NCBI GenBank assembly: GCA_963817915.1
Contig: CAWFQL010000017.1
Location: forward strand, 64,001 to 128,000
DNA length: 64,000 nt
Direction: 5' to 3'
From: an uncultured candidate division Zixibacteria bacterium
GTDB lineage: Bacteria; Zixibacteria; MSB-5A5; UBA10806
The notes beneath the pieces are model-generated. The model was not told the DNA's origin. It worked only from the letters and a program-made list of their open reading frames with translations, and did no database searches. How positions within the stretch are numbered: the first letter of the stretch is position 1; each line of letters opens with the position of its first letter. The position numbers and the translations under genes are program-made. Positions 1 through 64,000 of the stretch are shown here, piece by piece.

Positions 1-1844
1 CCGATTGCGGTTCCACGACTACCAAAGCTATACTTATAGAATATCACGATGGCGAATATCGGCTGATCGTGCGCGGCGAGGCCCCTACCACAGTCGAGGC
101 GCCATTCGAGGATGTCACCATGGGTGTCCTCAATGCTATTGGTGAAGTGGAAGAGCTTTCCGGACGAAAAATACTCGATGAGAATAATAAAATTATTTCG
201 CCTGCCACCGACGGCACTGGCAAAAAGATAGGCACCGACATATACGTATCAACCTCATCCGCTGGCGGCGGCTTGCAGATGATGGTCGCTGGTGTGGTTC
301 GCTCGATGACTGCCGAATCGGCCGAACGTGCCGCATTAGGTGCGGGCGCAATCGTTATGGATGTTATCGCATCCAATGACAAACGGCTTCCGCATCAGCA
401 GATCGAACGAATCCGACATCTGCGTCCTGATATGATTCTGCTTTCAGGCGGTATCGATGGCGGCACGACCACCCACGTAGTTGAATTAGCCGAATTGATT
501 TCGGCAGCGGATCCCAAGCCCCGTCTTGGCTCAGGTTATAAGCTGCCAATCATCTACGCCGGTAATAAGGAAGCCCGCGGCCCGGTCAAAGATTCATTGG
601 GCAATAAAACGAATTTAGATATAGTCGATAATCTCCGCCCGGTCCTCGAACGAGAAAACCTGCTCCCGGCCCGCGAAAAAATCCATGACCTATTCATGGA
701 GCATGTTATGGCGCAGGCTCCCGGATATCGCAGATTGATGGAATGGACCGATGCTCCCATCATGCCTACACCCGGCGCTGTCGGCCTTATTATTAAGCGT
801 GTCGCCGATGAGATGAAGATCGAAGCGGTTGGTGTCGATATCGGCGGAGCCACGACCGATGTGTTTTCGGTATTTCGTCCCGCAGACAAGCCTGAAGGCG
901 TCTTCAATCGAACCGTATCGGCAAATTTAGGCATGAGCTATTCGGTCTCCAATGTTTTCGCCGAGGCGACCTTGCCCAATGTCATGCGCTGGGTGCCATT
1001 CGATATGGATGAACGCGATCTGCGCAATCGTGTCAAAAATAAAATGATTCGTCCCACAACAATTCCGCAGATGCTTGAAGAACTGATTTTCGAACAGGCG
1101 ATTGCAAAAGAAGCGTTGAGGCTGGCCTTTATTCAGCATAAATCATTCGCCACCGAGCTCAAGGGTGTCCAACAGCAGAGAACCATCGCCGACGCCTTCG
1201 AGCAGACATCAGCCGGTGCGACATTGGTCAATATGATGACTCTCGATATTTTGATAGGTTCCGGTGGAGTGCTTTCACATGCCCCGCGCCGCCAGCAATC
1301 GGCCTTGATGCTTATCGACGCTTTCCAGCCCGAAGGTATCACTCGTCTGGCCGTTGATTCCATTTTCATGATGCCTCAGCTCGGCGTGCTTTCGGTGGTT
1401 CATTCCAAAGCGGCGACCGAAGTGTTCAACAAAGATTGTCTGATTCATCTCGGCAGCTGTGTCGCGCCATCGGGCGAGGGCGGCAAGGAAGGCCGCGAGA
1501 TGATGGATTATAAAATCGAATTCCCCGACGGCAAAGTCGAACAAGGCAAACTGATGTACGGCCAGATGAAACGATTCCCATTGGGAATAGGCCCCGATTC
1601 ATTGCCGCTCAAGGCCAAGGCGACACTCAATCCCGGACGTGCTTTCGATCTCGGCAAGGGGAAAGGCGCTGGATTTACTACCGAGCTTTCCGGCGGCGTT
1701 ACCGGTATTATTCTCGATGGGCGCGGGAGGCCGTTCGACCTGCCGACCGATCCCAAGATAAGGGTCGCCAAGCTCAAGGAGTGGATGATCGAACTTGATA
1801 TCTACCCCAAAGAGGGATTAGAGCATATCACGAAGCAGTACTAA
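1..1844 (+). CDS. Glutamate mutase L (GlmL/MutL-like reactivating ATPase family) protein, 5'-truncated by the window edge
   Basis: Frame is open from position 3: DCGSTTTKAILIE (ASKHA phosphate-1 motif). Also TSSAGGGLQM, LLSGGIDGG, VDIGGATTDVFS and GSGGVLSHAP motifs. Confidence 0.85.
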   Translation, partial: DCGSTTTKAILIEYHDGEYRLIVRGEAPTTVEAPFEDVTMGVLNAIGEVEELSGRKILDENNKIISPATDGTGKKIGTDIYVSTSSAGGGLQMMVAGVVRSMTAESAERAALGAGAIVMDVIASNDKRLPHQQIERIRHLRPDMILLSGGIDGGTTTHVVELAELISAADPKPRLGSGYKLPIIYAGNKEARGPVKDSLGNKTNLDIVDNLRPVLERENLLPAREKIHDLFMEHVMAQAPGYRRLMEWTDAPIMPTPGAVGLIIKRVADEMKIEAVGVDIGGATTDVFSVFRPADKPEGVFNRTVSANLGMSYSVSNVFAEATLPNVMRWVPFDMDERDLRNRVKNKMIRPTTIPQMLEELIFEQAIAKEALRLAFIQHKSFATELKGVQQQRTIADAFEQTSAGATLVNMMTLDILIGSGGVLSHAPRRQQSALMLIDAFQPEGITRLAVDSIFMMPQLGVLSVVHSKAATEVFNKDCLIHLGSCVAPSGEGGKEGREMMDYKIEFPDGKVEQGKLMYGQMKRFPLGIGPDSLPLKAKATLNPGRAFDLGKGKGAGFTTELSGGVTGIILDGRGRPFDLPTDPKIRVAKLKEWMIELDIYPKEGLEHITKQY

Positions 1845-1850
1845 ACTGAC

Positions 1851-1885
1851 AAGCCGCCGGATTGAAAATGAAGGCGGCTTTTTTT
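1851..1885 (+). terminator. Rho-independent terminator
   Basis: AAGCCGCC...GGCGGCTT stem followed by a T-run, just after the stop at 1844. Confidence 0.8.
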
Positions 1886-1893
1886 AATTTTGT

Positions 1894-2516
1894 TGCGTGT
1901 CAAAGCTTGCTTTGACCGCAACCTTTAAGCCATGAAAAGAAGAAGAAATTTAATAGATGATTCAATTAATCCGATTTTTATTACCACCACTATTACAAAT
2001 TGGATCCCAGTGTTTGGAATTAATGATCTATGCCTTGAAGCACTCCAAATCTTCAACAAGCAATGCGAGGAACTGAAGACAAAGGTCTTCGCCTATGTTT
2101 TAATGCCGAATCATTTTCATTGTATTATTCAATCATCTAACAAGGGTGATGTCTCTTTATTAATGCAGAGATGGAAAAGCCTAACCGCAAGAAAGATTAT
2201 CGCATATTGTTTACACAACAAACGTGATTGGTTGAATAGATTTGCTAATGCGGCAGGCAAATACAAAAGGCAAAAAGATGAGTCTTATCAGGTATGGTTG
2301 CCTAGGTTTGACGATTTCGCTATCAGGGATGAAGATCAATTTCTAACCAAACTCAATTATATTCATGGCAATCCTTTGAAGCATAATTTAGTCGATGAGT
2401 GTAGTAAATATAAATTCAGTAGTTTCTCGAACTATCATGGTGGAGATAATTCCTATATTAAAATTACAAAATTCAGGGAGTAGTTGGATTGCGGTCGAAG
2501 TAAACTTCGACACGCA
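1894..2516 (+). mobile_element. RAYT locus (REPtron): transposase gene between inverted REP hairpins
   Basis: tgcgtgtcaaagcttgctttgaccgca (1894-1920) and inverted tgcggtcgaagtaaacttcgacacgca (2490-2516) flank an AT-rich HUH transposase gene. Confidence 0.85.
1932..2483 (+). CDS. REP-associated tyrosine transposase (Y1 HUH family)
   Basis: FITTTI N-terminus, HUH motif YVLMPNHFH, WLPRFDDFAIRD, catalytic Tyr motif YIHGNP, YKFSS tail. Confidence 0.9.
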   Translation: MKRRRNLIDDSINPIFITTTITNWIPVFGINDLCLEALQIFNKQCEELKTKVFAYVLMPNHFHCIIQSSNKGDVSLLMQRWKSLTARKIIAYCLHNKRDWLNRFANAAGKYKRQKDESYQVWLPRFDDFAIRDEDQFLTKLNYIHGNPLKHNLVDECSKYKFSSFSNYHGGDNSYIKITKFRE

Positions 2517-2526
2517 ATAAAGAATT

Positions 2527-2561
2527 CTAACCCCAAACCCCACTTCTCATAGGAGAGGGGA
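2527..2561 (+). repeat. Degenerate C-rich/G-rich palindromic repeat (CCCTCTCC...GGAGAGGG type)
   Basis: ctaaccccaaaccccacttctcataggagagggga; single copy in the window. Confidence 0.4.
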
Positions 2562-2607
2562 GAGTCACATTCGCTTGTTGTGGTGAGGTAATTAATGAAA
2601 GGATATT

Positions 2608-3045
2608 ATGAAATGGATCACACGTTCTAATGTCAAAGTCGATCGGGTTGCGTGCCCATGGCTGATAAAAAAAATCATCGACCCCAAGGCCGAATTCATC
2701 TTTGTGCCTAAGGAGCAGGTTATGGAAACAGCCGCGAAAGAGGGCGCGATCCCATACGACTACCCCGATGTGGAATTAGGGCATCACGAAGGCAAATGCA
2801 GTTTCGAGGCGATTGTGGCGAAATATCAGATCAAAGACCCGGCGATTCTAATGCTGGCGCAGATCGTGCATGGCGCCGATGTCTCCAATGATTTATATGG
2901 CCGCCCGGAGGCTCCCGGCCTGGAGGCGATCGCCCATGGTTTCGCCATGTTAGGTTTGAAGGATGATCACGAGATTCTAGCGAAGGAGTTTATTGTTTAC
3001 GATGCTCTCTACGCCTATTGCCAAAAAAAGATAAGCGAAAAATAA
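2608..3045 (+). CDS. Chromate resistance ChrB-domain protein
   Basis: MKWITRSNVKVDRVACPWLI, HHEGKCSFE and YDALY motifs; AGGA RBS. Confidence 0.85.
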   Translation: MKWITRSNVKVDRVACPWLIKKIIDPKAEFIFVPKEQVMETAAKEGAIPYDYPDVELGHHEGKCSFEAIVAKYQIKDPAILMLAQIVHGADVSNDLYGRPEAPGLEAIAHGFAMLGLKDDHEILAKEFIVYDALYAYCQKKISEK

Positions 3046-3055
3046 TAATATATAA

Positions 3056-3252
3056 TGCGAGTCAGGGCTTGCCCTGACCGCCCCAAACCTGTCATTCCGC
3101 ATCCGTCGGTCGCCGGACTGAAGACAGCTTGACGCGGAATCCAGTCACATTATCGTCGGGTCAGGCGACCCGACGACATTAATTGGGTGGCAGTCGTACT
3201 CGACTGCCCCGAAGATAAGACGCCTTAGGGGCAGCCAGGGATGGCTGCCGCC
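3056..3252. repeat. Mixed palindromic repeat cluster between convergent genes
   Basis: RAYT-type REP (3056-3082), GTCATTCC...GGAATCC element (3091-3142), gtcgggtcaggcgacccgac hairpin, and two GGCAG..CTGCC hairpins. Confidence 0.8.
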
Positions 3253-3271
3253 CAGCGGTACAAGATTTCTT

Positions 3272-3691
3272 TTACACCAATTTCGCGTTCAGTTTTATTT
3301 CAACAGCCGCTAATGCCTGCGAGACCGGGCATCCCTTCTTGGTGGCCTCAGCGATTTCCATAAACTTCTTGTTGTCGATGCCCGGGACATTGGCGACTGT
3401 GTCGAGCTCAATCAATGTAATCTTGAATCCTTCGGGAAGTTTATCCAGATACACCTTTGCTGTCGTCGTCACATTCTTGGGTGTGAATCCGGCTGTAGCC
3501 AGCCCGTGCGACAACGCCATCGAATAGCATCCGGCGTGCGCGGCGGCGATCATTTCCTCGGGATTGGTGCCCTTGCCATTCTCGAAACGTGATGTGAATG
3601 AATACGCGCCCTCGAAACCTCCGAATTTCACTGTCCCTTTGCCCTGGGGTAGATTCCCCTCCCATACCGCATTACCTGTTCGAATCAGCAT
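3272..3691 (-). CDS. osmC: OsmC family peroxiredoxin
   Basis: YSFTSRFE, GTNPEEMIAAAHAGCYSMALS and CPVSQAL, with both catalytic Cys. Confidence 0.92.
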   Translation of the reverse strand: MLIRTGNAVWEGNLPQGKGTVKFGGFEGAYSFTSRFENGKGTNPEEMIAAAHAGCYSMALSHGLATAGFTPKNVTTTAKVYLDKLPEGFKITLIELDTVANVPGIDNKKFMEIAEATKKGCPVSQALAAVEIKLNAKLV

Positions 3692-3741
3692 AATTATCTC
3701 CTTGTTTTCTGAATCATATAATCATTTTTCCATAGAGTCAA

Positions 3742-3767
3742 AACCTTAATATGGAGCAGGAGGTTCC
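3742..3767 (-). promoter_or_regulatory. Putative ECF sigma promoter GGAAC-N18-GTT upstream of osmC
   Basis: Minus strand ggaac-ctcctgctccatattaag-gtt; same architecture at 31209 and 35570. Confidence 0.55.
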
Positions 3768-3795
3768 TGAAAGGGCACGATGCGAAATCTACCCA

Positions 3796-4079
3796 AAGCT
3801 TGTCATTCCGCACTTGTTGCGGAATCTTGCGTGATATATTTTCGGTTTTGAAATCTATTATTTGTATTCGAGCATATGAATTTAGATTCCCGCATTCGCG
3901 GGAATGACAATGTGGGGAAGCTTGTCATTCCGCACTTGTTGCGGAATCTTGCGTGATATATTTTCGGTTTTGAAATCTATTATTTGTATTCGAGTATATG
4001 AATTTAGATTCCCGCATTCGCGGGAATGACAATGTGGGGAAGCTTGTCATTCCGCACTTGTTGCGGAATCTTGCGTGAT
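3796..4079. repeat. 122-bp tandem repeat (about 2.3 copies) of paired GTCATTCC/dRS3-like palindromes
   Basis: aagcttgtcattccgc recurs at 3796, 3918 and 4040; the two full units differ at one base. Confidence 0.95.
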
Positions 4080-4426
4080 CCTTTTCAGTCGAAAAAAAAT
4101 TACAATTCATCATATAAGTCATTCCATTGAGGATTAGACCTTTCAATTGTATTGATCTTCCATTGTCTCCGCCATTTCTTCATACGTTTTTCCCGTTGGA
4201 TCGCCGAATACACATCTTCGGTTGCTTCGAAATATACAAGTTTATGAATATGATACCTTTTTGTAAATCCATCAAAAAGGCCATTCTTATGCTCGTATAC
4301 TCGTCTTTTAAGATCGTTGGTCATTCCAACATATAAAATGCCATTTTTAGCGCTTGCCATTATGTAAATGTAATAGGTTTTCGTATAGCCAAATAAAATT
4401 AGATTCCCGCATTCGCGGGAATGACA
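4045..4426 (-). mobile_element. Putative GIY-YIG-carrying palindrome-bounded element
   Basis: The TGTCATTCC...GGAATGACA ends of the 109-bp mini units here enclose only a GIY-YIG gene. Confidence 0.55.
4100..4384 (-). CDS. Small stand-alone GIY-YIG nuclease (start codon uncertain)
   Basis: YYIYI...LYVGMTNDLKRRVYEHK, FTKRY, AIQREKRMKKWRRQWK and NPQWNDLY. The expected start position is ACG at 4384. Confidence 0.85.
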   Translation of the reverse strand, partial: TKTYYIYIMASAKNGILYVGMTNDLKRRVYEHKNGLFDGFTKRYHIHKLVYFEATEDVYSAIQREKRMKKWRRQWKINTIERSNPQWNDLYDEL

Positions 4427-4465
4427 AGGTAGCAAAACCTGTCATTCCGCATTTATTGCGGAATC
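4402..4465. repeat. dRS3-like palindrome plus GTCATTCC palindrome
   Basis: gattcccgcattcgcgggaatgac (4402-4425) and gtcattccgcatttattgcggaatc (4441-4465). Confidence 0.9.
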
Positions 4466-4471
4466 TATCTG

Positions 4472-4834
4472 TCACTGTATCCTGATCGGATTTCCGGAGC
4501 CTCTGAAAATAAAATACGCGGCCGCAACCAGGCACAAAGTCGCCCAGAGAAAATCGGTCTTGATCTGCTCTTTCATATAAACAATCGAGAATATCGCGAA
4601 AACACACATCGTAATAATTTCCTGAATCACCTTCAATTGCCCGAGCGAGAAATGCTCACGTCCGATACGATTTGCCGGCACCTGCAGGCAGTATTCGAAA
4701 AACGCCACTCCCCAACTGAGGATAATTACAAAATATAATGGTTTGCTCCGAAAATCCTTCAGATGCCCATACCAGGCATATGTCATGAATAGATTCGAAA
4801 AAGATAGCAATACTATGGTTGTCAGCCCAGTCAT
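4472..4834 (-). CDS. Small DMT-superfamily membrane protein
   Basis: SNLFMTYAWYGHL, SWGVAFFEYCLQVPANRIG and QLKVIQEIIT; four hydrophobic segments. Confidence 0.85.
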   Translation of the reverse strand: MTGLTTIVLLSFSNLFMTYAWYGHLKDFRSKPLYFVIILSWGVAFFEYCLQVPANRIGREHFSLGQLKVIQEIITMCVFAIFSIVYMKEQIKTDFLWATLCLVAAAYFIFRGSGNPIRIQ

Positions 4835-4939
4835 ATGTTGTCCTCCAAGTTATTGCGGGATAATTCAAATCTGATAAAATTCGTTTTATTAGCGAATTTG
4901 GATTGCTGTTTTCGCGGGAATGACAGACAACTTGTCTGC

Positions 4940-5836
4940 CGCCTTGATATGGTCTTGCTTTAAACTTAATAGTAAATCACCACTTAGATTGCTGTATTGC
5001 GTCCCAATATTGGTTAGAATGAATCTTCGTTTTTGAAATCGATATAGAATTGGTCTTTACCTTTAATATTCGAGGGCCAATAAGCTACTCAAATAAGCTA
5101 TCTACAAGATCCATCCTGTTCGCATAAAGCATAATTGAAAATTACACGGATAAAATCAGTCGAGGGAAATAAATTTCTTTTGCTAGGGGGTCGTAGTCAG
5201 CTGTTTGTGCTATCATAGGTATTCCAATATAACGCAAATCCTCGGCCGCTCTATTCACTATATAATTCGAAAATTGAAAATTAGCTATTCTGTATTTTTT
5301 GCCGTCCCATTTCCAGATTTGCAGAGGGTGGGGGATTCTGCGCGTTGTTTCTTCCAACAAGTGAACCAGGTATCATAAAATATGATCTCGGGAATCGAGT
5401 CCGTATCCAAATCCGCAAAATCAACATGTGCTCGATCAAAAAATCGACTATCCTTAATTACAATAGAATCGCCCACAGAATAGACATATACATCAGCGCA
5501 GCAATGCTGGCCCCCGTCATTACATTGGAAAATAATTTCCTTTATTCCATCGGAATCAATATCACGACAATACTGATGTTGGATTCCAGATGAGCGGTTT
5601 TCATTGAAGTCGTAAAGCCTAACGAATTCATCCTGTATGTGCTTAATTATTGTATCTCCATTAATTATTTTGAGATCATAAGGAAAAAGCCGTTCGTCAT
5701 AAATTCGGCGATAACTTAAGAATCCGGTATAATTATCTATATTAAAAGTATCTACTGCAACTGTCTTAAAATCAAAATATCATTGTTGATGGATCAAAGC
5801 AGGAAACCAAGATCATAAGTGTAGTATTATTGTCAT
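4940..5836 (-). pseudogene. Frameshifted hypothetical exported protein with DxDxDG-type motifs (boundaries approximate)
   Basis: Fragments join across frames: DIDSDGIKEIIF...GGQHCC...DLDTDSIPEIIF...AESP / HPLQIWKWDGKKY. Confidence 0.55.
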
Positions 5837-5894
5837 AAATCATATTTCCTACGCCGTCAGAAATCCCTTCCGACGGTGACGTTGGCCATTCTCC

Positions 5895-7208
5895 CTACTT
5901 CACCTTCGCGCCTATCATCTCCACCAACTCCGCGATTTTGTGACGGGTCTGCTGCATGCTGTCGCGCTCGCGGACTGTGACGGTATCATCCTGCAAGGTC
6001 TGGCCATCGACCGTGATGCAATACGGCGTGCCTGCCTCATCCATGCGTCTGTACCGACGGCCCACAGCGCCGCCATCATCGTAGAAGACTTTGAAATGCT
6101 TCTTGAGATCGTGATAAATTTTATCGGCTACTTCCGGCATGCCATCCTTTTTCACCAACGGGAACACGGCCGCCTTGATCGGCGCAATCTTCGGCGATAA
6201 CGCCAGAGATACCCGCTGTTCGCCCTTGACCTCTTCCTCGCGATAGGCATCGACCAGACATACCAGTGTCGAACGGTCGGCACCGGCCGAGGTTTCGATT
6301 ATAAAGGGAATATATTTCTCATTGGCTTCCTGATCGAAATAGCTCAAGTCCTTGCCGGACGCGTTGGCGTGGCGTGAGAGATCAAAGTCGGTGCGGTTAT
6401 GGATACCCTCGATCTCTTTCCATCCGAATGAAAACTCGTATTCGATATCATAAGCGGCCTTGGCATAATGAGCCAACTCGTCCTTGCCATGCTCATGCCA
6501 GCGAAGCTTCTGCGTATTGATGCCGATTTCGACATACCATTGCCAGCGCTGTTCTTTCCAATAGTCGAACCATTTCTGGTCTTCGGCGGGCTTGACAAAA
6601 AACTGCATCTCCATCTGCTCGAATTCGCGCGTGCGGAAAATAAAATTGCCGGGCGTGATTTCATTGCGGAAGGCCTTGCCGATCTGGGCAATCCCGAATG
6701 GCACTTTCTGGCGCGATGGCTGAAGGACATTGAGGAAATTAACATAAATTCCCTGAGCGGTCTCGGGGCGCATATAGACAATCGCCGTTTCATCCTCGAC
6801 CGGCCCCATGAACGTTTTGAACATCAGATTGAACATACGCGGCTCTGTCAGCTCGCCGCCGCAATCGGGGCAGGCCTTGGTATCGATCTGATCGGCTCTG
6901 AAACGATGCTTGCATTTTTTGCAATCGACCATCGGATCGGTGAAACCCGCTATATGTCCCGACGCTTCCCAGACCTTGGGATGCATTAGAATCGCGGCAT
7001 CGAGACCCTCGATATCATCGCGGCGGTGAGTCATCGCCTCCCACCAGAAACGTTTGATATTATTTTTCAATTCGACACCCAACGGGCCGTAATCCCAGCA
7101 TGAGCCGAGTCCGCCGTATATTTCGGATGATTGGAATACGAATCCGCGTCGTTTACAGAGCGATACGATTTTTTCCATCAATGGGTCGGTTGTGATTTTC
7201 TTTGCCAC
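5895..7208 (-). CDS. glyS: Glycine--tRNA ligase, homodimeric (alpha2) type
   Basis: [43 protein letters not shown], and anticodon domain [13 protein letters not shown]. Confidence 0.97.
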
Positions 7209-7258
7209 GATTATCTCCTAAAGTAAGCGATTATTTTTCCATGTTAACGGCGCGTTGC

Positions 7259-7477
7259 GTCGGTTACGGCGACCCAACGCCACGAATCAAATGGTTTGAA
7301 ATTTGCGTGTCAGGGCTTGCCCTGACCGCAAAACATCATTCTCAGCGTCATTGCGAGGCCGCCAAAGGCGGCCGAAGCAATCTGTGGGTAGCCCATCCTT
7401 CAGATTGCTTCGTCGCCCGGCAGCTGCCGGACTCCTCGCAATGACCATGTCGGGCGAGGGAACCTCGCCTGACTACA
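7259..7477. repeat. Mixed palindromic repeat cluster
   Basis: RAYT-type REP at 7304-7330, long GTCATTGCGAG...CTCGCAATGAC element at 7347-7445, and gtcgggcgagggaacctcgcctgactac hairpin. Confidence 0.85.
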
Positions 7478-7500
7478 GGAATTTATCCAATCTTTCCACA

Positions 7501-8292
7501 TCATTCATGCCTGCCGAAATCGATCAAGGCCTCGAGGAATTTAAACGATTTCAGGTTGCGGGGCAAGCCCAGATGATACCCCGCGAATGATAATATCACC
7601 TCGGCCGCCTCTTTGCCGGTGCGTTTGTCTATGATAATATTCGCGATTTCGGTCAATGGCATGGATTCCATCTGATGCAGCAGTTTTAAAGCAGATTCGG
7701 AAATCATGGCCGTCGGTTCATCCGGCTCGATACATTTGACACAGATCAGCCCGCCTCGTTCGACCGAGATATGCGGCTTTTGGGATTTATCATTGAATTT
7801 TATCTCACTGCCGCATGATACACACGCGTTCAATTGCGGCGCGCAGCCTTCAATGGCAAGCAATCTCATCAACGCGCTCCAGAATAAAAGCCCCGATGAT
7901 TCCGATTTTGATAATTGCAGCGACTTGAAATACTCGAATGTCAACATGAATGTTTGCTGATGGGGTTCTTCGGCGTGCGATATTTTATCGAGTATCTCAC
8001 ACCAGGCCGAGGCGAAACCGTATTTGCGGGGATCGAATGTCAGTCCTCTAAAGTCTTCAATCAGCGATGCGCCGCTTATAATTCCGAGCTCTGTTGTCTC
8101 CTTTTTATAGAAATCGCCTTCAATCAGATTGAATAATTCAATTTTGCCCGTGAGCTTGGATTTTGGCTGAGAGATCCCCTTGGCGACTCCCTTAATTTTG
8201 CCAAGGTCTCTGGAGAAAAAAGTAACCACCCGGGAGGATTCCCCCATCCGGGTGGCTCGTATTATAAATGCCTCAATTTTGAAGCGGCTCAT
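7501..8292 (-). CDS. recO: DNA repair protein RecO
   Basis: ESSRVVTFFSRDLGKIKGVAKG OB-fold, Zn motif CVSC...CVKC, and LKSFKFL tail. Confidence 0.92.
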   Translation of the reverse strand: MSRFKIEAFIIRATRMGESSRVVTFFSRDLGKIKGVAKGISQPKSKLTGKIELFNLIEGDFYKKETTELGIISGASLIEDFRGLTFDPRKYGFASAWCEILDKISHAEEPHQQTFMLTFEYFKSLQLSKSESSGLLFWSALMRLLAIEGCAPQLNACVSCGSEIKFNDKSQKPHISVERGGLICVKCIEPDEPTAMISESALKLLHQMESMPLTEIANIIIDKRTGKEAAEVILSFAGYHLGLPRNLKSFKFLEALIDFGRHE

Positions 8293-8302
8293 CGGATGAA
8301 CA

Positions 8303-8665
8303 CTATCGTGCCCGAGCGGCTCTAACAGAATCGGTCGGCACGAATTGGATTACATTCTGATCCGGGCGGGCATAGCCGTATTTCTGGACAGCATATTTCT
8401 GGATATATTCGGGATCGTTTTTCATTTTATCGATTTCCCAGAGAGCATCCTGCCGTTCGAGCTTGAGAACAAGAATATCTTTCTCCAATTTTTCGATCTT
8501 TTTAGTCAATACCCACATCCTGAAAAATCCGAACTCTCCCCAGAAAAATGATATTGTCAGAAATACCACGGCCACGGTAATCGCGAACATTTTGAATTTT
8601 GATTTGAATCCGGGGCTTTTGACCCGATTGGAAAATCGTTTTGTAACTCTCGGATAATCCGCCAT
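8303..8665 (-). CDS. ftsB: Septum formation initiator, FtsB/DivIC family
   Basis: One TM helix, coiled coil, DPEYIQKYAVQKYGYARP motif; directly downstream of eno. Confidence 0.8.
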   Translation of the reverse strand: MADYPRVTKRFSNRVKSPGFKSKFKMFAITVAVVFLTISFFWGEFGFFRMWVLTKKIEKLEKDILVLKLERQDALWEIDKMKNDPEYIQKYAVQKYGYARPDQNVIQFVPTDSVRAARAR

Positions 8666-8669
8666 ATGT

Positions 8670-9980
<1,311 letters not shown>

Positions 9981-10000
9981 TCAATTTTTCTAACAATTCA

Positions 10001-10028
10001 ATTTTATCATCAATTATTGAATAGTCAA
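10001..10028 (-). promoter_or_regulatory. Sigma70-type promoter for eno
   Basis: TTGACT-N16-TAAAAT with a TG extended -10, minus strand. Confidence 0.55.
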
Positions 10029-10123
10029 TGGATTTTTGAAATCCAGTTTCTAAAGCGACCGTTATAGTTATCGGATGAAAAAAGTTAAAAGAGATTAATT
10101 ATATCTAAGGCAATCATTGCGGT

Positions 10124-10528
10124 GTCGAGTCGTCCGGCTCCGAAAAAACTTCGGTCGGGTGAGGCCACCCGACCTCACAAACGCAGACAATATTTGTGGC
10201 GTCGAGTCGCCTGGCCCTAAAAAAACTTCGGTCTGGCGAGTCCAAGCCTGTCTCAAACCTCTGTTTTTGCGTCATTGCGAGGAGTTCGGCTTTTGCAGAA
10301 CGACGAAGCAATCTGCGGGCGGCCTCCTTCAGATTGCTTCGTCCGCCTGCGGCGGACTCGCAATGACTTTTATGGCGGCGGAATTTGTCATGGTGACGGG
10401 TCGCTTGACCCGACACAAAAACCTCGGTCGGGTGCGGCCACCCGACCTCACAAACGCAGACAATATTTGTGGCGTCGAGTCGTCCGGCTCCGAAAAAACT
10501 TCGGTCGGGTGAGGCCACCCGACCTCAC
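10124..10528. repeat. BIME-like array (77-bp unit) interrupted by a GTCATTGCGAG element
   Basis: cggtcgggtg(a/c)ggccacccgacctcac occurs three times with identical linkers; gtcgagtcg at 10124, 10201 and 10474; palindromic insert at 10271-10367. Confidence 0.9.
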
Positions 10529-10540
10529 GGAAGAGATCTT

Positions 10541-12689
10541 TTATGGCAGCCTGAATCTCTTTCTAATGGCCCATTCGGTACAAAGACCCAGAAGAAGGAC
10601 TATGAGGACAAACGGCATTCTAAAGAAATTAATCTGCGCCTGGCTTTCCTTGATATAGGGCGAAAGCTTTAATTGATCGGGGAATCCCGAGAAATTGTCT
10701 TTATCAAAGGCCTTGCCGCCTGTAGCGTCGGAGATACGGCGAGTCAAATCATAATCGGGTGATTTCGAGGCCATCTCCAGGCTGAATTGTTCTATTGTGA
10801 AGCTGCCATTCTTCCTGCCAAGGGTGTCATTAAATGATGTCGCCATAGCGCTGAAATCATATTTCCCTGCCGGTAAAGATGAAATATCGGCCGTATATAT
10901 TCCAATGGAAGTAGGGGAAAGGGCCGCAGATTTTAGAGGAATCTTCTCGCCGCGCGGGAAAATCGACAAGGTAACGTAGGCTCCACCTTTCGGACGCCCC
11001 GCTTTGTCATAGAGATAAGCAGTAGTTCGGACAGGCTCGCCCAATCGATAGACTTTTTGATCTGTGAGCACCTTGAACTGCTCCATCTTATCGCTTGCTG
11101 AAAGCCACTTGCTAAGATTTCTCCAGAAATCGGGAATTGCTTTGGAAATCGCTTCATCTCTTACAGATCCGAAATAACTTCTCCATAACGGGAAATCCCA
11201 TGATGGCCACCGAACGGCCCCGTTCCAATGATCCGGCGATCATTACCGGAAGCCCATCGAATGCCCCGCGTGCCGAATGACTCTCAAGCAGCACTTCACC
11301 TGTCGGGTTGATTCCGGTGACGATTTCAGTTAGAGGCGGCAATGAACGCCATATCTGGACGCTGGCCTCGGGATCATCATTGAGCATTACTGCCGCGTGC
11401 TGCTTTTGGGTAGGCGACGGTTCTACAGAGAAATCATTGGATATGATATCGGGTTTTTGAAATTTAATGGGCAAAATATCAGCATACTGGCTGAGATATG
11501 TAGAGCAATCATTTCCCGCGATATAGACAAACGATCCGCCATTCTCGATATAATTTTTGAGGTCAGTAGCGTTTACCCTAAGCGATGCCGGAGAAGAATC
11601 GATAATAAAAACGATGTCATATTGTTTCAGTCCGTCAAGACCCCGAGGAGTTCCGGGATCGGAAAATCTGCCTGCGGCCGATTGATAAACAGCATCAACC
11701 TGAAATTCGTCGAATTTTCCCAGAGCCTGCTTGAGAAATTTGAATTCCCAGTTTAGTTTTGAAACTCCGACAAATATTTTTATTTTGCTTTTTAATATTC
11801 TCATCGCGAATAGCCGGTCATTGTCGATATTATTACTCTCATCCGGAAGAATCGGAGTTGAGACAGTATATTCATAATCGCCCTCAGCCGGGGCCTTAGC
11901 CTGAAATTCGACTGATACCTTCCTGCCCTGCTCGGGCATATCGAATGATTTCTCGGCGATAACATTCGAGCCTTGTTTGAGCAATATTTTCGAGCGGCCG
12001 GGTTTTATTCCAATGGCGCTTAGCTCAGCGGTAACCTCGAAATCCTGGCCGCTATAGGCTACGGCAGGATATATGATATTATCGATCGAAAGGTTTTTCT
12101 CCTCAGTCATATTGCCGACTGTCAAAGTATAGACAGGCATATTCAATCTTGATGCAATTCCAACGGGATCGTCCCCGAGATTTTGCCTGCCATCCGTGAC
12201 AAGCATTACCGCGCCATAATTATCGATATCATTTTTTTGCCCGAATTGTTGTAGGGCTTCGGATATGGAAGTAGCGTCCCCTGTTGAATCAACTTGAGAG
12301 GGGAGCGCGGATGATTTCTTTAGATTACTGGAAAATTGAAAAATTATATATTCGGATTTTATCTTGGTCAGAGCAGAATTCGCAAGACTATCGGCGAGGC
12401 TAATTCGTTTGACCCCATCTTCGGAGACTCCCATGCTTTTGGAAGTATCAAAAATAACGGCCAGCTGCGGTTTTACGATTTTGGATGAGTATAGATTTAT
12501 CAGCGGCTCTATAAGGAGAATTCCCAAGAGCAAAACCATTAACGCCCTGAGCGACGCCAGGACTATTCTCCAACCCTTTTCAAGAGGCGGATAAGTCTTG
12601 ATATAAGATAATATCCCGACTGCGATGCCTATAATGCCGATTAAAGCGTATAAATACCAATATTGGGATAGTATCTGGATATTCATCAA
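10541..12689 (-). CDS. Membrane-anchored VWA-domain protein with glutamine-amidotransferase-like and Ig-like domains; one frameshift near 11190
   Basis: Two N-terminal TMs, MIDAS DTSKSM, LVTDG, C-terminal TM with EWAIRKR. Removing one C gives GFPLWRSYF...KWLSASDKMEQF and joins both ORFs. Confidence 0.8.
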
Positions 12690-12708
12690 TTAATATAATT
12701 ATTTAGGT

Positions 12709-12748
12709 TAAAATAAAGCGCCACTTTGATTAAGACCATCAGTGGCGC
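12709..12748 (-). terminator. Rho-independent terminator
   Basis: GCGCCACT...AGTGGCGC stem followed by TTTATTTT on the minus strand. Confidence 0.65.
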
Positions 12749-12773
12749 GTGATTCGATATATCTATCATTATT

Positions 12774-13733
12774 TTATCTATCTCTAACTGCGGCCAACGT
12801 GGCCAATTCCTCTAATGATCTTTTCATCGGCAAGTCATCAATCGATCTCACGATGTTGATCGCTTTTTCAACGAAACCGCGCGCCTTTTGTTCCGCGTAA
12901 ACAATTCCGCCATTATCTCGAACAAATTGTACTACTTCGGATATATCGTTATTCGTAGAATCTCCAAGGATTCCCTTGAAATGACTCTTGGCGTGGCTGT
13001 TACCATTTCGCATGGCGTAAATCAATGGCAATGTAACCCAGCCTTCCCGAATATCCGATCCAAGGCTCTTGCCGGTTTTGCGGGTATCGCCGATCAGATC
13101 GAGAAGGTCATCGGTAATCTGGAATGCCATCCCGATATTTTCGCCGTATTCGCGAAGGCCGCTAAGTACTTTGCCATTCTGCCCGGAACAGATTGCACCC
13201 GCCTCGGCCGAGCACGAGAAAAGGGATGCGGTCTTATCGGCGATAATATTCAGGTAAGTTTCTTCGACGATATCAAAATTGCCGGTATAAAAAACCTGAT
13301 TTAGCTCTCCAATCGATACACGTTCGGTGGCTCTTGAAAATGACGCCAGCAATCCGGGCATATTGGCTTTCACAAGCAAACCGAATGACTTGGCAAATAG
13401 ATAATCGCCCATCAGGACCGCGACCAGATTATTCCATTTGTTGTTGGTAGTCTCACGTCCGCGGCGGACATTGGATTCATCGACTACGTCGTCATGCAAG
13501 AGTGTCGCGGTATGTATAAGCTCAATGGCCAGAGCCGAGTTTAGCGATGATTCGTTGAGCTGGCCGGATGTTAGAAATACCAGCGCCGGCCGGAGCCGTT
13601 TGCCCGACGCGCCATATAAATGATCCGTTATCTGACGGATAATCGTAGAATCGGTCTCAAGAGTCTTTTTCAGCTCTATTTCGAATTGCTCTAATTGATT
13701 GGATACTGAAGAAAGAGCTTTGGAAAAATCCAT
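12774..13733 (-). CDS. Polyprenyl diphosphate synthase (IspB/HepT family)
   Basis: GKRLRP, FARM LLHDDVVD...RRG, KTASLF and SARM FQITDDLLD. Confidence 0.93.
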   Translation of the reverse strand: MDFSKALSSVSNQLEQFEIELKKTLETDSTIIRQITDHLYGASGKRLRPALVFLTSGQLNESSLNSALAIELIHTATLLHDDVVDESNVRRGRETTNNKWNNLVAVLMGDYLFAKSFGLLVKANMPGLLASFSRATERVSIGELNQVFYTGNFDIVEETYLNIIADKTASLFSCSAEAGAICSGQNGKVLSGLREYGENIGMAFQITDDLLDLIGDTRKTGKSLGSDIREGWVTLPLIYAMRNGNSHAKSHFKGILGDSTNNDISEVVQFVRDNGGIVYAEQKARGFVEKAINIVRSIDDLPMKRSLEELATLAAVRDR

Positions 13734-13784
13734 TTTAATTCCTTAAATCAAAATTAAGCCACAAATTAGCCCACCACTTGGCTC

Positions 13785-13813
13785 AAAATATCGGATGCGT
13801 TATTCGATGTCAA
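13785..13813 (-). promoter_or_regulatory. Sigma70-type promoter
   Basis: TTGACA-N17-TATTTT, 52 nt upstream of the polyprenyl synthase start. Confidence 0.5.
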
Positions 13814-13854
13814 CCTTAAAGAAAAATTGAGGCTTATCGGTGTAATATCATCAT

Positions 13855-14610
13855 TTAACCAACAAGTACAGCCCCGCCGTTGACATTGAGAATCTCACCG
13901 GTGATGAAGCTGGCCCATTCCGACGCCATAAATACTATCGGGCTTGCCAATTCTCTCGGCGTGGCGGCGCGTCCTAACGGGATAAGCGAAAGATACTTGG
14001 GGCCATCGGGACTAGTTAAAGCAGGGTGGCTCATATCGGTATCGACCCAGCCGGGAGCGACGCTATTAACCCTGATACCAAAAGGCGCCAATTCCGAAGA
14101 CAATGATTTGGTCAATGATATCAACGCGCCTTTGGATGCTGCGTAATGAGAATGCATCGCCTCACCTCTCTGTCCAGCGGTGGAAGTGATGAAGATGATA
14201 TTGCCTGATTTCTGTTTTTTCATGGATGGGACAACTGCGGATGTAGTATAGAAACAGCCCTTTATATTGATATCGATTGTGCGGTCAAGTATGTCATCGG
14301 TCATTTTCTCGATAGCGGATTCGGTCCAGATACCGGCATTATTGACGAGAATATCGATCTTGCCGAATTCATCCAATGCTTTTTTGACCATCGACTCGCA
14401 ATCCTGACGTTTCCCCATATCGGCCTGAATAATCAGGCATCGGCGGCCGAGTTTTTCAATCGATGATTTGACTTTCCGGGCGGCATCAGGATTTGTGTAA
14501 TAGTTGATGGCGATATCTGCTCCCAATTCGGCGAAAAGTATGGCTGCTTCGGCACCGATTCCCCTGGAACCGCCGGTGATTAGCACAACCTGATTTTTGA
14601 AATTTATCAT
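13855..14610 (-). CDS. Short-chain dehydrogenase/reductase (FabG-like)
   Basis: TGGSRGIG, NNAG, YAASK, VAPGWVDT and NVNGG. Confidence 0.93.
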   Translation of the reverse strand: MINFKNQVVLITGGSRGIGAEAAILFAELGADIAINYYTNPDAARKVKSSIEKLGRRCLIIQADMGKRQDCESMVKKALDEFGKIDILVNNAGIWTESAIEKMTDDILDRTIDINIKGCFYTTSAVVPSMKKQKSGNIIFITSTAGQRGEAMHSHYAASKGALISLTKSLSSELAPFGIRVNSVAPGWVDTDMSHPALTSPDGPKYLSLIPLGRAATPRELASPIVFMASEWASFITGEILNVNGGAVLVG

Positions 14611-14649
14611 TGAATTCCTTTCATTAATTTCACATTCGAGGTCAATTTA

Positions 14650-14934
14650 TCATGTTCGAGAGAGTCTCTCCACCGATTTTTTCACTTCCGCCGCTAACGG
14701 CTCGAATTCTTCTTTGGTGAAGCTTTGGATTTGATTTAATCGGCGCACCAGGTCTTTGTTGTTGAGAATCCAGCGGGCGACCTCGACTCCCTGCTCCCAA
14801 ACCATCATGTGGAGAAATTGATTCAGTAACGGCCCCATAGGTTTACCATCGAGGATTTCATTTACGGCAGAATCGGCTTTTTTAACTGTATTGAGGAATA
14901 GCTGCCAGGAATCTTTAGGTAATTGGTAATCCAT
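14650..14934 (-). CDS. Hypothetical protein
   Basis: 94-aa ORF with AAAGGA RBS, co-oriented with the SDR gene. Confidence 0.6.
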   Translation of the reverse strand: MDYQLPKDSWQLFLNTVKKADSAVNEILDGKPMGPLLNQFLHMMVWEQGVEVARWILNNKDLVRRLNQIQSFTKEEFEPLAAEVKKSVERLSRT

Positions 14935-15325
14935 AACAATCCTTTCAAAACATATTTAAGCAACAATTACTAAAATTAACAGTAGCGTGTTATAGTTCCG
15001 GCAACGGAATATGATAATGATTATGCTAATAGATATAAACCGCGAGGCACAGATTTATATTCATGCCTGCGAATAGAATTTCTGATTTCTTTATCCTGTC
15101 GTTTCTCATTTTATTTCGTCTGCGACAGGATTTTTCGTCATTTGACCGCGCCACATTAAATCCGCCATCAGGCGGATCCAAAATGTGGCGCTGGATCCCA
15201 GGATCCAAATCGTCACATTGTCCGGCTGTCGCCGGACGAGAAAGCGGGGCCCCCGTCCTTCCACCTTTCGGGGGTTTTCAAAACAAATGCTGAGTGAACG
15301 TGTTTTTGAGATTTGAATTTAGGAT

Positions 15326-15780
15326 GTCGGGTTTCTCATCCGTCATTTGCCGGATTGTAAACTCGCTTCGCTCGTTCGGAACGCCGACCTACTGCTCCCA
15401 TTGGCTGCTGCTCGCAAGATTCCGCGACAAGCGCGGAATGACAAAGCAGGGGACAGGAGGGATGCCTGACGCACGCTTGGAATATAAAGAAAAAAAGTGG
15501 CAGGTCACGCCCGTCTTCGACGGTCTACGACCTGCCATAACTCATATTATTGTAAGGGCGGGTTTGAAACCCGCCCCTACGGAGATATTTGTGGTTTTGA
15601 CAACTGGGATGGATTCCGCATGGAGCCCTATTAATTCCCGCGACCGACGGAAGCGGAATTTCAGGACTGGGGTTTGATGAATCAAACCCCTACAGCGCTA
15701 TCGGGTTTCTCATTCGCTTCGCTCGCTCGGAACGCAGAGCTACTGATCTCGCAAGATTCCGGCTCGGGGGCCGGAATGAC
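15326..15780. repeat. Mixed REP cluster
   Basis: CCTAC-ended hairpins (gggcgggtttgaaacccgcccctac, ggggtttgatgaatcaaacccctac), two gtcgggtttctca...ggaacg shells, and two GATTCC...GGAATGAC palindromes. Confidence 0.88.
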
Positions 15781-15817
15781 ATGGAAGTGTTTGGTGGGAC
15801 GTCTACCGCCCATATAA

Positions 15818-17930
15818 TTATTTTAACAGGGTAAGCTGAATACTTTGCGATTGATCGCCTGATTCGAGCCGGGCGAAATAGATACCTGACGCGAATTCTG
15901 ACGCGTTCCAGATAACACTATGCTGACCGGCGTCCTGAATGCCATCGACAAGCAGCGCGACCCGCTGGCCCAGGATATCGTAAATCGAAATATTAATCGA
16001 GCCGCTTTGTGCCAATGAATAATCTATCGTTGTGGAGGCATTGAAGGGATTCGGATAGTTTTGGGATAATGTGAAATCCGAAGGAATTGGCCCGGGATCA
16101 TCGATGCCGATCAAAGTAAATCTTAAAATAGATAAGGCTGTGTTATCGGCGACAAACGAGCGATTGCCAACTAGGTATATTCCGGATGCTGCTCCGGGAG
16201 TCGCAAACGATCCGGCGGAAGTTGGAATCGATGGATTAATAATATTCACTATCCGAAGCCCGGAATTATTATCCGCTATATACGCAAATCCGCCAGAGAC
16301 ATTTATGCCGTAAGCGGCATCGGGGAGATCGAAAGTGCTTTGCAAAGACGGATTTGCGGGATTGCCGATATTACAATTTTGAGAGAGCTATTGTTGGTCA
16401 AATATGCAAAACTGCCCGAAACAGCAGATCGCAGCGAATTGTGCCTGTCAGGCCCAGACTCCCCGTGAGTGAAGGGCTGGCAGGGTTCGATATATTGACA
16501 ATCTGCAGGCCCGTATTTTCACAAGCCATGTAAGCGTAATTACCGGACACGAAAACACCCACCGCCGCTGATGAGGTCGAATATCCTCCCACAAATGACG
16601 GGCTGGCTGGATTGATTATGTTTATTATTTGAAGTCCCAATGATCGATCCGCGATATACGCATAGACTCCCGATATCTGAACATCGACAGAAGCGTTCAT
16701 GGCACGGCTGCCGACTAATGTGGGAATGGCCGGATTGGAAACATTAATAATAAGCAGGCCGGAATTATCGGCTGCCATGTAGGCGTAATTGCCGAAAGCC
16801 GCGACCTTTTTGGCTGAATTTGGTGTCCCGTAACGGCCAACAAAGAAAGGGCTGGCCTGATTGGCAACATCGAGAATCTGGAGCCCTACGGGGCCATCGG
16901 CCACATAGGCATAATTGCCCGAAACAAAAACACTCTTCGAATAACCCTGATTGGGAGTGAGATAGCTGCCCACAAAAGACGGGCTCGATGGACTCGAAAC
17001 ATTGATGATTTGTAATCCTGTGTATTGATCGGCGATATAGGCACTTGATGCCGAAACGAAGACACGATAAGCCAGGCCATTGGTGTCGAAGGTACCGGTT
17101 AATGAGGGACTAGACGGCGTTGATATATTTAGAACTTGCAGACCTGAAAGACCATCGGAAATATAAGCGTAATTGCCGGAGACAAATATGTCTGAGGCTT
17201 CGCCGGGCGTATCGCGGCTTCCCACGAATGCGGGATTGGCCGGGTCTGAAATATTTATGACTTGAAGGCCGGATGAACCGTCGGCAATATAGGCGTATGA
17301 GCCTACAACAAAGACCGCATAGGCATTTCCGGGAGTAGAACGGCTTCCTACAAATGCAGGGGCGCCTGGATTGGAAATATTAATGATTTGCAGGCCGGAG
17401 GAACCATCGGCGATATACGCGTAGCTGCCGGAGACATAGATGCCTGTCGCTTCGCCGGGCGTGTCGCGGCTGCCTGTGAATGATGGGTTAGAGGGATTGG
17501 AAATATTAATTATCTGCAGCCCCGATGCGCCATCGGCAACGTACGCGTAATTCCCCGAGATATAGACCTGGGATGCTTCACCGGGCGTATCGCGGTTTCC
17601 GACAAAAAATGGGTTGCCCGGATTCGCGATATTTACAACCTGCAATCCTGAGTAGCCATCGGCGATAAAGGCATAATTGCCAGATATATCCAATCCTCGT
17701 CCGACACCCTGGAGGGCGAATTCTCCGGCCAATGACGGGGCCGATGGATTGGAAATATTCAAATTCACCAGGCCGAAATCGTACAGGCAATAGGCGTAAT
17801 TGCCCGCGATTTTGGCGTCAACGGTCATTCTCCAATTATATGAGCCGACCTGGACGACATTCTGAGCCTGAAGTATTCCGGAGCTTAAAAGTATTAATAG
17901 GAATGCGACGCCCAATAATCTATTTTTCAT
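15818..17930 (-). CDS. Secreted LVIVD-repeat beta-propeller protein with T9SS-type C-terminal sorting domain; two frameshifts near 16430 and 16372
   Basis: Signal peptide; many 42-aa repeats (VSGNYAYVADGSSGLQIINISNP); QNYPNPFN...SGIYFARL...LTLLK tail; missing repeat AVSGSFAYLTNNSSLKIV is readable in a third frame. Confidence 0.85.
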
Positions 17931-18037
17931 TTTTCCTCCGGTATTTGAAAATCACTCGAAAATCAAGTTTCAAGACAATCATAGATAAGAACATCAAATT
18001 ACCCTTTTTAGTTTCAATTCATAGATAAAAGCACGGA

Positions 18038-18414
18038 AGGGTTCAAAATTTTGAACCCCCTACGGCGGCATTCGTTATAGTTGCAGGCGGGTTTGATAAA
18101 TCAAACCCCTACAATCGCATTTTTATTTTTGTAGAGACGCAAGATTTTGCGTCTCTACCGGTGATAATGAATTACATATCGGCAGGATTCCAGTAGCCCA
18201 AATCTCGAAGAGATTTGGGAACACGACCCCAAAACCACGGGGGATTTTGGGCTACGGCTCCGACCGCCCATAGTAGGATGCGGTCAGGGCAAGCCCTGAC
18301 TCGCAGGAAAACGCCCATAGTAGGATGCGGTCACAGTAAACTGTGACACGCAGGAATAATGCCAACCTTCGGATTGCTTCGTCGTCCGGCAGCTGCCGGA
18401 CTTCTCGCAATGAC
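18038..18414. repeat. Mixed REP cluster
   Basis: gggttcaaaattttgaaccccctac, gggtttgataaatcaaacccctac, gtagagacgcaagattttgcgtctctac, gtagcccaaa...tttgggctac, two RAYT-type REPs (18279, 18326), and half a GATTGC...GCAATGAC element. Confidence 0.9.
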
Positions 18415-18487
18415 CGGAAATGGGGTTTTGAGACAGACTAAGGGATTCATTGACTGCGGCAATAAGCTATGTAAATTGTATAATCGT

Positions 18488-19989
18488 TTATTTGATATAG
18501 ACGAGCTTGATGGTCTTTTGGTTTTGGGACGCTCTTGCTCTGGCGAAATAAATGCCTGTAGAGACTCTATTTCCCATAGCATCCTGGGCGTCCCATTTTA
18601 TTTCTCCCTCCTTTGCCCCAATCAAATTAAATGTCCGTACTTGTCTGCCCATAAGATCATATATTCCTATTTCCAAATCACCTCCTTCCGGATTGCTAAA
18701 TGTTATCATTGTATTTGAATTAAATGGATTCGGATAAGCGGCCATACTTAAATCACTGGGGATATTAAGGTCGCCATAATCATTGATCCCAGTAATATGC
18801 TCGTTGCGAAGATAGTAGTCAGTTGCCGCTATCATGTAGCGTACTCTATCGACCAGGCAATGCAATACGAATCGCATCTCCCTCGTATGAATAATCTAAG
18901 GCTGGAGATCTTTCGATGATTTCCATTGAACCAGTAATTACTTCTGGAGTTGTCCATGATACTCCCCAATCCAATGATTTTGAATACATGATTTTAGGAT
19001 AACTGCAGCCAAATGGCTGACCATCGTTCCAAGGCTACGTAGAGGCATTCATCTAATAATATCCCGGATGTATGCCAGCCGGTTTGAGTATTTGTTAAAC
19101 GCGATTCCGGCAGCCAGCTATTGCCGTTGTCAGTGCTGATACGGGCAAGAATATCTCGCCATAATACCAAAGCAATTGCTTCCATATTTATGGTCAAACC
19201 AAGTGGTAATAATATGGCCATTTGAATCTGAGCGGATGCTTCCGGCAATTGTGAGGCGGCACCATCGTCGATGAAACGCTATTCTTGCCGTCCATCTTCT
19301 TCTCCAGTTAAGGCTTCTTCGATAATAGACTTCGATATTCGACGATCCATCTAACATACCCATTTCATAAATCACGTGAAGTTGGCCGGCCGAATAAAGA
19401 TATTGGGAGGAGTAAGGACATCCCAGGCAATTGGTTCCGCGACCGAGCTATCTCCCCAGGTCTCGCCGCCGTTAAAGCTTGTGAATACCAATATATACGC
19501 ATTGGTATTATTCGAAACCAAACAAGATAAAAACAAGGTATCTCCGTTAGCCGCCAACCTTGGATATTTAAGCAATGGGTTTAGGCGAGTATGAAACACC
19601 TGATGAGGCGCGCTCCAGCTTTGCCCGCCATCACTGCTGGAATTATGAAAGACCTGTACTGTGGCGTTTCTGAAGTAAGCAACCCAACTTATGTGGACTT
19701 TGCCCTTGGAGTAAATAATATCGGGCATTTGACTTCCGTAAAATGTATCGGGCGGGACAATCGGCTCCGACCAGGTATTACCATTATCATAAGAATGGAC
19801 ATAGCTAATAGCGGTGGGAATTGAACCGACGGCATGGATTGTATCTCCGACCGCTGCCACCCGCGTATCCATCCAGCCGATATAGTCGGTTACCTGCATC
19901 GGCTCTGTCCATTGGGCATAAGCCGTTGCAGTTGACAGGGTCACGAAAGCGAATATTGAAATCAAGGACTTGGGCACACAATTCCTCAT
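18488..19989 (-). pseudogene. Sialidase-like Asp-box (BNR) propeller protein with T9SS-type C-terminal domain, broken by several frameshifts
   Basis: Signal peptide; Asp-boxes SYDNGNTWS, SSDGGQSWS, SFNGGETWG and STDNGNSWL spread over four ORFs; AYPNPFN...GIYFAR tail. Confidence 0.75.
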
Positions 19990-20099
19990 TGTTATTTGAC
20001 GAAACTTCTTGCTGTAGTATAACAGAATTTTGGGGAAATGGTATTGTTTATTTTGCGAGAAGTCGTCAGGAAGGGATTCCTTACGGGGCGGGGAAAGGA

Positions 20100-20476
20100 G
20101 GGCACAACATGTTGTGCCCCTACAGGAATAATCGTTCTTTTGCGGGCGGGTTTGATAAATCAAACCCCTACAATCGCATTTTTTATTTTTGTAAAGAGCA
20201 AGATTTCGTTCGGAGACGCAAGATTTTGCGTCTCTACCGGCAATAGCAGTAGGGCAGGAGTCGAAGACTCCTGCCGATCACGGCTTTATGGCAGGAGTGT
20301 ACCACTCCTGCCCTACTCCGACTACAGCGCGGAAAATGGCGGGCAAGATTCCGCATCAAGCCGATTTAGGCCCGCCGTGGTGGGTGCGGAATGACAGGTA
20401 TTACATTTCGGGCGGGTGTGGAGACTACCTTCAGATTGCTTCGGCGACCGACAGGAGCCGGACTTCTCGCAATGAC
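20100..20476. repeat. Mixed REP cluster
   Basis: gggcacaacatgttgtgcccctac, gggtttgataaatcaaacccctac, gagacgcaagattttgcgtctctac, inverted gtagggcaggagt pair, GATTCC..GGAATGAC and GATTGC..GCAATGAC elements. Confidence 0.9.
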
Positions 20477-20591
20477 ACGCCAAAAGGATTTTGCGGGAAT
20501 ATAGGTGTGTTTGACACCGGCCAAAGAATCATAATTTGATTGCGTCCCTTAATCTTATCTGGTAATTTTTGAATTGGATGGGAGGGCTGAT

Positions 20592-21053
20592 ATGAATTAC
20601 TTGAAGGAATTATTCGGGTACAACGCGAAATTCTCGAATGAGATCATAAAATCGTTGAGGACTGTCGACTCCAGGAAATTTATCGATCAGAAGGTGGGCG
20701 CCTGGGGGTCATTGAGAGATTTGACGGTTCATACGATAGAGGCCGAGGATTACTGGATTAATAAAATAATCCAGGGAAAGGATTTTTCAGGATACGAATT
20801 CGATGATTTCAATGATTACGATGATATCGAGGAGAAATGGAAAGAAGTCGAGGCTGATATATTGATTTATCTCGAAAATCTTACTCCCGCAGAACTGAAA
20901 AAGGAATTGAAGGTGAAATGGGATAAAGAATTTTTATATCCGGTCGAGAAAATTCTTCAACATATATATACCCACACGGTTCATCATAGAGGGCAAATCG
21001 TCAGCGGGATAAACATATTAGGCGGCAAGGCGCCAAGTGTGGATATAATATGA
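20592..21053 (+). CDS. DinB/YfiT family protein
   Basis: SLRDLTVHTIEAE and HIYTHTVHHRGQ metal-binding His; GGAGG RBS before the ATG at 20592. Confidence 0.88.
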   Translation: MNYLKELFGYNAKFSNEIIKSLRTVDSRKFIDQKVGAWGSLRDLTVHTIEAEDYWINKIIQGKDFSGYEFDDFNDYDDIEEKWKEVEADILIYLENLTPAELKKELKVKWDKEFLYPVEKILQHIYTHTVHHRGQIVSGINILGGKAPSVDII

Positions 21054-21445
21054 CGGATTTCTTAATGACTGACGATGAAATTAAGACCCTTTTGACTGAT
21101 ATTCAGAAAGCTATCGATAATAGGGATATTGAAGCGGCACTTAGCTATTACCATACTGATATAGTCTATATCGGTGCGGCATCTCCAAAGCCGATTGAGG
21201 GGCAAGAAGCGTTGCGGACGGCCTTTGTGGAAAATTTTAAAGGACCCCAGAAGACAGCGATTAAATTCGGCAAGGTTGGAGTAACCAGAATTTCAGAGCA
21301 GGTTTTCGCGGTCTATTGTCAGGTCGATGGCAGGCAGACGATATATTTCAGCACAAGGGAATTTAAGGGATGGCTCAGCAGAATATTCGTAATGATTGAA
21401 AATCGCCCGATGATCATCCATGAGCATTTTACGATAATCACTTGA
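21050..21445 (+). CDS. NTF2/SnoaL-like family protein
   Basis: DIEAALSYYHTD N-terminus and IIHEHFT C-terminus. Confidence 0.75.
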   Translation: MTDFLMTDDEIKTLLTDIQKAIDNRDIEAALSYYHTDIVYIGAASPKPIEGQEALRTAFVENFKGPQKTAIKFGKVGVTRISEQVFAVYCQVDGRQTIYFSTREFKGWLSRIFVMIENRPMIIHEHFTIIT

Positions 21446-21628
21446 TGAAATTCGCTCCTATGAAATTCATAAGCTATTAGATAGCATGGTTCTAAATCAT
21501 TTTATTAGACGCCTGATATCTTCAAATCCGGGAACCCTGGCGTCTGATTTAGGTTTACAATCAATGATGAATGGGTTATATTAAACGCTTTGTGAGAAGA
21601 GAGATTAAGGAAATTAAGGAGGAATGAA

Positions 21629-21949
21629 TTGTTTGAAGGGTTAATTTTAATGGGTGCACAGCCTGGTGGAAGCGCCGGTGGCGGAGCAGCCAGCGGAATT
21701 TCGATGATTATAATGTTCGCCCTGATTTTTGGAGTGATGTACTTTTTCATGATCAGACCACAGCAGAAAAAGGAAAAAGAACGTCAAAAGATGATTGCAG
21801 AGCTCAAAAAAGGGGACAAGGTTATCACGAACTCCGGGATGTATGGGACTATCTGGGGAATGAAAGATAACGTCATTATTTTGAAGGTCGACGAGGAAGT
21901 CAAAATCGAATTCCTCAAGAGCGCGATCGCAGGTAGAGTCACCGAATAA
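21629..21949 (+). CDS. yajC: Preprotein translocase subunit YajC
   Basis: MYFFMIRPQQKK and LKKGDKVITNSGMYG. Confidence 0.95.
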   Translation: MFEGLILMGAQPGGSAGGGAASGISMIIMFALIFGVMYFFMIRPQQKKEKERQKMIAELKKGDKVITNSGMYGTIWGMKDNVIILKVDEEVKIEFLKSAIAGRVTE

Positions 21950-21959
21950 GTAAAAGGAG

Positions 21960-22484
21960 ATGATCGAATTGCCTCCTCTTCCGATAAAAATTTATGGCGA
22001 ACCGATATTGCGTCAGCAATCATCGGTGATTGAAAATATCGACGGTTCGCTCGTGGATTTTTTCCATGACATGACATTGACAATGAAGACCGCAAATGGT
22101 CTGGGGCTGGCCGCCAATCAGGTTGGCCGCGGCATAAGAGCATTTACGATAGATTTGTCTCACTTCGATGTGCTTGACGATCCTCAGGTGATTATCAATC
22201 CTGTGATCATGGAAACTTCGGGTTCTGTTATCGGGGAAGAAGGATGTTTGTCGTTCCCCGGGCTTTATCAGAATATTGAACGGCCCCAAAAGGTGACTAT
22301 CAAAAGCATAGATATTGACGGCAAAGAATATTTTTATGAGGCCGAAGGATTAATCGCCCGGGTGCTCCTGCATGAAATCGATCATCTAAATGGCGTGTTA
22401 TACATAGATAAGCTCAGCGCGGCGCAGCGGAATATTATTAAAAGCAAACTCACCAGAATAAAGGCTGGTGAGAGGGTAGAATGA
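21960..22484 (+). CDS. def: Peptide deformylase
   Basis: GLGLAANQVG, EGCLSFP and HEIDHLNG. Confidence 0.97.
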   Translation: MIELPPLPIKIYGEPILRQQSSVIENIDGSLVDFFHDMTLTMKTANGLGLAANQVGRGIRAFTIDLSHFDVLDDPQVIINPVIMETSGSVIGEEGCLSFPGLYQNIERPQKVTIKSIDIDGKEYFYEAEGLIARVLLHEIDHLNGVLYIDKLSAAQRNIIKSKLTRIKAGERVE

Positions 22485-23422
22485 GGCTGGTTTTTTTCGG
22501 GACCCCCGAATTTGCATCCAGATGCCTTGAAAAAATTATAGCGTCAGATCACGAGGTATTAGCGGTTGTTACCGCTCCTGATAAGCCTAAGGGCCGGGGT
22601 AAGAAAATTGAACCTCCTGACGTCAAGATTACGGCCTTGAAGCACGGGTTGGAGGTCTTTCAACCTGAGAAGCTGAAGGAAAAAGAATTCATATCAAGGC
22701 TAAAAGCATTAAAAGCCGATTTTTATTGTGTCGTGGCATTCCGGATTTTGCCCGAAGAGGTATTTTCAATGCCCACGAAAGGGTGTGTTAATTTGCACGC
22801 GTCATTATTGCCCAAGTATCGCGGGGCCGCACCAATTAATTGGGCGATTATCAAGGGCGAACATGAGACCGGCCTGACAACGTTTTTTATTCGCAAAAAG
22901 GTTGATACCGGTGATATAATAATGTGGGAAAAGATGAATATCGGGCCCGATGAGACATTTGGCGAGCTTCATGATAGAATGGCGGAAATGGGCGGCGATT
23001 TGATCGTAAAGACCATGAATTTGATTCAATCAGGCGCAATTAAAACAATGACGCAGGACGAGGTTCAAACATCGCCCGCGCCGAAATTGTCTCCTGAATC
23101 AGGCAAGATTAAATGGTTCGATACGGCATTCAATATACACAATCTAATCAGGGGTCTTTCGCCAAGACCCGGAGCCTATACATATAGAAATGGGAAAAAA
23201 CTCTTGATACTACGTTCAAAAATAAAAGAAATTAATAAGGTTATCAAAAATCCGGGCACGATCGTGCTGGCCGATCCTAAAAAAGGGATCGAAATCGGGT
23301 GCGGAAAAGGTGTTCTCGAATTGATCGAGCTTAAGCCGGAATCCGGCAAAGTAATCTCGGGCGCGGAATTGGTGCGCGGCTACCATTTAAAGGCGGGCGA
23401 GGAGTTCGGGGAGGCAAATTGA
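22481..23422 (+). CDS. fmt: Methionyl-tRNA formyltransferase
   Basis: FFGTPEFA and NLHASLLPKYRGAAPI; follows def. Confidence 0.97.
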   Translation: MRLVFFGTPEFASRCLEKIIASDHEVLAVVTAPDKPKGRGKKIEPPDVKITALKHGLEVFQPEKLKEKEFISRLKALKADFYCVVAFRILPEEVFSMPTKGCVNLHASLLPKYRGAAPINWAIIKGEHETGLTTFFIRKKVDTGDIIMWEKMNIGPDETFGELHDRMAEMGGDLIVKTMNLIQSGAIKTMTQDEVQTSPAPKLSPESGKIKWFDTAFNIHNLIRGLSPRPGAYTYRNGKKLLILRSKIKEINKVIKNPGTIVLADPKKGIEIGCGKGVLELIELKPESGKVISGAELVRGYHLKAGEEFGEAN

Positions 23423-24987
23423 GCGCGAGAATAAGTACTGAAATATATGTCAATGTCACCGATTATGAGACTCGTATAGCGGTAGTCGAGGATACCAAAT
23501 TAGTCGAACTGCTGGTCGAGCGGCCTGAAAAGGAACGGATAGTCGGGAATATTTATAAAGGTAAAGTCACCGCGGTTTTGCCCGGAATCCAGGCGGCATT
23601 CGTAGATATCGGTTTGGAGAAAGCGGGCTTTCTTCATTTTTCGGATACTACTTTTAACCAAGGCGAGCGAAGCATGCTTTTCGATATGGATTTTATCGAT
23701 GAGGAAACTCTTGATACTCCGGTCGTCTCGAAAGTCAAAAGGTCTTCGACCATCACGGACATAATCAAAAAAGGCCAGGAGTTGCTTGTTCAGGTCATAA
23801 AAGAATCTATAGGAAGCAAAGGGCCTCGTCTGACGAGCCAGATTTCTTTGCCGGGAAGATATGTTGTGATGGTTCCCGGCGGAAGCCATATAGGGATTTC
23901 AAAAAAGATATCGAATGTCAGCGAGAAGAAACGTTTGCGAAAGGCTGTGTCGGAATTCAAGCCGCCGAATTTTGGAATTATTGTCAGGACTGTGGCGCAG
24001 GGGAAGGATCAAAAGGAATTCAAGGCCGACATGAGTCTTCTTTCCAAGCTTTGGGAGAAGATGAAGAAGAAGGTTGAATCGACCAAGGCTCCGGCTCTGG
24101 TGCATAAAGACCTTGAATTAACCGGCGGGATTATCAGAGATTTATTGACACCGGATATAAGCAAAGTCGTGATCGATAATAAAAATGAATTTGCCCTTAT
24201 TATGAAATATCTGAAGGCATTAGACCCCAATTTGCGTTCTCTGGTGCAATATTACGGTGACAGGGAGCCACTTTTTGATAAGGCAGGGATCGAGGCAGAA
24301 ATCGAGAAAATGCTTGAAAGGCGTGTCTGGATTAAACGGGGCGCCAATATTGTTATAGATCAAACGGAGGCTGTGGTCGCAATCGATGTCAATACCGGCC
24401 GTTCCAGTTCAAGGGGTAAGGGCGAGGATAATATTTTTCAGACTAATATCGAGGCCGCCAAGGAGATTGCCCGTCAGATAAGGCTTCGTGATATCGGCGG
24501 TATTATCATCATAGATTTTATCGATATGGAAAACCGGGAAAGCCGACGCCGGGTCTATGATGAATTCAAGAATGCCTTATCGCGAGATAGATCGGAAAAT
24601 TATATTTCATCGATCTCGGATTTGGGTTTGGTCGAGATGACCCGTGAACGTATAAGGCCGTCATTCATGCATACATTCTCGGAGCCGTGCCCGGTTTGCG
24701 ATGGTGTCGGCAGAGTCCTTTCGAGTGAGTCGCTGGCAGTCAAGATCGAGAGATGGTTTAAGAGGGTGGCGGCAGGCTCAAGCAATAAGCATTTCCAGTT
24801 GACCGTAAATCCCAGAGTGAGCGAATTACTGTTGTCGGGAAAGCCGTCGCGCGTCAGGAAATTAGAGAAATTCTACGGATTCAAAATCAGCGTGGTAGTA
24901 GATACATCGCTGAAACCGGAGGTCTTTGAGATATTGGATTTGACATCCGATGAGGATATCACAAATAAAATTCAGATAAAGAAGTGA
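23419..24987 (+). CDS. Ribonuclease E/G family protein
   Basis: S1 domain GNIYKG...AAFVDIG, IDVNTG, RLRDIGGIIIIDFIDM and Zn-link CPVCDG. Confidence 0.95.
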   Translation: MSARISTEIYVNVTDYETRIAVVEDTKLVELLVERPEKERIVGNIYKGKVTAVLPGIQAAFVDIGLEKAGFLHFSDTTFNQGERSMLFDMDFIDEETLDTPVVSKVKRSSTITDIIKKGQELLVQVIKESIGSKGPRLTSQISLPGRYVVMVPGGSHIGISKKISNVSEKKRLRKAVSEFKPPNFGIIVRTVAQGKDQKEFKADMSLLSKLWEKMKKKVESTKAPALVHKDLELTGGIIRDLLTPDISKVVIDNKNEFALIMKYLKALDPNLRSLVQYYGDREPLFDKAGIEAEIEKMLERRVWIKRGANIVIDQTEAVVAIDVNTGRSSSRGKGEDNIFQTNIEAAKEIARQIRLRDIGGIIIIDFIDMENRESRRRVYDEFKNALSRDRSENYISSISDLGLVEMTRERIRPSFMHTFSEPCPVCDGVGRVLSSESLAVKIERWFKRVAAGSSNKHFQLTVNPRVSELLLSGKPSRVRKLEKFYGFKISVVVDTSLKPEVFEILDLTSDEDITNKIQIKK

Positions 24988-25051
24988 CCCCCGGACCATC
25001 GCGCTGTTTACCAACTCTCAAGACATTGGCCGATAATTATAATTTCGAATC

Positions 25052-26306
25052 ATGGGCAAAATAGACCAAAATAAATTATCCTCGATTCTAATCCTGACCG
25101 GAAATCTGATTTTCGCGTCTTCAGTTGTGATAACCAATGTCCCCGCCTATTTAGGATTGCTGATTGCGCTTGTTGGAATTTGTCTTGATATCAATAAAGT
25201 CCGTCAACTGCTCAGCAATAGAATATTTATTCTAATTGTTTCTTTTCTGGTCTGGGGCATGATATTGTCATTAACACTCAAAGATCATAAATCTTTGGCA
25301 TTTACGACAGTATTTTCATTCGCGGGGCATTGGCTGATACCATTTTCATCGGGATTCTGCCTGGAGTCAAAAGATAGAAACCGGCTGAAAATGATATTTA
25401 TCGCGGTTGTAATGATAGTGGGAGTAATGAGTCTCGGGGCATATCTGGGATTATATAATGCGCCTGATCTTAGCAAAGAAGGGATGCTGTGGGGTTTTCA
25501 TCATCATATAGCATTTGCGGCTATTTTGATGATGGCCTTTTTTATTATTTATAATATGGCGTTAGCAAAGGGGATTTCTCGTACGAAAGTTTTCATATTT
25601 TCAGCAATAGCGTTGCTGGCATTTATATTCGTGATTTTAACAGGCAGCCGGAGCTATTGGCTGGCAGGCATTATATCATTTGCGGCGGCCTCTATATATA
25701 ATATCGTAGTCGGCAGGGCGAGGAAGATATCATTGCTGATAATCGGTGTGGGGATACTGGCTATTGTAGTAGTCTCATTAATATTTCCTACAGGTGCAAC
25801 AGCGGTATAAAATGACTAATTTGAATGATAGCAATTATATCTATCGAAGAAATATGGCTATGATGGCATCGTATATTATTCGCGATCACCCAATAGTGGG
25901 TATCGGTCCGGGTCAGATGCCATACGCCAAAGAATATTATGATAAGATGGATTCATTGGGGCTAGTATTGGATTCGGGCTATCTAAAGAAAAAGCATTTG
26001 CATAATATGTATCTTCAAGTCGGGTCGGAATTCGGCTTGATTGGATTATTTATTTTTCTATCAATTTTGGTCATGTCGCTGGTGAAGATTCGTCAGTCGA
26101 TGAAATTCGCTACCAAGGATTCATTCGAAAACAGCCTGGGGTATGGCGTCTTTTGGGGATTCATCACGCTTATGATCGGTGAGATGTTCGATTGTCTATT
26201 GAGGGGCCCGGCCGTCGCGATGATAGCATTCTGGCTGATCGGAGCATCGATATCCTCGAAAGCTCTGGATAAAAGCGATGCCAATAAATTGCCGTTTGAA
26301 AAATAA
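25052..26306 (+). CDS. O-antigen ligase (WaaL/Wzy_C) family protein; frameshift near 25792
   Basis: Multi-TM; LTGSRSYW in the first ORF; HPIVGIGPG and HLHNMYLQ...EFGLIG in the second. Confidence 0.8.
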
Positions 26307-26342
26307 CTGAGGTATGATTTGGGTATATGATGGGAGTATTAA

Positions 26343-26876
26343 TTGACTTACGATAATTCTATTTTGCAGGTCGCTTCGATGATGGAGCTTGCGGCCAGGA
26401 CCGCTCCAAAAGCCAGGGGCGAGGATTTTGTCGAAATATTGGTATTGGGGAGAGACAAGCTGGAAGAGCTTGCGCGGGGCATGGAAAAATTCGGACTCGA
26501 AAGGGGTAGGAAGAATTTCGATCGCGACGCCCAAAATGTCAGAAATTCATCGGCGGTGGTTTTAATCGGGTTGAAGGATGCTACAACCACCGGGCTTAAT
26601 TGCGGCGCATGCGGTTTTTCAACCTGCAAGCAGATGGAATCGTCAAAGCCGATTGACGAGGATTTTAAGGGTCCGATTTGCAGTTATCGGCTTCTTGATC
26701 TCGGAATAGCCCTGGGTTCGGCCGTGAAAACAGCGCAGATACTCAACGTGGACAATCGGATAATGTACAGGATTGGGGTTGTTGCCCGTTGGCTCAAAAT
26801 CGTAAAATGGGATTATTTGATGGGCATACCGCTTTCGGCAACGGGTAAAAACATATATTTTGACCGTCGGGCGTGA
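26343..26876 (+). CDS. DUF2148 (ferredoxin-like Cys-motif) protein
   Basis: AARTAPKARG, NCGACGFSTC, DLGIALGSA, VDNRIMY and KNIYFDR. Confidence 0.85.
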   Translation: MTYDNSILQVASMMELAARTAPKARGEDFVEILVLGRDKLEELARGMEKFGLERGRKNFDRDAQNVRNSSAVVLIGLKDATTTGLNCGACGFSTCKQMESSKPIDEDFKGPICSYRLLDLGIALGSAVKTAQILNVDNRIMYRIGVVARWLKIVKWDYLMGIPLSATGKNIYFDRRA

Positions 26877-26928
26877 AACAAAATATGCCATATCGGGTTA
26901 AATGAAGTTGGTGTGGGCCATAATGGGC

Positions 26929-26956
26929 TTGACTGGAATTGGAATATTATTATATT
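26929..26956 (+). promoter_or_regulatory. Sigma70-type promoter for rplU-bamA
   Basis: TTGACT-N16-TATATT upstream of a GGAGG RBS. Confidence 0.5.
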
Positions 26957-26989
26957 TGTAATTTTTAATTAGGAGCAGCAGGAGGATTA

Positions 26990-27301
26990 ATGCACGCAAT
27001 AATTGAAACAGGCGGAGAACAGGTACCAGTCGAGCTCAATGGTAAATGCAAAATTCCCCGCCTTGAGTCTGAGGTCGGCAACGAGGTCAAATTCGATAAG
27101 GTACTTCTTATTGCCGACAAAAATGCGCCCAAAATAGGCAAACCATATATAAGTGGGGCCTCAGTAAAGGGTGAGGTTATAAGTCACGGCAAGCTTGACA
27201 AGGTGATAATCTTTAAATTTAAAAGACGCACCAAATATCGCCGTAAAACCGGACATCGACAGGGCTATACCGAGGTTTTAATCAAAGCGATAAATTCTTG
27301 A
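26990..27301 (+). CDS. rplU: 50S ribosomal protein L21
   Basis: AIIETGGEQ, IGKPYI and FKFKRRTKYRRKTGHRQ. Confidence 0.96.
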   Translation: MHAIIETGGEQVPVELNGKCKIPRLESEVGNEVKFDKVLLIADKNAPKIGKPYISGASVKGEVISHGKLDKVIIFKFKRRTKYRRKTGHRQGYTEVLIKAINS

Positions 27302-29619
27302 TAAAAAAAGCCTTATTCATTTCGAACATACTGGTTTTTTGGTTGATTCTGGGCGCGGTATCTGCTCAAGCTCAACAATCCGAGAGCGGCCCCGGCGAAT
27401 CCTGGGGAAAATCCATATTGTCAGTGGCTGTAAGGGGAATCCAAAGCGCTGATTCATTCCTTGTAATAAATTCATCCGGATTAATAACGGGGAATGTTTT
27501 ATCACCTGGGATGGTTCAGGACGCGGTTCGGGGCATATACGCGATCGGAGTCTTTTCCGATGTGGATATCGACGTGGCTGCAATAGGCAGTGGAGTCAAT
27601 GTTACTATTGTAGTTAAAGAATATCCCAAGCTGAGGAAGATAAAAATCAGCGGAAATAAGAAAATTAAAAGATCCAAGATTGACGAAAAATTAACATTAT
27701 TTGAAGGCAGGACAGTTTCCCCAAGCGAAATAAAGAATAATATCGAACGAATAAAGTCGATGTACTCGGAAAAAGGATATTTGCTTGCCACAGTAGATGT
27801 AAATAAAATCCCTGTAGTCGATAATCCTGCCCAAACTGACCTCGAATTCAATATTTCCGAGGGCGGCAAGGTCAAAATCGGCCAAATAACATTCTCAGGT
27901 AATACAATCTATATAGGAAGCAAGCTTCGCGGAAAAATGTCGACCAAGCAGAAATCATTTTTCCGATCCGGCAACTTCGAAAAAGATAAATATCTCGAAG
28001 ACAAAGATAAAATAGTGACATTTTATAAGGATAATGGGTATATCGATGCCGTCGTTCTCGGCGATTCTATCTGGTATTCCAATGATAAAAGCCAGATGTT
28101 TATCAATATCAGGCTAAGGGAAGGAAACAAGTATTATTTTGGCAAGGTGAATTGGGAAGGCAATAATAAATTTACCAATGATCAGATCAAAAGCTGCATA
28201 GAATTCAAAGAAGGCGGCATTTACGACCAGAAAAAATACGATGAGAGCCTGGGTAAAATCAGCGAAATGTATTATGATTTTGGATATTTATATCTTCAGA
28301 TAGATGATAAGGCTTCTCCTCGCGGCGATACAATGGATTTCAATCTGAAATTAACCGAAAACAATCCGGCGAAAGTCCGCATGATCAATATTGTCGGCAA
28401 TACCAAGACCAGGGAAAATGTCATTCGCCGCGAATTGATGATAATGCCGGATACGATATTCAGCCGTCCATTGCTGATAAGATCATTGAGGGAGGTAATG
28501 ACCCTCAATTTCTTTGAAAATGTCACACCAAATATGGAAACATTGCCGAATGGCGATATCGATTTGAATTTGGAAGTCAAAGAAAAACCGACAGGCCAAT
28601 TTTCGGTCGGCGCGGGTTATTCTCAGACTGACAAGCTTGTGGCCAATATCGGCCTTGGCGTACCCAATTTACTTGGAACGGGGCAGACAGCTACCTTGAA
28701 TCTAGAATTGGGCAAGCTTCTTAATAGTTTCGATATTAGCTATCAAGAGCCCTGGCTATTGGGCACCCCGACATCGATATCATTGAATTTCTATCTGCAG
28801 GAGCATTTGTATAATAGTTGGTATACCGAGCAACGTTTAGGGGGAAATTTCCAGGTTGGCAGAAGGCTGAAATGGCCCGATAATTATTTTAGAATTTTCT
28901 CTGGATATAGACTTGAACAGGTTGATTACAGCGGCATTAGCGCAGATTATATAGCCGCGAACGATTCCAATCGATTTTCAGTAGATAAATATAAATGGCC
29001 GTTATCGACTTCGGCAGTATCATTATCTATAATCAGAGATTCCAAGGATTTGCCGCAATTTGCCACCAAGGGTTCTATCTTGTCATGGCATGGAGAAATG
29101 GCCGGAATGTTCCTTGGCGGGAGCTGGGACTATTACAAAGAATTTTATTCTATTGAATATTACAAAACCGTATTCTGGAAATTTGTATTGATGGGCCGTG
29201 CCAAATACGGCGAAATATCAGGCCTTCACGGCGATGCCAGCATACCGTATAGCGACAGGTTCGCGCCGGGAGGGGTTGATCCCGACGGCACGATTCGAGG
29301 TTATGATGACGGTCTGGTTGGCCCATATGATAGCAGGGGAGCGTTCTTAAAAGGGCGATTCGAGTTAATTTATAACCTGGAATTGACATTGCCTATAAGT
29401 GATCAGCAATTCTATATACTTTTATTCTCCGATGCCGGTAATGCATACCGCAATTTGGAAAATATTCGTCTCACCAAAGGGTATATGCGTTCGGTAGGAG
29501 TAGGTTTTAGAGTGATAGTTCCCTATGTTGGTATCATGGGATTTGATTTTGGATATCCCTTCGATGGTCATGAAAAGGGGAAATGGAAACCCCATTTCCA
29601 AATTGGCAGGGGATTTTAG
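27298..29619 (+). CDS. bamA: Outer membrane protein assembly factor BamA
   Basis: Signal peptide, POTRA repeats (GNTKTRENVIRRE), IRGYD motif, C-terminal FQIGRGF. Confidence 0.95.
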   Translation: MIKKALFISNILVFWLILGAVSAQAQQSESGPGESWGKSILSVAVRGIQSADSFLVINSSGLITGNVLSPGMVQDAVRGIYAIGVFSDVDIDVAAIGSGVNVTIVVKEYPKLRKIKISGNKKIKRSKIDEKLTLFEGRTVSPSEIKNNIERIKSMYSEKGYLLATVDVNKIPVVDNPAQTDLEFNISEGGKVKIGQITFSGNTIYIGSKLRGKMSTKQKSFFRSGNFEKDKYLEDKDKIVTFYKDNGYIDAVVLGDSIWYSNDKSQMFINIRLREGNKYYFGKVNWEGNNKFTNDQIKSCIEFKEGGIYDQKKYDESLGKISEMYYDFGYLYLQIDDKASPRGDTMDFNLKLTENNPAKVRMINIVGNTKTRENVIRRELMIMPDTIFSRPLLIRSLREVMTLNFFENVTPNMETLPNGDIDLNLEVKEKPTGQFSVGAGYSQTDKLVANIGLGVPNLLGTGQTATLNLELGKLLNSFDISYQEPWLLGTPTSISLNFYLQEHLYNSWYTEQRLGGNFQVGRRLKWPDNYFRIFSGYRLEQVDYSGISADYIAANDSNRFSVDKYKWPLSTSAVSLSIIRDSKDLPQFATKGSILSWHGEMAGMFLGGSWDYYKEFYSIEYYKTVFWKFVLMGRAKYGEISGLHGDASIPYSDRFAPGGVDPDGTIRGYDDGLVGPYDSRGAFLKGRFELIYNLELTLPISDQQFYILLFSDAGNAYRNLENIRLTKGYMRSVGVGFRVIVPYVGIMGFDFGYPFDGHEKGKWKPHFQIGRGF

Positions 29620-29662
29620 TCTGATAAGCAAAAATAACATATTGTTTGTATAAGGAGACTAT

Positions 29663-30175
29663 ATGAAATGGGTTATTTGCGCCGTACTAATGCTTTTCAC
29701 TCCGGTTATCGCCATGGCGCAGGCAAAGATCGGGTATGTAGATTCACAGAAAATATTTGCCCAATCGCCTGAATTTCAGGAAGCCCAGGCCAAATTGGAC
29801 AAGGAAGTTGAAGACTGGCAAAGCCTGGCAGCTACGATGAACGATGAAATCAAAAAGCTGAAAGAGGATTCCGAAAAGAATTCACTGGTATGGTCATCGT
29901 CGAAGAAGAAGGAATCTGACGCCCTTCTACAAGCGAAACAGGATACATTACAGCAATATCTCGATGCGACATTCGGGCAAAACGGTAAGGCAGAAAAGCG
30001 GATGGCAGAGCTTTCCAAGCCAATTAAGGATAGGATAATTGGTATAATTCGTCGCATCGCAATCGAAAACGATTACGATATAGTTCTCGACGCGGCCAAT
30101 GTAAGTATTGCCTATGCCAAGGAAAGCCTGGATTTAACCGATGAAGTCATGGCGGAATTAGCCAAAGAGAAATAA
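29663..30175 (+). CDS. skp: Periplasmic chaperone Skp/OmpH
   Basis: KIGYVD, coiled coil, YDIVLD...DLTDEV; lies between bamA and lpxD. Confidence 0.92.
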   Translation: MKWVICAVLMLFTPVIAMAQAKIGYVDSQKIFAQSPEFQEAQAKLDKEVEDWQSLAATMNDEIKKLKEDSEKNSLVWSSSKKKESDALLQAKQDTLQQYLDATFGQNGKAEKRMAELSKPIKDRIIGIIRRIAIENDYDIVLDAANVSIAYAKESLDLTDEVMAELAKEK

Positions 30176-31195
30176 ATGTCATTTACTCTCGGCCAGATTT
30201 CCACTGAAATCGGCGCCACCCTTAAAGGCGATGCGGGCTTAGTTATAACTGATTTGGCGTCTATAGAAGCGGCCTCGACGGGCGAGTTATCATTCGTAGT
30301 ATCTCCAAAATATAGAAAAGAAGCAGAATCCTCGAAAGCATCGGCGCTAATCTCGTATCCGAAATTCGAATCAAAATCCAAATCTCTTTTGGTCATGGAT
30401 GATCCATACCTTGGTTTTGCCAAGGCTATGAGGCTTTTTTATCGATGTTTTCCTTCGGTTACTCCTGGAATCGAGAAAACTGCGGTAATAGCAGATGGGG
30501 TCGCAATTCCCTCAGATACTTATATCGGGCATAATGTCGTTATTTCTAAAGGCGCGAAGATTGGCAAGGGAGTAATAATACAGGCGGGAGTGTTTGTCGG
30601 AGAAAATTCGGTAGTTGGCGATAATTGTGTAATTTATCAGAATGTGACTATTCGTGAGAATATCGAAATTGGGAACAGGGTCGTGATTTATCCCAACGCC
30701 GTTATAGGATCGGATGGGTTCGGGTACAGATGGGACGGCGTAACCTATTTGAAAATCCCGCAAATAGGCACGGTCGTAATCGAGGACAATTGCGAAATCG
30801 GAGCAGGAACGACAATAGATCGTGCCACTATGGGCAAGACAATTATCGGCAAGAACACCATAATAGATAATCAGGTTCAAATCGGTCATAACTGCATAAT
30901 CGGTCCTGGGTCAGCAATATGCGCGCAGGTGGGGCTGGCAGGAAGTACGACGCTCGAAAAACGTGTAACTCTCGCCGGGCAAGTCGGAGTGGCCGGACAT
31001 CTGACAATCGGCGAAAATTCATTTATAGAAGCGCAATCGGGCGTGGCATCGGATACTCCGCCTAATTCGATCTATTTTGGCTATCCTGCAAAGGACATAA
31101 AAAAGGCCCATAAAATTGAGGCTATAATCAATCATCTTCCGGAATATGTAATTAGAATTAGAAAATTAGAATCGCTCTTCAATAAAAAAAGCTAA
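30176..31195 (+). CDS. lpxD: UDP-3-O-acylglucosamine N-acyltransferase
   Basis: DPYLGFA, hexapeptide repeats, IGSDGFGY, KIPQIG, TTIDR and DNQVQIGHN. Confidence 0.96.
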   Translation: MSFTLGQISTEIGATLKGDAGLVITDLASIEAASTGELSFVVSPKYRKEAESSKASALISYPKFESKSKSLLVMDDPYLGFAKAMRLFYRCFPSVTPGIEKTAVIADGVAIPSDTYIGHNVVISKGAKIGKGVIIQAGVFVGENSVVGDNCVIYQNVTIRENIEIGNRVVIYPNAVIGSDGFGYRWDGVTYLKIPQIGTVVIEDNCEIGAGTTIDRATMGKTIIGKNTIIDNQVQIGHNCIIGPGSAICAQVGLAGSTTLEKRVTLAGQVGVAGHLTIGENSFIEAQSGVASDTPPNSIYFGYPAKDIKKAHKIEAIINHLPEYVIRIRKLESLFNKKS

Positions 31196-31208
31196 CAAAA
31201 GCATCAAG

Positions 31209-31234
31209 GGAACATTAACGCAAAAGGGTTCGTT
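31209..31234 (+). promoter_or_regulatory. Putative ECF sigma promoter upstream of trxA
   Basis: GGAAC-N17-CGTT. Confidence 0.6.
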
Positions 31235-31271
31235 AAGCTTTCCGAGAGAGAAGAATATTATTTAAGGAGTC

Positions 31272-31604
31272 ATGATGTCAAAAATTATAGAGATTAATGA
31301 GTCAAATTTCGAAGAGGAAGTAAAAAAATCGGATGTGACTGTCATGGTTGATTTTTGGGCCACCTGGTGCGGGCCCTGCCATATGATCGCGCCATTTGTC
31401 GAAGAAGCGTCAACTGTGTATGATGGGAAGTTGAAAGTCGGCAAGATTGATGTTGATAATAACCAGGATCTGGCCTCGAAATTTTCTGTGATGTCGATAC
31501 CGGCATTGATATTTTTCAAAAATGGCAATGTTATTGATCAGATAATCGGCGCGGTACATAAGAAGGTTCTATTCGAAAGAATTGACAAGGTATTGGCCAA
31601 GTGA
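31272..31604 (+). CDS. trxA: Thioredoxin
   Basis: VDFWATWCGPC and cis-Pro SIP. Confidence 0.96.
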   Translation: MMSKIIEINESNFEEEVKKSDVTVMVDFWATWCGPCHMIAPFVEEASTVYDGKLKVGKIDVDNNQDLASKFSVMSIPALIFFKNGNVIDQIIGAVHKKVLFERIDKVLAK

Positions 31605-32014
31605 AAAACGATTATCAGGATTCCAGTGTAATTGACAAAATTATAAAGGAATCGAAAATAATCGCCGTAGTCGGTCTTTCGGATAAGCCAGACAGGCCGA
31701 GTTATGGAGTAGCCCGGTATCTCCAATCTCGTGGCTATAAAATAATTCCAGTCAATCCCATGCTTCACAGTGTATTAGGCGAAACGTCGTATCCCGATAT
31801 CGGTTCAATTCCCGGCAAGATTGATGTAGTCGATATTTTCAGAAAAAGTGAAGATGTTGGCCCGATAGTAGACGCGGCGATTGCCAAGAAGGCCGGTTCT
31901 ATTTGGATGCAGGAAGGTGTTGTAAATGAAGACGCGGCATCTAAGGCTGCAGCGGCAGGGCTGGATGTGGTCATGGATCTTTGTATGCTCAAGGAACATT
32001 CCCGAAGGAAATAG
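31601..32014 (+). CDS. CoA-binding protein (YccU-like)
   Basis: IAVVGLSDKPDRPSY, IIPVNP, VDIFR and WMQEG. Confidence 0.92.
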   Translation: MKNDYQDSSVIDKIIKESKIIAVVGLSDKPDRPSYGVARYLQSRGYKIIPVNPMLHSVLGETSYPDIGSIPGKIDVVDIFRKSEDVGPIVDAAIAKKAGSIWMQEGVVNEDAASKAAAAGLDVVMDLCMLKEHSRRK

Positions 32015-32220
32015 ATTAAAATCTATATGGCGGGGATAGGTGAAGTCAATAATCGTTCGGATCATTGACTTTTTTATTGCTCTTTCTTCAATATCATGGG
32101 ATTTTATCAGGGGATAGCCCGATCTTCCGGGAGAAGGATGAATGATTTGCTTAACGCTTGCCCGAATACTGCCGATGCTATATATTGAGTAAAACATAAA
32201 TATATAAAGATGGGTGAAAG

Positions 32221-32691
32221 ATGATAAAAGAGCCATACAAAAAGATCTCCAAGACGGTAGAGTCTTTGATGGAATGGAATGGTGGCATGGGATTCACCTG
32301 CAAATCCGGTTCCGGACATGATATTATCACTGACGCTTCTTCGCAGCACGGTGGTGGGGATTTGGGGGCCAGGCCGATGGAATTGCTTCTGTTTTCATTG
32401 GGCGGATGCACAGGCATGGATATCGTTACTTTTCTGAAAAAGAAACGTCGTGATATCAAGGATGTGAAATTAAAGCTTTCCGGGCAGAGGGCGCCGGTAC
32501 ATCCACACGTATTTGAGGCTATAAGTATCGAATATATTATCAGCGGTTCGGATTTAACCGACGATGATATCCGCTGGGCGATAGATTTATCGCTCAATAA
32601 ATATTGTTCAGTAGCGGGGATGATCAAGAAAGTATGCAAAATTAATTTTAAATGGAAGATTATTCGTACAAAGGCCGGTGATAGTAAGTGA
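32221..32691 (+). CDS. OsmC/YhfA family protein
   Basis: GARPMELLLFSLGGCTGMD and KYCSV. Confidence 0.9.
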   Translation: MIKEPYKKISKTVESLMEWNGGMGFTCKSGSGHDIITDASSQHGGGDLGARPMELLLFSLGGCTGMDIVTFLKKKRRDIKDVKLKLSGQRAPVHPHVFEAISIEYIISGSDLTDDDIRWAIDLSLNKYCSVAGMIKKVCKINFKWKIIRTKAGDSK

Positions 32692-33524
32692 ACGGTTATA
32701 GGCCATTTAGATCAGATTTCCAGAATACCATAAACGGTATGTTTCCGCCTGCAATTCAATGGCTGCTTTTGATCAATGCCGCTTTGTTTCTGATTCCAAG
32801 GATAATCCCGATTAATATAGATTTATTCGACCGGATATTTGGCCTGGTGCCCGCGTATATATGGACAAAATTTTACTTGTGGCAATTGGCTACGTATCTT
32901 TTTCTGCATGGTGGATTCTGGCATATTTTCATGAATATGCTGATTCTGTGGATGTTTGGAGCTGAACTTGAGCGCACCTGGGGTAGTCGCGAATTCGTAA
33001 AATTCTATTTTGTCGCAGGTATCGGCGCCGGTATCGTCAATGTGATTTTCGCGGCTATAATGCCGGCGATGTCATACACGCCGATCATCGGAGCGTCGGG
33101 TGCGATTTATGGAGTGTTAGTGGCATATGCCATGCTTTTCCCAGATCGTTATGTACTCCTTTATTTTCTGATACCAATCAAGGTTAAATATATGGTGATT
33201 GGTTTGGTCGCGATTGAATTCGCGTTATCCTATAATGCCGATGGTGTTGCCCATTTTGCGCATCTTGGTGGGGCGCTGGTTGGATTTTTATATTTAAAAT
33301 CCGACATGAAATGGCGTATCAAGCGCTGGTCTCCGATCGATTATTTCAAGAGGGTAAAGGCCGAAGCCATGGCCAAAAAGCGAAGTGAAGGCATGAAAAT
33401 AATGGATGAAGTCGATGCTATCCTGGATAAGATCAACCAGGTGGGATATGATAATCTTACCCGTCGCGAAAAGAAAATTCTGGAAAAAGCTTCAGATAAT
33501 CTTTCCAAGCAGGATAGAAAATGA
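32688..33524 (+). CDS. Rhomboid intramembrane serine protease
   Basis: WQLATYLFLHG, HIFMNM, catalytic GASG, AHLGG, and VDAILDKI tail. Confidence 0.93.
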   Translation: MNGYRPFRSDFQNTINGMFPPAIQWLLLINAALFLIPRIIPINIDLFDRIFGLVPAYIWTKFYLWQLATYLFLHGGFWHIFMNMLILWMFGAELERTWGSREFVKFYFVAGIGAGIVNVIFAAIMPAMSYTPIIGASGAIYGVLVAYAMLFPDRYVLLYFLIPIKVKYMVIGLVAIEFALSYNADGVAHFAHLGGALVGFLYLKSDMKWRIKRWSPIDYFKRVKAEAMAKKRSEGMKIMDEVDAILDKINQVGYDNLTRREKKILEKASDNLSKQDRK

Positions 33525-33603
33525 GATTTAAGTATAGGCCTCGACTGTCCGATGGATATTCTGTAATACTATTTTCGGCCGGAACGCGACCAATGGAGGG
33601 ACA

Positions 33604-34692
33604 ATGAAAAAGATTGTTGTGGCCGAGGCATCCTCGACAATCAAGAGTGTGGCCGATTCTCTCCTGCGCCAGAACGGATTCGATGTTTACTGTACATCGG
33701 ATGGGCTTCAGGCGTGGGAAGTTATCACTGCTGAAAAGCCCGATCTGGTAATTGCCGGCGCTGTACTTTCGGGAATCTCAGGCCTTGAATTATGTCGTCA
33801 GATGGTCGGGGATCGAATTTCCGGCGGAATTCCCACTATTATAATGTACGGGGCCAAAGACCCTGTGAAACAGGAAGATATTTTGTCATGCGGCGCGAGG
33901 GGCCAATTGAAAAAGCCATTTTCGCCTCGTGATTTGCTGGATATAGTGAATAAATTGGTTGGCGCGACCGGCGATACTTCGGCCGCCAAAATTAAAACTA
34001 GTGTCGATAGAGAAAGCGAAAAAACATTCCATGGTGTTAATGTTCAATCTACCGGCGTCAGGAGCGAATCGAGCAAGAAAGTAGTTTATAATCTCGATTG
34101 GTCCGACTTGAACGAGACCGGCGGCAAAAAGGGAGAACAGCCTAAGGTTAAGAGCATTGATCTTTCCTCTGAGGATCAAGGACTTTCAATAGAAGAGGAT
34201 CAATACGGATTGACCAGCACCGACGAAGCTCGTGACAACGCCGTATTTGTCGGCAAAAAGGATAAAGACGAAGATTATGACTGGTTTCTTAATGAGATGC
34301 AGAGGGAGTTGGAAAACAAGCCGTTAGCGGCGGATCACGGCAAAATTAGAGAAGAGAAATCATTTAATACCCCTAAGCCGGCCCCTGAAAAAATATCAGC
34401 GGGCAATTTAAATTATGACGATATTAAAGCCCCTGCAAAATCCACAGACTACGAAGATTTTATATCAGGCATCGATGTTGGGGAAGAGGAAATTCCGAAG
34501 CTGGGCGAGCCCGCCAGGGCACTTCCAGTTACACCCATAATAGACAAGTTCAAATCGGAACCCCATGTTAAGCTTTCCGAAAGCGAAATAGATCTTATTG
34601 CCAATCAGATAGCCACCAAATTGGCGACCGCAATAGCGGCAAAAATTGATAAAAGCCAGATAGTACAGATTATAAAGAATTCACTCGGATAA
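33604..34692 (+). CDS. Atypical response regulator (pseudo-receiver, long acidic linker, helical C-terminus)
   Basis: Receiver fold with KKPF, but the phospho-Asp site reads PDLVIAG; no DNA-binding domain visible. Confidence 0.75.
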   Translation: MKKIVVAEASSTIKSVADSLLRQNGFDVYCTSDGLQAWEVITAEKPDLVIAGAVLSGISGLELCRQMVGDRISGGIPTIIMYGAKDPVKQEDILSCGARGQLKKPFSPRDLLDIVNKLVGATGDTSAAKIKTSVDRESEKTFHGVNVQSTGVRSESSKKVVYNLDWSDLNETGGKKGEQPKVKSIDLSSEDQGLSIEEDQYGLTSTDEARDNAVFVGKKDKDEDYDWFLNEMQRELENKPLAADHGKIREEKSFNTPKPAPEKISAGNLNYDDIKAPAKSTDYEDFISGIDVGEEEIPKLGEPARALPVTPIIDKFKSEPHVKLSESEIDLIANQIATKLATAIAAKIDKSQIVQIIKNSLG

Positions 34693-34729
34693 TTAAAGAT
34701 AATTGAATCCTTATTAAGCCAAAGATGAA

Positions 34730-34768
34730 GCCGCCGTAAGATTGAATTTTGCGGCGGTTATTAATTTT
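34730..34768 (+). terminator. Possible terminator hairpin
   Basis: GCCGCCGTAA...TTGCGGCGGT followed by an AT-rich run. Confidence 0.55.
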
Positions 34769-34837
34769 GGTTGCGTTGAAGCGCCGAAATTACGATTTTA
34801 TGACAGATGTTATGACAACTATGATTTGGAGGAATAA

Positions 34838-35554
34838 ATGGATTTAGTCGACATGTCGGTAGGATTGGCTTTTATCGCCGGACTGTTGTCGTTTTTCTCG
34901 CCGTGCGTGCTGCCATTAGTGCCGGGATATCTATCGTTTATATCAGGTGTTTCCATCGACGAATTGAAAACCGGAAAACGGTACGATTTCCTGTTGCGGG
35001 TATTGATCAATATTCTATTTTTCATATTGGGTTTTTCGGTCGTGTTTACGTTGATTTTTGTCTCGGCATGGGGAGTCAGCAGTTGGCTGGTGGAATACAG
35101 GGATGTATTAGGGAAGATATTTGGAATTCTCGTAATTCTATTCGGCTTGCATTTCATGGGTGTCATCGATTTTAAAATGCTCAATTATGAAAAGCGAATG
35201 CATCAGAATAAAGGGCGATCGGGCATTGTGAGTTCCATAATTGTCGGAGTTACATTTTCATTGGGATGGTCGCCTTGCACTGGGCCGTATCTGGCAACGA
35301 TCGCGGGGCTTGCCAGCGCCAAGGAGACTGTCTGGCAGGGATTCGGTTTTCTGCTTTTTTATATAATTGGATTAGGAGTTCCATTTATAATTTCGGGATT
35401 ACTTTTCAATGGATTTGTGAGTTTCGCGTCGAAAGTGAAGAAATTTCTCAGGGTCATCGAATTTGGCGGAGGTTTGCTCCTGGCGATTGTAGGCGTGTTA
35501 CTGGTTTTTGGCAATTTGCAACAGATCGCGAATGATATTATCGACTTTTTCTAA
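34838..35554 (+). CDS. ccdA: Cytochrome c biogenesis / thiol-disulfide transporter CcdA
   Basis: SFFSPCVLPLVPGY and WSPCTGP; six TMs. Confidence 0.92.
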   Translation: MDLVDMSVGLAFIAGLLSFFSPCVLPLVPGYLSFISGVSIDELKTGKRYDFLLRVLINILFFILGFSVVFTLIFVSAWGVSSWLVEYRDVLGKIFGILVILFGLHFMGVIDFKMLNYEKRMHQNKGRSGIVSSIIVGVTFSLGWSPCTGPYLATIAGLASAKETVWQGFGFLLFYIIGLGVPFIISGLLFNGFVSFASKVKKFLRVIEFGGGLLLAIVGVLLVFGNLQQIANDIIDFF

Positions 35555-35569
35555 AAATAAAGTGGACAG

Positions 35570-35595
35570 GGAACCCTTTCCGATGATTCCGCGTT
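35570..35595 (+). promoter_or_regulatory. Putative ECF sigma promoter
   Basis: GGAAC-N17-CGTT upstream of the zinc anti-sigma gene. Confidence 0.55.
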
Positions 35596-35755
35596 GATTG
35601 TAGCGGATTTGCAGAATATGGAAAATAGTAGGAGTTAGCTGTAAACAAAGGATAATAAGGGCTGCGATACGCCCGGGCAATTGGACTTATTTCAGGGTTC
35701 AAAGCCGAAGCTTAAACGCCAGGATTTTATTTTATCTAAAGATGGAGAATGAATA

Positions 35756-36589
35756 ATGAAAAACTTAGATTGTTTTGTCAACGATGGCGAATTATTCTTA
35801 TATCTTGACGGTGAAATAAATGCAGATAGAAAAAGAGCTATCGAAGGGCATCTGTCAGCGTGTCCTGATTGCGCGCAAAAACTCGAAATTGAACAGCATA
35901 TAAAATCGTCTATACATGACAATTGCGCTAATTCCAAGGCTCCGGTTGCGCTGCGGGAGAAGATTATTTCCAGCTTATATGATAATTCTCTGGAATTTGA
36001 ACAGGGATTTTGGTATCGGATTAGAATTTTGATGGCGGGAAAGCCGCTTGTCCCTATAGCGGCGGTGGCTGTCCTGATGATAATATTTTTTGGCGCGGTT
36101 ATGTTCAGGCCGGCGGTACCGGGCTCGGTCGCGTTGATCAACGGGGCGATTCAGGAACATTATGAGCATGTGCAGAGTCCGTCGACTCTGGGAATAATAA
36201 GTGACAGCCTCGCCGAAGTATTGCAATGGTTAAGCTCTAAAACCGGCAAGCAGGTCAAGATACCGAATCATCCTTTGATGACAAATGTAGTTGGCGCCTG
36301 CACCGAAAATGGCCCGCACGGGAATATTTCATGCGTCTTCTTCGACTATGATACCCGCCGGATTTCATTTATTATTTCGACGGATTCTTTTGAGGATATC
36401 CCGGGGTATGAATCGAAAATTATGAATAATGTTGAGTTCCATCATGGCAATAATACCGGGATTAATTTTGTTACCTGGAAGAAAAACGAAATGAGTCATA
36501 TCCTCGTGGGAAATTTCTCACCGGATACGTTGATGGAGCTGGCCGGACAAATGTCCAATGTCAATAATATTGTGGCCTCTTCATATTAA
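35756..36589 (+). CDS. Zinc-binding (zf-HC2/ZAS) transmembrane anti-sigma factor
   Basis: YLDGE...HLSACPDC, one TM, extracytoplasmic domain. Confidence 0.82.
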   Translation: MKNLDCFVNDGELFLYLDGEINADRKRAIEGHLSACPDCAQKLEIEQHIKSSIHDNCANSKAPVALREKIISSLYDNSLEFEQGFWYRIRILMAGKPLVPIAAVAVLMIIFFGAVMFRPAVPGSVALINGAIQEHYEHVQSPSTLGIISDSLAEVLQWLSSKTGKQVKIPNHPLMTNVVGACTENGPHGNISCVFFDYDTRRISFIISTDSFEDIPGYESKIMNNVEFHHGNNTGINFVTWKKNEMSHILVGNFSPDTLMELAGQMSNVNNIVASSY

Positions 36590-36780
36590 TTATCGGAATT
36601 TATATTTCCTAAAATTTTTATATTCCATAACTCTCAAATATGCTTGCGCTGGCTTTTTAAAGATTTATCTTGAAACGGCAATGCGTTAGATTTAGTGGTT
36701 TTGACGGAAATAAGAGACCAAGGATCGTTTTCGTTAGCTGGTAATTTGGGGATTGATAATGATTGAAATAATCGTATTCA

Positions 36781-37524
36781 ATGCGAGTCGCCCGAGAGAT
36801 TATGAATTCTAATTTTATTTGTATTACAGCCGAATATCCCGACCCCGAACGAATATCGGCCGGCTTGCTTGGCTGTGTAGGCAAAAAGCACGCCGCCTTT
36901 CTGCAAAGGGCATTTATGATGGATCTGATTTCGGTGAGCCTGAAAGTGCCCCGGTCAGAAATCGTTTTGGGATTCCGGCCGGATAATTCGCTGGACGGAT
37001 TCAGGGATTTGATATTTTTATATCAAAATGAAGAAAGGGATAGGAAAATTGCGCGAAAGGCAGAAAGCATTGCCTTAATTCCACAGAAAGGCGAAAATAC
37101 AGGCCAGAGGCTCGCAAGTTTATCCGAGGAGATATTTAAAATGGGGGCTAAGAGGCTATTGTTTCTCAAGCCTGACACTCCGTTGATAGACCCTATCGTG
37201 CTTCGCGCGTCATTTGAGCTTTTAAGAGGCAATCAAGTTGTCGCCGGACCGACATTTAACGGTGGCTATTATCTATTGGGAGTCGACAATCATTACCCGT
37301 CGCTATATGACGGCATAGATATACAGCGCGGAAATCTTTACAAGCATTTAATAGACCGTTTGAACGGTTACTCCATGAATTGGCAGGAATTAGAATTATC
37401 ATACGATGTTGAAGGACCGGATGAGCTGGACCAGCTTTGCAGTGATATTGATAACCTGCGCCTGGCAGGAGAGGAGAATTTGTGCATTCACACAGAAAAA
37501 TTTCTAATGAATCTAAAAAAATAG
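36781..37524 (+). CDS. DUF2064 glycosyltransferase-like protein
   Basis: PQKGENTGQRL, DTP, GPTFNGGYYLLG and DVEGPDEL. Confidence 0.75.
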   Translation: MRVAREIMNSNFICITAEYPDPERISAGLLGCVGKKHAAFLQRAFMMDLISVSLKVPRSEIVLGFRPDNSLDGFRDLIFLYQNEERDRKIARKAESIALIPQKGENTGQRLASLSEEIFKMGAKRLLFLKPDTPLIDPIVLRASFELLRGNQVVAGPTFNGGYYLLGVDNHYPSLYDGIDIQRGNLYKHLIDRLNGYSMNWQELELSYDVEGPDELDQLCSDIDNLRLAGEENLCIHTEKFLMNLKK

Positions 37525-38642
37525 ATCAAGAGCCATTAATCACTCCTATTTATCAGAGTTCGACATTCATTTTCCCGGATACCGCATCGCTTATAGCCTA
37601 TCAAAAAGGTGAGGCAAAGGCGTATCTCTATACAAGATACGGCAATCCGACAATCGAATCCGCCGCGAAACGTATGGCCGAACTGGATAAATCAGAATCA
37701 AGCCTCGTGCTGGCATCGGGCATGGCAGCGATTTCAACTGCCTGTCTGACTTTGCTGAGCCCCGGCGATGAGCTGATATCATCATTCCCGATTTATGGCG
37801 GAACGGCGAATTTATTCAATAATATATTCAAACGACTGAAAATTAAGGTCAATTATTTTCCATCGGATGATCTGGAAGCGATGGCTAAATTAGTAAATTC
37901 CAAAACGAAGGTAATCTATCTGGAATCGCCGACTAATCCGAATCTGAAAATTATCGATCTCAAAGCGGCCGCATCATTTGGCCAAAAGAAAAAAATAATG
38001 ACTTTAATCGATTCCACATTCGCAACTCCGATTAACCAGAGACCGATCGAATTTGGAATCGATGTAGTGATTCATTCGGCAACCAAATATCTCGGGGGGC
38101 ATTCGGATATTATCGGCGGGGTTATTTCAGGCTCATCGGAATTCATTCGTCGATCTATGGAAACGATGAAGCTTTTCGGTGGATGCGCCGATCCCCATCA
38201 GGCGTTCCTGCTTGAGCGGGGCTTGAAGACTCTTTGGGCCAGGATGCGAATTCATAATGAGAACGCGATAAGGATCGCGGAATTTTTGGATTCCGAACCC
38301 GGAATTGAAAGAGTGATTTATCCGAGCCTGGAATCCCATCCGCAGCATAGGCTAGCGTTGGATCAGATGTCGGGATTTGGCGGTATCGTCAGTGTCGATT
38401 TAGGGACAGAAGCAAGGGCTATCAAATTTGCGGATTCGCTTAGAGTTTTCAAAAACGCGGTCAGCCTGGGCGGAGTGGAATCGCTTATTTCTATTCCTAT
38501 CTGGACATCCCATATGGGTTTAGACAGAAATGAGCTGGCGAAATCGGGGGTTACACCCGGCCTGGTCCGGCTTTCTGTCGGTATCGAGGATTCTGATTTG
38601 CTGATAGAAGACATCAAGAATTCATTAGAAAAATTGAATTGA
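37482..38642 (+). CDS. Cys/Met metabolism PLP-dependent enzyme (cystathionine gamma-synthase/lyase or methionine gamma-lyase)
   Basis: PIYQSSTF, YTRYGNPT, SGMAA, ESPTNP, PLP-Lys HSATKYLGGHSD and SLGGVES; GTG start with GGAG RBS. Confidence 0.93.
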   Translation: MHSHRKISNESKKIDQEPLITPIYQSSTFIFPDTASLIAYQKGEAKAYLYTRYGNPTIESAAKRMAELDKSESSLVLASGMAAISTACLTLLSPGDELISSFPIYGGTANLFNNIFKRLKIKVNYFPSDDLEAMAKLVNSKTKVIYLESPTNPNLKIIDLKAAASFGQKKKIMTLIDSTFATPINQRPIEFGIDVVIHSATKYLGGHSDIIGGVISGSSEFIRRSMETMKLFGGCADPHQAFLLERGLKTLWARMRIHNENAIRIAEFLDSEPGIERVIYPSLESHPQHRLALDQMSGFGGIVSVDLGTEARAIKFADSLRVFKNAVSLGGVESLISIPIWTSHMGLDRNELAKSGVTPGLVRLSVGIEDSDLLIEDIKNSLEKLN

Positions 38643-38814
38643 TTCGCTAGAATCTGTTCCAATTTCCCCAATTATTAAAAAAGCATAAATCTATGCCGAT
38701 TAATATATTGACAGCCATTCAATATATTGGATGGCATTTCGAAATATTTTATTTCTGGTAATGGAATCATATTTCCTATTATGGCTATTTTGACTGTAGA
38801 GGATCATCGAGCAA

Positions 38815-40497
38815 ATGAATGATCAATGGATGGCGACTACCACGGTAGAAAACCGCGCGGTTGCCAATTATAAGCTTGTCGAATTAATAGGCGCCGGAGG
38901 AATGGCTAATATTTATAAAGCCATTCAGCTTTCCCTGGATCGCCCAGTAGCCTTGAAAATCATGCACGAACATCTGATTATAAACGAAGGATTCATAGCT
39001 CGATTCGAAAAAGAAGCCAAGCAGGCGGCGCATCTGCACCATGAAAATATAGTTTCGATTATCGATTACGGCCATTGCGATTCCAAGTATTTCATCGCCA
39101 TGGAATATATCGACGGGAAAAATCTCAAGCAGATTTTGGAGATTCAGAAACGTCTGCCATTGGAAATTTGCCTTCTAATCTGCCAGCAGGTAGCTGAAGG
39201 GCTCAAATATGCTCATAGCCATAATTTAGTTCATAGGGATATCAAGCCCGCCAACATAATACTATCCTATGATGGTAGAGTATTGATAACCGATTTTGGT
39301 ATTGCCAAAGGCAATGATGATTTATCGATCACGGCGACCGGCCAGATGGTCGGCTCTCCGGCCTATATGTCACCCGAGCAGGCGGCCGGACGGCATACCG
39401 ACCATCGTTCCGATCTATTCAGCCTGGGGATTATATTCTATGAGATAATCGCGGGCGGCAAGCCGTTCAACGGCGATTCTTATCAGCAGATGATAACCTC
39501 GATAATGTCCCAAACGCCACAGCTTCTGAATGAAATCAGAGTCGATGTCTCTCCCGAAATTGCGCAGATTGCTCAAAAGGCATTGATAAAGGATGTCGAT
39601 ACACGTTATCAGACAGCCGAGGAGTTTTCGGATGTGCTTCAAGCCCAGCTTGCCAATTTCAAGATTCCACCAGTTAAGAGCCTTATAGCGAATTTCCTGA
39701 AAAATCCCATCAAGATGACCGAGAAATTAAGAGAAGATAAAATCTCGAATCACCTCGAATCAGCATTGTATTTTGTCAATCTTGGCGAGGGTAAATTGGC
39801 GGAGGCTCGGAGGGAATTCCAGGAAGTGCTTAGATTCGATAAAAACAATAAGGCCGCGAAAGAGTTTTTGAGTAAAATACAAGGGCATCTCGAACAGACC
39901 GGCGCGCCCAGCAATCCGAAACCGAAAGCCAGATTTCCCTGGATATGGAATTTTTCGGCGATATTCTCTATATTGATTTTGGCCGCGCTAATGACGGTTT
40001 ATATCCCTCGTTGGAAGAAATCATCGGCTTCCATGAATAAAACAAATGCAGGTACCGGTCAATTATCGGCTGATGATACTTCTCAGAATTCACAGACAAT
40101 TTTGCCTAAGATTATCGAACGGCAGGGTAATACTGAAAACACGGGGGATAATTCTCGACCGCCAGTCAATACCAGGAATAAATCCAACGGGTCATCGGCG
40201 AATAATGAAAAATCGAATGTTCAGAAATCGGTTAATAGGCAATCAACTGCTTCGTATAATTATCCCAACCAGAATTTAATAGATTATGGAACGCTAACAG
40301 TGAAAACCAATGTGCCCGCCGATATTGAAATAGACCAGACTTATTATGGCAAGAGCAACGGCCCGGTGATCAAAATCGCTCCCGGCCGGCATGTTCTGTC
40401 GGTTCAGGCCGATGGTTATTCGGCCCAGAAAAAAAGAATTTTCTCCGAGAAAGATAAGGCCGTTAATTTCGAATTGGATTTAATCCCAGGCAAATAA
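38815..40497 (+). CDS. Hanks-type Ser/Thr kinase with TPR-like segment, TM helix and C-terminal PEGA domain
   Basis: GAGGMA, VALK, HRDIKPAN, DFG, YMSPEQ; TM; GTLTVKTNVPA...PGRHVLSV...GY. Confidence 0.9.
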   Translation: MNDQWMATTTVENRAVANYKLVELIGAGGMANIYKAIQLSLDRPVALKIMHEHLIINEGFIARFEKEAKQAAHLHHENIVSIIDYGHCDSKYFIAMEYIDGKNLKQILEIQKRLPLEICLLICQQVAEGLKYAHSHNLVHRDIKPANIILSYDGRVLITDFGIAKGNDDLSITATGQMVGSPAYMSPEQAAGRHTDHRSDLFSLGIIFYEIIAGGKPFNGDSYQQMITSIMSQTPQLLNEIRVDVSPEIAQIAQKALIKDVDTRYQTAEEFSDVLQAQLANFKIPPVKSLIANFLKNPIKMTEKLREDKISNHLESALYFVNLGEGKLAEARREFQEVLRFDKNNKAAKEFLSKIQGHLEQTGAPSNPKPKARFPWIWNFSAIFSILILAALMTVYIPRWKKSSASMNKTNAGTGQLSADDTSQNSQTILPKIIERQGNTENTGDNSRPPVNTRNKSNGSSANNEKSNVQKSVNRQSTASYNYPNQNLIDYGTLTVKTNVPADIEIDQTYYGKSNGPVIKIAPGRHVLSVQADGYSAQKKRIFSEKDKAVNFELDLIPGK

Positions 40498-40624
40498 TCA
40501 TATCTATCCCAATTGCGGGAATCCTCACGATATCTTATAATCAATCTATGAAATACTCGATGCCAAGCTCACGGCAGGCAATCTCCAATTCAAGATCGAT
40601 TTTCCTCATACGGAAAGCATTTAT

Positions 40625-41521
40625 TTGAAAAACAGCGCTAATACTAATTTACATAATTATCTTCCGGATATCTCATTATTCATTGCGACACTTGTCTGGG
40701 GATCGACATTTACTGTATTAAAAGTGGTATTGGGTAATGATATATCACCGGTATTATTCGTCTTTATTCGTTTCTCGCTGGCGGCGATTCTATTGTATCC
40801 AATATGCAGGAAAAGGCTGAGGGGATTGGGAAAAGACGGAATATCGGGCGGTATACTTCTCGGTATTCTAATTTACGCGGGCTTTTTGACTCAAAGCCTC
40901 GGAATCGGAACCACAACGGCCTCCAAAGCGGCGTTTATTACCGGATTGTCTGCCATTTTCGTGCCGCTGTTTTTATTTTTGCATAAGGGGAAATTTCCAC
41001 AGCTATTAAGCGGAATAGCTATCGTAATCGCCACATTTGGAATGTATATGCTGACGGGGCCATCGGGCGGCGGGTTTACATTCGGGGATTTTCTCGTACT
41101 TCTCTGTGCGGTATCATTTGGGGCGCAAATCTATTTCATGGGAGTGATAACTGTCGGCCGGGACGCGCTGGCATTAACGTTTGTAGAGCTGGCTACGACC
41201 GTAGTACTGTCTGCGCTGTCGCTTCCGTTCGAAAATATGAAATTGAATATTACCTGGGCATCGTTGGGCGCGATAGCTTTCATGTCAATTCTGCCGACAT
41301 TCGGCGGACTGCTAGTACAGGCCTGGGCTCAGAAGAAGACTAATGCTGTCAGGGTGGGTTTGATTTTCACGGCGGAGCCTGTCTTCGCCTATGTATTTGC
41401 TTTCTTTTTATTGGGCGAGAACTTTAACACAATCCAATTGATTGGCGCGGCGATAATTATCCTGGCGGTGCTGACATCGGAAGTGCTGCCGATGATGATG
41501 GGCAATAATAAAGAAGTTTAG
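40625..41521 (+). CDS. EamA/DMT family transporter
   Basis: WGSTF, RF, KAAFIT and EPVFA; about ten TMs. Confidence 0.92.
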   Translation: MKNSANTNLHNYLPDISLFIATLVWGSTFTVLKVVLGNDISPVLFVFIRFSLAAILLYPICRKRLRGLGKDGISGGILLGILIYAGFLTQSLGIGTTTASKAAFITGLSAIFVPLFLFLHKGKFPQLLSGIAIVIATFGMYMLTGPSGGGFTFGDFLVLLCAVSFGAQIYFMGVITVGRDALALTFVELATTVVLSALSLPFENMKLNITWASLGAIAFMSILPTFGGLLVQAWAQKKTNAVRVGLIFTAEPVFAYVFAFFLLGENFNTIQLIGAAIIILAVLTSEVLPMMMGNNKEV

Positions 41522-41583
41522 CATTTTCGAAAATTAAAAATCGCTTCACTTTTTTATAATCCGGAATTATTCTCTATCTGTTT

Positions 41584-42522
41584 ATGGTATCTAATAAATT
41601 GGGCATTCTAATAGACAACTCGTTTTTCCTGCATGATACCGGGGCATGGCATCCGGAATCGCCGGAGAGATTACGCGCTATAGAGGAAGCCATAGATAGC
41701 ATCAAGATTCCTTATACTAAAATTAAAGCCCGGCTGGCAACTCGCGATGAGCTACTATTGATTCATAAGCCCCAATATGTGGATTATATTTTAAACAGCC
41801 AAACCGCCAATTCGATCCAACTCGATCCCGATACATTGCTATCGCTTCATTCGAAGGAGGCGGCGTTAATGGCTGTGGGAGGGACAATCGAGGCGGTGAA
41901 TATGGTGATCGATGGCACAATAGATCGCGCGTTCTGCGCGGTGAGGCCGCCGGGACATCACGCGAGATCGGGGGCCGCAATGGGTTTTTGTATTTTCAAT
42001 AATGTCGCAATCGCCGCGGCATACGCTCTTGCGAAGAAAAGCATCGAACGAGCGGCAATAATCGATTGGGACGTGCATCACGGCAATGGCACCGCGGAAT
42101 CGTTTTATCGGAATCCGAATGTGCTTTATATATCAATGCATCAGTATCCCTATTATCCGGGAACCGGTTCAGAAGTCGAGCAGGGAGAAGGTGAAGGATT
42201 GGGGTTTACGCTAAATATCCCTATGCCAGCAGGTTCGAATGATGACGATTACAGGAAAGCATTTAAAACCAAAATTCTGCCGGAGCTTCAAAAATTCGCT
42301 CCTGATATTGTCTTCATTTCGGCAGGATTCGATGCCCATGAAGATGATCCGCTCGGCGGGATAAAGCTTTCGACTGAGTTTTTCGGAGAGATGACAAGAA
42401 TAGTTTGTGACATAGCTGATAAATATTCAAAATGCCGACTTGTTTCCGTGCTTGAAGGGGGTTATAATCTAAATGCCCTGAGGGATTCGGTGAAGGTTCA
42501 TTTGGAGGAATTGGCAAAATGA
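41584..42522 (+). CDS. Histone deacetylase family protein
   Basis: HPESPERL, RPPGHHA, GFCIFNN, DWDVHHGNGT, SAGFDAH and LEGGY. Confidence 0.95.
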   Translation: MVSNKLGILIDNSFFLHDTGAWHPESPERLRAIEEAIDSIKIPYTKIKARLATRDELLLIHKPQYVDYILNSQTANSIQLDPDTLLSLHSKEAALMAVGGTIEAVNMVIDGTIDRAFCAVRPPGHHARSGAAMGFCIFNNVAIAAAYALAKKSIERAAIIDWDVHHGNGTAESFYRNPNVLYISMHQYPYYPGTGSEVEQGEGEGLGFTLNIPMPAGSNDDDYRKAFKTKILPELQKFAPDIVFISAGFDAHEDDPLGGIKLSTEFFGEMTRIVCDIADKYSKCRLVSVLEGGYNLNALRDSVKVHLEELAK

Positions 42523-43286
42523 CGAAATTCGTGAGAATAAAGATCGATGACGATATCAAATGGGGAATGGTCGAAGGCGATTCGGTAGCGCTGCTAAACA
42601 CACCGCCGTGGGAAGGAAGCTTCGAATCAGGGGATAGAGTGCCTCTCGATTTAATGAAATTGGCCGCTCCGGTAGCTCCCACAAAAATAGTATTGATCGG
42701 ATTAAATTATCACGCGCATATCAAGGAATCGCAATCGGCCTCGGCAGTGCCGGAAGAGCCGGTGATTTTTATGAAGCCATTGACCGCTCTTATCGGACCC
42801 AATGATAATATTGTATATCCCAAGGGTGTTGACAGGGTTGATTACGAGGGAGAGCTGGCTGTTATTATTGGAAAGAAATTATCGAAGGTTGATGAGCATA
42901 TAGCCGCAGAGGGGATTTTCGGGTACACGTGCCTTAATGACGTAACCGCGCGCAATCTCCAGAAGAAAGATGTCCAATGGACCCGCGCCAAGGGATTCGA
43001 TAGTTTTTGCCCGATAGGTCCATTTCTTGTAACCGGAATCGACCCATTGAATCTGAAAATCGAGACAGTCTTGAACAATGACAAAAAGCAATCATCGAAT
43101 ACATCATTTCAGATCTGGAATGTTTTCAAGCTGGTGAGTTTTATTTCGAAGGTGATGACATTATTGCCGGGGGATGTTATTTCGACGGGCACTCCAGAAG
43201 GCATAGGGCCGGTCAAACCGGGCGACAGGATGAAGATTACAATCGAGAATATCGGGACTTTGGAGAACGGAGTAATCGCCGGATGA
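42519..43286 (+). CDS. Fumarylacetoacetate hydrolase family protein
   Basis: GLNYHAH, DYEGEL, NDVTAR, KGFD and GDVISTGTP. Confidence 0.93.
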   Translation: MTKFVRIKIDDDIKWGMVEGDSVALLNTPPWEGSFESGDRVPLDLMKLAAPVAPTKIVLIGLNYHAHIKESQSASAVPEEPVIFMKPLTALIGPNDNIVYPKGVDRVDYEGELAVIIGKKLSKVDEHIAAEGIFGYTCLNDVTARNLQKKDVQWTRAKGFDSFCPIGPFLVTGIDPLNLKIETVLNNDKKQSSNTSFQIWNVFKLVSFISKVMTLLPGDVISTGTPEGIGPVKPGDRMKITIENIGTLENGVIAG

Positions 43287-45105
43287 TTAACGGAATTTTA
43301 GCGGCCATAATTTTATTTAGTACTCCGCCGGGATTATCTGCAGAAGTATCTTCGGATTATCATATAAAGGTTGTCCTCGATACTACAACTCATTCGTTGA
43401 GCGGTTTCGAGGGCATCAGTTTCGTAAATCCAACATCTATGACTCTAGATAAAATCTGTTTTCATTTATATCCGAACGCGTTTAAAGATACTTCTTCGGT
43501 TTTCTGCCGTGAGAATTCCGGAGTCAGGAGCCGGGTGTTGGCGGGTGATACGGCGGCTTTGGATGTGAATGGAATGATTATAAATGGTGATCTGGTGGAT
43601 TCAACTAGAATTACCCGGAGCGGCACTCTAATGTATATCACTCTTGATAAACCTTTAATGCCGGATAGCGAATTGTCGGTATCGTTGAATTTCAATTTAA
43701 AAATTCCGCGGACGATTGAACGATTTGGCTATGATCATCGGGGGAATTACCTTCTGACGCAATGGTTTCCGATTTTGGCGGGGTATCAGAATGATCGTCT
43801 TATCGATTGTGAATATCATGCTAATACGGAATTTTTCTCGAATTTTTCAAATTATAAAGTCATGATTACGACTCCGGCCAATTTTGAATTGGGAGCATCG
43901 GGCGAAATATCATTATTAGAAAAGGATAGCATTAATGCGAATGGTGGCAGGTCGAGGCGGATACGGTGATCGATTTTGCGTTCGCATGCGGCCCCAAATT
44001 CAAGAAATTCGAATCTGACACGCTGGGAATTAAATTCCGTTACCTGCTCACAGATGAGCGAGCCGATTACTTTAATAAAATCGATGATACTACCAAGAAA
44101 ACTATAGCATATAATTCCGAGAGATTATTCAAATATCCGTATAAGACAATCACGTTAGTTGATTTTAATTCAGGGGCGGGCGGAATGGAGATGCCGGGAA
44201 TGGTGCAGGTAACATTCCCCGATGGCAAACCGGGTGTTTCCGATTCGTCTGAATTCACTATGGGAATTGTCCACGAAGCCACACACGAATGGTTTTACGC
44301 GACTATTGCGACCAATCAATTCGATGATCCCTGGCTGGATGAGGGGATTACTACCTATATGACGAGCAGAATATTAAATTATTATAATATTCCATTTAGA
44401 TTTATCGGGCCGCTTGGGTATGAAATTTCGGGTCATACAGGCGAACGGGCGATCGGGCTTTTCATGAAAGCCGATTTTCCTATTAATATGAAGAGCTGGG
44501 ATTACCCGGATATGTTTTCCTACAATGCGATAATCTACGAGAGAGCCTCGCTTGTTATGCAGACAATCGAAGGGGTCATGGGACGTGATGAATTCGATAA
44601 GGCTCTGAAAAATTACGCTAATCAATATCGGTTTCGCCATCCCAATAGCAATGATTTGGAAAAAGTGTTATCGTCGCAGACCAATATCGATCTTTCGAAA
44701 ATCTATTCTCAATTTATCGACGGTACGGCGAGGGTTGATTATGAAATTCGATCTATGAGCTATACGCCGGCCGCAGTTGCTTTAGCAGATTCAAATTACA
44801 ATTATGATGTCAAAGTCGAGGCGGGCCGTGTTCTTGATGGCCAATTGCCGCAGCAGGTATCATTGGTTCTGGAAGACGGAACCAAAATCGACACAACCTG
44901 GGATGGTCAATCGAAAGTCAAAGTGTTTGAATTCAAGACGAAATCAAGGCCGAAATATGCTGTAATTGATCCAGAGAATATATATTCAATCGACGAGAAT
45001 AGAATCAATAATAGCCTTTCTATCAATGCTCGCGGAGCCAGACAAGCATCATTTGAGTGGGATATCATATTTGCGGTGGAGTTTTTGCTTTCATGGCTTT
45101 TATAA
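43283..45105 (+). CDS. M1 family aminopeptidase; frameshift near 43933
   Basis: FHLYPNAF and QWFP in ORF1; GGMEMPG, HEATHEW...WLDEG and YRFRHP in ORF2; frames join via CEWWQVEADTVIDFAF. Confidence 0.85.
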
Positions 45106-45935
45106 AGAAAATATTTAAGAATAATATAGTAATCTCGGCATTGTTATTCCAAGCGTTAGAGGTAGCCGGGGCGTTTCTGATAATGGCGCCGATACTGGTA
45201 TATTTGCGGATTATTATGGAAAAATCGGTAATGTCATCGCAATTATGGCCTGTCATTTCGCCCGATCTTTTAAGCGATATTTTATTGAATTACGATCAAG
45301 CTCTGGGGATATATGCCTTAGCGGCCATAATCATATTATTTGTGTATCTGCCGTTGAAGAATCTCATGGCCGGGGGAATTTACAATATCATTCTATTTGG
45401 GAGTGATTGGAATTCCGATTTGCAATCGAGGACATTTCTTGAGCGGGCATCTGATGCCTGGGTCGGGTTTCTCAAAGTAGTATTATTCGCTGCGCCTGTT
45501 TATATAGTCGTGTTATTTTTGGGATTTATTTTTGGCAATATATTAAGCCACATCAGCCTAATCGTAGCGTTCGTATTGTTTTTTATATTTTTCATAATGG
45601 GATCATCGTTATTGCAGATATTAAGAATCAAAATGGTAATGGAAAATCAATATCGTTTGCGTGCGACGCTGCTGGCGATTAAGATTCCATTGAAAAACTC
45701 CTTCTGGCGACTGGTTATCGGCAATATTTCGGTCAGCGCAGTAGCCCTTATTATCGTTTTTATTTTATGGACAATATTGAAGGCGGTTCGGGGTGATGAA
45801 TGGAATTATTGGGCAGCATTATTATCATTTATTGTTCAGCAATTAATGGTTTTTATCATCTGCCTGGCGCAGACATTAAGGCTAAATTTCAATTATTCAG
45901 TTATTAGAAGAGGTAATGAAGATGTATTGGGATGA
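45093..45935 (+). CDS. Hypothetical multi-pass membrane protein
   Basis: About six hydrophobic segments; overlaps both neighbouring genes. Confidence 0.7.
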   Translation: MAFIKKIFKNNIVISALLFQALEVAGAFLIMAPILVYLRIIMEKSVMSSQLWPVISPDLLSDILLNYDQALGIYALAAIIILFVYLPLKNLMAGGIYNIILFGSDWNSDLQSRTFLERASDAWVGFLKVVLFAAPVYIVVLFLGFIFGNILSHISLIVAFVLFFIFFIMGSSLLQILRIKMVMENQYRLRATLLAIKIPLKNSFWRLVIGNISVSAVALIIVFILWTILKAVRGDEWNYWAALLSFIVQQLMVFIICLAQTLRLNFNYSVIRRGNEDVLG

Positions 45936-46644
45936 ACTGAACTGGGCAGAATTCGAGAGATTGATCCCCGATAAATATGACACTGCGATTTTGCCCATTG
46001 GTACTATCGAGGCTCATGGCGTGGCACCGTTGGGAACAGACAATATGATTCCAGCCAAGATGGCCAATTTAATAGCCGACGATCTAAAGGCGATCGTTGC
46101 CCCTACAATTCCATATGGAATCACGCGGACATTATTGGCATATTCGGGATCGTTGACAGTCACCCCGGAGACATTCGAGAAATATGTCACCGAAACTATG
46201 CTTTCGATAGCCGATTGTAAATTCAAAAAACTAATTGTGCTCAATGGCCATGGTGGCCATCTCGAACAACTTGGCCGAGCGGCGAGGGAAGTCTGGACTG
46301 CCAAAAAGATTAAGGTAGCGGTTGTTCATTGGTGGATGTGCTGCGACGATATTGTCGAGAAAATATATGGCATCGGCGGAGGCCATGCGGCGACTGATGA
46401 AAATGCGGCGATACAGGCGTTCAGGCCAGAACTGATAAAAAAGGAGCTTTATTCCGACGATATGGTTTATTTGCAGCCGCCTGGATTTACTGTATATCCC
46501 AATCCGGCAACGATTCTGGCATATAAAGAAAAAGCTGGATATATCAATTTCGATCAGAAAAAAGCAGAACAGTATTTTAAGGAAGCGGTCGAACGGGTCA
46601 AGATGCATATCCTCGAGATTTTTCGCAGGTGGGAACGGCTATAA
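45916..46644 (+). CDS. Creatininase family amidohydrolase
   Basis: LPIGTIEAHG...PLGTD, NGHGG and GGHA...E. Confidence 0.92.
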   Translation: MKMYWDELNWAEFERLIPDKYDTAILPIGTIEAHGVAPLGTDNMIPAKMANLIADDLKAIVAPTIPYGITRTLLAYSGSLTVTPETFEKYVTETMLSIADCKFKKLIVLNGHGGHLEQLGRAAREVWTAKKIKVAVVHWWMCCDDIVEKIYGIGGGHAATDENAAIQAFRPELIKKELYSDDMVYLQPPGFTVYPNPATILAYKEKAGYINFDQKKAEQYFKEAVERVKMHILEIFRRWERL

Positions 46645-46759
46645 TCTGTGCGTGCAGATGACCGACAGCACTATTTTTGTGCGTCGATTTTGAGAATGGA
46701 ACTTAAACTATTTTGCCCAAGTATAGGTCTAAGGATATGTTAGAGCAAGCAGGCCGTAA

Positions 46760-46775
46760 CGGCATAAGGTTTGCT
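46760..46775 (+). promoter_or_regulatory. Possible sigma54 -24/-12 promoter
   Basis: CGGCATAAGGTTTGCT gives GG-N10-GC with a TTGC -12 box. Confidence 0.5.
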
Positions 46776-46820
46776 TTAAGAGATCTTGTGTTCTTTGAAA
46801 ACTTAATCGAGTCAAATCTA

Positions 46821-46849
46821 TTGACAGCATTTTGGACTTGTGATACAAT
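46821..46849 (+). promoter_or_regulatory. Sigma70 promoter, likely giving a leaderless transcript
   Basis: TTGACA-N17-TACAAT with TG extension; ATG begins 7 nt after the -10 box; no Shine-Dalgarno. Confidence 0.65.
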
Positions 46850-46855
46850 CGGCCT

Positions 46856-47650
46856 ATGATTCTACGTAATGCGATAATAGTTGTAGTGACATTGTTTTCG
46901 ACGGCCATTGCTCAGTATGAGACGAGCCAGGATTCTATTTATAGCCGGATGACTGTTCCGAAAACGGAATTGCGATGGATAATGGATACCCCGACCGCGG
47001 GCATGCTTCCGCGGGGAGCATTCGATATGGATATGAGAACCTTCCCGACCGGCGGCTTGCAGGCATCGCTAATGATAGGATTGATGGATCGTTTTTCGGT
47101 GGGATTCGGTTATCAGGCCGCCAGAGCCTTGACCGACGCTGTCCCCGAATGGGGTCCCCGCCCAGAGTTTCTATTCAGATTCAGACTTCATGAAGAGACC
47201 GGAGGGTTGCCGGCAATAGCAGTCGGTTTTAGCTCTCTCGGCTACGGCGCCTGGGATAAGGATAGAAAACGGTACATGGTAAAATCGAAGGGCTTCTATC
47301 TATCATTCTCAAAGAATTTCAAATTGTACTCGAATCCGGCCGGATGGCACTGGGGAATAAATTACAGCTTCGAAAGCAAGACCGATAATGACCCATCGGG
47401 TTTTGTGGGATTCAATACCGATCTCGGCGACGAGATGACATTCTTAGCGGAATACGATCTGGGGATTAACGACAACAAGCCTGATTCAATTTACGGTCTA
47501 GGCCGCGGATTTCTGAATCTCGGGATAGTCTGGTATATCACAGATGAACTGTCATTAGAGCTCGATCTTAAAGATCTCCTCAAGAATCGAAGACACACCG
47601 AAGCGATTGATCGCGAGGCGAGATTGGTGCTTGTGGAATATTTCTATTAG
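46856..47650 (+). CDS. Outer-membrane beta-barrel protein (YjbH-like)
   Basis: Signal peptide, DTPTAGMLPRG, PAIAVG, amphipathic strands, aromatic C-terminus. Confidence 0.65.
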   Translation: MILRNAIIVVVTLFSTAIAQYETSQDSIYSRMTVPKTELRWIMDTPTAGMLPRGAFDMDMRTFPTGGLQASLMIGLMDRFSVGFGYQAARALTDAVPEWGPRPEFLFRFRLHEETGGLPAIAVGFSSLGYGAWDKDRKRYMVKSKGFYLSFSKNFKLYSNPAGWHWGINYSFESKTDNDPSGFVGFNTDLGDEMTFLAEYDLGINDNKPDSIYGLGRGFLNLGIVWYITDELSLELDLKDLLKNRRHTEAIDREARLVLVEYFY

Positions 47651-47663
47651 ACAGGAGTGGTTT

Positions 47664-48161
47664 ATGAAAAGGCTAATAATGACCGCCCTGACGGCGGTTT
47701 TTTTGTCGGTAATCATTCAGGGATGCTATACCCAATTTAAATCCAATGAGCCGAAGACAGGCGAACGGGATTATAGCGATTACCAATACTACGATGATTA
47801 TTATTATAGCCCATTTTATTATGGAATGGGATGGTATCAGCCATATTTTTACTATCCTTATCCATCATTTTATGGATACATGTATTCGCCATGGTGGTAC
47901 GATCCCTGGTATTATTATTACGATGACGGGACTCATAACTTATTTCCCAGTAATGGCAGCAAGGCAATTCGAAGCAGGGGTTCGCGAGATGGTTCGATAC
48001 CTCAGACGCCCGGATTTCAATATTCACCTCCAGCCCCGGCTCAGCCGCCCAGGGGAGGTACTGTGGAAAGCAATCCGCCATCTCCACCGCCATCAAATAA
48101 CAATCCTCCCGATAAAAAGGAACCCAGGGAATCAGGCAAATCAACACGCGGCAGAAGATAA
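47664..48161 (+). CDS. Tyr/Trp-rich lipoprotein with Pro-rich tail
   Basis: AGGAG RBS, lipobox IQG-C, and YYDDYYYSPFYYGMGWY low-complexity block. Confidence 0.75.
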   Translation: MKRLIMTALTAVFLSVIIQGCYTQFKSNEPKTGERDYSDYQYYDDYYYSPFYYGMGWYQPYFYYPYPSFYGYMYSPWWYDPWYYYYDDGTHNLFPSNGSKAIRSRGSRDGSIPQTPGFQYSPPAPAQPPRGGTVESNPPSPPPSNNNPPDKKEPRESGKSTRGRR

Positions 48162-48171
48162 GGGGGAATGA

Positions 48172-49461
48172 ATGAAATCAATTAAAATTAGAAATACCGT
48201 TATAGTATTTGGTACGACAATTCTGACGCTATTTTTGGCGCAGCTTTTATTGGCGCAGATTTACGATGATCCAAGCATGGTTTATGAGCCCGCCACCGAA
48301 GGCGGTTTTATTCCGGGCGCTCGCGCCGCCGGGATGGGCGGTGCCCAAATTGCCGCCGGAAATGATGGTTCCGCGCTTTGGTATAATCCTGCCTTGATTA
48401 CACGAATCAGGAAAACCGAACTCTCAGCAACATTGACTCATCAGAGAATAACGAATAAAACCACGTTTCCGTTTTATTCTATACCTTCAGCCGTTGTAAG
48501 CAATACCAGGCTTGGATCACTTTGGGCGATCTATCCATTGGCGACTGTAAGAGGCGGACTATCTCTGGGATTGTCGATCAATCGGGTAAAAAGTTTTGAC
48601 AGAATATTCCGTTACGCCTCAAGCCCGACTTGGATTGATAGGCCTAATGTCGATGGCTGGGGTGGCGGCGAAGATGAATCGGGTGGACTTTGGGCTTATT
48701 CATTTGGTGCGGCTGTTGAAGTCTCTCCAAAGGTGAGTGTTGGCGGGTCGTTGGATATACTCGATGGAACTGATAATTACGGCTTTTTCTTCAATTCATT
48801 GTCGTTATCAGGAACTCATACGTTTGATGAAACCAAAGAAATCAACGATAGCTATACCGGTATAAGCGGCAAAATAGGGGCGACATATTCTGCCAATAAT
48901 TACCTGACATTGGGCGCCATAGTCGGATTACCGCAAAGTATCAATGTCGATCAAACATCCAGCCATTTTATAAATGAGACCGATAGTTTGCCATACTCAT
49001 TTCGTGGAGCGATTTCTTATCGTTATTCATTACCGTTCTCATTCGGCGCGGGAGCGGCATTCTCATTCAACGGGCTTATAATTACTGGGGACTTCAAATA
49101 TCTCGATTATTCTCAGCTTGAATATCAATCCGGGATAGACTCTATATCGCTGGCCAATATGACAGCCAGGCACTATTACAAGGAAACATTCAATCTCCAC
49201 GCTGGGGCGGAATATTCAATCCCTGGGACAACATTAAAAGTAAGAGCGGGGTATTATCGAGAGCCGATACCATTCAAAGGCAATTTAGTTGAAATAGAGC
49301 CTAATTATTATACTATGGGATTAGGCTATATCGTAGATAATAATCTGAATTTCGATTTCGCGCTTATGAACGGCTCGTGGAAACGTAATGATGTCAATCT
49401 TGAATACAAGGAAAAATATTCTCCGCTTCGTTTCATGCTGACAATGTCATATAGATTGTAG
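48172..49461 (+). CDS. OmpP1/FadL family outer-membrane protein
   Basis: GARAAGMGGA...ALWYNPA plug motif, GAEY...VRAGY and terminal YRL. Confidence 0.8.
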   Translation: MKSIKIRNTVIVFGTTILTLFLAQLLLAQIYDDPSMVYEPATEGGFIPGARAAGMGGAQIAAGNDGSALWYNPALITRIRKTELSATLTHQRITNKTTFPFYSIPSAVVSNTRLGSLWAIYPLATVRGGLSLGLSINRVKSFDRIFRYASSPTWIDRPNVDGWGGGEDESGGLWAYSFGAAVEVSPKVSVGGSLDILDGTDNYGFFFNSLSLSGTHTFDETKEINDSYTGISGKIGATYSANNYLTLGAIVGLPQSINVDQTSSHFINETDSLPYSFRGAISYRYSLPFSFGAGAAFSFNGLIITGDFKYLDYSQLEYQSGIDSISLANMTARHYYKETFNLHAGAEYSIPGTTLKVRAGYYREPIPFKGNLVEIEPNYYTMGLGYIVDNNLNFDFALMNGSWKRNDVNLEYKEKYSPLRFMLTMSYRL

Positions 49462-49485
49462 ATAAATTAATACTGTAGTTCAAGG

Positions 49486-49521
49486 TGTCGCAGGGTCGCC
49501 GTACCAGGCGACATTTTTTTT
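49486..49521 (+). terminator. Rho-independent terminator
   Basis: TGTCGC...GCGACA stem followed by T8. Confidence 0.7.
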
Positions 49522-49574
49522 AATGACGGAGACCCGCCACCATACGATGTTGACTGAAGACTATCCGGGTCGTC

Positions 49575-49788
49575 GTCATTGCGAATCCGCCTTCGGCGGA
49601 TATGGCAATCTCACTGCGCGAATGTATATACTTTCGTATATTTTTATACAGTATTTTTAAGTTATATTACTCCCGAATCAATGTTCTCACGGCGATGAGA
49701 TTGCCATGGCCGGCGTACGCCGGCCTCGCAATGACGATATGATGTCGGGTTTCTCATCCGCCTATGGCGGATTCGGAACGCCGACCTA
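49575..49788. repeat. GTCATTGCGA...TCGCAATGAC long palindrome plus gtcgggtttctca...ccgacctac REP
   Basis: Inverted arms 49575-49612 and about 49697-49735 around an AT-rich spacer; second family at 49744-49788. Confidence 0.85.
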
Positions 49789-49850
49789 CCCTTGCTTTTA
49801 GCATTGACAATCAAAGACCATAATTATTTTATAGGCAGCGGAGAAATGAT

Positions 49851-51038
49851 ATGCTGTCACTTGCTTTACTGTTTGTTCTCACTGTCTTATTAATACGAAT
49901 CAAATTTCCCATAGGATTTGCATTATTGATTGGAGCGATTTTCCTGGGGATTTATCATTTCGGATTAAAAAATGAATTTTGGATGATGCTGTATAATTCA
50001 TTAAAGAATCTCGAAAGCTGGAAATTGGTTTTGACAGTGTCATTGATTTTGACATTCGCGAATATTTACGAGGACGAAGGTTTTGTAAAATCGATGGTCG
50101 ATTCATTGAAATCATTTTTGCCGCCAAGCTGGGTGGCAATAACCGGACCTGCAATAATCGGATTGCTGCCTATGCCTGGCGGGGCTATGGTTTCGGCGCC
50201 ATTGGTTAAAGAGATTGCATCGGGGACTGATGCCACACCGGCAGAATTAACCGCTGTCAATTATTGGTGGCGGCACGTTTGGGAGACAACATGGCCGTTG
50301 TATCCAAGCATTATTCTGGCCGCGGCGGTGCTCAATGTTTCAGTATGGAATGTAGCCATGATCAATTTTCCTATCAGCATAATGTGCATTATAACCGGAC
50401 TATTTTTAAAAAAAATCGGTCCAAGACATATTCAATCGCCTCATTTCAATGGCCTAAAATTACTTCTGTCGCTATGGCCGTTGATCTTTATTGTTTTGTT
50501 GGGGCTGATTTTTAAGATCGATCTGATTCTTTCCGTGGTTTTCGTAATTTTGGTGGTTGTTCTTACACAACGAATTCATATCAATAAAATATGGAACGGG
50601 ATCAAACGAGGTTTTGCATTCGATATTATCGCTCTTATCTTCGGTGTGATGACTCTGATGAATGCTATCGAAACAACAGGAACTGCCGGACATTTTTATG
50701 ATGAATTGGTGATTCTTCATATACCATCATTTTTGGTTGTATTTGTTGTTCCATTTGTGGTGGGGCTTTTGACCGGAGTGACATCGGCATACATTGGTGT
50801 GGCATTTCCGGTTATAATGCCGATGGTTGGCACGGCAGATCTTACTCAGTCCGCAGGAATGCTTTTAGCATTCGCAGGCGGCTTTATGGGGGTAATCGCC
50901 TCGCCGGTTCATCTATGTCTGGTGCTTACACAGAAGTATTTTGGGGCCTCATTTTTGAGGACATTAAGGCTCCTGGCAATTCCAATAATAATGACTTCTG
51001 TTATTTCCTGGATTGTGGCTTTGTATATTTATCAGTAA
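49851..51038 (+). CDS. DUF401 family membrane protein
   Basis: IGLLPMPGGAMVSAP, NYWWRH...WPLYP and SPVHLCL. Confidence 0.85.
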   Translation: MLSLALLFVLTVLLIRIKFPIGFALLIGAIFLGIYHFGLKNEFWMMLYNSLKNLESWKLVLTVSLILTFANIYEDEGFVKSMVDSLKSFLPPSWVAITGPAIIGLLPMPGGAMVSAPLVKEIASGTDATPAELTAVNYWWRHVWETTWPLYPSIILAAAVLNVSVWNVAMINFPISIMCIITGLFLKKIGPRHIQSPHFNGLKLLLSLWPLIFIVLLGLIFKIDLILSVVFVILVVVLTQRIHINKIWNGIKRGFAFDIIALIFGVMTLMNAIETTGTAGHFYDELVILHIPSFLVVFVVPFVVGLLTGVTSAYIGVAFPVIMPMVGTADLTQSAGMLLAFAGGFMGVIASPVHLCLVLTQKYFGASFLRTLRLLAIPIIMTSVISWIVALYIYQ

Positions 51039-51094
51039 TATTAATTTTAAAGTAAATATTTTATAATGTCGATACCATTCATAGGAGAAACAAT

Positions 51095-51295
51095 ATGAGC
51101 GATCTGGCTACTATAATAATGGGTATTTCTATCGTTGTTCTTGCCTGGACAATTGCGAGGATCAACGAGAAAATCGACAGACAGATAAAAAAATTCAAAA
51201 GATTTGAAGAAGCGCTTAAGAAAAATGCCACCGGCCGCATTAAGGGCGAGTATTCCGACAGCAAAAATCAGACAAATAGCGTTATCCGCCAGTAA
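51095..51295 (+). CDS. Small hypothetical single-pass membrane protein
   Basis: AGGAG RBS and N-terminal TM; 66 aa. Confidence 0.55.
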   Translation: MSDLATIIMGISIVVLAWTIARINEKIDRQIKKFKRFEEALKKNATGRIKGEYSDSKNQTNSVIRQ

Positions 51296-51327
51296 CTTAA
51301 ATCAATTCGAAAAAAATGAATATTTTA

Positions 51328-51355
51328 GGAACTCTCCGCATAAAATGCGGTATAA
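51328..51355 (+). promoter_or_regulatory. Putative autoregulatory ECF promoter
   Basis: GGAACT-N16-GTATAA immediately upstream of the ECF sigma gene. Confidence 0.5.
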
Positions 51356-51381
51356 TTGGTTGAATGTCGCAAAGGAGAATT

Positions 51382-52005
51382 ATGGCGAATTTGACCAAGC
51401 ATGGAAATGGAACCAAAGTGACTGATAAAGAGCTGATGGAATTGATCCAGGCAGGAGACGAGAAATCATTTAATGAATTGGTTAAGAGATATCAAGACCG
51501 ATTGCTGAATTTCGTAGGTCGAATCGTTAATGATCAGGAGACGGCCGAGGAATTAATTCAGGAGACATTTTTAAGAATCTTCAATCAACGAAACAGCTAT
51601 ACGCCCGAATTTGCAGTATCTACTTGGATTTATACTATCGCATTGAACCTTGCTCGTTCCGAGCTGCGAAAAAGAAAATTGCGGAAATTTATCAGCCTCG
51701 ATTTTTTAAAGGAAGAATCCGATATCGAAATAGCGGATAAAACCAATCTTTCGGTACAGAGCCTGGCCCCAGTTCTGCAAAAGGCTATCGAAAGGTTGCC
51801 GGATGACTACAGGGAAGCATTTATTCTATGTGATATTCAGCGTTTGCCCTACCAGCAGATCGCTGAAGTATTGAGAGTACCGGTAGGTACAGTAAAATCG
51901 AGAATAAACAGAGCAAGGGCTATGTTGAGAGATGTCCTTAAACCATACAAGGAGATTTATTATGAATTGTCGAGGGGTATCCCGCAGACTATCAGCCTTT
52001 ATTGA
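51382..52005 (+). CDS. ECF sigma-70 factor (RpoE/SigW-like)
   Basis: AEELIQETFLR, STWIYTIALN and YQQIAEVL...GTVKSRINRAR; AGGAG RBS. Confidence 0.93.
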   Translation: MANLTKHGNGTKVTDKELMELIQAGDEKSFNELVKRYQDRLLNFVGRIVNDQETAEELIQETFLRIFNQRNSYTPEFAVSTWIYTIALNLARSELRKRKLRKFISLDFLKEESDIEIADKTNLSVQSLAPVLQKAIERLPDDYREAFILCDIQRLPYQQIAEVLRVPVGTVKSRINRARAMLRDVLKPYKEIYYELSRGIPQTISLY

Positions 52006-52531
52006 TGACGATCTATCCCCCGGCATCAAGCAGGCGGTCGATGAGCATCTGGCCTGTTGTGCGAAATGCAAGCGGCGGATGACTGAGCTTGAGACTATCG
52101 TCAGGGCGGCTCATGAATTGCCCTCGCTGAATATCTCTCAGGGGTTTTCCGAACGGGTTGTTCAGGCGGTTCATAGCCGAAAGGAATCAAGTTTTGTTCT
52201 CGGCGCAATTCGTTTTAGATTCGTATTCGCCGGAGCGTCGTTTGTCGCCACCGCTTTAGTCGTATTCTTTCTGATAGGTCCCAAATCCGGCCTTAATGAT
52301 TCTTCATCATTCGCGTCGAAACAGGCGCGGCCCTCGTTGAATGCTACCGCCCCAGATTTTTATACAAATCCGGGGATGAAAGTCGATAGCTTCCCAGTGC
52401 CCGAATCAGCCATGAAAAGAGATCTATCGGGTCTGGATAGTTTGATGATGGCAGACACGTCGTCCCGTATCGATGAGTTTATTTTGCCCGAAGTTCAAAA
52501 GGCAAAAGAAAATGTTAACGTTAAATTTTAA
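51962..52531 (+). CDS. zf-HC2 anti-sigma factor
   Basis: MNC...LSAFIDDDL...HLACCAKC and one TM; overlaps the sigma gene. Confidence 0.88.
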   Translation: MNCRGVSRRLSAFIDDDLSPGIKQAVDEHLACCAKCKRRMTELETIVRAAHELPSLNISQGFSERVVQAVHSRKESSFVLGAIRFRFVFAGASFVATALVVFFLIGPKSGLNDSSSFASKQARPSLNATAPDFYTNPGMKVDSFPVPESAMKRDLSGLDSLMMADTSSRIDEFILPEVQKAKENVNVKF

Positions 52532-52540
52532 AGGATTTTA

Positions 52541-53734
52541 GTGATAAAAAATGCTAAAAGTTTTGTATTTTCATTTCTGCTGACGACAACACTATTATAT
52601 GACATTTCATTTTGTGGAACTTCGAATTCCCTCGATCGCGAATTAAATTCAATATTAAAAAAAACTGAATCCTTTCTGGTGACGGTTAAAGGCGTGGGCG
52701 GTGCCCGAAATCTTGTGGCCACCGGGATTATATACGATAGCCTCGGCCATATTTTAACTTCGGCGTATATCTCCAATTCCCAGGGCTTTAAGGTTATTTT
52801 CAAGAACGGCAAATCTTATTCGGCCTCCAAAGTTGGATACGATATGCAATCGGGACTGGCGGTATTGAAAATCGATGGTTTAAAATTACCGGCGCCTAAG
52901 TGGGGTGACTCCGCGAAATTAGAAAGCAACGGATGGATAATCGTAATTGGTAATTCCTATAATATTCCATCATCTGTGAATTTTGGCAATTTTGTAGGAT
53001 TGACCGATGATGGCCTTTTGCAGTTATCTGTTAATGTCAATCCTGGTTCGTCAGGCGCCGCGGTATTGGATACCGAAGGGGAAATTGTCGGGATTCTGAT
53101 TGCCAGGGAAGCTTATGGCATACCATCGAAAGTATCATTGGCCCGAAGTCCCGGCCAGATAGGCGGGAACTCATTATTCGAAAATAGCAATCATTCTATG
53201 ACAGGCTATGCCATCCCCATAGATGTGGCTGGAAACATAGTAAATCAAATTATAGATTCTGGTCATGTCAGCCGTGGTTTTTTGGGTGTTGGACTCAGGA
53301 AATCAATAACTGCCTCGTCCTTAAAACTGGCGGATAAGCTGGGTCTGATTGTCGATGATGTCGCGCAATCATCGCCTGCGGAAAAAGCAGGTTTGGCCAA
53401 AGGGGATGTTATCCTGGCAATCGATAGCGTTTCCGCCTGCAATAGAGGATGCGTGTATAACCTGGTTCGTGCCCATTTGCCGGGGGATACGGTGAAAATC
53501 AGATACCGCCGAAATGGCGAAGAAAAAGTGGCAGATGCCATTCTCGCCGATGCCGATAGTCAGCCGCTATCGACCTCGCTGCGGCTAAATAGCGGTTTTC
53601 AGGACTCTACTTCTAGTCAAAAAAATGATCTTTCAGATAATTCCCTCGTTAAATCGAAAATAGACAGCCTTACCGCTGAAATGAGACAATTGCAGGATGA
53701 AATTGCCAATTTGAAAAGTAAAATAAGGCGATAG
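52541..53734 (+). CDS. HtrA/DegP-like trypsin-PDZ protein with a degenerate catalytic triad
   Basis: Trypsin fold (NPGSSGA, GYAIP), PDZ (RGFLGV, SPAEKAGL..GDVI), coiled-coil tail. Confidence 0.8.
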   Translation: MIKNAKSFVFSFLLTTTLLYDISFCGTSNSLDRELNSILKKTESFLVTVKGVGGARNLVATGIIYDSLGHILTSAYISNSQGFKVIFKNGKSYSASKVGYDMQSGLAVLKIDGLKLPAPKWGDSAKLESNGWIIVIGNSYNIPSSVNFGNFVGLTDDGLLQLSVNVNPGSSGAAVLDTEGEIVGILIAREAYGIPSKVSLARSPGQIGGNSLFENSNHSMTGYAIPIDVAGNIVNQIIDSGHVSRGFLGVGLRKSITASSLKLADKLGLIVDDVAQSSPAEKAGLAKGDVILAIDSVSACNRGCVYNLVRAHLPGDTVKIRYRRNGEEKVADAILADADSQPLSTSLRLNSGFQDSTSSQKNDLSDNSLVKSKIDSLTAEMRQLQDEIANLKSKIRR

Positions 53735-53890
53735 CGCATTTGTCAAGCATTCTTGTCGTCGCAACCCCTTTTCGACTAATCATTTAGAAACATAAAATAT
53801 AATTTTATCTATCCCAAATAGTGGAACTGATAACGGGATGAGATTGTTGTCAATTGTATGATGGCGGTGTCTCAGTGTCAGTTTTTACGG

Positions 53891-53919
53891 TTGACTATCA
53901 ATTATTGTATAGCTATATT
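53891..53919 (+). promoter_or_regulatory. Sigma70-type promoter for the pilin locus
   Basis: TTGACT-N17-TATATT, about 125 nt upstream of the pilin start. Confidence 0.55.
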
Positions 53920-54042
53920 CAATCGGGTATAGGGAAATTTCGATAGCTTAATTGGGCAAATACGGGAAGTTCTATAGAAAGCTGGTTGTAATGATAAATA
54001 GAATAACAAACAAATACCAAAAAATATAAAGGAGAATTAGTA

Positions 54043-54435
54043 ATGATCAGACAGCGCAGTGCAAAGGGCTTCACATTGGTTGAAGTTCTAGTCGTGGTAG
54101 TCATTTTGGCTATTTTGGCGGCAATTGCTATTCCGATTTACCTGAATTATGTCGAAAGCGCGCGCGCCAGCGAAGCGCAAGAGGCAATCGGTTCGATTAA
54201 AGCCGCTGCTCAAATATTCCAGTCACAAAATGGATCTTGGCCCACCAATGTAAGCCAACTTAAGCTCCAGCTATCTCAGCTAGTGATAGATAGATGGCAG
54301 TTTACTATTATCGCGGGCGGTCAGGGCATCCAATCGATAGTCGCTACTTCCAGAAATAAGATGCCGGGCGGCGCAGGTAAAGTCGTCACATACGATGCGG
54401 TTCAAGGAAAATGGAGAGGCTACGGCACCGATTGA
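54043..54435 (+). CDS. Type IV pilin, probably the major subunit
   Basis: Class III signal KG|FTLVEVLVVVVILAILAAIAIP and ARASEA; AAGGAG RBS. Confidence 0.9.
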   Translation: MIRQRSAKGFTLVEVLVVVVILAILAAIAIPIYLNYVESARASEAQEAIGSIKAAAQIFQSQNGSWPTNVSQLKLQLSQLVIDRWQFTIIAGGQGIQSIVATSRNKMPGGAGKVVTYDAVQGKWRGYGTD

Positions 54436-54465
54436 TTTTTAACTTTTTAATTGGACTAAACTAAA

Positions 54466-55554
54466 TTGGAAAATTTCGAGGCGGTAGGCGGCATAACCGC
54501 AACAGAAAAGTCGCTTTCTATAGAGGATCTTCTGCAATTTACAAAAGATCAGGGGGCTTCAGATCTTCATCTTTCAGAAGGATCAATACCGGTAATTCGT
54601 GTCGACGGCAGATTGCACAAGCTTGATCTTCCGGGATTGTCACGCGACGGTATTAAGGACCTGATTCTTAGCGCCTTGACTGATGAGCAAAGAAGACGTT
54701 TTGAGGCGGATTTTGAAGTCGATTTTGCCAAGGAAATAAACGATTCGACCAGATTTCGTTGCAATATTTATCGCCAGATTAACGGCATTTCCGGCGCATT
54801 CCGAACAATTCCAGCAGATATAAGATCATTTGAGGAGTTGGGCCTGCCTGATGTTCTCAAACGTTTATCATTGATGGAAAAAGGACTTGTGCTGCTTACA
54901 GGTCCTACCGGCTCGGGTAAAACTACCACTTTGGCGACAATGGTCGACTGGATCAATCAGCATAAGGAATGCCACGTAATCACGATTGAAGACCCGGTCG
55001 AATATTTCCACAAAAGCAAATTCAGCCTTATCAATCAACGCGAACTCGGTTCATCCACTAAATCATTCTCAAACGCGTTAAGAGCCGCGCTTCGTGAGGA
55101 CCCCGATGTAATATTGGTCGGTGAAATGCGCGATCTTGAAACAGTGTCGTTGGCGCTTACAGCGTCGGAGACAGGACACCTGGTGCTTTCGACCCTGCAC
55201 ACATCATCGGCGGTAAAATCGATAGATCGTATTATTGACATCTTTCCGGCTGAACAAAAATCGCAGGTTCGTTCGATGCTTTCCGAATCGCTGCAGGCAG
55301 TAGTCGCTCAGACATTATTGCCCAAAAAAGATGGCGGAAGAGTTGTTGGTCTTGAGATCATGATCGCTACAATCGCTGTCAGGAATCTGATTCGTGAAAA
55401 CAAGATTTACCAGATTCCATCGATTATTCAGGCCGGTGGTAAGATGGGTATGCAATCTCTGGATCAATCGTTGATGACGCTTGTTTCAGAGGGCAAGCTC
55501 GAACGTTCAGTTGCCGCACAACGCGCGGATAACCCCAAACTATTTATTGATTAG
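54466..55554 (+). CDS. pilT: Type IV pilus retraction ATPase PilT
   Basis: ASDLHL, GPTGSGKTTT, TIEDPVE, ALREDPD, ETGHL and AVRNLIRE motif. Confidence 0.95.
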   Translation: MENFEAVGGITATEKSLSIEDLLQFTKDQGASDLHLSEGSIPVIRVDGRLHKLDLPGLSRDGIKDLILSALTDEQRRRFEADFEVDFAKEINDSTRFRCNIYRQINGISGAFRTIPADIRSFEELGLPDVLKRLSLMEKGLVLLTGPTGSGKTTTLATMVDWINQHKECHVITIEDPVEYFHKSKFSLINQRELGSSTKSFSNALRAALREDPDVILVGEMRDLETVSLALTASETGHLVLSTLHTSSAVKSIDRIIDIFPAEQKSQVRSMLSESLQAVVAQTLLPKKDGGRVVGLEIMIATIAVRNLIRENKIYQIPSIIQAGGKMGMQSLDQSLMTLVSEGKLERSVAAQRADNPKLFID

Positions 55555-55561
55555 GATTGGC

Positions 55562-56017
55562 TTGACGAATTTTCGGCTAAATAATCAAAACTTAAGTAAG
55601 AGAAACGGGTTTACCCTTGTTGAACTAATGGTTGCGATTACGATAATCATAATTTCCTCTGCCGCGGCCTATATAATGTTTGAACAGGGGAGTATTCTAA
55701 TAGAAGAGCAGTATCACCGCAGAATTGCGTTCGAAAAAGCTCAAGCATTCTACGAGGAAGTAAAGGCCTACAGGGAATCACATGGTGGCGCGTTTCCTCC
55801 GACTATGCCCGCCTACTTTGATGCAGCATTGGTGCCCGGTTCATCGGATGGCAGCAATGATGGCATAATTGCGAGATATACTGTTCAAATTGTCAGATCC
55901 CAAGTGTCGCACCCCTTATTTGGCGGAACCACTCTTTTTGCTGAGATTAGAATAAATTACAAGTGGGTGGAACACTCCGGAAGGGAATATTCGTACCAGT
56001 TCAATACGCCAATTTAA
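55562..56017 (+). CDS. Minor pilin (prepilin N-methylation domain); start uncertain
   Basis: NG|FTLVELMVAI; TTG start after AGGA. Confidence 0.8.
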   Translation: MTNFRLNNQNLSKRNGFTLVELMVAITIIIISSAAAYIMFEQGSILIEEQYHRRIAFEKAQAFYEEVKAYRESHGGAFPPTMPAYFDAALVPGSSDGSNDGIIARYTVQIVRSQVSHPLFGGTTLFAEIRINYKWVEHSGREYSYQFNTPI

Positions 56018-56032
56018 CACCCGATAAATAAT

Positions 56033-56638
56033 ATGAGAATGATATTTAGAAATTGTACAAAATCCTGGAATCGAGGCATGACGCTTATCGAAGTCATGGT
56101 GACGATGGTTATAAGCGCGGCGGTAGTCGGGGGTATGGGCCTGGCATTTTCCGAGGCAATGAGATATTGGGCGAGGGAATCACAAAAAATGCAGATATAT
56201 GAAGACGCATCTTTGTTTTTGTATAAACTGAATAAACAGATCCGCCGCGCGCAATTTGTGGCAATTTATCCTTTTGGCGGTCAGCAAAACGCCAGGCTCG
56301 TCCTGGATATGCCGGGCAATACGATAAGAACCCCTCTCTGGAGAGCGGATTATTATTATGTGGACGCTGAAGGAACAATAAGATACAACGGCAATGTCGA
56401 TGACAGGCCCTTTTACCATAAAAAGGTACTCCCTTTGTGGGATTTCCGCACGCAAGGCGGAAACGACACTACTTATTTTGATTTATACAAAGTTGAATTT
56501 ACATTCACGGAGGCGGGCAATTGGCCTTCCTCACCGGGCGGTCCGGCAATGGTAAAAACCGAGTTGTTCATGAGGTCGCCTTCAGGCGATACATTATACA
56601 TGTCGTCATTGAACGCCAGAAGAAATCGGGCTAATTGA
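56033..56638 (+). CDS. Minor pilin (PilW-like position)
   Basis: RG|MTLIEVMVTMVI. Confidence 0.8.
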   Translation: MRMIFRNCTKSWNRGMTLIEVMVTMVISAAVVGGMGLAFSEAMRYWARESQKMQIYEDASLFLYKLNKQIRRAQFVAIYPFGGQQNARLVLDMPGNTIRTPLWRADYYYVDAEGTIRYNGNVDDRPFYHKKVLPLWDFRTQGGNDTTYFDLYKVEFTFTEAGNWPSSPGGPAMVKTELFMRSPSGDTLYMSSLNARRNRAN

Positions 56639-56673
56639 TTTTTTTCGATAAATTCGAATCTTAGGAGGCAATA

Positions 56674-58083
56674 ATGAAATTTAATAATTGTAAGGATGAA
56701 AAGGGCAGCGTGCTGGTTATGGCGGTAGTGCTGTCTTTCGGTATCATACTCTTAGGGCTTTCATTTTTGACTACGGTTGAAAGATTCGAAAAACGAATCA
56801 ATTTGGAAATTACCATGGAAAAGGCCGCCATAAATGCCAACATGGGGGCATTTGAAGGTCTGGCATTGCAGATTACCAAAAAGCTCAGTGCCCATTATAT
56901 CAGTCAGGAATTCCAGTGGCCCGGCTATAAAAATAATTCTTATAAATTTGAAATTCGCCCCCTGGGCAATTCGAATATAAGTTATGGTATTTCTCATGGA
57001 TTTATGATTACAGGTATAGGCAAATCGAAGGAATATGGCTGGGAAATCGAGGACACCGTACAAGTAAAATATAAATACGAATCTTACGCTGATTATTTAT
57101 ATATATCGAATTTCGAATACGATTCCCTACGACGGGTGGAAATCAATTTCTGGAGTCCGGATACCCTCGACGGCAAAGTACATTCCAATGACGTCATTCA
57201 TATTCAAGGCAGTCCGGTTTTCAAAGAATTGGTGACAAGCTGCTCTACCTATTTTGAACCGATTAATAATAACGCGATTTTTGATGTACCGCCTCAGCTC
57301 GGGGCTGGCCCCATAGATTTTCCGGAGCAGGCAGATGAGATACGTAAATTTTCATATTATCACAATTGGGGGACATTCGCGCCGGATTCTTTAGATTCAC
57401 TCACGGAACTAACTTTTAGCGGCCCCACTATATATCGCCGTTACTGCGGACCCGATACGCTTCATAGCGATTCCATTGTCTGTTACCCTCCCACAATTGC
57501 CGAGGCCCCGCAATTCGCGGTACCTCCGAATGGCGCCCAATTTATTTTCGGCAAGGTATGGGTAAAAGCTGATAGAGGAGGCGCGGATATTAACGATCCT
57601 TCATTTATGTCGCAGGGATTTGAGGGCAAATTGACGATCGCGGCCTCCGATACTATTATAATAGTAGATAATTTAGTTTATAAGCACGCAAGGCCGAACA
57701 GGTCTGTTCCCGCGCAGGATTCCTGCGAAGATGTTTTAGGCATAATAGGAGAGCATTATATTATGATGGGCAGAAGATGCCCGAGAACCTTATATGTTAA
57801 TGCCGCTCTGGCGGCTATTAACGGTTCGATATCGGTTCAAGACATTTATTGGAGATGGGCTCCCGGCTGGAATAATGAAAAGCAATCGTTGCAGATTTAC
57901 GGGTCGTTGGCTCAGAGGTACAGAGGAATAGTCCATACTACCGATTACCCGCCGGATAATCCGCCGCATTTGCGCGGTTTCATAGAGAAAGATTATCATT
58001 ACGATAAGAGATTTATCGAGAATCCTCCTCCATATTTTTTACCCACCAAGAAATACGCACTTATATTCATGGAGAGTTTGTAG
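56674..58083 (+). CDS. Large PilX/GspK-like minor pilin
   Basis: KG|SVLVMAVV leader lacking Glu5; large C-terminal domain ending YHYDKRF...PPPYF. Confidence 0.7.
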   Translation: MKFNNCKDEKGSVLVMAVVLSFGIILLGLSFLTTVERFEKRINLEITMEKAAINANMGAFEGLALQITKKLSAHYISQEFQWPGYKNNSYKFEIRPLGNSNISYGISHGFMITGIGKSKEYGWEIEDTVQVKYKYESYADYLYISNFEYDSLRRVEINFWSPDTLDGKVHSNDVIHIQGSPVFKELVTSCSTYFEPINNNAIFDVPPQLGAGPIDFPEQADEIRKFSYYHNWGTFAPDSLDSLTELTFSGPTIYRRYCGPDTLHSDSIVCYPPTIAEAPQFAVPPNGAQFIFGKVWVKADRGGADINDPSFMSQGFEGKLTIAASDTIIIVDNLVYKHARPNRSVPAQDSCEDVLGIIGEHYIMMGRRCPRTLYVNAALAAINGSISVQDIYWRWAPGWNNEKQSLQIYGSLAQRYRGIVHTTDYPPDNPPHLRGFIEKDYHYDKRFIENPPPYFLPTKKYALIFMESL

Positions 58084-58284
58084 ATTCGATGAATTTTGGA
58101 ATTGATGGAAGTTTTTAATCAGGGTACTTTGAAAGATTGATTTGAAAGAGTTTTTGCCATCCTATCTGGGATTTCGCGATTTCGGATTTAACCTCAGCGA
58201 ACCCTCGCATACCCAGCTTTAAAATGGTGGATTTATTTTAAGGGCAAATAATAGTGAATTTTGTATTTATGAATAAGGAGTAAC

Positions 58285-59337
58285 ATGGCGAGATCATCTT
58301 TGGGCCTCGATATCGGCTCTTATTCTATTAAGTTGGTAGACATTGAAAATGACGAAGGTCGTTTCAAGCTTAAAAACTACGCTATTGTCGACCTCTATAA
58401 AGAGGATGAGGAGTTCGATCCCGAAGGTCCAAATTATAATCGTTTGGCTGCCGGAATAAGGGAAGCATTCAAACAAATGAAGCTCGTGCCTAAGCGGGTA
58501 AAGAATCTGAATTGCTCGCTCGGCGGAGCATCGACGGCAGTTAAGCAGATTCGTTCGATTCCATTGGGCGCTGAGGAATTGGAATCATCGCTGGCGTTTG
58601 AGGCCAGGAAACATCTTCCGATGGACGATACAGAGGCGATTCTGGATTTTCAGATTCTTGATGGAGGCGCCGAATCATCGTTCATGGATATTCTTCTTGT
58701 CGCCACCACCAAAAAAGCATTTGAGAACCAGATCAAGATACTCGGTGATATCGGGGTCAAGCCCAGGATTATCGATGCCGACAGCACATCGCTGGTCAAT
58801 TCATTTCTCTTGACCAAGGGCAAGCCGGCAGGCGAAGCAGCGTTGGTGTTCTTAAACATCGGGGCCAAATCAACCAACCTTACGATTTTTACCGACAAGA
58901 ACCTGCTATTTTCAAGAGATATCCCGATTGGCGGATTTAAAATGACCGAGGATATCAAGGCGATTTCGAAATTAAGCTATACGGAATCCGAAAATTTGAA
59001 AAAAAGCAAGGGAATGGGTGCATTTTTGGCGGCGGCCGATGGTGAGGGCGGGGGTATCAGGGTAGCTCGAAGAATGGCGCATGATAATTTGATCGATGAA
59101 GTACGACGTTCGCTCAGATATTATACGAAAGAGACGAGTGTCAGGGAATTTGACCGGATGCTATTCAGCGGCGGGGCCGCATTGACAGTCAATTTGAATT
59201 CCCAGCTCGCCCAGGCGCTTTCAATGACCGTAGAAATATATAATCCATTCGACCTTTTCACAGTGCCTCCGGGATTTACTGATTCAGTCGGGGCTCAACT
59301 GGCGATCGCATGCGGGTCGGCGCTGAGGGAGGAATAA
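58285..59337 (+). CDS. pilM: Type IV pilus assembly protein PilM
   Basis: GLDIGSYSIK, FEARKHLP, NIGA, EVRRSLRYY, SGGAA, NPF and ACGSALR. Confidence 0.92.
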   Translation: MARSSLGLDIGSYSIKLVDIENDEGRFKLKNYAIVDLYKEDEEFDPEGPNYNRLAAGIREAFKQMKLVPKRVKNLNCSLGGASTAVKQIRSIPLGAEELESSLAFEARKHLPMDDTEAILDFQILDGGAESSFMDILLVATTKKAFENQIKILGDIGVKPRIIDADSTSLVNSFLLTKGKPAGEAALVFLNIGAKSTNLTIFTDKNLLFSRDIPIGGFKMTEDIKAISKLSYTESENLKKSKGMGAFLAAADGEGGGIRVARRMAHDNLIDEVRRSLRYYTKETSVREFDRMLFSGGAALTVNLNSQLAQALSMTVEIYNPFDLFTVPPGFTDSVGAQLAIACGSALREE

Positions 59338-59916
59338 ATGAAAGCCGCATATTATCGAATAAATCTGAATAAGGCATCCAATAGACTGGATCAGGCGGAT
59401 CAGGCGAGAAGAAAAAAGAGAATAGCGATCATTGCCTCGTTCTTTTTGTTGTTGATTATAGGAATGAGCGCGGTAGTCTATCGGACATATCTTACTCAGC
59501 AAGTAATCAAGGCCGACAAAGCTCAACTGCAGGAGATAGAAGACAAGATTGAAAAGCTGGAAGCGTCGAGCGACTATATATCTCCGGAGGACATTTATTT
59601 ATTAAATCAAGTCGCCCGCAATCGACGAATTTGGTCTGATAAGCTATCGATTTTAGATAAGGCGTTGCCAAAGGATGTGGCAATCACTGAAATGAACTTT
59701 GACGCGTCACTAAATACATTCGTTATTAAAGGCATTTCCAAAGTAAAGTTAGACATGAAGGATTTGGATCTTGTAGTTGGGATTATCGATCTGCTGAAAT
59801 CTCAGCAGGACTTCTACAAGGATTTTTCAGAAGTAAAATTCCAGATGTCGCAGAGAATTAAATACCATGAACAGGAAATGGTCAGATTTGAGATAGCCTG
59901 TTTGCTGAAGGCATGA
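59338..59916 (+). CDS. pilN: Type IV pilus assembly protein PilN
   Basis: RINLN motif, TM, coiled coil and LPKDV; follows pilM. Confidence 0.82.
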   Translation: MKAAYYRINLNKASNRLDQADQARRKKRIAIIASFFLLLIIGMSAVVYRTYLTQQVIKADKAQLQEIEDKIEKLEASSDYISPEDIYLLNQVARNRRIWSDKLSILDKALPKDVAITEMNFDASLNTFVIKGISKVKLDMKDLDLVVGIIDLLKSQQDFYKDFSEVKFQMSQRIKYHEQEMVRFEIACLLKA

Positions 59917-59929
59917 GGATGGATGAAAT

Positions 59930-60538
59930 ATGAAATCTAATTTAATTTTCTTAGCGATCTTATTAGTATTCCTCGGTGCCGGATACTTTTATTATGAAAA
60001 AGCAATAGTGCCTCAGCCCCAGGAAATGATCACTACCAAAGAGCAAATACAGGAAAAAAATAAGCAATTGCTGGCCGCCCAGATTCTGGCCGAAAAGCGT
60101 CCCGGTGTTACCAGCCTGATTAAAGGGAATTTGATTTCAAGTATGGCTGATTCCCTTGCCGAAAAGGCGTCCTTGCCGTTCCTGCGCTATATTACCGAGA
60201 CAATGGATAATCTTGATATCAGGCTCATATCTCTGATTCCCAAAGATATAGTCGGAATGGAAGATCCCAATTCATTTAAATTGAAAGAATTCATTGAGAT
60301 TCCATATGAGATGAAAGTACTTGCGAGTTACGAGGAATTGGGGAAATTCCTGGATATTCTGGAGAAATCGCCTCGTCTCATAAAGATTTCATCATTTACG
60401 GTAACAAACGACATAGAGCAAGGCGTAATCGCTGAAGAAGTCGCGGGAAAGCCAAGACAGCATACGGTTAATCTTCAGATAAACACAATAGCAATTTTGA
60501 AAGCGAGTTTTAGAAGTGAATCGGGAGAGCATAATTAA
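59930..60538 (+). CDS. pilO: Type IV pilus assembly protein PilO
   Basis: N-terminal TM and ASYEELGKFL..LEKSPRLIKI; synteny. Confidence 0.82.
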   Translation: MKSNLIFLAILLVFLGAGYFYYEKAIVPQPQEMITTKEQIQEKNKQLLAAQILAEKRPGVTSLIKGNLISSMADSLAEKASLPFLRYITETMDNLDIRLISLIPKDIVGMEDPNSFKLKEFIEIPYEMKVLASYEELGKFLDILEKSPRLIKISSFTVTNDIEQGVIAEEVAGKPRQHTVNLQINTIAILKASFRSESGEHN

Positions 60539-61071
60539 GGCATTGGCTGCCCTGGCGGCAGCCGCGCTGGTACTTTTTATCGGATTTGCCCTGATCAAAG
60601 TCTATTTGTTAAATCCCACGGATGGACAAGTTTCTGAAGAGCCACAGGCGGCTACATTGGATGCCAACGCGACTTTGAAGAGCACCATAGATTCCCTTGA
60701 ATTATTCTGGGAAAACCGGCAGGCTTATGTTTTTAGCGTTATCGATGATCCGTTGTATCTTCCTCGAGTGATAAAAGATTACACTTTGGTTTCAGGCACC
60801 AAGCAGGAAGCCGAGGAAGAAGAGAATATCAGGTTGACTGCGACAGTGGTTGATTCCAATCCCAAGGCGATTATCAAATATAATGGCAAAAGCTATGTGG
60901 TTAGAGTCGGCGATTGGCTCGGCAATGTTTACAAAGTAGAAAGTATTGAAAAGAAACAGGTGGTGCTTGGATCATGGAGGCAATAAAAAAATCCTGATGA
61001 ACAAGCCACTTCAAAATGAAGGTTCTGATTATTCCACTAATGGTGATGACCCCGGGTTATCCAATTATTAG
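60516..61071 (+). CDS. PilP/GspC-like protein; probable frameshift near 60966
   Basis: TM, DP motif, KAII...YVVRVGD...KVESIEKKQVVL. As read the ORF stops at 60986; the alternate frame continues LDHGGNKKILM to 61071. Confidence 0.65.
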
Positions 61072-61089
61072 CTGGGCGGATTTTCCTAT

Positions 61090-62611
61090 ATGAATATTAA
61101 GGAGGATATTTTGGTCAAAACATCTATGAGGGGATTGATCACGGGTATTGCAATAGCATGGTTGTTGTTAGGAATTCCAGTCTGGGGCCAGTCTACAACC
61201 GAGAACGCATCAATACCACAAGCGCTACAAATAGGTCTTGCAAAGACAGTCACATTAGATGCCGATGATGCATTCTTGCCGTCAATTTTAACAATTTTGG
61301 CGGAAAAATCTGGATTTAATATTGTTACGGGTCCCGGAGTAAATACTAAAGAACGTATATCAGTCCATATTAAAGAGACCCCCATAGAAGAAGCAATAAA
61401 CCTTGTAGTTCGCGCAGCGGGACTTTCATATGAAATCGTAGGGAATTCATTCCTGGTAGCCGAACCTAATGCCCTTGAACAGGAAATCGGTCTTTCGGCG
61501 CATATTATAGATTTACAGTGGGCCAAGGCCGGCGAGGTTAAGGATATTCTCAAGGATTTATCCGAGAAAATTCAAGTCGATACCTCAGGAAATAAGGTAG
61601 TTGTGTTAGCCAGCCCCAGGGTTTTTGCGGAAATAAAGGAAATAGTCAAGCGAATCGATATCCCGGCAAAGCAGATCATGTTAGAAGCTCGGTTGATCGA
61701 AGTAGCCACCGACAATCTCGATCAATACGGTATCGACTGGGAAAAGTTATCCAAAATTACAACGATCCTTGCAGAGTCTCCTTTGAATTCCGATGGTTCA
61801 TCGAGAGCGCCGGTAGAGAACGATCTCGGCGGCAATTATCCTTATCTCGATCAACTTACCCGAAAGATTTAAATTTGAAAAGATTGAAGGATTCGATAAC
61901 GTATTCAATTTTTCAAGGCAGTTAAAAGCATTCGATATTACATTGGATTTCTTGCTCAAGAGAAATAAGGCCAAGGTGCTGGCCCATACACAATTGACAA
62001 CTCTGAATAACCGCGAGGCGTCGATTCTCATAGGAGAGACATTGCATTGGGCCGTAAGTTCACAGCTTAACGCAATTGTCGTGACAGATTCGACAGGTAT
62101 AAAGCTCAGAATAACCCCGACCATTAATTCCGATGGCTATATTACGACAACGGTACAACCGGAAGTATCATCGATCAATGAATTGGTACAGGGGTTGTAT
62201 CCAAGGAAGAAAATTAGAACAGCGTCGACTACGGTTCAGGTAAAAGACGGCCAGAAAATATTTATCGGCGGATTGCTCTCTGTTGAAGATGCGCAAGTAA
62301 CCTTCAAGATGCCGTTGCTGGCCAACATTCCTCTAATAGGAAAATTATTTACTCATCAATATATTTCTACCAAAAAGACGGATTTATTGATCGAAATTAC
62401 TCCTCGCATCGTAAGGGAAAGCACAAGCTATTCCGATGCCAGTAATTTAACGAGCCAGGGACAAAGGATTTTTGATGAAGGTCAGATTTCCGATTTCTCA
62501 AAATTAGATCCGGACTTGAAATCATTTGATAATGTCAAGTCTGATATCGAATCGTTAAAAAGAGATCAACAAAGGGTCACGACACCATATGATGAGAAAC
62601 AGAATAAATAA
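61090..62611 (+). CDS. pilQ: Secretin (PilQ/GspD family); frameshift near 61857
   Basis: N-domains and QIMLEARLIEV...GIDW in ORF1; GIKLRITPTI, IFIGGL, PLLANIPLIGKLF and LLIEITPRIV in ORF2. Confidence 0.88.
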
Positions 62612-62655
62612 GGTTGTTTGGTTTGAAGCCGGGCTACCTTTTAAAGGAGGAAATT

Positions 62656-64000
62656 ATGGCAACCAGCATTGATTTTAAGAGGCTGTTGGTTGGAATTGCG
62701 GTCTTATTGGTTATCGTTGGATTTTCAGTAATGTCCTGCGATAGAAGAGGCAGTATCGACACAACCGGAAACGATCAGGGGGGGGGCACCGGCGGAATCG
62801 ATAACGTTCTAGTCAGGTTGAGCCCGACCCAGATATTTTTGCCGTCTCCAGAAGCCACCGCTACAGATACAATTGTTATTACACTCATGGACGCCGAAGG
62901 CATCGGTATCTCCGGAGCATATCCGAGAGTAACCCGGACGCCATCGAACGGTTCTATTACCCAGCCGGATTCGACTGATAGAAATGGCCAAACCAGGGCC
63001 GTATTCCAAGCGCAGCCGGGACAGTATGGCACGGTTGTTATTACAGTGACAGCGGGCACGAAAACTAAATCTACCAACCTTTATATCAGCGGCCCTTCGG
63101 AGTATACATTGAATCTAACCTATTCTCCGCCGGTCCCGAAATTAATCGATCACGAGGCAGTGCCATATGTTATTACGGCGTCATTGGTCGATACGACCCA
63201 AAGAGGTGTCGCGGGCCAGCCAGTAATATTTTCAGTTTTGAATCAGGTTGGCAGAATCGGATTTTCAGATCCAAACATTACAGTACCGTTTACCAACCCT
63301 CAGGGAATCGCGACTGTAAATTTTTTCAACACCGAATTTGATGAAGTTAATAATCCTACTCAGGCAATTATTCAGGTGGTGACTTCTTCGCCAACCGATT
63401 CCAGCAACCCTATCGTGGCATCGGTGACTTTACCATTGAGAAGAGTGCGAAATGCATTAACCTTAGAGGCAAATCCCAATACTATTTTTGGCGATGGAAC
63501 GAGCACTTCTCAGGTCAGGGCAATTCTGCTCGATACGGATGGACATGGAATAATCCATGACACTATTAGTTTCAGGAATATCGATTTTGATGGTTCAATT
63601 CAAGCCAGCCAGATTACCGATAGCAATGGTATTGCGGTGAGCACATTTACGCCGTTTTCAAATCATATTAATAGTACCAGAATAATTGCGGAATATAAAC
63701 TTGGCTCAATTCATCAGGCAATCGATACTACCGAAATTAGTATTTTGCCTGTCCGCGCGATTGGCTATATCACGGTTTCTCTGCAAAAGCCGAATGTAAC
63801 CGCCGACGGTGTTGATTCCTCACTGATTTTCATCACGGTACAGGATTCGTTGGGCGGGCTTATCGCTGACGGAACCGAACTATTGTTGTCTCATATTGGA
63901 CTCGGACGATTGACTCCAACGATTGTACATACAATCGGGGGTCAGGCCAACGCGTCGATTTCAGGTCCTACAAGCATTGATTTAGGTCCCAAGTCCGATA
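62656..64000 (+). CDS. Lipoprotein with tandem invasin/intimin-type Ig-like (Big_1) domains, 3'-truncated; not in the ORF track
   Basis: AAGGAGG RBS; MATSIDFKRLL...VMS-C lipobox; repeats with TDRNGQT, TNPQGIA, TDSNGIA, ADGVDSS; frame open to the window end. Confidence 0.8.
   Translation, partial: MATSIDFKRLLVGIAVLLVIVGFSVMSCDRRGSIDTTGNDQGGGTGGIDNVLVRLSPTQIFLPSPEATATDTIVITLMDAEGIGISGAYPRVTRTPSNGSITQPDSTDRNGQTRAVFQAQPGQYGTVVITVTAGTKTKSTNLYISGPSEYTLNLTYSPPVPKLIDHEAVPYVITASLVDTTQRGVAGQPVIFSVLNQVGRIGFSDPNITVPFTNPQGIATVNFFNTEFDEVNNPTQAIIQVVTSSPTDSSNPIVASVTLPLRRVRNALTLEANPNTIFGDGTSTSQVRAILLDTDGHGIIHDTISFRNIDFDGSIQASQITDSNGIAVSTFTPFSNHINSTRIIAEYKLGSIHQAIDTTEISILPVRAIGYITVSLQKPNVTADGVDSSLIFITVQDSLGGLIADGTELLLSHIGLGRLTPTIVHTIGGQANASISGPTSIDLGPKSD

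What the first reader, a model, noticed from the sequence alone, without database searches (positions are those of the whole stretch)
3796..4465. GIY-YIG nuclease inside a dRS3-like inverted-repeat unit, beside gene-less miniature copies: candidate nuclease-driven selfish element
Seen: the region reads A-spacer-B, A-spacer-B, A-[GIY-YIG gene]-B, A. A is gtcattccgcacttgttgcggaatc and B is gattcccgcattcgcgggaatgac. Each A..B pair has inverted ends TGTCATTCC/GGAATGACA. Two units are 109-bp minis (3801-3909, 3923-4031). The third (4045-4426) has the same ends and holds only the nuclease gene. Lone relatives occur near 3091, 4900, 15417, 15755 and 20347. Known: B matches the Neisseria dRS3 consensus ATTCCC-N8-GGGAAT. 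Inference: this is an autonomous/non-autonomous pair analogous to RAYT/REPIN but using a GIY-YIG nickase. I know of no characterised mechanism for it.
Basis: partly seen in the sequence, partly recalled or inferred. Interest (0 to 1): 0.82.

Follow-up and report, generated by a model that had tools for sequence, protein, structure and literature searches.

The report
Ssn nuclease gene with hairpin repeats
A small DNA-cutting enzyme gene sits between two inverted copies of the DNA hairpin it most likely recognises, a pairing published in 2025 as the Ssn system, so this is a known kind of element; this copy lacks the usual start codon and lies beside a local duplication of the hairpins.

Summary
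Window 3796-4465 contains seven GTCATTCC...GGAATC hairpins (9 in the window against 0 expected). They form two 109-bp gene-less units, one 382-bp unit holding only a GIY-YIG ORF, and one lone hairpin.

That is out of date. Chenal et al. 2025 (PMC11893778) describe the Ssn family: roughly 94-aa single-domain GIY-YIG nucleases. They bind these hairpins (NTS/SRM, an extended dRS3) only as single-stranded DNA and cut a few nucleotides 5' of them. The genes typically lie in an SRM-ssn-SRM layout.

Across 108 homologous copies from many phyla, the inward-facing hairpin was found upstream in 69, downstream in 61 and on both sides in 58. The distal control gave 43 of 746. Hairpin type clusters on the protein tree.

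Specific to this locus:
- The ORF has ACG where 108 of 108 homologues have a canonical start, so it may be silenced.
- The two minis are a local 122-bp tandem duplication whose spacer occurs nowhere else in the genome, so they are not dispersed MITE copies.
- Mobility is not shown, and no empty site could be obtained.

This scan has reached the same Ssn conclusion on other genomes several times. Verdict: a new member of a known kind.

The parts
4100..4384 (-). ssn-type GIY-YIG ORF. It has 94 codons counted from ACG (4384-4382) to the stop TAA (4102-4100). The only canonical in-frame starts are TTG at 4435 (111 aa, reading through hairpin B3) and ATG at 4360 (86 aa, losing the first catalytic Tyr strand).
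   Evidence: Pfam GIY-YIG E 9e-16. Y7, Y18 and E65 are kept, as are all 23 columns that are at least 90% conserved among 105 homologues. The codon at the homologues' ATG position is ACG.
4402..4425 (-). Hairpin B3. It is an SRM on the gene's sense strand, 17 nt upstream of the ACG codon.
   Evidence: ssDNA fold -9.0 kcal/mol, z -4.2. It matches the published N. meningitidis NTS consensus at 25 of 28 positions (compared by eye with the consensus).
4046..4070 (+). Hairpin A3. It is an SRM on the antisense strand, 29 nt after the stop codon, so it faces inward.
3796..4079 (.). Tandem array of 122 bp x 2.33, each unit being linker + A + 59-bp spacer + B. Its last partial copy supplies A3.
   Evidence: family D2, 99%; 122/122 and 121/122 identity, then 40/40.
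3802..3826 (+). Hairpin A1
   Evidence: fold.
3885..3908 (-). Hairpin B1
   Evidence: fold.
3924..3948 (+). Hairpin A2
4007..4030 (-). Hairpin B2
4441..4465 (+). Hairpin A' (loop TTTAT). With B3 it forms the B-linker-A' doublet that recurs elsewhere in the genome.
   Evidence: One search shows 90-97% matches on contigs C11, C9 and C6.
4426..4440 (.). 15-nt linker between tag-to-tag hairpins; the linkers at 3909-3923 and 4031-4045 are equivalent. This is the predicted cleavage zone on both strands, if the enzyme cuts a few nt 5' of the GTC tag as N. meningitidis SsnA does.
   Evidence: Inferred from the cut-site description.
4901..4924 (-). Degenerate B-like hairpin. Together with A' it brackets the DMT_6 gene (4472-4834).
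   Evidence: family D3, 84%; Pfam DMT_6.
3091..3141 (+). Long-loop variant of hairpin A, with extra DNA inside the loop.
   Evidence: C17:67091-67141; fold.
15418..15442 (-). Lone SRM hairpin
15755..15780 (-). Lone SRM hairpin
20347..20395 (-). Lone long-loop SRM hairpin

Best explanation
This is a member of the Ssn system: a single-domain GIY-YIG nuclease gene in the canonical hairpin-gene-hairpin layout, with its cognate SRM/NTS-type hairpins.

By analogy with the four enzymes tested in print, the protein would:
- bind the hairpin only when the DNA is single-stranded;
- read the GTC tag 5' of the stem and the C 3' of it;
- cut that strand a few nucleotides 5' of the tag.

Here that places the cuts inside the 15-nt linkers between tag-to-tag hairpins. 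This step is inferred.

The roughly 63 hairpins of this type scattered through the genome are its likely targets.

The two gene-less units next door arose by local tandem duplication of a hairpin-pair module (shown by sequence).

This gene copy has ACG at the family's conserved ATG position. It is therefore probably poorly translated or recently silenced, while the rest of the ORF is still intact (the codon is shown; the consequence is inferred).
For: - GIY-YIG domain over the whole small ORF.
- The tyrosine/tyrosine/glutamate spacing (7, 18, 65) equals that of the published catalytic residues of N. meningitidis SsnA (Y6, Y17, E64). All three are invariant in 105 homologues.
- Hairpin B matches the published NTS consensus at 25 of 28 positions. 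Each window hairpin is one substitution away from the published SRM search string.
- Among 108 homologous copies in 107 loci, an inward-facing GTC-hairpin-C lies within 150 bp upstream in 69, downstream in 61 and on both sides in 58. The opposite orientation occurs in 17 and 26. Distal control windows gave 43 of 746.
- The commonest distances are 16 nt before the start and 11-13 nt after the stop.
- Hairpin type needs 29 changes on the protein tree, against a mean of 41.6 in shuffles; 0 of 1000 shuffles were as low.
- The paper reports ssDNA-specific, strand-specific cutting beside the hairpin for four homologues, and SRMs on both sides of 42% of homologues.
- Tandem origin of the minis.
- Start codon: 108 of 108 homologues have ATG/GTG/TTG at positions -5 to +3, and the window has none.
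Against:
- The published SRM search string gives 0 exact hits in the window. Genome-wide it gives only 27, against about 7.5 in simulated genomes.
- Hairpins and gene do not always go together:
  - Relatives G009, G026 and G034 carry 18, 13 and 140 hairpins of one or the other type, with no homologue found at E <= 1e-8.
  - This genome has 40 GTCATTGCGAG-type hairpins with no cognate gene found.
- No activity, expression or target data exist for this protein.
- The ACG could be an assembly error in a draft genome.
Confidence: 0.85

Rival explanations
1. One reading: the hairpin-gene-hairpin unit is an active selfish mobile element whose nuclease drives its own spread. On this reading the gene-less units are its non-autonomous derivatives, like RAYT/REPIN. 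This can be true in addition to Ssn membership.
For: - IS-like layout with inverted ends.
- Closest homologues (55-73% identity) come from many phyla: Ignavibacteriota, Chloroflexota, Pseudomonadota, Bacteroidota, Spirochaetota and others.
- None of the 9 other loci whose neighbours were examined has this locus's OsmC/DMT_6 neighbours.
- Gene-less 69-bp doublets with the same two hairpin types and TGTCATTCC...GGAATGACA ends lie at four or more other places in this genome.
- Many homologues lie at contig ends.
- The paper raises the same idea in its Discussion.
Against: - There is only one copy of this gene in the genome; the other GIY-YIG matches are at most 35% identical.
- The minis' spacer occurs only at this locus, so they are a tandem duplication, not transposed copies.
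- Similarity between mini and gene-unit interiors is not significant on the 5' side (101 of 1000 shuffles as good). On the 3' side it rests on about 10 bp next to A.
- No target-site duplication was seen (by eye).
- No empty site could be obtained.
- L012 and L032, from different genera, keep the same kind of neighbour, which suggests vertical descent there.
- The predicted cuts fall on opposite strands outside the unit, not on one strand as in IS200/IS605.
- The gene lacks its start codon.
Confidence: 0.25
2. The hairpins are REPs serviced by the RAYT-type tyrosine transposase encoded 1.6 kb away (1932-2483). The GIY-YIG gene is a bystander.
For: The neighbouring ORF is a REP-associated tyrosine transposase (NCBIfam NF047646, E 3.3e-29). 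The hairpins form inverted doublets like REPINs.
Against: - Of 9 Y1_Tnp matches in the genome, only this one has such a hairpin within 1 kb, and that one is 863 bp away with another gene in between.
- The genome holds a separate, more numerous set of TAG-preceded hairpins (265 of 6040, the commonest 3-nt tag). That is the tag usually tied to RAYTs (Di Nocera et al. 2013, seen as a listing and abstract start only).
- The GIY-YIG link holds across 108 homologues.
Confidence: 0.03
3. The hairpins are ordinary transcription terminators or mRNA-stabilising stem-loops that pile up in intergenic DNA. The nuclease gene merely sits among them.
For: Hairpin B3 followed by CTAATTTTAT scores as a terminator-like site on the - strand, just after the DMT_6 gene. 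All three local genes are on the - strand.
Against: - Only 1 terminator-like site was found in 3650-4950, against a shuffle mean of 1.1.
- The conserved parts are the asymmetric GTC tag and the trailing C, not a T-run.
- The hairpins' orientation is tied to the nuclease gene on both sides (69 vs 17 upstream, 61 vs 26 downstream).
- The upstream hairpin sits between any promoter and the start codon.
Confidence: 0.05

Closest known systems
Ssn family: SsnA of Neisseria meningitidis with NTS/SRM hairpins (Chenal et al., Nat Commun 2025, PMC11893778; outline, Results sections, Discussion, two Methods sections and parts of Supplementary Data 4 read)
   Same: - Single-domain GIY-YIG protein of about 94 aa with the same Tyr/Tyr/Glu spacing.
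- Hairpin with a GTCATTCC...GGAATC core almost identical to the NTS.
- Hairpin-gene-hairpin layout with inward-facing copies.
- Dozens of further hairpins in the genome.
   Different: - Low copy number (about 63 hairpins, against about 430-450 in N. meningitidis).
- Two stem variants (A and B) flank one gene.
- ACG replaces the start codon.
- An adjacent 122-bp tandem array.
- No activity data for this protein.
- Host is an uncultured environmental bacterium, not a symbiont or pathogen.
Neisseria dRS3 repeats and NIMEs (intergenic mosaic elements); from the paper's text and recall
   Same: 20-bp ATTCCC-N8-GGGAAT palindromes bound short repeat units in intergenic arrays.
   Different: The NIME spacer families are Neisseria-specific. 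Here the spacer is unique to one locus.
RAYT/REPIN systems (Bertels & Rainey 2011, PMC3116915; abstract start seen)
   Same: A single-copy nuclease gene flanked by the hairpins it services. Inverted hairpin doublets are scattered in intergenic DNA.
   Different: - The enzyme is GIY-YIG, not a HUH/Y1 transposase.
- The tag is GTC, not GTAG.
- Replication of the doublets by the enzyme is not shown.
IS200/IS605 TnpA elements (as discussed in the paper)
   Same: A small nuclease recognising ssDNA hairpins at the element ends.
   Different: - IS200/IS605 ends are not inverted copies of each other.
- Both cuts fall on one strand in IS200/IS605. Here the predicted cuts are on opposite strands, outside the unit.
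Free-standing GIY-YIG homing endonucleases such as T4 Seg proteins and I-TevI (recall)
   Same: A small selfish-looking GIY-YIG gene.
   Different: - Those enzymes carry a separate DNA-binding domain.
- They cut double-stranded target sites that lack the gene.
- They are not bracketed by their own recognition hairpins.

Membership tests
Ssn (cd10448) nucleases | Single-domain GIY-YIG protein shorter than 150 aa | tested here: met
   Pfam GIY-YIG covers profile positions 2-78 of 78, with no other domain. There are 94 codons; the median length of 105 homologues is 95.
Ssn (cd10448) nucleases | Catalytic Tyr, Tyr and Glu as in SsnA (Y6, Y17, E64) | tested here: met
   Y7, Y18 and E65 (numbered from the ACG codon) have the same spacing. 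Each is 100% conserved in 105 homologues.
Ssn (cd10448) nucleases | blastp E < 1e-10 and at least 75% coverage against N. meningitidis SsnA (CAX49033.1) | not tested
   That sequence could not be obtained through the session's tools; no Neisseria record was among the 80 loci. Indirect support: the paper's Supplementary Data 4 marks Melioribacter roseus, in the phylum of the window's best hit, as having an SsnA and cd10448 homologue.
Ssn (cd10448) nucleases | Top CDD assignment cd10448 (GIY-YIG_unchar_3) | not testable with these tools
   No CDD library is on hand. NCBIfam gave only sub-threshold hits. The PDB holds no closer relative than UPF0213 proteins at E 0.001.
Ssn (cd10448) nucleases | SRM hairpin in both flanks within 500 bp | tested here: met
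   Hairpins lie 17 nt upstream and 29 nt downstream, facing inward. By the paper's exact search string there are 0 hits in the window. Each hairpin matches it with one substitution. B matches the NTS consensus at 25 of 28 positions.
Ssn (cd10448) nucleases | Site- and strand-specific cutting of ssDNA beside the hairpin, with none on dsDNA or RNA | not testable with these tools
   A biochemical assay is needed.
Ssn (cd10448) nucleases | Expressible gene with a start codon just after the upstream hairpin | tested here: not met
   ACG sits at the position where homologues have ATG. 108 of 108 homologues have a canonical start at -5 to +3, and the window has none.
RAYT/REPIN | The hairpins flank, and co-occur with, a Y1 (HUH) REP-associated transposase | tested here: not met
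   Of 9 Y1_Tnp matches in the genome, none is flanked by GTCATTCC hairpins; the nearest is 863 bp away.
Transposable element with non-autonomous derivatives (IS/MITE) | Several dispersed copies sharing internal sequence, target-site duplications, and empty sites in relatives | tested here: inconclusive
   - The gene unit is single-copy.
- The mini spacer is unique to this locus.
- Dispersed 69-bp hairpin doublets do exist.
- No relative close enough for an empty-site test was found.

The most novel reading that the evidence does not exclude
SRM-bounded modules are units that the nuclease can cut out of single-stranded DNA at the 11-18-nt linkers. Examples are the ssn cassette itself, the gene-less doublets, and host genes such as the DMT_6 gene bracketed here. 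Once cut out, they are re-inserted or amplified by short-homology recombination at other hairpins. On this reading the system is a true nuclease-driven mobile cassette family. This locus would then show one stage of its life cycle: an autonomous copy that has just lost its start codon, while its hairpin population and a fresh local amplification persist.
Probability: 0.15. Interest if true: 0.6.

Novelty: new member of a known kind. Interest (0 to 1): 0.25.

Why it matters
This locus adds an environmental, low-copy example to a nuclease family of practical interest, since these are site-specific ssDNA cutters. The example has near-Neisseria hairpins in an unrelated host. It shows three things that bear on whether Ssn cassettes are selfish or domesticated:

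- A copy with an intact body but no start codon.
- Hairpin families that persist without a detectable cognate gene.
- Local tandem amplification of hairpin modules that needs no transposition.

It does not open a new kind of system.

Tried and rejected
- **Published SRM search string:** 0 exact hits in the window. I replaced it with a one-substitution match and a generic GTC-hairpin-C detector.
- **Empty-site test at osmC-DMT_6:**
  - The DMT_6 gene was found in only 9 of 41 related genomes, counting the window's own, and was never beside OsmC.
  - The best metagenome relative of DMT_6 is 75% identical.
- **Empty-site tests for two relatives' cassettes:** the flanks lay on different contigs or one flank was missing, so nothing could be concluded.
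- **Public sequencing runs holding this DNA:** none was listed, so no read-level look at variants was made.
- **Mini as internal-deletion derivative of the gene unit:** the 5' 30 nt are no better than 101 of 1000 shuffles. The 3' 30 nt are significant (1 of 1000), but only through about 10 bp next to hairpin A.
- **Inverted-repeat score between flanks:** 84 of 105 copies exceed the 95th percentile of shuffles. The direct-orientation control also scores high (68 of 105) because the repeats are palindromes. I therefore used the asymmetric tag instead.
- **RAYT as driver:** rejected.
- **Terminator reading:** weak.
- **Solved structure of an Ssn protein:** none found by sequence.
- **Literature searches before the lead:** 'GIY-YIG' with palindromic/repeat/intergenic/mobile, and with REPIN/RAYT/COG2827/UPF0213/YhbQ, did not surface the Ssn paper.

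Full report
**What is there**

Three hairpins of type A (GTCATTCCGCACTTGTTGCGGAATC) lie on the + strand at 3802-3826, 3924-3948 and 4046-4070. Three of type B (GTCATTCCCGCGAATGCGGGAATC, read on the - strand) lie at 3885-3908, 4007-4030 and 4402-4425. A variant A' lies at 4441-4465.

Each A...B pair has the ends TGTCATTCC and GGAATGACA. Two pairs are 109 bp and hold no gene. The third, 4045-4426, holds only a GIY-YIG ORF on the - strand (Pfam PF01541, E 9e-16).

The pattern GTCATTCC-N4-14-GGAATC occurs 9 times in the window, against none in 100 shuffles. The short hairpins fold as ssDNA at -7.9 to -9.0 kcal/mol, z -3.2 to -5.8.

The neighbours are OsmC (3272-3691), a DMT_6 membrane protein (4472-4834), ChrB_C (2608-3045) and a Y1 transposase-like ORF (1932-2483).

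**The genome**

The window is C17:64001-128000 of a 3.33-Mb draft in 22 contigs, 44.8% G+C.
- It holds 63 GTCATTCC-N4-60-GGAATC hairpins. Of these, 44 have loops of 4-14 nt, against 0 for the backwards-read control.
- The stems differ between copies but stay paired (GCA/TGC, CGC/GCG, GGCC/GGCC, AGC/GCT, TGC/GCA). About a dozen copies carry extra DNA in the loop.
- There is one gene of this type. The other GIY-YIG matches are at most 35% identical, lie far from any such hairpin, and sit beside tRNA-Met and a tmRNA gene.
- None of the nine Y1_Tnp matches is flanked by these hairpins.

**Relatives**

The protein has matches at E <= 1e-8 in 26 of 41 genomes: the window's own plus 25 of its 40 relatives. 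One scan of species-representative genomes gave 327 relatives, of which the best 80 were kept. Those 80 come from many phyla at 48-73% identity.

I pooled 108 loci. One fell out at tblastn E 1e-10, which left 108 gene copies in 107 loci. The window's own locus and one duplicate locus were excluded. I then looked for GTC + 7-nt arm (at most 1 mismatch) + loop + complementary arm + C within 150 bp of each gene.

| Position and orientation | Copies of 108 |
|---|---|
| Upstream, inward-facing | 69 |
| Downstream, inward-facing | 61 |
| Both sides, inward-facing | 58 |
| Either side, inward-facing | 72 |
| Upstream, opposite orientation | 17 |
| Downstream, opposite orientation | 26 |
| Distal control window-orientations | 43 of 746 |

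- Many misses have imperfect long stems that can be seen by eye.
- The commonest distances are 16 nt from hairpin to the first codon and 11-13 nt from stop to hairpin.
- With the paper's own search string, fewer are caught: both sides in 10 of 108 exactly, and in 26 of 108 with one substitution. Distal controls gave 2 of 187.

**Co-variation**

I made a quick maximum-likelihood tree of 105 proteins. It rests on 95 columns, so many forks are unresolved.
- The first five stem bases of the upstream hairpin (20 types, 68 labelled rows) need 29 changes. The shuffle mean is 41.6, and 0 of 1000 shuffles were as low.
- The ATTCC-type hairpins go with one part of the tree. That part mixes hosts from the window's own class with Chloroflexota, Pseudomonadota, Bacteroidota and Ignavibacteriota.
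- Within the window's own family, more distant proteins carry ATCGCGAG- or ATTGCGAG-type hairpins.
- Related sequences share labels by descent, so this shows clustering, not co-evolution in a strict sense.

**What it is**

I read the outline, the Results sections on NTS, ssnA association, enzymology, transformation and family, the Discussion, two Methods sections and parts of Supplementary Data 4.

The paper defines the NTS as CGTCATTCCCGCGMAVGCGGGAATCYRG, an oriented extension of dRS3. It reports that the 94-aa single-domain GIY-YIG protein SsnA:
- binds the NTS only as ssDNA;
- cuts a few nucleotides upstream of it;
- leaves the reverse strand, dsDNA and RNA alone;
- loses activity in the Y6A, Y17A and E64A mutants.

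[quoted passage not shown] In its survey, 71% of homologues have an SRM nearby and 42% have one on both sides. It notes that the NTS-ssnA-NTS layout looks like an insertion sequence and resembles IS200/IS605 with REP/BIME. Mobility was not tested. The function shown in N. meningitidis is restriction of transformation by NTS-bearing ssDNA.

The window's gene fits this family:
- It has the same size and is a single domain.
- Tyr7, Tyr18 and Glu65 have the published spacing, and each is invariant in 105 homologues.
- Hairpin B matches the NTS at 25 of 28 positions.
- It has the inward-facing bracket.

I could not compare it directly with SsnA or with cd10448. That membership row stays untested.

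**What is particular here**

1. *Start codon.*
   - The homologues read ATG-AAA-ACN-TAY-TAY... directly after the hairpin. The window reads ACG-AAA-ACC-TAT-TAC.
   - All 108 homologous copies have ATG, GTG or TTG at positions -5 to +3. The window alone has none.
   - The only canonical starts are TTG 4435, which would translate through the hairpin, and ATG 4360, which would drop the strand with the first catalytic tyrosine.
   - The rest of the ORF is intact and keeps all 23 columns that are at least 90% conserved. One odd residue stands out: Thr79, where 100 of 105 have Leu.
   - So this is either a freshly silenced or weakly translated copy, or a base error in a draft assembly.

2. *The minis.*
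   - The two minis and the first 40 bp of the gene unit form one tandem array with a 122-bp period (3796-4079).
   - Its 59-bp spacer occurs nowhere else in the genome.
   - The interiors of mini and gene unit share only about 10 bp next to A and a few bases next to B.
   - The minis are therefore a local duplication, not transposed copies.

3. *Dispersed doublets.*
   - What is dispersed are single hairpins and 69-bp doublets: B-type hairpin, a 20-bp spacer, then inverted A'.
   - These lie at C6:195062, C9:357172 and C11:300853, with a 108-bp-period array at C9:355849-356160.

4. *A bracketed host gene.* The DMT_6 gene is itself bracketed by A' and a degenerate B at 4901-4924. This resembles the NTS-gene-NTS arrangement described for Neisseria.

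**How it most likely works**

- *Shown in print for relatives, inferred here:* the protein binds the folded hairpin on ssDNA and cuts 5' of the GTC tag. In this locus the tags of neighbouring units face each other across 15-nt linkers (3909-3923, 4031-4045, 4426-4440). The predicted cuts on the two strands therefore both fall in the linkers, just outside each unit.
- *Supporting pattern:* tag-to-tag linkers cluster at 11-18 nt in the homologue loci (26 of 43 pairs, none shorter). Tag-outward spacers cluster at 20-25 nt. Copies of one doublet are not independent.
- *Open question:* whether such cuts serve restriction of incoming ssDNA, as in Neisseria, or the spread of the modules.

**Mobility**

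For:
- The gene's neighbours differ from this locus's in all 9 other loci examined.
- The closest homologues cross phyla.
- G001 carries two near-identical tandem cassettes.

Against or missing:
- The gene is single-copy here.
- No target duplications were seen.
- No relative is close enough for an empty-site test, and no sequencing run was listed.
- One pair of cassettes in different genera keeps a similar neighbour.

**Imperfect coupling of hairpins and gene**
- Relatives G009, G026 and G034 have 18, 13 and 140 hairpins of one or the other type, with no homologue found at E <= 1e-8. Some of these are incomplete drafts.
- This genome has 40 GTCATTGCGAG...GCAATC hairpins and no cognate gene found.

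**Verdict**

The nuclease-hairpin partnership is correct, but it was published in 2025 and this scan has met it repeatedly on other genomes. The selfish-element reading remains an untested hypothesis that the paper also raises, and the local minis do not support it. This is a new member of a known kind, of modest interest.

Noticed in passing
window 1932-2483 (+); hairpins at 15555-15579, 18088-18111, 20099-20122, 20147-20170, 20250-20276, 20289-20315: A REP-associated tyrosine transposase (RAYT) gene (NCBIfam NF047646, E 3.3e-29) lies 1.6 kb from the locus. The genome also has a separate, larger set of TAG-preceded hairpins: 265 of 6040 perfect 8-bp hairpins, the commonest tag. Two hairpin/nuclease systems therefore seem to coexist.
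   Followed up: partly
genome G000, 40 places; none examined in the window: A second SRM-like family, GTCATTGCGAG...GCAATC, has 18+22 copies in this genome. No Ssn homologue with such flanks was found here. Relatives with that hairpin type do carry cognate genes (L018, L021, L025, L034).
   Followed up: partly
G000:C16:333747-334627 (L002, L004, L005) and G000:C12:473891-474106 (L003): Three tandem small GIY-YIG ORFs lie beside a tRNA-Met gene, and one lies beside the tmRNA gene. They are 30-35% identical to the window's protein and have no GTCATTCC hairpins. A similar triple interleaved with tRNA-like pieces occurs in G017 (L030).
   Followed up: partly
window 4118-4125 and 4320-4327 (+ strand): The tag-plus-stem word GTCATTCC occurs twice inside the nuclease ORF itself. 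On the coding strand it spells the conserved G-M-T of the YVGMT motif and the W-N-D near the C-terminus. This is probably a codon coincidence; it was not tested across homologues.
   Followed up: no
window 4441-4465, 4472-4834, 4901-4924: The DMT_6 membrane-protein gene is bracketed by hairpin A' and a degenerate inverted B-like hairpin. This is the same hairpin-gene-hairpin geometry as the nuclease gene.
   Followed up: no
window 3150-3252: Three further unrelated perfect palindromes (24-28 nt) are packed between ChrB_C and OsmC, next to the long-loop hairpin at 3091-3141. This is a mosaic of different palindromes, like a BIME.
   Followed up: no
G000, about 12 places, e.g. C12:580068-580118, C16:180786-180836, window 3091-3141: A sub-family of type-A hairpins carries the same insertion of about 26 nt inside the loop (GTCATTCCGCA-TCCGTCGGTCGCCGGACTCAAGAGAG-CTTGATGCGGAATC). 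B-type copies carry a different GC-rich insertion. These are either nested insertions into the loop or a variant that multiplies as a unit.
   Followed up: no
L006 (G001:C66:74883-76800): A genome of the same family carries two tandem, nearly identical copies of the cassette, 758 bp apart. Each has the upstream hairpin.
   Followed up: no
homologue loci L006-L114 and G000: The spacing between neighbouring hairpins is not random. Tag-to-tag linkers are mostly 11-18 nt and never shorter in the loci. Tag-outward spacers peak at 20-25 nt. Copies are not independent.
   Followed up: partly
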